The notes: a model not told the origin generated them from the sequence alone. 29,656 nt of DNA from Candidatus Poseidoniaceae archaeon (GCA_965662895.1 CBFIJH010000018.1:1-29656), one strand, 5' to 3'; counted from the stretch's first letter, positions 1-29,656 are shown. Numbers and translations: made by a program.

Positions 1-354
1 CACAGTTTCCTGCAGTGTGAAGTTTTCGCGCCTGCTGCACCCCGTAGGGTCTGGATTCGTGTCTCAGAATCCATCTCCGGGCTATGTCTCCCAACACCCG
101 TACGCGTCGATGGCTAGGAGGTCCATTACACCCCCTACGACCTGATACGCCGCAGACCCATCCTATCTTCACCCACAAACCGTTCCAGGCATTGTGGGTT
201 ATCCGGTATTGTTCTCAGTTTCCCGAGGTTATTCCAGGCAATAGGGCAGGTTATCCACGTGTTACTGAGCAGTATGCCGAGCTCCGAAAGCTCGCGACTC
301 GCATGGCTTAATCGAACTCCAAAAGCGGTCGCCTCTGGCAGGATCAACCAGATT
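1..354 (-). rRNA. rrs: 16S rRNA, archaeal, 5' portion (runs off window start)
   Basis: Minus strand reads AATCTGGTTGATCCTGCCAGAGG...TAAGCCATGCGAGTC...CTCAGTAACACGTGGATAACCTGCCC...CCTACGGGTGCAGCAGGCGCGAAAAC, the conserved archaeal 16S 5' motifs. Confidence 0.98.
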
Positions 355-600
355 TCTCGTGTTTTGATCCCTAGAGTTTTAATCGCAATTTATTCGCTGT
401 CCTAAATTTCTTGGCGAGGTTATGAGCACTATCTCTTGCACAACAAAAAATACGTCATAATCTCAAATCACCTACCTGACCCTGAGCGAGCTCCGTCCCG
501 GAGGTTTCTCAGAATCGCATGTGCTTCGGCTGTCGTCGTTGGGTGATGGAAACCTTCACCGTCCGAGGACTCGGGTCCCAACGCCGTTCCCAACGACGCA
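355..600 (-). other. rRNA external leader / processing region, structured
   Basis: Non-coding region upstream of the 16S with inverted repeats: 534-543/589-598 (10 bp perfect) and 416-425/455-464 (9/10). Confidence 0.55.
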
Positions 601-617
601 AGCAACTCACCCACTCA

Positions 618-633
618 CCCCCCCTATATCAAG
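618..633 (-). promoter_or_regulatory. putative TATA box of the 16S rRNA promoter
   Basis: Minus strand TTGATATAGGGGGGG just upstream of the structured leader; the same ATATAGGGG core occurs upstream of rpl3. Confidence 0.45.
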
Positions 634-745
634 ATACCCGACCGTAAACGGCCCGAAAATCGCCCACTGCGAGCCAATCAAGCAGTTTAGTTGCCCTCGG
701 AGTCATTGGACGTCCAAAACGCATCCAATTGTACAGAATCAGGCC

Positions 746-766
746 ATAGGCAAGGATGTTGCCTAT
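746..766 (-). terminator. hairpin downstream of secY (possible terminator or processing site)
   Basis: ATAGGCAA-GGATG-TTGCCTAT, a perfect 8-bp stem 13 nt past the secY stop. Confidence 0.35.
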
Positions 767-779
767 TTCAAATGGAAGC

Positions 780-2720
780 CTACTCAGCACCGAAGAATTG
801 TCGCAGCATTGGATGCATTTCCATAGCTTGTTCCTTCTGGATTTGCTCGTAGGTACGTAGAATGATACCAACAGCCAGCAAGAGACCTGTACCGGTCGCA
901 TTACCAACCGTACCGAGCAGATCTGCACCTGCAGCAAGTAGTCCTACAAACGCACCGGAGAAGTACGTAACCGGTGGGATGTAATTCTCGAGAATCTTCT
1001 CCAAAACCTTTGGATTCTTACGGAAACCGGGAATCTGCATGCCTGTTCGCTCGATTTGCTTTGCTACATCCTTCGTACCCATGTTCGTGGTATCAATCCA
1101 GAACTTTGCAAAGACCATTGAACCGACCGTCATCAAGACCACATAGAAAACGACGTGGAGCATGATCTGTCCAAGACTGTGACCAAACATGTCCGATTGT
1201 TGATTCAGTAATGGAATCAACCAGTCGTTCACACCCGCTGGCATGGATGCATACCAGGCAAAACCACCCGATGCTGCCGTTTGGCCGGGCTCATACGTCC
1301 CGATATAATCCGACATGGAGAACCACCCCTGCCGCCCTAATATCGGCGTCTGTGACATCGTTGGATGACTCCAGAACAGAAGCGAGAACATGTTGACGTT
1401 TGCAAGCAAAGCAGCCATCAAAATAACCGGAATGTTGGACGCATAAACCAACCGAATTGGATACTTTCCTCGGTGACCACGAACCTTACCGTGGGTTAAT
1501 GGCAATTCGAGTTTACTCGATTCTGCGTAAGCAACCACGAGGAACACAATGATACTCGAGACCAACGCGATGACAGCATTCGGATGCGTCGCGTCACCTA
1601 GCAGAATCATTTCGAACCCATTGAGTGATATCATCTCACCATTCGTCGCCGTTCTGAACATGTAGAAAATCATCGGAAGCGTTCCAGCAGGTGGGTTTTG
1701 TACGGAGTAAGCCATACCTGCAGTAGTTGGGAGCGGTGAGAGTGTACCAACGAATGTCGATTGGGCAACACCTGCTGCGATAAACAGCGACATACCGGAA
1801 CCAATACCCCACTTGCTGACGAGCTCATCGAGCAAGAACACGAGGTACGATCCAGCGAAGAGTTGCGCAACGATGACAAAGTTTGCCCAACCAAGTCCAT
1901 ATTCGTCGATTAGGAACTCAGAAGGATCGAGGAAACCGTAGGTCTGTGGAATGGACTCGATTGGAATCATGATGAGAACCAGGAGTTTCTGAACCCCCTG
2001 ATACATCGCTTTGTCTTCGCTGTTGGTCAAATCAAGACGAATAATCTTGGCACCTGCGAACAATTGCATGATAATGGAACCCGTAACGATTGGACCGATA
2101 CCCAAGTGCATGATGGTACCTGAAGCACCAGCCATAATCGAACGGAATCCACTGAACAAGTCCATGGCTTGTCCGCTCAGTCCGTAGAGCATGACGTTGG
2201 TCATAGCGAAATAAATGATAAGAACGAAGGTTGTGGTCCACATCTTTTCACCAAACCGAACGTGACGGTCGGGCTTGGTGATGGCAGGATAAACATCGAC
2301 GAATCTGCTAAGAGCGTACAATCGACTGCTTTGGTCACCGCTCCACATGAAACATGTGAGAATGGCTGCTGCTCCAAAACCAAGGAGAAGGACACCAACG
2401 AGAAGGAAGCCAACCGCTTCATCGTAACCGCCCCATTTCTCCGGACGACAATACCATACTGCGATAAAGACGAAAATCAACCAACCGTAGAGTTTCGCAT
2501 AGCGGCCAATGATCGGAAGTTGCTTCATCGAAGCAGGAAGATCTCGCTGGAAACAGGCCATGACATAGGCTACGTGAGCAACTGCGAGAACTATACCGAA
2601 AATGGCTGCATCTCGTGCTGCTCCAGTGCCGGAAAGTTCATCCCACTGCCAGTAAAAGAGGAGACCAAAATAAATGACACCCGTAAGAACAACACCGATT
2701 GGTACTGGCTTGTGTTTCAT
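780..2720 (-). CDS. secY: preprotein translocase SecY (Sec61alpha) with N-terminal multi-TM extension
   Basis: Motifs FGEKMWT, GTIMHLGIGPIVTGSIIMQL, LLDELVSKWGIGSGMSLFIAAG, YPIRLVYASNIPVIL, GTGLLLAVGI; follows L15; SD GGAGGT before ATG. Confidence 0.97.
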   Translation of the reverse strand: MKHKPVPIGVVLTGVIYFGLLFYWQWDELSGTGAARDAAIFGIVLAVAHVAYVMACFQRDLPASMKQLPIIGRYAKLYGWLIFVFIAVWYCRPEKWGGYDEAVGFLLVGVLLLGFGAAAILTCFMWSGDQSSRLYALSRFVDVYPAITKPDRHVRFGEKMWTTTFVLIIYFAMTNVMLYGLSGQAMDLFSGFRSIMAGASGTIMHLGIGPIVTGSIIMQLFAGAKIIRLDLTNSEDKAMYQGVQKLLVLIMIPIESIPQTYGFLDPSEFLIDEYGLGWANFVIVAQLFAGSYLVFLLDELVSKWGIGSGMSLFIAAGVAQSTFVGTLSPLPTTAGMAYSVQNPPAGTLPMIFYMFRTATNGEMISLNGFEMILLGDATHPNAVIALVSSIIVFLVVAYAESSKLELPLTHGKVRGHRGKYPIRLVYASNIPVILMAALLANVNMFSLLFWSHPTMSQTPILGRQGWFSMSDYIGTYEPGQTAASGGFAWYASMPAGVNDWLIPLLNQQSDMFGHSLGQIMLHVVFYVVLMTVGSMVFAKFWIDTTNMGTKDVAKQIERTGMQIPGFRKNPKVLEKILENYIPPVTYFSGAFVGLLAAGADLLGTVGNATGTGLLLAVGIILRTYEQIQKEQAMEMHPMLRQFFGAE

Positions 2721-2735
2721 TCAGAGACCTCCTTT

Positions 2736-3161
2736 TCACTCTTCTTCCCATTCGTCCCATTCATCACCGTCGTTGAGATTGACGGATCCGCCTGCAGCTT
2801 CGACCTTTCGAATGGCCGTGGCGCTGGCGTGGGCGACTGTAATGTTGATGGCAGCGTTGATTCGACCAGATCCGAGGAGCTTATCGATTCCAAGTTCTCC
2901 AAGATTGATCTTATCTTTTCCTTCTACCATACCTTCGAGTTGGCTGACGTTGCAGGTCACGTGTACGTTACGTAGGGTTGGATGACGGTTGAAACCGTGC
3001 ATACCCCAGTGACCTGGCATGTACTTAATTCGAGTCATGACACGATGCTTGTTCATACCTGCATTTCCACGGCCTCCGCGCTTTCCTGCGCCACGACCGG
3101 CTTTCTTTCCACGACCATGGTATCGGTTTCGTCCACGGTGCTTGTTTGCTTTTGTACCCAT
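2736..3161 (-). CDS. rpl15: 50S ribosomal protein uL15
   Basis: RGRNRYHGRG..GRGAGKRGGRGNAG, KLLGSG, KVEAAGGSV; operon position; start could be 3164. Confidence 0.96.
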   Translation of the reverse strand: MGTKANKHRGRNRYHGRGKKAGRGAGKRGGRGNAGMNKHRVMTRIKYMPGHWGMHGFNRHPTLRNVHVTCNVSQLEGMVEGKDKINLGELGIDKLLGSGRINAAINITVAHASATAIRKVEAAGGSVNLNDGDEWDEWEEE

Positions 3162-3170
3162 CATATCACC

Positions 3171-3641
3171 TCAAATCATTCGCTCTACGAGCGCCTTGAT
3201 ATCATCGCCTCGGGAACCGAGTGCGCCACCTACAACGTAGGATCGCTTGATTCCACCCCATCCCTTTGACCCTCGTGGAGGGTGCAAACGGAAGACGCGC
3301 TTCAAACCTGGAACATCTTTGACGGTTGCCTCATCGTTGACGATTGCCTTTGCAAAGTCTGCAATGGTCTTGTAATCGGTTGCTTCATCAACAATCGCAT
3401 CGGTCAATGGAGCATCACCTGCCATTCGTCCACGCTCGGAGAGCATGGATTGAACAGTAGCAAGATCGGCCTTGCCCCACGTGATGTAGTCTTTCGCCTT
3501 GCGAAGCATTCCAAGATATTGATCGTTTTCTGGAATGATGACCGCATGGTTGACCTTGGTCAGGTTGAGATAAGACATTGTCTCGCGAATGGTTCGCTCG
3601 ACACCAACGTTGCTTCGTGCTCGAACAACGATGTAACTCAC
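3171..3641 (-). CDS. rpl30: 50S ribosomal protein uL30 (archaeal long form)
   Basis: GMLRKAKDYITWG, VFRLHPPRG..GIKRSY..GGALG; GTG start overlapping the S5 stop. Confidence 0.96.
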   Translation of the reverse strand: MSYIVVRARSNVGVERTIRETMSYLNLTKVNHAVIIPENDQYLGMLRKAKDYITWGKADLATVQSMLSERGRMAGDAPLTDAIVDEATDYKTIADFAKAIVNDEATVKDVPGLKRVFRLHPPRGSKGWGGIKRSYVVGGALGSRGDDIKALVERMI

Positions 3642-4411
3642 TTCAGAACCCTCCCTGTGTTGATGAACAAACGTTCTCGTTGTTCGTTGCTAATGCGAGT
3701 TGAATTTAATGTTTTGAGAGCATTAAAGGTCGCAGCGGCATAATTGATGGTGGTTCGAGTCTGACCCTTGGTTCGTGAAAGGACGTCAGTAATTCCAGCG
3801 AGTTCGAGGACCTTCTTTCCAGTTTCTCCGATAACAAGTCCCTTCCCTTTCGCAGCAGGCATGAGTGTTACACGTGTCGACGCTGATCGGCCATTGACCT
3901 TAATTGGAACAGACGTACCCGGTCCTGCAGATGATTCCCACGAGCCGTTACCTCTCTGAACACTGATCAGGTTAAGTTTCGCTGCAGCAATCGCCTTCTG
4001 GATTGCGTTGGAAACTTCCTTCGCTTTTGCCATTGCAAGACCAACGTAGCCGTTGCGGTTTCCGACACATGCCATAACATTGAATCGAACACGACGACCA
4101 CTGTCTGTCATTCGCTGAACCATGTTCACGTTGATGATTTCATCTTCGAGTTCTGGCAGCAGTGCATCGATAATTTCGACTTCTCGAATTGGAAGTCCGG
4201 TTGCAAGTGCTGCTTCGTAAGTTACGATAAGACCGGCATAGACCATGTTGCCAAGTCGGGTGCGTGGTGTCCAGTTACGTAGATTGTTGATCGCATCGGA
4301 TTGAGCACTACGACGTCGTCGTCGCCCTCCAGTTTCTTCAGCTTCTTGTGGAGCGTAGGCAAGTATCATTCCTGGTGCTTGGTTAACTTCAGTGGTTTCT
4401 TCTTCTGTCAT
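3638..4411 (-). CDS. rps5: 30S ribosomal protein uS5
   Basis: WTPRTRLG, VQRMTDSGRRVRF, RGNGSWE, GQTRTTINYA. Confidence 0.97.
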   Translation of the reverse strand: MTEEETTEVNQAPGMILAYAPQEAEETGGRRRRRSAQSDAINNLRNWTPRTRLGNMVYAGLIVTYEAALATGLPIREVEIIDALLPELEDEIINVNMVQRMTDSGRRVRFNVMACVGNRNGYVGLAMAKAKEVSNAIQKAIAAAKLNLISVQRGNGSWESSAGPGTSVPIKVNGRSASTRVTLMPAAKGKGLVIGETGKKVLELAGITDVLSRTKGQTRTTINYAAATFNALKTLNSTRISNEQRERLFINTGRVLK

Positions 4412-4920
4412 CAGTAGGCCCCCTCGATGGATGCTTTTGTTGTTTCAATAGCGTTCGCAACGGCTTCATCAATGTGCGCTCCGTTGATTCGATCGTCATC
4501 AGGAAGAATCTCTTCGCTGTGTGGTACGTTAAGACCCGCTTCGACCATACCACGAAGTGCCGCAAAGACACGACTTCCCGGCGTACTTGCAGCAAGTCCG
4601 ATGTCGAGAACTGCGTCTTCATGACCAGCAGCAATCGCTGCCTTACCGAGCGCATATCCAACAAGATACGATGCTGGCACGGATTTCTTGGACATCTTGT
4701 CCGGCCACGAGAATTTCTTGACCAGATCGTTTCCAGTGACGTTGAGAGCAACTTTGTCACCTTCAACCGCCCACGTGACCAGTTGGCAGGATGTGCGAGT
4801 GTTGGAAACACGAACGACTGCGCGAGGTTGTTCACTTCGCAAAAGTCGAAGACGTCGGCGGTAATCCGTAAGTCCAGCTTTACGTCGTCGTAGAACAGAG
4901 CGTTGTCGATTTCCTCGCAT
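4411..4920 (-). CDS. rpl18: 50S ribosomal protein uL18
   Basis: RRRKAGLTDYRRRLRLL, AVLDIGL, RVFAALRG..EAGLNVPH. Confidence 0.96.
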   Translation of the reverse strand: MRGNRQRSVLRRRKAGLTDYRRRLRLLRSEQPRAVVRVSNTRTSCQLVTWAVEGDKVALNVTGNDLVKKFSWPDKMSKKSVPASYLVGYALGKAAIAAGHEDAVLDIGLAASTPGSRVFAALRGMVEAGLNVPHSEEILPDDDRINGAHIDEAVANAIETTKASIEGAY

Positions 4921-5381
4921 CAGTTGTCACCTTCCTTGAGTTCAACGCCTTCGAGCGTCATTTGTGAGCGCATGTGCGCAATGGAACGGTAGGAACCACC
5001 CTTTGCCTTGAGGTAGTAGCGTCGGTATTGCGATGGCGTAATTTCATCAGCCTCACGCAGTTCCTTGAGCGCACGTCGCTGAGAGCGAATTGTACGCATC
5101 CAACGGTTCTTGCGAGGGTTTCGAGCATTCGCACTACCCATTCGCTTCCCTTGTCCTTTTTGTCGACCCTTTTGTCGTTGTTCTTGACGAACTCGGGCAC
5201 GAACACGAGATGTTCCTTTGACAGCCTTTGCACGAATGAGACCTTCTTCGATGAATTCTCGAATATCATCGGCTTGAACAGATGAAGCAACTTCATCGAT
5301 GTAATCAGGATTGATCCATACACGGTTTTCACCGCACTTGAGAATCTTTGCGGCGAGGCGCTTTTGGTTTGTGAGTTGCAT
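4920..5381 (-). CDS. rpl19e: 50S ribosomal protein eL19
   Basis: QKRLAAKILKCGENRVWINP, WMRTIRSQRRALKELR, YYLKAKGG. Confidence 0.97.
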   Translation of the reverse strand: MQLTNQKRLAAKILKCGENRVWINPDYIDEVASSVQADDIREFIEEGLIRAKAVKGTSRVRARVRQEQRQKGRQKGQGKRMGSANARNPRKNRWMRTIRSQRRALKELREADEITPSQYRRYYLKAKGGSYRSIAHMRSQMTLEGVELKEGDN

Positions 5382-6028
5382 CAGACATTCCTCCTTCGGT
5401 TCAAAACACGAATACCTAACTCGTCGGCACGTGCGTGAATGTTCTCACGCTTGCGACCACCAACGGTTCGTCCAACGCGAGCAGCTTGTGTCTCAGGATC
5501 GATGGTTTCCAAATCGTTGAGATTGTGGACCATCACTTCTTGGAACCCACTCGGATGAAGACCACGAGCGGCTGCAACTTTGCCATGACCGACGCGCACA
5601 AGAGAGCCTCGGTACTTGAAATTGCGACGTTGTTTGTTGTCCATTCCATGAGGAGCACGCCATCCAGAGCGAGACAATCGCTTGTATCGGAACCATTCCG
5701 TTCGTCGGAAGGATGGTGTCTTCTTCTTTTGAGCAGCACGTAGAGCGAGTGCTTCTTGCGTTGCTTCATCGAGGACAGGCTTCTGCTTTGCAACATGCCC
5801 TTCATCTTCGTCATCATCCCAGTCATCATCATCGTCAAAGAAATCGTCACCCTCTTCCTCTGCATCGAACGATGCTTCGACTTCATCCGAAGGCGCCGCA
5901 TCTTCTTGCTCGGATGCATCAACGAGACGCTGAATGAGGTCAGCTTTCTTTCCTGAAACAGGGAGCCCTTGCTCCTTCAGCAACTCCTTGAGTTGTGCTA
6001 CAGTCATACTTTCATAGTCGTCTGTCAT
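5381..6028 (-). CDS. rpl32e: 50S ribosomal protein eL32 with N-terminal SAP domain and acidic linker
   Basis: C-terminal FRRTEWFRYKRL..WRAPHGMDNKQR, RGLHPSGFQEVMVHN, LGIRVLN; N-terminal MTVAQLKELLKEQGLPVSGKKADLIQRL. Confidence 0.95.
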   Translation of the reverse strand: MTDDYESMTVAQLKELLKEQGLPVSGKKADLIQRLVDASEQEDAAPSDEVEASFDAEEEGDDFFDDDDDWDDDEDEGHVAKQKPVLDEATQEALALRAAQKKKTPSFRRTEWFRYKRLSRSGWRAPHGMDNKQRRNFKYRGSLVRVGHGKVAAARGLHPSGFQEVMVHNLNDLETIDPETQAARVGRTVGGRKRENIHARADELGIRVLNRRRNV

Positions 6029-6033
6029 CTTTA

Positions 6034-6576
6034 TCACTCCTTACTGAGACGGTAAATCCCGTCTTGGAAAACACGTCGATCTCGCTTCTTGACCGTCGTA
6101 CAGCGTTCAATGTTTGCAGCTGTTTGGCCGACAAGTTCCTTATCGATTCCTGAGACAGTAATCTCAACCTTGTTCGTGACCTTTACGTCAACACCAGGAA
6201 GGATTTCTGCAGAACGAGGAACCTTCTCGCCGAAGTAATTGTTGACAATAAAGTTCTGTCCTTGTACAGCCATTGTCATAGGGAAGTGAGAATAGAAGGC
6301 TTTGAGGTGGTACGTGAAACCATCGGTCACACCTTTGACCATGTTGTTGAGGTGAGCATTCCAAGTTCCTGCAAGCGCCTTATCCTTTCGGCGAGGCAAA
6401 TCGGTTCGTACGAGAAGACCTCCTCCATCTTGAAGAATGTCAACCCGAGAGGATTCAAAGGTTCGCGAGAGAGACCCGTTTGGTCCTGCGATGGTGACGA
6501 CGCCATCTTCGCTGATTGTGGCAGTAACGCCTTCAGGGATGGTTACGTTGTGTTCGATTCTGTCGATTTTTACCAT
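6034..6576 (-). CDS. rpl6: 50S ribosomal protein uL6
   Basis: GPNGSL, NMVKGVTDGF, YSHFPM, VGQTAANIE, DRRVFQDGIY; start moved to MVKID after SD GAGGTG. Confidence 0.97.
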   Translation of the reverse strand: MVKIDRIEHNVTIPEGVTATISEDGVVTIAGPNGSLSRTFESSRVDILQDGGGLLVRTDLPRRKDKALAGTWNAHLNNMVKGVTDGFTYHLKAFYSHFPMTMAVQGQNFIVNNYFGEKVPRSAEILPGVDVKVTNKVEITVSGIDKELVGQTAANIERCTTVKKRDRRVFQDGIYRLSKE

Positions 6577-6586
6577 GCTTTTCACC

Positions 6587-6976
6587 TCAATATACGTAGG
6601 CAAGCAACTTGCCACCGATGCGGGCGTCCTTCGCATCGTAATGGTTCATGACGCCGGAGTTGGTCGTCAGAATGAGAAGACCAAAGTCCTGAGCAGGGAG
6701 ATACCGGGTCTCCCACTTTTCGAATTCTTGGCGGCGAACACTGTGTCGGGGCTTAACCGTACCACATCGATTGATGGTACCGCGAAGTTGGACAAGGTAA
6801 GCGTCACCTCGGCCGTTCTCAACACGATCGTATTCTCCGATGTATCCAGAAGTTTGCATAATGCTGAGAACGTTCCCAAGTAATTTTGAAGCTGGGGCTA
6901 ATTCAACATCGAATTTTCCAGCTTGTTCTGCGTTGTAAATCTTGACGAGTGCGTCGTTTAATGGATCAAATTGCAT
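6587..6976 (-). CDS. rps8: 30S ribosomal protein uS8
   Basis: DPLNDAL, PASKLLGNVL.IMQ..GYIGE, YLPAQDFGLLILTT, IGGKLLAYVY. Confidence 0.97.
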   Translation of the reverse strand: MQFDPLNDALVKIYNAEQAGKFDVELAPASKLLGNVLSIMQTSGYIGEYDRVENGRGDAYLVQLRGTINRCGTVKPRHSVRRQEFEKWETRYLPAQDFGLLILTTNSGVMNHYDAKDARIGGKLLAYVY

Positions 6977-6987
6977 TCATAATCACC

Positions 6988-7140
6988 TCAGCTCATCTTT
7001 TTGAATCCGATTTCAGGTCCAACATCGCGGAAGCACTGACGGCACAGGCGTAGCCCATGTCGTCGAATCATTCCACGTCGTCGCCCACATCGGCGGCATC
7101 CAATCGTTCGTCCCATGTATTCTCCATGATCTCGTGCCAT
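6988..7140 (-). CDS. rps14: 30S ribosomal protein uS14 (zinc-binding type); too short for the ORF track
   Basis: Manual translation [50 protein letters not shown] (50 aa), CxxC...LCRQCFR..GFKK, between L5 and S8. Confidence 0.95.
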
Positions 7141-7142
7141 CT

Positions 7143-7670
7143 TCATTCCTCCATGATTTTAATTCCAAAGTTCGACTTGAACCATTCCATCGATTCTTCT
7201 CGAGAAACGCCGTGGCCCTTGCCTACCTTGCTTTTTGCCTTTCGACGTCGGCTGATACGGTGACCTGGTCGTTCGAGGACGACGTTGATGTCCATTCCGT
7301 AAATACCGATGTCTGGATCGTATTTTTGCTCTGGGAAATCGGTGTAATCTCGAATTCCAAAAGAGAGGTTTCCTTGAGCGTCGAAATTCCAACTTGGGAT
7401 GGTGTTATCACGTACCCAGAATGCATTGGTCAAGAATTCCTTGATTGCATCTTGGTCACGCATAGTAGAACGGCATCCAATTGGTGCACCTTCACGTACC
7501 TTGAGGTCACGGTTCTGGATTTTACCAAGTGTTCGCTGTGGGCGTACGCCAGTGACGATTTCGAGAACGTTCTCAGCGTTGACCAATCGGTCACCACCTT
7601 CGCCAACACCGATGTTGACGCAAACCTTTGTGATGCGTGGAACGCTCATTGGATTGACTGTTTCACTCAA
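7143..7670 (-). CDS. rpl5: 50S ribosomal protein uL5
   Basis: [46 protein letters not shown]. Confidence 0.97.
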
Positions 7671-8368
7671 GCCTTCACCTCCATAACTGGAATGCTCGCA
7701 TCACCAACGGCGAAAACATTGATTTCTGTTGTACCGAAGTCTTCGAACGTAACTTCGTTCGGCATGCTTGAACGCTTGACAATGCGTTCCTTCATCGATG
7801 CCATTTCACCGACGTGGGTACCTCCAACAAGATAGCATCGAACGCCCTCAACAAAGGCGATGTGTTCGAGCACTTCTTGGTCAGGAAGGGAGATCTTGAG
7901 TGAATCGCCCGTGCTGTATTGAGTCGCATCATCGACAATGACGTTGCGTCCGTCGTGGAGATTGAGTTGAGTTTTTCCACCCTTGAGTGTCGTCTTGCCT
8001 TCGATTCGTGCAATCTTCCATTGAGCCTCCTCGGCTGAAATCTTGACGTATCGCAGGCGACCGTTCGCATCAAGCATGCATCGGAAGTGTTCCTCGCTTA
8101 GTGTGAGAACGTCCATTAGACCAACACCTCGTCGGGTATCCTTGCAAATCCGTCCATCGACCTTGATCAATTCGTTGTGAACAATAAATCGAACTTCACG
8201 AGCGCTTTGTGCACGTCCAAGGACGTCACGAACGATAAGGTTGAGAGGCATACATCGCTCAAGCGAATGTCCGCCAGGGCTTGGGCGTGTAACCCAAATT
8301 GTGGTCTTTCGTGGAAGAGGCCAACTTCGTGGCATGGCCAAACGCTTCAAATGACTGCTACTACCCAT
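7667..8368 (-). CDS. rps4e: 30S ribosomal protein eS4
   Basis: HLKRLAMPRSWPL, VDGRI, VGLMDV, GGKTQLNLHDGRN; start at MGSSSH (8368) or 8377. Confidence 0.96.
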   Translation of the reverse strand: MGSSSHLKRLAMPRSWPLPRKTTIWVTRPSPGGHSLERCMPLNLIVRDVLGRAQSAREVRFIVHNELIKVDGRICKDTRRGVGLMDVLTLSEEHFRCMLDANGRLRYVKISAEEAQWKIARIEGKTTLKGGKTQLNLHDGRNVIVDDATQYSTGDSLKISLPDQEVLEHIAFVEGVRCYLVGGTHVGEMASMKERIVKRSSMPNEVTFEDFGTTEINVFAVGDASIPVMEVKA

Positions 8369-8373
8369 GTTCT

Positions 8374-8781
8374 TCAACTCCTATCCTCGGTCAATTTTTG
8401 CATTCGCAATTTGTCAGTTTCGTCAAGTTTCGTGATGACGACATTCGAGGCGTGGACCGGAACTGCCTCTTCTCTGTTGTCTGACTTGGATTGTTTTGCT
8501 CCTTCGATAAGGATGCGACCATTGTTGGCATCGATACCAATCACTGGACCTGTGAGTGGCTCAGCCTTTCGCTTTCCGCCATGACGTTTTCCGCCATGCG
8601 AGAAATCGCCACGGATGACGCGAACTGTATCGCCAGCGCGAACGGTGACCGATCGCACACCTGCAAACCGCTCATCGGGCTTGTCGAGTTGCAATCGAGC
8701 TGTGACCCGCTTGCGCTTGGTATGCATGGAGGCATTGTACTGAGCCTTTCGTTGCTTTCCTGGTTTTCTTGACTTGACCAT
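8374..8781 (-). CDS. rpl24: 50S ribosomal protein uL24
   Basis: SRKPGKQRKAQYNA, VRAGDTVRVIRGD (KOW), PVHASNVVITKL. Confidence 0.95.
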   Translation of the reverse strand: MVKSRKPGKQRKAQYNASMHTKRKRVTARLQLDKPDERFAGVRSVTVRAGDTVRVIRGDFSHGGKRHGGKRKAEPLTGPVIGIDANNGRILIEGAKQSKSDNREEAVPVHASNVVITKLDETDKLRMQKLTEDRS

Positions 8782-8790
8782 TTTTTCACC

Positions 8791-9189
8791 TCATACAATC
8801 TGTTTCGCTGTTGCAGCGATACGAGGCCAACGCTCTGCAGCCTCACGAGAAACTGGGCCTTTGATATCGGACCCTTGTACTTCACCTTTGAGATTGGTAA
8901 TAACACAAGCATTGTCTTCAAATTGGACCCACGTTCCATCAGCACGGCGGAACGGACGACGCTGTCGAATAATCACAGCATTGAACATTTGTCGACGGGT
9001 GTCTGGCGTTCCTCTCTTGACAGAAACTTTGGTCATGTCTCCAACGCCACCAGCAGGATATCGGCGCATGGTTCCGCCGAGTTTGATAACGTTGACAATC
9101 TGAACGATTTTGGCACCGGTGTTGTCAGCAACATGCAACCGAGCCATGGTTGGAAGGCCTCGGGTTTGACGACCTGCAACTCCACGCAT
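8791..9189 (-). CDS. rpl14: 50S ribosomal protein uL14
   Basis: ADNTGAK, AVIIRQRRPFRRADG, FEDNACVI, IKGPVSREAAERWPRIA. Confidence 0.97.
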   Translation of the reverse strand: MRGVAGRQTRGLPTMARLHVADNTGAKIVQIVNVIKLGGTMRRYPAGGVGDMTKVSVKRGTPDTRRQMFNAVIIRQRRPFRRADGTWVQFEDNACVITNLKGEVQGSDIKGPVSREAAERWPRIAATAKQIV

Positions 9190-9530
9190 CAGGCTTCACC
9201 CCCTGTCTTCTCGATAACACAGAATGAGACCGTCTTGGAAAGAGGTCGACATTCCATGACGCGGACGGTGTCGCCGATTTCGACTTCACCAATGCAGCTT
9301 GGAAGATGTGCGCTTAGCGAGCTGGTTCGCTTTTCGAATCGCTCGTATTTCTTCATGTAACGAACGTTGTTTCGCTCAATTGTGATCGTCTTTTGCATAC
9401 CAACACCTGAAACAACGCCCTCGAACATTTGTCCGCGTAGACGCAGGCTTCCATAGAACGGGCAGTTTTCATCCCCATCCCATTCACCAGTTGGTGTTTT
9501 TACATCAATTCCGATTTCTACCATGTTCAT
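9189..9530 (-). CDS. rps17: 30S ribosomal protein uS17
   Basis: DENCPFYGSLRLRG, KYERFEKRTS, ECRPLSKTVSF. Confidence 0.97.
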   Translation of the reverse strand: MNMVEIGIDVKTPTGEWDGDENCPFYGSLRLRGQMFEGVVSGVGMQKTITIERNNVRYMKKYERFEKRTSSLSAHLPSCIGEVEIGDTVRVMECRPLSKTVSFCVIEKTGGEA

Positions 9531-9784
9531 GCCTCTTTGTAGTTGCGGCTAATTCGATCTTCAGGTCGTTGCCGCAGGGACGACCCTGAAAGGACGGTTG
9601 TTCCGTCATTGAGTGTGAATTGAATCGATGCTTTTCCGAAAACGCGCACATGGCCGTTTTCGACGACTGTCACCGTTTTTTGTGTCTCATCGGCGACGTT
9701 TCCAGAACGACCGACAAGCGTTGGGTCTGTGGATGCTACAACGGTCAGCAATTGACCAATCCAGGTTGTGTTCATCTCCGTCAT
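9527..9784 (-). CDS. rnp1: ribonuclease P protein subunit Rpp29 (P1/Pop4)
   Basis: IGQLLTVVASTDPTLVGRSGNVADETQKT ... RPEDRI; canonical position between aIF1 and S17. Confidence 0.88.
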   Translation of the reverse strand: MTEMNTTWIGQLLTVVASTDPTLVGRSGNVADETQKTVTVVENGHVRVFGKASIQFTLNDGTTVLSGSSLRQRPEDRISRNYKEA

Positions 9785-10084
9785 TCATCTCACCTCCACA
9801 TTGAATCCGTTGTTTCGTAGTACGTTTGCTGCCTTCTTTTTGTGATCGCCTTGAAGTTCAATAACTCGACCCTTGACAGTTCCTCCAGCAGCACATTTGT
9901 TTTTGAGTAATTTTGCTAATTCGTTGATGTCGATTGCGACGTCGTCAATCCCTTCGACTTTGGTTACGATTTTTCCGTATCTCCTTCGGTCTGTGGACAA
10001 GATTGCTCGTTGTTGTTCCTTTGCAATTTCTTGGCAGATGCAGAGTTCGTCAGGCAAACCACATACACCACAAATTGCCGCCAT
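9785..10084 (-). CDS. sui1: translation initiation factor aIF1 (SUI1 family)
   Basis: CGVCGLPDELCIC, RRYGKIVT, LKNKCAAGGTVK, IELQGDH. Confidence 0.95.
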   Translation of the reverse strand: MAAICGVCGLPDELCICQEIAKEQQRAILSTDRRRYGKIVTKVEGIDDVAIDINELAKLLKNKCAAGGTVKGRVIELQGDHKKKAANVLRNNGFNVEVR

Positions 10085-10108
10085 AGTCGTTCATCACCTC
10101 GTGTTCAT

Positions 10109-10303
10109 TCAGTTGTTTCCTAGATGTGTCTTAATCCGTGCAATACTTCGTCGGGTTGCTTTGTATGCACCCATGTTGGACGGCGTACCACCAAGCGCTT
10201 TTTCGGCTTGCAGTTGGAGTAGTTCATCTTGCAATTCGAGCAAACGGGCTTCAAGAGCTTCTCGGCTCATTGCAGCAATGTCTCGATTTCGAACATGACT
10301 CAC
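10109..10303 (-). CDS. rpl29: 50S ribosomal protein uL29
   Basis: IAAMSREALEARLLELQDEL ... RRSIARIKT; GTG start overlapping the S3 stop. Confidence 0.9.
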   Translation of the reverse strand: MSHVRNRDIAAMSREALEARLLELQDELLQLQAEKALGGTPSNMGAYKATRRSIARIKTHLGNN

Positions 10304-10986
10304 TCTTCCACCTCCTCGGTGGTAACTTCGCCTTCCTCACCTTGTGCTTCACGAATCTTCAATTCTTCATCTGAGAAAATCGAAATCTCGTGTGGAAGGC
10401 GAGTATTGGCTCGCATGATTTCAACGGTAACACCAATCGTTCCGAGTTTACGGACTGCAACAGCATATCCCTTGTCCATGTGTTGGAGTGCTGTTTCACC
10501 ACAATACTTGACGTGACCCATAATGAATTTCTGAGTTCGGTTACGTGATCCTGTGAGTTTACCAGCAACAGTGACGATGACGCCACGGGCACCAGCGGAC
10601 ATGATGTTCTCTGCAGCGCTGTTACCAGCACGACGGTAATACCAGCCACGCTCGAGTGCAGATGCAATCTTTTCAGCCATAACTTGAGCGTTCAGTGTTG
10701 AATCGGATGACTTGATTTCTTCGACCTTAAGTTGAGGTTCGAACAAGTCGAACTCGCTCTTCAGTCGACTTTCAAGTTCCTTGATGATTTTTCCTTTTCG
10801 TCCAATGACGAGACCTGGTCGTTCTGCGTGAACAGTGACCTCAGTACCGTTTGGTGTACGCTTGATGTCCAATCCGCCGAATCCAGAACGCTTTGTGTTC
10901 TTCATCAAGAATTCCTTGACAAGATGACGCTCGACATTTCGGTCGACAATTGCTTTAACTGTACTTTTCTTACCTGCCATCATCAT
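10300..10986 (-). CDS. rps3: 30S ribosomal protein uS3
   Basis: RPGLVIGRKGK (KH domain), LERGWYYRRAG, GARGV...GKLTGSR, KLGTIGVTV; start may be 10980. Confidence 0.97.
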   Translation of the reverse strand: MMMAGKKSTVKAIVDRNVERHLVKEFLMKNTKRSGFGGLDIKRTPNGTEVTVHAERPGLVIGRKGKIIKELESRLKSEFDLFEPQLKVEEIKSSDSTLNAQVMAEKIASALERGWYYRRAGNSAAENIMSAGARGVIVTVAGKLTGSRNRTQKFIMGHVKYCGETALQHMDKGYAVAVRKLGTIGVTVEIMRANTRLPHEISIFSDEELKIREAQGEEGEVTTEEVEE

Positions 10987-10991
10987 TCACC

Positions 10992-11591
10992 TCAGAAGTC
11001 ATCCTCCAACTCATCGTCGGTTGCGGTGAAATCTTCGAGGAAAATCTCGAGGTTCACCTGGTAGTGGTTGCTTGGTGTTGCACGTCCACGTGCACGTGGA
11101 ATCCATCCTCGACGGATTTGTCCACGGTGAGCGGCAACGTGTGTGATTTCCATGTCTTCTGGTTCAACATCGTCGTATTGGTGACGAGCGTTTTCCATTG
11201 CACTCTGAATGAGTTTGATGAAGGCACGGCTTGCCTTGACCGGGTATCGACCAGGTCCGACCTTACCCTTTCGGTGGCCGACCATCGATGGCCCAGATCG
11301 CTTGCGACGCTTGTTTCCGCTACCCAATCGATAGGGGACTGCAGTTGCTTTGCGACGGATGTCCTCACGATCGGAATCGATGAGAAGAACTTCGTTCAGG
11401 TACTCGACTGCTCGACCAGCGGTCATGCCTTTGATGGCACGAGCGACTTCGAAACAATGCTTGACGTGCATGTCAACATTGACAGCACGTGCTGTTGCGA
11501 GTCGGCTTCCCTGGAGAAGTTGTGTGTAACCACGTTGTGGGAGTTGTCGACGCTTTGTTCGACGGTCCATGTTTCGCTTGTTGCTCATCAT
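10992..11591 (-). CDS. rpl22: 50S ribosomal protein uL22
   Basis: EVARAIKGM, GHRKG..PGRYPVKAS, HVAAHRG, PRARGRATP; start after SD GAGGTG (11591 or 11588). Confidence 0.95.
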   Translation of the reverse strand: MMSNKRNMDRRTKRRQLPQRGYTQLLQGSRLATARAVNVDMHVKHCFEVARAIKGMTAGRAVEYLNEVLLIDSDREDIRRKATAVPYRLGSGNKRRKRSGPSMVGHRKGKVGPGRYPVKASRAFIKLIQSAMENARHQYDDVEPEDMEITHVAAHRGQIRRGWIPRARGRATPSNHYQVNLEIFLEDFTATDDELEDDF

Positions 11592-11598
11592 CTTCACC

Positions 11599-12090
11599 TC
11601 ACTTCAATGGTACGTGCTTCGATGAACGGGTAGCACCAACACCCGGCCCACTGTGGGCAACTCCACGTCGAGTGATTGCGAATTCTCCGAGGTAATGTCC
11701 AATCATCTCTGGTTTGACATCGACCTCAACAAAGTTTTGGCCGTTATGAACTGCGATGGTCTTACCAACAAATTCTGGGAGAATTGGCATGTCACGTCGA
11801 TGCGTACGGATTGTGTTTGTCTTGCTTCGCTTGACACGGTCTCGGAACTTCTCGTTTTGTTCTGAGAGTCCACGGAGAATTGAGCGTCGGACACGTGCAG
11901 GCAGGAGGCGGACAAGGTAATCCTCGGATCCTTCCTCTGGAATCATTGGCATGTTCACCAAAGTTTCAATGTCGTATCCACGGTACGTGAATTCTTTCTT
12001 TTGACGAGCCGTTGTGGTCGATAGTCGCTTACGCGCCTTTCGTCGGCTGGCCTTAGGGGTCATGAATGACTTCTTCTTCTTACGTCCCAT
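11599..12090 (-). CDS. rps19: 30S ribosomal protein uS19
   Basis: KEFTYRG, RTHRRDMPILPE, PEMIGHYLGEF, HSGPGVGATRSSKHVPLK. Confidence 0.97.
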   Translation of the reverse strand: MGRKKKKSFMTPKASRRKARKRLSTTTARQKKEFTYRGYDIETLVNMPMIPEEGSEDYLVRLLPARVRRSILRGLSEQNEKFRDRVKRSKTNTIRTHRRDMPILPEFVGKTIAVHNGQNFVEVDVKPEMIGHYLGEFAITRRGVAHSGPGVGATRSSKHVPLK

Positions 12091-12101
12091 ACATCAACAC
12101 C

Positions 12102-12818
12102 TCATACTCGCTTGCCGCGACCTCGGCCCGTGCGGCGTGGGGCAATCAATCCAACCTTGGCACCTGGTGGAGTGCTTCGGGCAACGGAGTTTGGTCCGTG
12201 GACAGCTTGGTGGTTTCCACCACCGTGCGGGTGATCCACAGGGTTCATGGCAACACCGCTAACATGCGGGAAGAGTTTACCACGAGCCTTAGCCTTGTAG
12301 TGCGCAGCACCTGCAGTTCGCAGTGGCATCTCATCACGACCGTGCCCAGCGAGCACACCAATGGTCGCTCGACAGTTACCAGACAGTTCCTTGAGGGAAC
12401 CGGATGGCATTCGAACACGGACTTTGTCACCAATCTTGGCTTCAACAATGCATGAGTTTCCAGCAGATCGAGCAACTTTGCCTCCATCACCTGGTCGAAG
12501 TTCGACGTTGTTGATGGCCGTTCCTTCAGGAATCTCTGAAAGGGATGTGATGTTGCCCGGTCGCAGAGAGACGTTGTCTCCAATTGCAATTTGGCTACCG
12601 ACTGAAACCCCTTCAGTGGCTACGACAAGTGTGGTGTCGCCATCTGGCAACTTCACGCGAGCCAATGGTGCGGTGTGAACTGGCGAGTGAACCAATTCTG
12701 TAACCTCACCAACCACGTCCATTTCCCGTGGCATTCTGTTTTCACCGGGGAATCGGTGGCTTGACACACGATACCGTGGTGATGATCCTTTGCGCTGTGC
12801 ACGAATTCTCTTACCCAT
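12102..12818 (-). CDS. rpl2: 50S ribosomal protein uL2
   Basis: MGKRIRAQRKG, RPGDGGKVARSAG, VSGVAMNPVDHPHGGGNHQ, GLIAPRRTG. Confidence 0.98.
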   Translation of the reverse strand: MGKRIRAQRKGSSPRYRVSSHRFPGENRMPREMDVVGEVTELVHSPVHTAPLARVKLPDGDTTLVVATEGVSVGSQIAIGDNVSLRPGNITSLSEIPEGTAINNVELRPGDGGKVARSAGNSCIVEAKIGDKVRVRMPSGSLKELSGNCRATIGVLAGHGRDEMPLRTAGAAHYKAKARGKLFPHVSGVAMNPVDHPHGGGNHQAVHGPNSVARSTPPGAKVGLIAPRRTGRGRGKRV

Positions 12819-12829
12819 AATTTCTCACC

Positions 12830-13087
12830 TCATAGAGCTCCCAAACGCATTGCTGCATCTTCAGCGTCGTAGCCTTCTGCCAATCGAACACTTGCATGCT
12901 TTCCATGCTTGGTGTTGCGAACGTTGACGGATGCCACCTCAACTTCGAAAATTGTTTCAATCGCTTGAGCGATTTGCTTCTTGGTTGCGGCACGTCGGAC
13001 AATGAACTCAAGACGGTTCTGTGTCGTTCGTGCTTCCATGGTCTTTTCAGTCAACCATGGCATGATGATGACCTCGTATGCATTCAT
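12830..13087 (-). CDS. rpl23: 50S ribosomal protein uL23
   Basis: PWLTEK, NRLEFIVRRAATKKQIAQAIE, VNVRNT, AMRLG. Confidence 0.95.
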   Translation of the reverse strand: MNAYEVIIMPWLTEKTMEARTTQNRLEFIVRRAATKKQIAQAIETIFEVEVASVNVRNTKHGKHASVRLAEGYDAEDAAMRLGAL

Positions 13088-13096
13088 GATATCACC

Positions 13097-13978
13097 TCAG
13101 TTGAGCGCCTCCACAGCGTCCTTGGTAAAGACGGTCAAGCGTCCAATATCGCCACCAGGAGCGAGGTCTTCTGCGCTGAGATCCTTTGCAGCGACGACAT
13201 CGACACCAGGAAGGTTTCGAGCAGCTTGCGCAAGACCAGCCTTCTCCTTGACGACCAAAAGTACAGACTTCGGCGTCTTGCGTACTCGTCCACGCATGGT
13301 TGCCTTACCAGCTCGAATCTTACGGTTTGAGCGAGCGCGGTGAAGATCGTGGCCTAGACCAAGTTCGTTGAAGATGGCCAGCACTTTACGAGTTGCAGAA
13401 CCATGATTGAACGTTTCGATGTTGTATTCTTCAGTCTTCCCATCGATTGTTTCAGTGTAATTGCCGAGAACGATTGGAAGGTGTTCGACGGATTCATCGA
13501 GTTGATGTCCACGAGCCATTACCAAATCCATATCGACGGTTGCGGAAAGAGCCGCATCACGGGCTGCACGGCGTTGCTTGGTGTTGAATTTGCGGGACCA
13601 GTTCTTCTCAACTTTTGGTCCATGAGCACGTCGTCCTCCGAGTGTGTGCGGGTTTTGAGCACCGCGTCGTTGTCCTGTACGGCGCATGATACGAGAGACA
13701 CCTCGTCCCTTACCCCACCACTCAACGGAGTGCTTCATACCTGCCATTGGTCGGCGCTTACCGACGTGTCGGCGTGAACCGTAGGCTTGTCGACGGTTGG
13801 CTCGGCTCGATGCAACTGCATCTCGAACAAGGTCTTCACGAACGGACTGGTTAAACGAATCCGGAAGGGTAACTTTGGACCCATCTTCAACGCTGATGTC
13901 AAAGACGCTCTGGAGTCGCCCAGCATCCATCTCGTCTTGGGTGATGGTGTTGCTGATGTTCTTGACGGCTACCTTCAT
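13097..13978 (-). CDS. rpl4: 50S ribosomal protein uL4
   Basis: VREDLVRDAV, WGKGRGVSRI, GGRRAHGPK, RAGKATMRGR, LAPGGDIGRLTVFT. Confidence 0.96.
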   Translation of the reverse strand: MKVAVKNISNTITQDEMDAGRLQSVFDISVEDGSKVTLPDSFNQSVREDLVRDAVASSRANRRQAYGSRRHVGKRRPMAGMKHSVEWWGKGRGVSRIMRRTGQRRGAQNPHTLGGRRAHGPKVEKNWSRKFNTKQRRAARDAALSATVDMDLVMARGHQLDESVEHLPIVLGNYTETIDGKTEEYNIETFNHGSATRKVLAIFNELGLGHDLHRARSNRKIRAGKATMRGRVRKTPKSVLLVVKEKAGLAQAARNLPGVDVVAAKDLSAEDLAPGGDIGRLTVFTKDAVEALN

Positions 13979-13980
13979 CC

Positions 13981-14997
13981 TCAGGCCCCCTGCTTGCTAC
14001 GTGTACTGACGTAGGTGATTTCGTACGGTTGTGGTTCCTCGTTGGAGCGCATTGCGTCACGGAAACGGATCAATCGCTTAGCAGGTCCAGGGACGCTACC
14101 CTTAACGAGGATGTAATCAGAGTTGACTTCACCATAGTGGAGGAATCCTCCGGATGGTGTGATTGTGTGCTCTTCAGGATTTGCAATGCGGAGCACGCGC
14201 TTGTTGAACTCGGTTCGCTGATGGTATCCTGTTTGGCCACCTTGACGGATGGTCTTTCGAACGTATCCTGTACCGAAGTCACCCATGTTCCCGTGTTGTC
14301 GGCGCTTCTTGGAGTTCTTGTGCGATTGGAGCTTACCACCAAATCGTCGGATAACACCTTGCCATCCGTATCCCTTGGTGACGGCAACGATATCGGTCAT
14401 GGCTCCTTCTTCGAAAGCATCAGTGAACGAAACTTCGTCACCGAGTCGCTCTTGGGCAAATGCGAGTTGGTCGCTTGCAGCACCGCCATCGAGTCCAACT
14501 TCCATGACTTCCGGTACCTTTGAAGGAGAACCGGATACGCTGGACGGTTGGGTTGCGACAATCAAGCGTACTTCGCAGAGGTCTTGCTTTCCGAGGTTCT
14601 CGAAATGCTTGTCTGCGTCATGGTTCTTTCGGTTTGATACACGATCGAAGATCTCTGGGAAGGAATCGGTAAGTGTTTCTGCATCGACCCACACTTCGCC
14701 AGCGGCTTGCTTACCGTATGGAGTCATACGGTATCCACGAACACCGAGAATGCGCATCTTTGGCACCTCGACGACAGTTACAGGAATTCGAATCTCCTGG
14801 CCTGCACTGGTTGATCGTGGGTTGAGGTCGCGGGCGAGAACGTGTGTCATTCCAGCCTTCCAACCTGCAAATCCTTGCATTCGTACTTCGCTTGCGTCAC
14901 TGGTCGGCCATGACTTAACGTGACCAAACGGTCGACTGGCCCGCTTGCGCGGGCTAAACGCCATGCTACCTCGACGTGGGTGGTTTCTTTTTGCCAT
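13981..14997 (-). CDS. rpl3: 50S ribosomal protein uL3
   Basis: PRRGSMAFSPRKRA, GWKAGMTH, TKGYGWQGVIRRFG, GQTGYHQRTEFNKR, KGSVPGPAKR; start at MAKRN after SD GGAGGAG. Confidence 0.98.
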   Translation of the reverse strand: MAKRNHPRRGSMAFSPRKRASRPFGHVKSWPTSDASEVRMQGFAGWKAGMTHVLARDLNPRSTSAGQEIRIPVTVVEVPKMRILGVRGYRMTPYGKQAAGEVWVDAETLTDSFPEIFDRVSNRKNHDADKHFENLGKQDLCEVRLIVATQPSSVSGSPSKVPEVMEVGLDGGAASDQLAFAQERLGDEVSFTDAFEEGAMTDIVAVTKGYGWQGVIRRFGGKLQSHKNSKKRRQHGNMGDFGTGYVRKTIRQGGQTGYHQRTEFNKRVLRIANPEEHTITPSGGFLHYGEVNSDYILVKGSVPGPAKRLIRFRDAMRSNEEPQPYEITYVSTRSKQGA

Positions 14998-15166
14998 ATT
15001 GGGCTCCTCCATTATTCTACAACACAGAGGCTCCGTAGAGCGTGCGAGGACTCTTCAGGCCGGGAGTAGCCGTGACACAGAGCGCCATTTCCACGAGTGG
15101 GAAACGGTGCCAGCGGGATCCGAGTGGATTGCCCAACGTGTCTGGCTGCTCACCCTTAGAGCAACC
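14998..15166 (-). promoter_or_regulatory. long structured 5' leader of the rpl3 operon (candidate ribosomal leader RNA)
   Basis: About 170 nt between TATA-like CATATAGG (15182-15189) and the rpl3 ATG, with several hairpins including two containing CCACUCG inside a GACAC/GUGUC closing stem. Confidence 0.5.
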
Positions 15167-15179
15167 TTCCGACTTTCCA

Positions 15180-15190
15180 CCCCTATATGA
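15180..15190 (-). promoter_or_regulatory. putative TATA box of the r-protein operon
   Basis: Minus strand TCATATAGGGG, same core as upstream of the 16S. Confidence 0.45.
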
Positions 15191-15285
15191 GTGGTTCGGT
15201 ACCAGAAGCAACTCAAAAGCAACGACGCAAGCAGGTTTTGTACGGCGCACATCATCCTTTTGAACCCTCGACTTTTCCTAAAATC

Positions 15286-17112
15286 ATGCCTGTCTTGCGC
15301 CATCCATTTCTCAAGGATGGAATCGAGGCACGTGCGTACCAAATCGCAGCAACACAAGCATGCGTGCAATGCTCGACACTCCTCGTAATGCCAACGGGTT
15401 TTGGGAAAACGGCGGTCCAATGGAACTGCATTGCAGACGCGCTCCAGTCAGGCGTTGAGAAAATTGTCATCACCGCACCGACGGTTGGTTTGGTTGAACA
15501 ACAACGGCGGATGATCGTCGAACGCATCGAAATTGATTCGAATGTGGTTCAGACATATACCGGAAGCAATCGTCCCATAAAACGAGGTGAGATTTGGAAC
15601 CAAGCCACCATTGTAATCGCCACCCCACAGGTCATTCGAAATGACGTGGATAGCGGTTTGATTCATTTGAAGGACGTCGGGCTGTTGATCATCGACGAAG
15701 CGCATCATGCCAAGGGCAACCACGCAACAGCCCAAGTCGCAGACAGGTACAAAGCTCAGTGCGAAAATCCGTGGCTTGTTGCAGCAACTGCAAGCCCTGG
15801 GTCAACACAGACAGCCATTCGGCAATTGTGGAATCGGCTCAATGTACATCGACTGTTCGTTGCAAAACGTGAGGATGACCTCCTCCAGCCTTATGCAGTG
15901 GACATGAATATTGCAACGATTCGTGTGATGCTTGATGCAACAACCGTCGCACTGATGGAACCGCTTGAAACCCACCAATTTGAGGAAACTGATGCGTTGA
16001 AACGCCAAGGCTTCCTTGCTCCAACGGAACATCTCACTGCCGGCCTTATCGAAGAAGCTGCACAGCGAGCGAGTATTGCTATTTCCCGGAAAGATCCTAG
16101 GGGCTATGATGCTGCTCGGCGTATTTCTGATGTTCGCCGGATGCATATGTTGCTCGACTTGCTGAAAACGCAGGGGTTGCGGTCAGCGCGTTCGTATTTG
16201 CAGCGTGCCGATGAGCAACTGCGAGCCGGTGAACGGTCAACCAGTCGATTTTTGAAGAAACACGTAATTCACAACTTCCGGCAAGCGACTGAAACGATGG
16301 ATGAGTGTCATCCAAAGTCAAAGATTGTCGCAGATCTTGTCGTCGAGCATCTCGAACAAAATCCTGATGACCGCATCCTTATCTTCAGTGAATACAGAGA
16401 CACAGTGGATCATCTTGTTCACGATTTGAATCGTATCCCCGGCGCTATTGTCGACCGGTTCATTGGCCAAAGCAAGCGTGGAAAGCGCGAAGGTATGACG
16501 CAGAAACAGCAACTCGCTCAATTGGAGCGATTTCGAAATGGTGAGATCAACGTCCTCGTGGCGACCTCCGTTGGTGAAGAAGGGTTGGATGTTCCATCCG
16601 CATCGATGGTTCTGTTCTACGAACCCGTTCCAAGTGCCATCCGGGCGATTCAACGGAGAGGTCGAACCGCTCGTGAGCGAAGCGGTTCAGTGCACGTTCT
16701 TGTTGCCAACAACACCCGCGATATTCACGTGCTTTATGCATCTAGGAATCGCGAAAAACGAATGCACAAGGTTCTGGCACGAATGCGTCTTGAAACACCA
16801 CTCGGCGCATACAAGAAACGAAAGGAAGGAAAGTTGCTTGATTTCGATATTGTTGAAGAAGGTTCCACACAAGGAGCGATCGAATTCTTGGACTCAGAAC
16901 GCGTTCGTCTGAAATCTATAGAAAAGGAGGCAGAAGAGAAGAGCGAAGCGACAACTTCAGCAGACAACGAGTCGCTACCAACACGGAAGCTGCACACACG
17001 TGCACGTTCACAGAAGAGCCTGTTTGATTTCGAAGAGAATGCACCCGACCCGTGGAAACCAGTCCTTGACGGTCGAACTTCATCCACCGATGATCATCGC
17101 TCGAGTTCGTAG
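15286..17112 (+). CDS. hef: Hef/FANCM/Mph1-family SF2 DEAH helicase, no C-terminal ERCC4 nuclease domain
   Basis: HPFLK..IEARAYQ, PTGFGKT, DEAHH, TASPG, HPK, IFSEYRDT, GMTQKQQ, ATSVGEEGLDVP, FYEPVPSAIRAIQRRGRTAR; C-terminal QKSLFDF PIP-like motif. Confidence 0.92.
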   Translation: MPVLRHPFLKDGIEARAYQIAATQACVQCSTLLVMPTGFGKTAVQWNCIADALQSGVEKIVITAPTVGLVEQQRRMIVERIEIDSNVVQTYTGSNRPIKRGEIWNQATIVIATPQVIRNDVDSGLIHLKDVGLLIIDEAHHAKGNHATAQVADRYKAQCENPWLVAATASPGSTQTAIRQLWNRLNVHRLFVAKREDDLLQPYAVDMNIATIRVMLDATTVALMEPLETHQFEETDALKRQGFLAPTEHLTAGLIEEAAQRASIAISRKDPRGYDAARRISDVRRMHMLLDLLKTQGLRSARSYLQRADEQLRAGERSTSRFLKKHVIHNFRQATETMDECHPKSKIVADLVVEHLEQNPDDRILIFSEYRDTVDHLVHDLNRIPGAIVDRFIGQSKRGKREGMTQKQQLAQLERFRNGEINVLVATSVGEEGLDVPSASMVLFYEPVPSAIRAIQRRGRTARERSGSVHVLVANNTRDIHVLYASRNREKRMHKVLARMRLETPLGAYKKRKEGKLLDFDIVEEGSTQGAIEFLDSERVRLKSIEKEAEEKSEATTSADNESLPTRKLHTRARSQKSLFDFEENAPDPWKPVLDGRTSSTDDHRSSS

Positions 17113-17934
17113 TTGTGCGAGTCGGTCTGGGAAATGGCCAAGGGCAAAAGCGACGAGTTCGGCCAAATGGATAACGGGAACAGATGTATCCTTACGTGTG
17201 ACCTTCCCGGCTTTGACTTGATACGAATCAAGATTTGCGTGTGAAATGGTGCAAGCACTCACAACGAGTTGTGCACCGTTTGCCTTGGCTTCAGAGAGAA
17301 CCGAAGCAGTCATTCGCAATGCTGTCTTCTCATTGGTCAGTAGGCTTGGGGATCCCACGCTTTGACATCGTGCATCATACGCAACCGGTGTTCCACCAAG
17401 AGCGGTAATCAAATCTTCGAGATAATGCGGGTCGAAAGGATCGTCTTCGCCGCAGAATCCTTCTCGTTGCATGTAGGGCCCATAGTATGCAGCGACCTTC
17501 ATGTTGAGTGGATTCAAAACTGCAGCCTTGACCTTGTCAAGACCAATCTCTTCGACAAGAAGATGCAAGAGGTGGCGAGATTTTGCTTCTCCAGAATATT
17601 CGATTTTGGAGGTACGTGCGATGAGATTGTTGAGTTGGGAGGCCAAGACCGAATTCGATTCCATGGTTGTTGCCGTATCGCAGTGAATGCTGTGCGAGGT
17701 CGCACACGAGGTCATGATGTCCAAACCTTTCTGTTCTGCAAGGGCAAGGTTTCTCGCTGCGAGCGCATGTTGCAAACGTGGCGAGGCTTGGCGTATGATG
17801 TTTCCACCGTCCGATGTCGCCTTCGGTAATTCAACAAGGTCAATACCGAGTGTTTTGCAGAGCGGTTGAATGCAATCCTCAACTTCCATCATTGCTCCTC
17901 GAGCGACGTTTCCGGGGTAGTATGCTACTTTCAT
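17080..17934 (-). CDS. HdrB / SdhE-like (CCG-domain family) protein with degenerate cysteine motifs
   Basis: KVAYYPG, LGIDLVEL, ARNLALAEQKG, HLLHLL.EEIG, KVAAYYG, LEDLITALGG, AQLVVSAC..HANLD, PVIHLAELVAFALG; both CCG motifs replaced (SDG, SVG). Confidence 0.85.
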   Translation of the reverse strand: MKVAYYPGNVARGAMMEVEDCIQPLCKTLGIDLVELPKATSDGGNIIRQASPRLQHALAARNLALAEQKGLDIMTSCATSHSIHCDTATTMESNSVLASQLNNLIARTSKIEYSGEAKSRHLLHLLVEEIGLDKVKAAVLNPLNMKVAAYYGPYMQREGFCGEDDPFDPHYLEDLITALGGTPVAYDARCQSVGSPSLLTNEKTALRMTASVLSEAKANGAQLVVSACTISHANLDSYQVKAGKVTRKDTSVPVIHLAELVAFALGHFPDRLAQLRTRAMIIGG

Positions 17935-17943
17935 CAGAACACC

Positions 17944-19908
17944 TCAGAATCGCTGATCGAGTTCGTTAAAGAGGCTAACCACTTCATGATGCCCTTCGAC
18001 TTTCCCATTGAACATGTTTGGGATTTTTCCAACACCTGCAGGTGGGAGGAGAAGCGCTTGCAAACTGCGAATCGGCGGACCTCCTGTTCGAGTAAATCCG
18101 AGCATCATTCGAGCAGATACACCGGAAAAGACGTTGGAGATAAGGCCAAGCGGGCCCAGAACTTGACGGTAGAGAGTGGTTTCATTGAGTTTACCGGACC
18201 ACTTGACGGAGCGACCGTACCACTTGACAAGACGTCCGTGCCGTCCAGCGTTCTTGTACTCGCTTAACAAACGACTTCGGGCGTCGTTGAGCGTGTTGGC
18301 AATCAACGCACCGGTGGCGCCTTGGCGAGCAATGGAAGCAGAGTCAGCTTCGTTCCAAATTCCACCCTTATCTTGCAGTGTAGCAAGAAGTTGGCTGCGA
18401 TGCTTATCGGAAGTGCGTGGGTCATTAATTCGGACCCATCGTTGCAGATGGAGCCCTGGTCCTTCGTAATCAGGGTCAAAATCGACGGTATCCGACATAC
18501 CGTGTGCGAGCAGGTGACTTGAAACTGCATTCATTTGATAGAGCGACAACGCAGTCTCAGAAGCGAGAGTTCCAACAGCTTGGCCACTGATGAGGCGCTC
18601 ACCTTCGCGTGGGTCCGCCTGCATCCATGGTTTCGCTTTGCTTCGATTTTCTTCGAACTTCCGTGTATCGACGATCAAATCTCGAATGACAGGATACCCA
18701 GGAAGTGGCTCAACCTTGAGTCGGCCGTTTGAGACAAGTTCGCCCACTCGGGACGTGTCGGAGAGAACGACGCGCCCGTTAACACGAACACCGGTTGTTG
18801 CTGTTCCTCCAGCAACACCACGTCGGAAAGCAAAACTTCCATCAACATCACGCTGGAACGTCATCAACAGATCTTCGAGAGATGCAGATGCTGGAACCGC
18901 CGTCGCAACAACGTCCCATCCACGTTCACCTTGAGAGGGACAGTATCGGAACAATTCCAACTCGATTTGGATTTCAGATGCATCGATGAGACCCGGTGCA
19001 AAATCACCTTCGACAATGTCGTCATCGTCGGAGGTTCCGTACGCTTTCATCTCCTCGACAAGTTCTAGCTGTAGTGTACCTGAATCATCGACGCATGCGA
19101 TGCGAGGAAGGGCTTCTTGCACCCACTCGACAAACGGAGGCTCGTAATCAACATCGCAAAGTTTGATTTCTTGAACACTGGAAGCCCCAAGACTGGAAAG
19201 TTTGTCGTCCCAGTCAAGTCCAGCCTTGCAGAACTCATCGTAGGATGTATCGCCAATCGCACAAACGGAGTAGTGCATGGCCGAGAGCGCAGGTGCACCG
19301 GACTGGACAGATTGCCACAATTCTTCTGCATTGTCAGGCATTTCTCCTTCACCCCAAGTCGACGTAATCACGAGCAAACGCTTGATGTTCGCAAGGTTTG
19401 CCTTATCGTATCCATCCATATCGACAACCTTTGCCTCCAAGCCATAGTTTGTTGCCATTTTTGCTGTTTTCTCAGCAAGGCCTGCTGCGTTTCCTGTTTG
19501 GGAACCGAAGAGAATGGTCAACGAACGGTCACCGCCCATGAGTGCAGTGAGTTCCTCGGATGCTGAACCTCCAACGGCTACGGCTGTAGGAGCTGCCTCG
19601 ACGGCGACTTCCGCTGCAGGTGCCTCAGCAACAACTTCTGTTTCGGCTCCATCCGAAACAAGTTCGAATTTGATGACTTCGACAGGACAGGCCTCGGCAG
19701 CCTCGAGGATAATATCAGCGTATTGCGTGCCAAAATCGCCTGAGAGCGGACTCATTCCTTCGTTCCGATCAAATCCTCCATCCACTCGAACTGCGGCCAA
19801 AATTTGGGATGTTTCATCGGTTACTTCAAACACTTCTGGTGCAATGTCTTGACATGCATCGCACGTGATGCAATCTTCGTCAATCCATACCTTTGCTACG
19901 ACTGTCAT
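17944..19908 (-). CDS. fusion: monocluster ferredoxin + flavodoxin + SdhB/FrdB-like domain lacking Fe-S cysteines
   Basis: aa13-74 CITCDAC...ACP; aa128-270 ILFGSQTGNA, TSTWGEGEMPDNA, GDTSYDEFC; aa313-654 FRY, DGSFAFRR, VNG, VEPLPGYPVIRDLIVD, YEGP, DPR; SD GGAGGT. Confidence 0.85.
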   Translation of the reverse strand: MTVVAKVWIDEDCITCDACQDIAPEVFEVTDETSQILAAVRVDGGFDRNEGMSPLSGDFGTQYADIILEAAEACPVEVIKFELVSDGAETEVVAEAPAAEVAVEAAPTAVAVGGSASEELTALMGGDRSLTILFGSQTGNAAGLAEKTAKMATNYGLEAKVVDMDGYDKANLANIKRLLVITSTWGEGEMPDNAEELWQSVQSGAPALSAMHYSVCAIGDTSYDEFCKAGLDWDDKLSSLGASSVQEIKLCDVDYEPPFVEWVQEALPRIACVDDSGTLQLELVEEMKAYGTSDDDDIVEGDFAPGLIDASEIQIELELFRYCPSQGERGWDVVATAVPASASLEDLLMTFQRDVDGSFAFRRGVAGGTATTGVRVNGRVVLSDTSRVGELVSNGRLKVEPLPGYPVIRDLIVDTRKFEENRSKAKPWMQADPREGERLISGQAVGTLASETALSLYQMNAVSSHLLAHGMSDTVDFDPDYEGPGLHLQRWVRINDPRTSDKHRSQLLATLQDKGGIWNEADSASIARQGATGALIANTLNDARSRLLSEYKNAGRHGRLVKWYGRSVKWSGKLNETTLYRQVLGPLGLISNVFSGVSARMMLGFTRTGGPPIRSLQALLLPPAGVGKIPNMFNGKVEGHHEVVSLFNELDQRF

Positions 19909-19925
19909 TTCATGACCTCCAAAGC

Positions 19926-19940
19926 GTCCGCTTCGCGGAC
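19926..19940 (-). promoter_or_regulatory. hairpin immediately 5' of the SD of the ferredoxin-flavodoxin fusion gene
   Basis: Minus strand GTCCGC-GAA-GCGGAC, a perfect 6-bp stem ending a few nt before GGAGGT. Confidence 0.35.
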
Positions 19941-20018
19941 AATTTTGCCACCAAACATCGGCCTTTCAACCTTGCCACGTAACCGTGGCCCGTTTTGTTA
20001 TGTTTTTTCCGAGAGTCA

Positions 20019-21641
20019 TCACATATGGAAGTCGTCTTCACCGCCGAATCCGTCTGCCATGCTCACTCCTTTTGAGGAGATGACATCATCGATACGGAGA
20101 ATCATAATCGCCGTCTCCGTTGCGGATTGAATCGCCTGCTCGACAACTCGGAGTGGTTCGAGAACATTCGCAGCCTGCATATCGACAACGCCACCTTCGT
20201 AGACGTTGATTCCAGCATGCGATGAACCATCAGCGTGCGCCTTTCGAAGTTCGATGATTGTCGTAACGGGATCCAATCCGGCGTTCTCCGCAAGGGTACG
20301 AGGAATGATTTCAAGAGCGGATGCAAAAGCCTCAATCGCCATTTGTTCACGACCGCCGATGGTTTCAGCATACGTCCTCAAATCTCGGCTGAGGGCTCCA
20401 AGAACGCTACCTCCGCCTGTAAGGACTGCACCGTCTTCCCAGGCGACGGAAACGACACCAACAGCATCGTCGAATGCCCGACGAATCTCATCGACGACGT
20501 GTTCGGTTCCACCTCGCAAGAGAACTGAAACCGATTTTGCCTCTGGACAGCCGGTGATAAAGGTCATATCGCTTTCGCCAATCTTGCGTTCTTCGACTCG
20601 GGCTGCTTGACCAAGATCTTCGGGTGCAAGGTCGTCCATATTGGTGATTATCCGGCCTCCCGTGGCCTTTGAAAGGGCTTCCATATCCGATTTTTTGGCA
20701 CGGCGAATCGCAAAAACACCGGCTTTGCTCAAGTAGTGCTGAGCAAGTTCGTCAATTCCTTTCTGACAGACCAAGACATTTGCACCAGATTGTGTGATTT
20801 TGTCAACCAGGCCTCGAATGTAGTTTTCTTCCTCTGCAAGGAAGGAGGCGAGTTGGTTTGGATCGGTAATCTGAATCTTTGCGTCAACCTCTGTCTTCTT
20901 GACTTCAATTGCTGAATTGATGAGGGCAATTTTTGCATCGTTGATGCTTCGAGGCATACCTGCATGAACGCGCTCTTTGTCCAACAGAATACCGTCGATG
21001 AGAGAGGAATCTTTGATTGAGCCTCCTTGGCGCTTTTCGACCTTGATGTCGCTCAAGTCGACAATTCGCTCGCCGTCATCAACCACTCCAACAGCGTTCA
21101 CTGCTCGTACACAAATATCTGCCATGAAGGCCTTAACGGCTCCTGCAGATTTTCCAGTCAGGGAAGTTTTCGCAACTTCAAGCAAAACATCATCGTTGCC
21201 GTCGGTTGAGATTCCGTGTCCTTCAAGGAGAGAGATTGCCTTTTCAGCAGCCAATCGGAATCCTTCGCAGATGACGGTCGGGTGAACATTTTGTTCAATC
21301 AAATCTTCTGAGCGCTTGAGGAGTTCTCCTGACAAAACGACCGCTGATGTCGTTCCATCGTAGCAGTGTTGTTCTTGCGTCTTGGCGACTTCGATGATCA
21401 TTTTCGCAGCTGGATGTTCAATGTCCATTTCCTTGAGGATGGTCGCTCCATCGTTGGTAATCACAACATCGCCCATCGAATCGACAAGCATTTTGTCCAT
21501 TCCTTTTGGCCCGAGTGTGGAGCGTACAGAGTCTGCAACTGCCTTCGCAGCAGCAATGTTGTTCGATTGAGCGCTACGACCCCGAGTTCGTTGTGTTCCT
21601 TCTTTGAGAATGAAGATTGGTGCTTGTCCGTTTCCATACAT
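20019..21641 (-). CDS. ths: thermosome (group II chaperonin) subunit
   Basis: [70 protein letters not shown]; start at MYGNG after SD AGGTG. Confidence 0.97.
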
Positions 21642-21701
21642 GTGAATCACCTTCTGTTGATGGCGAGGTGCTGAGGGTCTTGAACCCTACGACTGACCAA
21701 T

Positions 21702-24700
21702 TTACAACTGACCGTCGAGATATTGTTGACCATAGTGCTCCCATTGCTCCATAGTCCAACCATCCGGAAGTCCTCCTTGTGGAAGAGGAGGTCCTGCCGA
21801 TGGCGGCGCTGCAACGGGCGGAGGCGCACTATCTGGAACCGATGCGGTTTCAGGGCTCGGCGGCGCAGCCATTGGAACCGTCGGCGCTGCTGCGACTGCT
21901 CCATATGTTGCCGATAATGAATCCTGATACATCATCTCATCCCAATCGTCAAGCTCGTCATCTTTCTCAATCGTTGTGAGAATCTTAAACGTGATAAATC
22001 CAAGAACGCCAACCACAATCAAGAAACCGGACCAAAGCACAATGTTCTTGACAAGTTCAGAGTTTTCTTCTGAGGAAGATCCTTCACCGTCTCCAGTCGC
22101 TGCGGATTGTTTCTGTAAGACTACAGTGAGTTGTGCCGTCGGCGAGTCCGCTACGGTCTCGGATGTTGCGTAGATGGTGAAGTTCACAGTCAGTGTGTCC
22201 GATGGAAGGTTGAGAAGCGTTGCTTCGCCGACTTCGACTTCGACCGTAATTGTTCGAGACACATCGGATTCAAGGAGGAACCTTCGATCGTCATCATCGA
22301 TTTTCAAACTGATGTACCTTGACCAGTCGCCATCAACCTTGTCGATGGAAATGGTTTGAGTTGGCGAAACCAATGGATTGAGTCTGTTCTTCACTTCAAT
22401 TTCCATCTCGTAAATGAAATTCGCCTCATCGATTGATATCGGTGATGGTGGCGTCAAATCAATCGTACCTTGTCGACCGACGAGATAGGTTGCTTCACCC
22501 GTGTCGGAAATTGTTGGGTCATTGACAGATGTAGCGGTCAACCCAAGGGTCCTCGAGCCATCAGAGTTCGCAAGGAATCGGAAACGAACCTTCGCTTCCC
22601 ATGATTCGCCCGATGCGATGACTGGAGTCGTTGCGATTCCACCAACAGGGACAGGGTCGATGAGTTCTGCCTCCATTCCTTCTGGTATGTCGAGCGTGAT
22701 GGTAAACCGATCGTCTTCGTTTCCGTAATTGGTAATTTCAAACGAACGATCTGTTGTGTCTGGAGAACCTGGCAAGAAGGACTGATCAGACGATTCGTCC
22801 GACACACCCACGGCGGCGGTATCAAGAATTTCGACGTTTATTCTATAGGAGACAGACACGGAAGAATCATCCACATTCGTTGCAATGACATCGACATAAT
22901 ACGGAGCAGGCGAGAGCCCAATTGGCATTGGAAGCGTCAGAATTAATGTTGTTTCACCGTCCCATGCATCCAGTATTGCTGTTGTTTCGCCAGCGAGTTC
23001 TGCACCAAGCAGGAATTTGTGAGGACCGCCGAGAGACAATGCGTATTGCTCATCATCGTTGCCGAGATTGAGCAGTGTGAGATAAACGGTCTCGGTTACA
23101 CCATCAGCTGCACTCTGGAGGGTATTTTCATCTGTGGAAATTGTCGCTTGGCGAAGGATTGGAACCTCGATGTTGCGCCCAAGTATATCGGCACCGAACA
23201 ACGATGTCCCACAAGACGGGCAGGTTGCGCGCAAGTTGAACGAAACAACACCCGGTGTCCCAAGGCTATCAGCTGTAACATTCAGGAAAAGGTTCGTCAC
23301 TTCGGCTTTACCAAGGATGATTGGGTTCGGTACAACGACACCCGTTTCGTTTTCAACAACGGCACTCCAACCCTCCTCAGAGAATGTTGGAACTAGGTTG
23401 TACGAAGCATCACGGTTGCCTACATTTTGCAATCTGAACGGGATTGTTCCAGATTCTCCAGGCAACAATGTATCTGCGAGCAAAGGTGCTTGTGATGTCA
23501 GCGAAACACCGAATTGTTCAGTAACGGCAAGATTCATCGACACACGGCCTTTCTCCCCAGAATTTGTTCCACCACTATCCCGGAACCAAACCTGCCACGT
23601 TTGCTGTTGGACGTCTGCACCTGCAGGAATGCTGAGGTTAACGTAAACTTCTGTTGTTTCTCCCGCACCAAGACCTTGAATAATGACCGGAGAAAAGAAA
23701 TCGTTCGGGTTTGTCGTTTCAATTCGAATCGATGGGAAGGCAGGATCCATCCACGTCAAGTTCGTAACGTTGGAATAGACTGAAATCGTTGCACTGGAAT
23801 AACCATTGTTGGTGACCAAACAGCGTAGAGCAACGGTATTCGAAGGCGGCGATGAGTATCCACCCTCGGGATTGTCGCAATCGATGTTGAGCGTGAAATC
23901 GCTTACCTTCGAAACCCCGAACTGGATGAAGTCGTCAACGTGCATGCCCTCAGATGCTCCGCTACTGTCGGAATGGAAGAGAAGCCCCATTGAGTAGGAG
24001 TTGCCTCCTAAGAACAAATCAGGGTTTGCTAATCCTGGAATTTGAGCCCAATCAACTTGTGGATCCCAAGATACGTTGGTCCATTGTCCTGATGCCGGAC
24101 TCGGCGCACCGTTTGAAAAGTTCCACACAAGCGATTCCATTTTGTTGTTGTAGTTTCCAGACCCGCGCCAGAATTCAAATCCTACGTTGTCTCCAGCAGA
24201 GGTTGAACCCCACGTTTGTGCATAGAGCTGTGTTGAAATGAATTCTCCTGCAAAAAATGTCTTCCTGCATCGCCATGCTTGGTATGCCTGAGACATTCCT
24301 GGATCGAGTTGACCAGTTGGTCCACATTGCTGAGATGTCGAGTAATACGCATGAACAAGGCGGTCGTGAGCATTCGAGGGATATTCAGCACCCGGGTTGG
24401 AATGACGCCAATGGCTGACCCCTTCTGGACCACCGTTGTCCTCTCGCCAGCTTCCAATTGCGGTAGCATCTCCACCTGATGCAGGGTATCGTGCTGGAAT
24501 AAATGTCGGAGAGTTCTCGTTGGATACTTTCGTTCCATCAAATGCATCCTTCATGATGGCAACGGGAACTGTCTGTTCCATTACGTCGTTTCCATTGATG
24601 TCGTCGTTCGCATAGAGAACGCTAGCACGTACAATCAGACCTCCATGGAGGTCGTTGGTCGTTGTATTGAGAATGGAGTGAGCGATGAGTGGCGTCCACA

Positions 24701-25082
24701 CGTACGACCCCTCATTTTGCTGACCACCTAAAAGATCGGGGGTTGTGAAATTTGAGGATTCAATGACGTATCCAATCGGATGGACGATTTCGATGAGGAC
24801 AAGTGCCGATTTACCTGTAAGAGAATTGCCTCCCAATTGTACCTGAACCTTTACTTCAATCTCTTGACCCATGACCAAGTAGTCCACTGTGGATTGATCG
24901 GATTGAACCCATGTGTACGCAGAATCGGTTGCATTTCCAAGCGTGATTTTCTTGACGAAGAAATCGTCGTTGTTTCCTCCGCGACCAGATGCCGCTTCAG
25001 CTGAATCCATAACAAGCAAAGAAGCCGTTTGGAAGACCATGAGTGCAATCAAAAGCATGGGGATACTACGTCGCATTGGCAT
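21702..25082 (-). CDS. large secreted, membrane-anchored surface protein with repeated Ig-like beta-sandwich modules
   Basis: Signal peptide (MRRSIPMLLIALMVFQ...AEA), repeated motifs VTNNG, LQNVGNRD, LLNLGNDD, ITNYGNED; C-terminal TM helix IVLWSGFLIVVGVLGFITF followed by acidic and Pro-rich tail; start uncertain (25076-25100). Confidence 0.8.
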   Translation of the reverse strand: MPMRRSIPMLLIALMVFQTASLLVMDSAEAASGRGGNNDDFFVKKITLGNATDSAYTWVQSDQSTVDYLVMGQEIEVKVQVQLGGNSLTGKSALVLIEIVHPIGYVIESSNFTTPDLLGGQQNEGSYVWTPLIAHSILNTTTNDLHGGLIVRASVLYANDDINGNDVMEQTVPVAIMKDAFDGTKVSNENSPTFIPARYPASGGDATAIGSWREDNGGPEGVSHWRHSNPGAEYPSNAHDRLVHAYYSTSQQCGPTGQLDPGMSQAYQAWRCRKTFFAGEFISTQLYAQTWGSTSAGDNVGFEFWRGSGNYNNKMESLVWNFSNGAPSPASGQWTNVSWDPQVDWAQIPGLANPDLFLGGNSYSMGLLFHSDSSGASEGMHVDDFIQFGVSKVSDFTLNIDCDNPEGGYSSPPSNTVALRCLVTNNGYSSATISVYSNVTNLTWMDPAFPSIRIETTNPNDFFSPVIIQGLGAGETTEVYVNLSIPAGADVQQQTWQVWFRDSGGTNSGEKGRVSMNLAVTEQFGVSLTSQAPLLADTLLPGESGTIPFRLQNVGNRDASYNLVPTFSEEGWSAVVENETGVVVPNPIILGKAEVTNLFLNVTADSLGTPGVVSFNLRATCPSCGTSLFGADILGRNIEVPILRQATISTDENTLQSAADGVTETVYLTLLNLGNDDEQYALSLGGPHKFLLGAELAGETTAILDAWDGETTLILTLPMPIGLSPAPYYVDVIATNVDDSSVSVSYRINVEILDTAAVGVSDESSDQSFLPGSPDTTDRSFEITNYGNEDDRFTITLDIPEGMEAELIDPVPVGGIATTPVIASGESWEAKVRFRFLANSDGSRTLGLTATSVNDPTISDTGEATYLVGRQGTIDLTPPSPISIDEANFIYEMEIEVKNRLNPLVSPTQTISIDKVDGDWSRYISLKIDDDDRRFLLESDVSRTITVEVEVGEATLLNLPSDTLTVNFTIYATSETVADSPTAQLTVVLQKQSAATGDGEGSSSEENSELVKNIVLWSGFLIVVGVLGFITFKILTTIEKDDELDDWDEMMYQDSLSATYGAVAAAPTVPMAAPPSPETASVPDSAPPPVAAPPSAGPPLPQGGLPDGWTMEQWEHYGQQYLDGQL

Positions 25083-25133
25083 CAACACTCGACCCAACAA
25101 CTTGCATCATATGAAGATGGCCGTTGTTTGCTC

Positions 25134-26423
25134 TCAATTTTCTTGACGATGCTCTTCCGAAAGAAGCCCTTGAATGGTGGGTTGGTCGTATGGAGGCGAT
25201 TCATCGGATTCTATCTCTAAGAGACTGTTGTCAAACGCAGGTAAATCGAGGACTCGATCTTCCTCCAAGATTGGGAGCGAGGGTGTCGATAAACTGGAGG
25301 TGGTTTCTCGAACTGCATCGACACCTGTAGGCGTTGCCGAGGCCATGGCTGAGAGACCAGTTGCCACGTCCTGTCCCTTGGAAGCGACACCTGCTGCAGC
25401 CGCAACTGCAAGCGTGGCACCTGTTGTTACTGCAGCTGTTGTTACTTTCCCTAAGAGCCCAAAGTCTGGAGAGTCTCTTCCATCAAAGCGGGAAGAGACG
25501 TCCTCGGTTTGATTCATCCAGTTAGGAGGATTGGTTGAGCCGCCCTCCAATACTGCGAGCGTGGTGAATGCTGCCAAAGGCATGACAGCCAAAGCTGTGA
25601 GAAGATCGAGGAAACTTGTCTCGGGTATGACCGCATTTCCGAGGAATGTTTGGAACAGGTTGGCCTCAAAAGTAATCGATAATTCCGCATCTTGACCCAT
25701 CCAGCCGAGAACAACCAAACTTGCAAATCGCCCCATGAGCCACAAGACAAGAACCGGAGCAAGCCACGAAAGTTTTGTCATCGAAATGAGCCATCGCCGA
25801 GTAAAGGTTGCAACCCCGATGTACTTTCGACAAAAACGAGGGTAAAGCCGCATGGCTGCGAGCAATCCGACGATGTAGAGCAGTATCGCAAGTTCAAGTC
25901 GACGATTTAAGCGCACAATGGATTCTGGAACCATCATAACGAGCGTAAGCGGAATTGTGACGAGAAGAATTTGGAACGGAACCGCAAGCAGCAACAAACC
26001 TCCATGCGTTGAAATCAACGAATTCCCGCGCATCATTCTCCGATGAACAAGCGTCGATAGCGATCCATGAGGAGAGGTTGAGAAATTGTCTCGTGCTCGA
26101 CGCAAACTCGATGCTGAACGTCCGGCCCTTGACATTCCCAGAGCAGCCATCCATCCTCCTCGTTCCACTATCCATATCGGGCGATAACCGCCCATGACCA
26201 AAGCGAGAAACAGAGCGAGCATCCCATAGCCAAGAGATGCAGCCATAATCCATGGCAACATTTCTCTTTGAACACCGATGGTAATGTTTTCTCCAGTCAT
26301 GTCCAGGTCAAGCAAATACGTAATGGAGAAAGCTGCCATTGGCGTAAGGAAAATTTGGCAGAAGACAACGATGGTCAACCAAATCCGAGCAGTCAACGGT
26401 CCACGATGGTTAACCTGCCCCAT
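25134..26423 (-). CDS. hypothetical multi-pass membrane protein
   Basis: 429-aa ORF with about 6 hydrophobic segments and a low-complexity Ala/Thr/acidic tail. Confidence 0.75.
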   Translation of the reverse strand: MGQVNHRGPLTARIWLTIVVFCQIFLTPMAAFSITYLLDLDMTGENITIGVQREMLPWIMAASLGYGMLALFLALVMGGYRPIWIVERGGWMAALGMSRAGRSASSLRRARDNFSTSPHGSLSTLVHRRMMRGNSLISTHGGLLLLAVPFQILLVTIPLTLVMMVPESIVRLNRRLELAILLYIVGLLAAMRLYPRFCRKYIGVATFTRRWLISMTKLSWLAPVLVLWLMGRFASLVVLGWMGQDAELSITFEANLFQTFLGNAVIPETSFLDLLTALAVMPLAAFTTLAVLEGGSTNPPNWMNQTEDVSSRFDGRDSPDFGLLGKVTTAAVTTGATLAVAAAAGVASKGQDVATGLSAMASATPTGVDAVRETTSSLSTPSLPILEEDRVLDLPAFDNSLLEIESDESPPYDQPTIQGLLSEEHRQEN

Positions 26424-26481
26424 GCAGCCGATGGATTGGAATGGTTAGACAAAGGTTCCCCTTGATTTGTCGGGGTCTGCA

Positions 26482-27066
26482 TCAGTTTTGGGGCTCTTCG
26501 GGCAGGACCATCGGGCGTCCATCACTTAGCCACAATCGGAGCATCCCTCGGAAAAATCCATCCTTCCGAGGGCGGCCAAGATCAGGACGAAGCATATCAT
26601 CGAGCTTCTTTGAGCAGGATCCACAGCGGACCGATTCAACCCACCATTGTGGCTGTGGGTGAGGGCAGCAAGCGTCTTCAGAATCTGCGATGTTCATGAC
26701 CATCTGCAAACGTTGCGCCATCTCGAGTGTGCAAGCAACTGGAGGCCCTCCCAAAAGTGCCTGAGAACGAGAGAGAAGCGACCATCCTCCGGCGAGGAAC
26801 AGTCCGTATCCAAACGTGGGTTGACCTCCAAGGAGACTCAGGTAGCCGAAAAGCAAAGGGAGGAGGGTTGTCAACGTCCCCAAGCGATGAAACAAACGCA
26901 TGTGGAGAACGCGTTGTGTGAGCCGTGGACTGAGCGGAATTGGATCGGGATGAGGGGGGAACTTTGTGTTGAATCCTGAGGTTCGACTCAGAATCATGAA
27001 AGGAACACGTGGCATTAGATGACCAAGAAGAAAACCTGCGATAAAGAACGATATCGCTGCTATCAT
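26482..27066 (-). CDS. hypothetical membrane protein with putative Zn-ribbon (CC...CxxC)
   Basis: 194 aa, about 3 hydrophobic segments, then CCPHPQPQWWVESVRCGSC; starts 9 nt after the aminotransferase stop. Confidence 0.7.
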   Translation of the reverse strand: MIAAISFFIAGFLLGHLMPRVPFMILSRTSGFNTKFPPHPDPIPLSPRLTQRVLHMRLFHRLGTLTTLLPLLFGYLSLLGGQPTFGYGLFLAGGWSLLSRSQALLGGPPVACTLEMAQRLQMVMNIADSEDACCPHPQPQWWVESVRCGSCSKKLDDMLRPDLGRPRKDGFFRGMLRLWLSDGRPMVLPEEPQN

Positions 27067-27075
27067 GAGGCAAAC

Positions 27076-28224
27076 CTACCGATTTTGCAGACGATGCAAC
27101 GTTGCTTCAACTTTGTCCATGCCACGAGTGATGTCGTCTTGCGAGATTGTGAATGCAAAGCGAAGATGTCCCTCACCAGACGGCCCAAAAGCAGTACCAG
27201 GGGAACAAAGAACCCCATCCTTCAGCAGTTCCATCGCCAAGTCTTGGCTGTTCATTCCAGGAACCTGTATTTTGGGGAAGACGTAAATTGAGCCCTTTGG
27301 ACGATGACATTCTACACCAGGCATCGCATTGAGGCGGTCGACGATGAGATTGCAGCGAGCATGAAACTCTTGAGCAAGAACATCTGGATAATCAGAGGCC
27401 TTTTCCATCGCTTCCAAAACAGCGTACTGCATCGCATCGTTTGAACATGCAGTAATGTAATATTGCATCTTGATGACTTGCTTCATCGCTTCAAGATTTG
27501 CAGACATGATGTAACCGATTCTCCAGCCCGTCATAGCAAAGGTCTTGGAAAATGAATTGATGAGCATGACTTTGTCGTAATTCGTGCCAACGAACGAAAC
27601 GTGTTCGGAATCAAAGACAATCCGGTCATAGACCTCATCGGAAAGAATCCATAGATTGTGGCGCTTTGCGAATTCGAGCAGTTCGTCACGCTGTTGCGTA
27701 GTGAGCGTACCCCCGGTTGGGTTTGATGGGAAATTGTACAAGATTGCTACCGTATCTTCATCGACCAGTGCCTCAAGATCCTCGATCGTTGGAACGAATT
27801 CATTTTCAAACAAACACGGATAGTATCGACTCTCTCCCCCACAAAGCGTTACATCTGGACCGTACAACGGAAAATATGGTTCTGGTAAGAGTACGTTCTT
27901 TCCAGGATCGACAAAGGTTAGGAAGAGATTGAGCAATGCATTGGTTCCTGACATTGTCATGCATACATTGTCTTCTGTCAATGCAGGCTCAAGATAATGC
28001 CAGGATTGTGCAATCTTTGAACGTAATGCAGGCAATCCAGCAGTCGTCGTGTATTTGTTTCGACCATCAAGCATTGCTTGATGAAAAGCCTCGATCGCAA
28101 TTGGTGGAGGTTGGAAATCGGGCTCACCGAGTCCAAAACTGATGACATCATCGCCCGCTAAATCGAACATCTTGCGGACACCAGTCGGCTGAATTGACAG
28201 AGCACGTTGACTGAAATCACCCAT
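27076..28224 (-). CDS. PLP-dependent aminotransferase class I/II (aspartate aminotransferase-like)
   Basis: GLGEPDF, YTTTAGLPALR, NFPSNPTG, SDEVYD, NSFSKTFAMTGWRIGY (PLP Lys), PGTAFG..GEGHLRF. Confidence 0.95.
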   Translation of the reverse strand: MGDFSQRALSIQPTGVRKMFDLAGDDVISFGLGEPDFQPPPIAIEAFHQAMLDGRNKYTTTAGLPALRSKIAQSWHYLEPALTEDNVCMTMSGTNALLNLFLTFVDPGKNVLLPEPYFPLYGPDVTLCGGESRYYPCLFENEFVPTIEDLEALVDEDTVAILYNFPSNPTGGTLTTQQRDELLEFAKRHNLWILSDEVYDRIVFDSEHVSFVGTNYDKVMLINSFSKTFAMTGWRIGYIMSANLEAMKQVIKMQYYITACSNDAMQYAVLEAMEKASDYPDVLAQEFHARCNLIVDRLNAMPGVECHRPKGSIYVFPKIQVPGMNSQDLAMELLKDGVLCSPGTAFGPSGEGHLRFAFTISQDDITRGMDKVEATLHRLQNR

Positions 28225-29656
28225 CGACAGCATCTCCTGTATCGGATTCGATTATAGCGTCAAGAACGTCGTGTTCTTCAACAGCAGGAGGTACATAGGT
28301 TGCGTTTTTGCTTTCGTATTCATCACCATCTCCTCCAAGCAGTATAATGAGAGCAAGCACCAGCAAAGCGAGTGCAAGTCCAGCCATGATCAACTCCTGG
28401 AATCCAAAGTCCTCGTCTTCGAGGCCTCCATCCCATGTTCCGACGACCGTTGTGGCAACCATGAGGGATTGAACACCTTCAGAATTGACAGCACGAACTT
28501 CAATTGAGCGATTCCCGTCAAGCAATTCTGATGTATCCAGAACAACGGACCAATTGAACCGAGCAAATGCTCCCAATGTTTCCGCACCTTCATCGAAGGT
28601 AGCAGACATCCACTCACCACCATCAATTCGGTACTCAACGGACGATACTGCGCTGACTTGTCCCCAAGCGAGTCCCTTCAGCGTTGCAATACCATCAGAA
28701 GTGTTCGTTTCTGTGATGTGAACTTGCGTTGTAACATCAACCTCTCCGGTCAATCCTTGATACTTCAAATCAAAAGCCATCGATACTGCAGCATATGCAT
28801 CAACCATTCCGAATCCAAAATCTCGATTCCAGAATGGGTCCACCTCAGGGGCGGAGGGTTCTCCCCGTCGTTCAGCAGTCAATTTCAGAATCTCCTTTAT
28901 TTCAGCAGGCGACAAATCCGGATTTGCTTCGACCATCATCGCCATGATTCCAGAGACTGAGGGGGTTGCGTAGGATGTACCCGACCCTCGTCCAGTGTAA
29001 CCATTGGTGCTTGCATCTCCACCGACAAAGTTGTTGCACCCACCTGAAGAAACGCATCCCTCTGCTTGGATGATGTTGGATCCTGGAGCGGTTACTTCAG
29101 GTTTCAGCTCATTGAGTGGATTGCCATCTGCATTGTCTCGTCGAGGGCCACGAGACGAATAACCAGCAATCGTATCGTCTTCACGATCGATGGTGTTCTG
29201 ATCATCCGTTGCGCCAACTGTGACCGACAAATCCGAAGAGCCCATGCCCGACAAGCCATCGTTATCGGGGCCATCGTTGCCGGCAGCAACGCTGACAACG
29301 ACTCCAGCAATCATGGCTTCATCAAGAATACGACTGTGCATGTCGGAACCGTCTGAACCACCTGCTTCGTGGGATGTGATTCCCCACGAGAGAGAGATGA
29401 TGTCGATGCCATATTCGCTTTCATCAGCGCCTGCCCAAGCATCGTCCTTATGATCGATAATCCACTGCAAACCGTTCATGGCAGACTCATAAAACTCCTG
29501 AGAAAGCAAATAGTTCTCAAACGGACCTGCTCCCGCATCGGTACCAATTCGGACATCGACAAGCGCTGCATCAGGAGCTGCACCGTAAAACTCGGTTTGC
29601 TCACCGTTGGCATCAATACCTGTTGCAGCGGCCATTCCCATGCAAGCAGTACCGTG
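28217..29656 (-). CDS. S8 (subtilisin-family) serine peptidase, membrane-anchored; 5' end outside window
   Basis: HGTAC at the window edge (catalytic His), SLSWG, VAAGNDG (oxyanion Asn), YSSRGP, KPEVTAPG, GTSYATP (catalytic Ser); Ig-like domain (VEYRIDGGEW) and C-terminal TM. Confidence 0.93.
   Translation of the reverse strand, partial: HGTACMGMAAATGIDANGEQTEFYGAAPDAALVDVRIGTDAGAGPFENYLLSQEFYESAMNGLQWIIDHKDDAWAGADESEYGIDIISLSWGITSHEAGGSDGSDMHSRILDEAMIAGVVVSVAAGNDGPDNDGLSGMGSSDLSVTVGATDDQNTIDREDDTIAGYSSRGPRRDNADGNPLNELKPEVTAPGSNIIQAEGCVSSGGCNNFVGGDASTNGYTGRGSGTSYATPSVSGIMAMMVEANPDLSPAEIKEILKLTAERRGEPSAPEVDPFWNRDFGFGMVDAYAAVSMAFDLKYQGLTGEVDVTTQVHITETNTSDGIATLKGLAWGQVSAVSSVEYRIDGGEWMSATFDEGAETLGAFARFNWSVVLDTSELLDGNRSIEVRAVNSEGVQSLMVATTVVGTWDGGLEDEDFGFQELIMAGLALALLVLALIILLGGDGDEYESKNATYVPPAVEEHDVLDAIIESDTGDAVDG

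Follow-up and report, generated by a model that had tools for sequence, protein, structure and literature searches.

The window analysed is a stretch of 29,656 nucleotides from a Candidatus Poseidoniaceae archaeon (GCA_965662895.1, CBFIJH010000018.1:1-29656), and it carries two genes, here called A and B, whose features are summarized in Table 1. Both are uninterrupted open reading frames. The ATG of B lies 9 nt after the TGA stop of A, and a GAGGTG Shine-Dalgarno sequence overlaps that stop. The first-pass annotation had described two intact reading frames in this arrangement, with the same coordinates, and this was confirmed from the sequence. It had also reported no adjacent SdhA or HdrA, and none was found adjoining A or B in the window, where the neighbours are a thermosome gene and a Hef-like helicase gene. 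Thermosome, helicase and ribosomal protein genes are the conserved neighbours of the pair, and they are uninformative on the pathway.

Table 1. Features of the A-B locus, in positions of the whole window
Feature	Position	Strand	Description and basis
Intergenic region upstream of A	19909..20018	minus	110 nt; GGAGGT 7 nt before ATG
Gene A	17944..19908	minus	654 aa; ORF, Pfam and NCBIfam; ferredoxin, flavodoxin, cluster-free SdhB-like core and tail
Ferredoxin domain	19663..19908	minus	A residues 1-82; single-cluster [4Fe-4S] type; C13, C16, C19, C74-P75
Linker 1	19534..19662	minus	A residues 83-125; acidic, Ala/Glu/Val-rich, predicted flexible; pLDDT, conservation and charge
Flavodoxin domain	19093..19533	minus	A residues 126-272; FMN-binding, diflavin-reductase (CysJ/CPR/NOS) type; Flavodoxin_1
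Linker 2	18973..19092	minus	A residues 273-312; acidic; pLDDT and charge
SdhB/FrdB fold	18289..18972	minus	A residues 313-540; two domains, 0/11 cluster-ligand cysteines; Fer2_3, ligand columns, PDB, Foldseek
C-terminal tail	17947..18288	minus	A residues 541-654; homologous to extension of 'long' SdhE-pairing SdhBs (hhalign)
Family-specific insertion	18034..18099	minus	A residues 604-625; 22 residues, GFTRTGG... motif; canonical long SdhBs lack it
A stop, Shine-Dalgarno and spacer	17935..17946	minus	TGA, overlapping GAGGTG, 9-nt spacer; sequence
Gene B	17080..17934	minus	284 aa; HdrB/SdhE-fold protein, 2/10 CCG cysteines
Degenerate first CCG motif	17680..17934	minus	B residues 1-85; N9, S41, D42, C77, S80
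Degenerate second CCG motif	17230..17502	minus	B residues 145-235; P153, S192, V193, C228, S231
Thermosome gene	20019..21650		neighbour
Hef-like helicase gene	15187..17112		neighbour, convergent

Of 8000 candidates scored with A, 1247 were homologs at E<=1e-3. The four domains named at first pass (ferredoxin, flavodoxin, SdhB-like and HdrB/SdhE-like) were recovered, with Fer4_13, Flavodoxin_1, Fer2_3 and CCG all above their Pfam cut-offs. Fer4_13 (PF13370) matched residues 9-80 with 37.6 bits against a cut-off of 24.5. The weak PDB matches of this domain were single-cluster ferredoxins, its predicted model showed pLDDT of 84-90, and its ligand set CxxCxxC...CP is invariant in 21 ferredoxin-bearing sequences. 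Flavodoxin_1 (PF00258) matched residues 132-253 with 105.3 bits (cut-off 25), and the same domain matched the NCBIfam cysJ model TIGR01931 at 1e-39. The PDB search gave NOS (1.7e-22) and CysJ (1.4e-21), with motif-for-motif alignment to both FMN domains, and Foldseek gave NDOR1 (target TM 0.83, rmsd 1.9). The stretches GSQxGN, STWGEG and GDxxY, which we take to be the FMN-binding loops, are invariant in 21 sequences. Linker 1 showed pLDDT below 50 at residues 85-115, 0/43 invariant positions and a net charge of -9 over residues 81-131, and linker 2 showed pLDDT below 50 at residues 293-310 with a net charge of -16 over residues 254-316. Both are predicted to be disordered, acidic and unconserved tethers for the N-terminal modules.

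The N-terminal architecture is ferredoxin plus flavodoxin in 17/21 genera, two flavodoxins in 3/21 and a single flavodoxin in 1/21, that is, a second flavodoxin stands in place of the ferredoxin in three genera and the ferredoxin is lost in one, the events being interspersed on the tree. The comparison suggests that ferredoxin and flavodoxin are interchangeable carriers on one platform, and their repeated exchange for one another is what would be expected of functional electron carriers, not of sensors. In the 92%-complete genome, Flavodoxin_1 and Fer4_13 domains occur only in A, once each.

The core of A retains the full SdhB fold, including its N-terminal domain. Fer2_3 matched residues 317-419 with 38.9 bits (cut-off 27), and NCBIfam SdhB models aligned over residues 313-520 with scores far under their cut-offs (TIGR00384, 53.4 bits against 88; PRK05950, 60 against 228). 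The hhalign comparison with canonical long SdhBs gave 99.95% (E 2.9e-38) over 309 columns, tail included, the PDB profile search gave 6lum_B (1.9e-15), and Foldseek placed the model at target TM 0.75-0.82 to SdhB/FrdB chains. The ligand columns of the three clusters ([2Fe-2S], [4Fe-4S] and [3Fe-4S]/[4Fe-4S]) hold no Cys at any of the 11 positions in the window, in 21/21 genera or in 113/113 close homologs. The equivalent residues of A are V365, T369, T372 and D384; V462, H465, A468 and S472; and E520, I526 and G530. The single Cys within residues 300-654, C323, lies outside all these columns. The former 2Fe-2S positions vary by genus (V, G, S, N, D, A or T), and the CxxCxxCxxxCP motif of the third SdhB cluster (a second [4Fe-4S]) is absent from A and present in the relatives L051-L054.

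The tail showed the lowest dN among the segments (0.018); this and the values for B (0.030-0.043) are tighter than that of the flavodoxin domain (0.05-0.07). Folded alone, the tail gave pLDDT of only 31-46. Because it is under the strongest constraint yet does not fold alone, it is a candidate partner-binding segment, with B as its probable partner. The family-specific insertion within it is a template gap in the hhalign alignment and is on average better conserved (0.72) than every other segment, with 4/22 positions invariant.

The Pfam CCG model (PF02754) matched only the N-terminal half of B, just above the cut-off (22.6 bits against 20.6), and the HdrB model TIGR03288 matched at 2.9e-39 with a score of 135, far under its cut-off of 345; phmmer gave HdrB at 6.4e-30. 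The model of B (pLDDT 90.1, pTM 0.89) showed the HdrB fold, with TM 0.88-0.90, rmsd 2.4-2.6 and identity 26-27% to 5odc_B and 8rwn_B. The AF2 models are predictions built from 21-23 sequences, and in them the Cys-free folds are confidently modelled as SdhB (target TM ~0.8) and HdrB (TM ~0.9). These results, together with the hhalign comparison, are in accordance with the homology to SdhB and SdhE/HdrB proposed at first pass. The two CXnCCGXmCXXC motifs of B keep Cys at 2/10 columns in the window, and these two, C77 and C228, are invariant. The second motif (CCG-2) is degenerate in 21/21 genera and in 70/70 readable named loci, and the first (CCG-1) is complete in 8/21 genera. The earlier statement that both proteins were stripped of their ligand cysteines together stands for the window and for A in all orthologs examined, but not for CCG-1 of B in those eight genera. 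B also carries a new conserved C-terminal helix relative to its Cys-intact relatives. The lone natural A-B 'fusion', in genome G019, results from a 28-codon deletion combined with a shift of frame, possibly an artefact.

The module is common to the Poseidoniales (marine group II), which are abundant marine archaea. A and B were each found in 200/201 Poseidoniales genomes and were adjacent in 130/131, with 8-41 nt separating their matches, and no stop codon was found within the listed matches. Same-genus pairs showed dN of 0.05-0.06 against dS above 1, where dS is saturated and omega is bounded only. These values show purifying selection on A and B. Conserved pairing and selection, both raised in the first-pass annotation, were borne out.

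Other Thermoplasmatota carry a 12-Cys SdhB with the CxxCxxCxxxCP third motif directly 5' of a CCG protein, which is 36% identical to B and has 10/10 CCG cysteines. These sequences suggest that A-B descends from a type-E-like SdhB-SdhE pair, one that keeps its cysteines in those lineages. The loss of the SdhB ligands is older than the split of the Poseidoniales families. The iron-sulfur loss was stepwise, as CCG-1 is intact in 8/21 genera and the ferredoxin is replaced or lost in 4/21; ferredoxin-only and double-ferredoxin forms of A co-occur with intact CCG-1 in B. The stepwise loss and the repeated ferredoxin-to-flavodoxin swaps give indirect support to the iron-sparing idea. The module is apparently an electron-transfer complex rewired for low iron, with iron economy as its putative selective driver.

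The reading we prefer, and hold with about even confidence, is that A and B make up a conserved two-subunit, Poseidoniales-specific electron-transfer protein in which an SdhB/SdhE platform tethers mobile low-potential carriers; complex formation and the direction, donor and acceptor of the electrons are what we infer within it. The complex would trace back to a type-E-like succinate:quinone oxidoreductase, namely to its SdhB and SdhE subunits. All three clusters would have gone from the SdhB fold, and the HdrB/SdhE fold would have lost CCG-2 everywhere and CCG-1 in the lineage of the window; both folds would persist as a stable structural platform. Redox chemistry would be left to the two N-terminal modules on their long acidic disordered linkers, the [4Fe-4S] ferredoxin and the CysJ/CPR-type FMN domain; in known diflavin reductases the FMN domain is a swinging shuttle. 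Low-potential electrons would most likely enter the N-terminal carrier, for example from a 2-oxoacid:ferredoxin oxidoreductase, and pass to FMN. The genome encodes a POR-type oxidoreductase, and it also holds several free dicluster ferredoxin-like ORFs, so that low-potential electrons could also be carried by proteins other than A. FMN would then deliver the electrons to an acceptor held at the platform; in the ancestral form the first acceptor would be the cluster at CCG-1 in B. The electrons would probably end on a membrane-surface quinone, following the proposal for type-E SdhE, or on a docked flavoprotein. The first-pass annotation had proposed a structural or membrane-docking scaffold with FMN and one cluster carrying electrons. 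A structural scaffold with these two carriers fits the invariant ferredoxin and FMN motifs, the disordered linkers and the confident cluster-free folds. No TM-like stretch is present in A or B (maximum KD19 1.31 and 1.37). Any membrane attachment of A or B is suggested by analogy.

An unlikely alternative makes A-B the small subunits of a repurposed, complex-II-like flavoenzyme with three subunits. An orphan SdhA-like protein would dock on the SdhB-like core and electrons would run from FAD to the swinging FMN and then to ferredoxin, or in reverse, the FAD-to-FMN logic of diflavin enzymes replacing the iron-sulfur wire. Such a flavoprotein (PF00890 and PF02910) is encoded at contig C2:75749-77413 of the genome, with no adjoining Fe-S gene. 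It shares the phyletic range of A and B, being found at E<=1e-30 in 59/61 Poseidoniales genomes, and an ortholog-level match was absent from 5/5 sister-family genomes, where the best (6e-23) is at the level of the orphan's match to the canonical SdhA of its own genome. The FMN domain of A is of the type normally fed by FAD, and the N-terminal domain of SdhB, which contacts SdhA in known enzymes, is kept. However, the orphan gene never adjoins A or B, and two genomes that carry the pair, G035 (94% complete) and G055 (89%), yielded no match to it. Missing from the protein are the covalent-FAD His, the HPT motif and the RGEGG catalytic Arg, so that it may be inactive, and it is equidistant (E about 4e-32) from type-E SdhA, the SdhA of its own genome and NadB. 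It is rather improbable that a complete but degenerate complex-II-like set is kept in Poseidoniales, comprising this orphan without catalytic Arg, the cluster-free SdhB and the cluster-poor SdhE, with the swinging FMN domain in place of the whole Fe-S wire. For some open-ocean lineages the outcome would be a wholly iron-free respiratory-type dehydrogenase or a ferredoxin:quinone link (FAD/ferredoxin to FMN to quinone). If true, this would be the first example of a relative of complex II whose wiring had changed from iron-sulfur to flavin, with marine iron scarcity as the driver.

A non-redox pseudoenzyme pair that regulates canonical SdhCAB, assists its assembly or serves as its decoy, with the N-terminal domains as redox sensors only, is highly improbable. 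A separate Cys-intact operon of anchor, SdhA and SdhB, which the first-pass annotation had proposed looking for, is present elsewhere in the genome; an SdhB look-alike could in principle compete with it, and catalytic cofactors are lost from both Sdh/Hdr folds. Against this stand the invariant ferredoxin and FMN motifs, the repeated swapping of the carriers, the CCG-1 site kept in the ancestral form and the lack of linkage between the sdh operon and A/B. The chance that clusters are still held by Asp, Ser, His or Glu, leaving the pair a conventional Fe-S wire, is very slight. D384, H465, S472 and E520 are conserved and capable of metal ligation, and B has its two invariant cysteines, but each former cluster retains at most one or two potential ligands, the other positions being V, T, A, I or G, the 2Fe-2S positions are variable, and AF2 folds both proteins confidently without cofactors. 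Recent decay, with the pair a dying remnant of a second Sdh, could explain the loss of nearly all ligand cysteines but has practically no probability. A pseudogene or decaying remnant is refuted by the intact ORFs in 200/201 genomes and by dN far below dS; the conserved adjacency, the absence of stops from the listed matches and a loss older than the family split also argue against it.

No description of the A-B module was found in the literature searched; the first-pass annotation, too, knew of no such architecture among described systems. Among the closest known systems is the SdhB-SdhE pair of type-E succinate:quinone oxidoreductase from Sulfolobus and Acidianus (Hamann et al. 2009, PMC2754724). 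This pair and the Cys-intact Thermoplasmatota pairs (L051-L055) resemble A-B in the adjacency and order of SdhB and CCG genes, in homology along the entire length of the two proteins, the C-terminal SdhB extension included, and in a CCG subunit free of TM segments. They differ in that here the SdhB ligands are 0/11, 8/10 CCG cysteines are lost and SdhA is not adjacent, and in the added N-terminal ferredoxin and FMN domains, the 22-residue insertion in the tail and the C-terminal helix of B. Succinate:quinone oxidoreductase activity and monotopic binding to the membrane characterise the type-E enzymes (SdhABEF).

A second relative is the 8-methylmenaquinol:fumarate reductase (MFR) SdhABE of Campylobacterota (Juhnke et al. 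2009, PMC2680327). NCBIfam models of MFR SdhE (NF042965, matching B), MFR SdhB and TfrB matched the pair at 2.1e-37, 6.4e-7 and 1e-5, with scores far under the curated cut-offs (129 against 500 for B, and 28.7 against 600). Compared with MFR SdhABE and TfrB, A-B is without clusters and without a flavoprotein neighbour. In thiol:fumarate reductase, TfrB is an SdhB fused to an HdrB-like domain. The protein P0286 likewise joins a canonical SdhB and a CCG domain in one chain, which supports the SdhB and CCG families working as one unit. B also shares the fold of HdrB in the HdrB-HdrC part of heterodisulfide reductase (PDB 5odc, 8rvv). The HdrB cluster ligands come from the C-terminal CCG motif (PMC2754724), whereas this motif is degenerate in every member of the B family. 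No HdrA or HdrC is present here, and the core of A matches SdhB, not HdrC.

Both in sequence and in fold, A residues 126-272 are closest to the FMN domains of the diflavin reductases (CysJ, cytochrome P450 reductase, NOS reductase and NDOR1) and, like those, are tethered by a flexible linker. Unlike these enzymes, A has no FAD/NADPH (FNR-like) domain; its FMN domain instead shares a chain with a ferredoxin and an SdhB fold. That flavodoxin stands in for ferredoxin when iron is scarce is general knowledge. For cyanobacteria it is described as isiB versus petF in PMC13096325. The N-terminal ferredoxin of A resembles this in being swapped for a second flavodoxin or lost in some genera, but the swap in A is a hard-wired domain architecture that differs between lineages and not a regulated two-gene switch.

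The module formed by the ferredoxin-flavodoxin-SdhB-like fusion (A) and its HdrB/SdhE-like partner (B) is real, ancient and universally conserved in Poseidoniales. In the window, both minus-strand ORFs were found intact and exactly where the first-pass annotation had placed them, 9 nt apart; the stop codon of A is a TGA overlapped by GAGGTG and the ATG of B lies 9 nt further on. The Pfam search on A gave Fer4_13 (residues 9-80), Flavodoxin_1 (132-253) and Fer2_3 (317-419), all above gathering scores, while the NCBIfam SdhB models aligned over residues 313-520 with scores far under their cut-offs. B passed the Pfam CCG cut-off narrowly and matched the HdrB model TIGR03288 (2.9e-39) and the MFR SdhE model (2.1e-37), both far under cut-off. 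Of the nine cysteines of A, four belong to the ferredoxin domain, another four fall within the flavodoxin domain or shortly after it, and C323 is the sole one among the last 355 residues. When aligned with Cys-bearing SdhBs, the 11 ligand columns of A read V365 T369 T372 D384 / V462 H465 A468 S472 / E520 I526 G530, and the ten CCG columns of B read N9 S41 D42 C77 S80 / P153 S192 V193 C228 S231. The loss of ligand cysteines first noticed in both chains was thus borne out, cysteine being retained in none of the 11 columns of A and in two of the ten of B. The homologs carry automatic database names ('flavodoxin domain-containing protein', 'heterodisulfide reductase subunit B', 'succinate dehydrogenase Fe-S protein', 'hypothetical protein'), and automatic annotation wrongly names the module as an Fe-S protein.

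Coordinates and strands of the genes and residues of the module and of the candidate partner
Feature	Position	Strand	Description
Gene A	window 17944..19908	minus	654 aa, intact ORF
Gene B	window 17080..17934	minus	284 aa, intact ORF
B C77, C228	window about 17702-17704, 17249-17251	minus	surviving CCG cysteines
Orphan SdhA/FrdA-like flavoprotein	contig C2:75749-77413	minus	554 aa, PF00890 + PF02910; loci L010, L056

No SdhA or HdrA gene adjoins the pair in the window, the neighbours being a thermosome gene and a convergent helicase gene, and the conserved gene order around the pair (thermosome, helicase, ribosomal operon) shed no light on its function. The Hef-like helicase gene (15187..17112, plus strand) overlaps the 3' end of B by 33 nt (17080-17112). 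Upstream of the thermosome gene, two minus-strand ORFs of 1132 aa (21702-25100) and 429 aa (25134-26423) were without a Pfam match at E<=1e-5, and their position is conserved in 20 of the 21 genus-level loci.

As regards fold and descent, the core of A is a true SdhB and B is a true HdrB/SdhE. Comparison of a profile of 20 A cores with a profile of nine Cys-bearing 'long' SdhBs gave a probability of 99.95% (E 2.9e-38) over 309 columns, the alignment taking in the C-terminal tail minus a 22-residue insertion specific to the Poseidoniales module family. Against solved structures, the core profile retrieved SdhB/FrdB chains (best 1.9e-15), the match being limited to core positions 8-247. The AlphaFold2 model of A, built from 21 sequences, was confident for the ferredoxin, flavodoxin and core domains (block pLDDT about 80-93) and disordered in both linkers and the tail. 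Foldseek placed the core of A on complete SdhB/FrdB chains (target TM 0.75-0.82, 15-22% identity) and its FMN domain on those of NOS, CPR and NDOR1; the model of B (pLDDT 90.1, pTM 0.89) superposed on HdrB with TM 0.88-0.90 and rmsd 2.4-2.6 Å. These confident models and superpositions indicate that the SdhB-like and HdrB-like folds are predicted to be stable free of clusters. A protein-atlas search with a homolog gave just the clusters of the family itself and, as a sub-threshold lead, DUF5644; a relation of the core to DUF5644 was rejected, since none of the 20 cores scored against PF18712.

The four ferredoxin cysteines do not vary in the 21 ferredoxin-bearing sequences, and neither do three stretches of the flavodoxin, GSQxGN, STWGEG and GDxxY. 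These stretches, which we take to be FMN-binding, belong to a domain that aligns motif for motif with the FMN domains of NOS and CysJ, thereby backing the FMN-binding assignment; by its sequence and fold matches, the FMN domain of A is of the CysJ/CPR/NOS type. The linkers before and after the flavodoxin are unconserved, with 0 of 43 and 1 of 40 positions invariant, and acidic (net charge -9 and -16). The most conserved segment of A is the 22-residue family-specific insertion of the tail (mean 0.72), and the C-terminal helix of B (271-283) is conserved and unlike canonical proteins. C77 and C228 of B, invariant in 23 sequences, occupy equivalent positions in its two halves and could be a residual thiol pair, a metal site or merely structural. 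No TM-like stretch was found in A or B.

In a sample of 201 genomes of the order, the A core was matched at E<=1e-20 in 200, covering 61/61 high-quality genomes and 24/24 genera, and the single genome without a match is 85% complete. B was present in 200 of the 201 as well, its one absence falling in a genome 81% complete. Among the 131 genomes with both places listed, 130 have B immediately 3' of A in the same orientation, at a distance of 8-41 nt; in the exception both matches are cut at contig ends. The pairing, for which the first-pass annotation had recommended a check in orthologs, therefore holds across Poseidoniales. In a 301-genome sample of the phylum, strong A matches were limited to the order (41/41 and 22/22 genomes of its families f1 and f3); none of the eight genomes of the sister family of the same class gave one, and the matches in thirteen further genomes were weak, at E 1e-9 to 1e-15, and fell on ordinary SdhBs. 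When 1.84 billion representatives were searched exhaustively, 22 matches came at E<=1e-30, full-length members and fragments, before scores fell off to Cys-bearing SdhBs. The 80 related loci are labelled Ca. Poseidoniales, Poseidoniaceae, Thalassarchaeaceae or MGII MAGs, with two odd labels. The latter, a 'Yoonia sp.' MAG (L109) and a 'Deltaproteobacteria bacterium' SAG (L117), are contigs with a typical Poseidoniales module and probably reflect mis-binning or contamination.

For same-genus pairs, dS was saturated (at least about 1) and dN of A was 0.05-0.06; because of this saturation omega is only bounded, at about 0.05 or below. Among the segments, dN was lowest in the tail (0.018), followed by B (0.030-0.043), the flavodoxin (0.05-0.07) and the second core domain (0.094-0.099). 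These substitution rates clearly point to purifying selection on the module, strongest on the Cys-free parts. Recent decay under relaxed selection, which had been named as the contrary outcome, was not what was found, dN being far below dS, and throughout the order the gene pair is universal, present in single copy and under strong constraint. At one locus (L046, genome G019, contig C27, ORF 7871-10834) a single 987-aa ORF spans A and B; at the junction about 28 codons of the otherwise conserved tail are deleted and the frame changes. This ORF represents either a genuine fusion or an error of assembly, and its use as Rosetta-stone evidence was set aside on account of the junction.

The loss of iron-sulfur sites was surveyed with one locus per genus in 21 genera. 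The core ligand columns were without any cysteine in 21/21 genera, and also in 113/113 close homologs of at least 600 aa among the 120 matches listed, so the loss in the SdhB-like chain proved to be conserved. The same claim for B stood in part: its second CCG cysteine motif (CCG-2) is degenerate, with one of five cysteines, in all 21 genera, but the first (CCG-1) is still complete in eight, reads NSCCT in eight and NSDCS or NGDCA in five, the window belonging to the last group. The N-terminal architecture is ferredoxin plus flavodoxin in 17 genera, two flavodoxins in three and flavodoxin alone in one. An NSCCT-type B stands beside all four ferredoxin-less loci, and these modules are therefore without any complete Fe-S motif. 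Among 71 named loci with both genes, a sample skewed to ferredoxin-bearing forms by the search pattern, 27 retain a complete CCG-1, among them two flavodoxin-less variants with one (L082) or two (L083) ferredoxins before the core; CCG-2 is degenerate in 70/70 readable loci of the named-locus sample. A first scan of named genomes for relatives of the ferredoxin-only variant P0253 found none. Three Phycisphaerae contigs (L158, L159, L161) code for a ferredoxin that has no SdhB-like part and shares 59-62% identity with the P0253 ferredoxin domain over the latter's first ~60 residues.

The A-core tree showed family f3 as monophyletic (100/98), with CCG-1-intact genera basal and NSCCT forms nested inside (99/97), the NSDCS forms as a separate f1 clade (98/98) and the ferredoxin-less forms scattered among ferredoxin-bearing ones. 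The B tree unites all CCG-1-depleted forms, from two taxonomic families (100/99), whereas the A core follows taxonomy. This discordance may reflect convergence once the cluster was lost, or B alone having been exchanged between the families. Going by the history of the operon, CCG-1 was lost independently at least twice, and ferredoxin and flavodoxin were swapped repeatedly.

Homologs of B with 35-36% identity and 10/10 CCG cysteines were found in five genomes from two other Thermoplasmatota families. In four of these (L051-L054), the homolog lies directly downstream of a 322-332-aa SdhB with 12 cysteines, whose third cluster motif is CxxCxxCxxxCP, given as the type-E signature in a passage of PMC2754724. 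At L054 the ORF upstream of SdhB resembles the SdhA C-terminus, a by-eye, unscored likeness. On the strength of these Cys-intact pairs with the type-E motif, the Poseidoniales pair is best read, from sequence comparison, as having arisen from a type-E-like sdh(A)BE unit. A separate Cys-intact sdh, also to be looked for according to the first-pass annotation, is present on contig C7 of the window's genome, where a canonical operon encodes an anchor of 276 aa, an SdhA of 620 aa and an SdhB of 255 aa.

A rigid, conserved and cofactor-free platform, a conserved tail not folding alone, long flexible tethers and interchangeable N-terminal low-potential carriers together suggest that the module would act as a docking scaffold for mobile electron carriers. 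This scaffold-plus-carriers reading is well supported, and the structural scaffold with FMN and cluster carriers initially suggested agrees with the invariant ferredoxin and FMN motifs, the disordered linkers and the confident cluster-free folds. Complex formation between A and B, the donor, the acceptor and an iron-sparing driver are what we infer beyond it. FMN domains of the CysJ/CPR/NOS type shuttle electrons through domain movement. A holds the sole Flavodoxin_1 and Fer4_13 domains in the 92%-complete genome, which has, in addition, a POR-type 2-oxoacid oxidoreductase and several small ORFs resembling dicluster ferredoxins. Given the scaffold pattern, the shuttling FMN type and the POR, low-potential electrons may enter via the N-terminal ferredoxin (or flavodoxin), pass to FMN and then reach an acceptor sited at the platform of the SdhB-like and SdhE-like folds; the ancestral form would have used a route via the CCG-1 cluster of B.

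The acceptor may be a membrane quinone, on analogy with type-E SdhE, a TM-less subunit proposed as quinone-site holder in a passage of PMC2754724. Alternatively, the acceptor or donor may be the orphan SdhA-like flavoprotein of contig C2, a candidate which occurs in 59 of 61 order genomes and gave no ortholog-level match in 5/5 sister-family genomes, although it is without the covalent-FAD His, the HPT motif and the catalytic Arg. No Fe-S subunit gene lies beside it, and it is equidistant from a type-E SdhA, the genome's own SdhA and NadB; a tree of it was set aside, two of its three outgroup rows being ORFs on the wrong strand. In some order genomes its match has a single in-frame TGA, TAG or TAA, which may be the alignment overrunning the true stop. 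Elsewhere in the window's genome, two long ORFs (928-aa and 696-aa frames; C12:~23.4-25.1k and C3:~107.8-108.9k) carry Cys-intact CCG domains and Fer4 motifs.

Marine group II archaea, which are still uncultured, rank with the most abundant archaea in surface seawater; according to a passage of a 2026 study (PMC13096325), they accounted for about 8% of the metatranscriptomes from the deep chlorophyll maximum. Their module shows SdhB and HdrB folds persisting very long without any cluster, and the range of forms built on this one scaffold, running by degrees from Fe-S wiring to wiring by flavin only, is a natural experiment in the iron economy of electron transfer. If the partner is found, the module may fill a respiratory-chain gap as a route of low-potential electrons to the membrane.

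Degenerate N-terminal CCG domains are already on record in a passage of PMC2754724. The main-text excerpts of the literature searched gave no description of a family that has lost every SdhB ligand and the C-terminal CCG, in many cases the N-terminal CCG too, and has gained ferredoxin and flavodoxin, in agreement with the initial remark that no system of such architecture was known. The module is not described in the passages of PMC11237513, PMC6336850, PMC9723583, PMC13096325 and PMC10238741, that of PMC6336850 naming just the canonical complexes I and II together with an orphan RnfB. The module works like an SdhB-SdhE/HdrC-HdrB-type unit and descends from it, but it fails the defining cofactor features of each of these families; what is new is an SdhB/SdhE-type pair that has shed its Fe-S wire and bears flavin/ferredoxin carriers on tethers.
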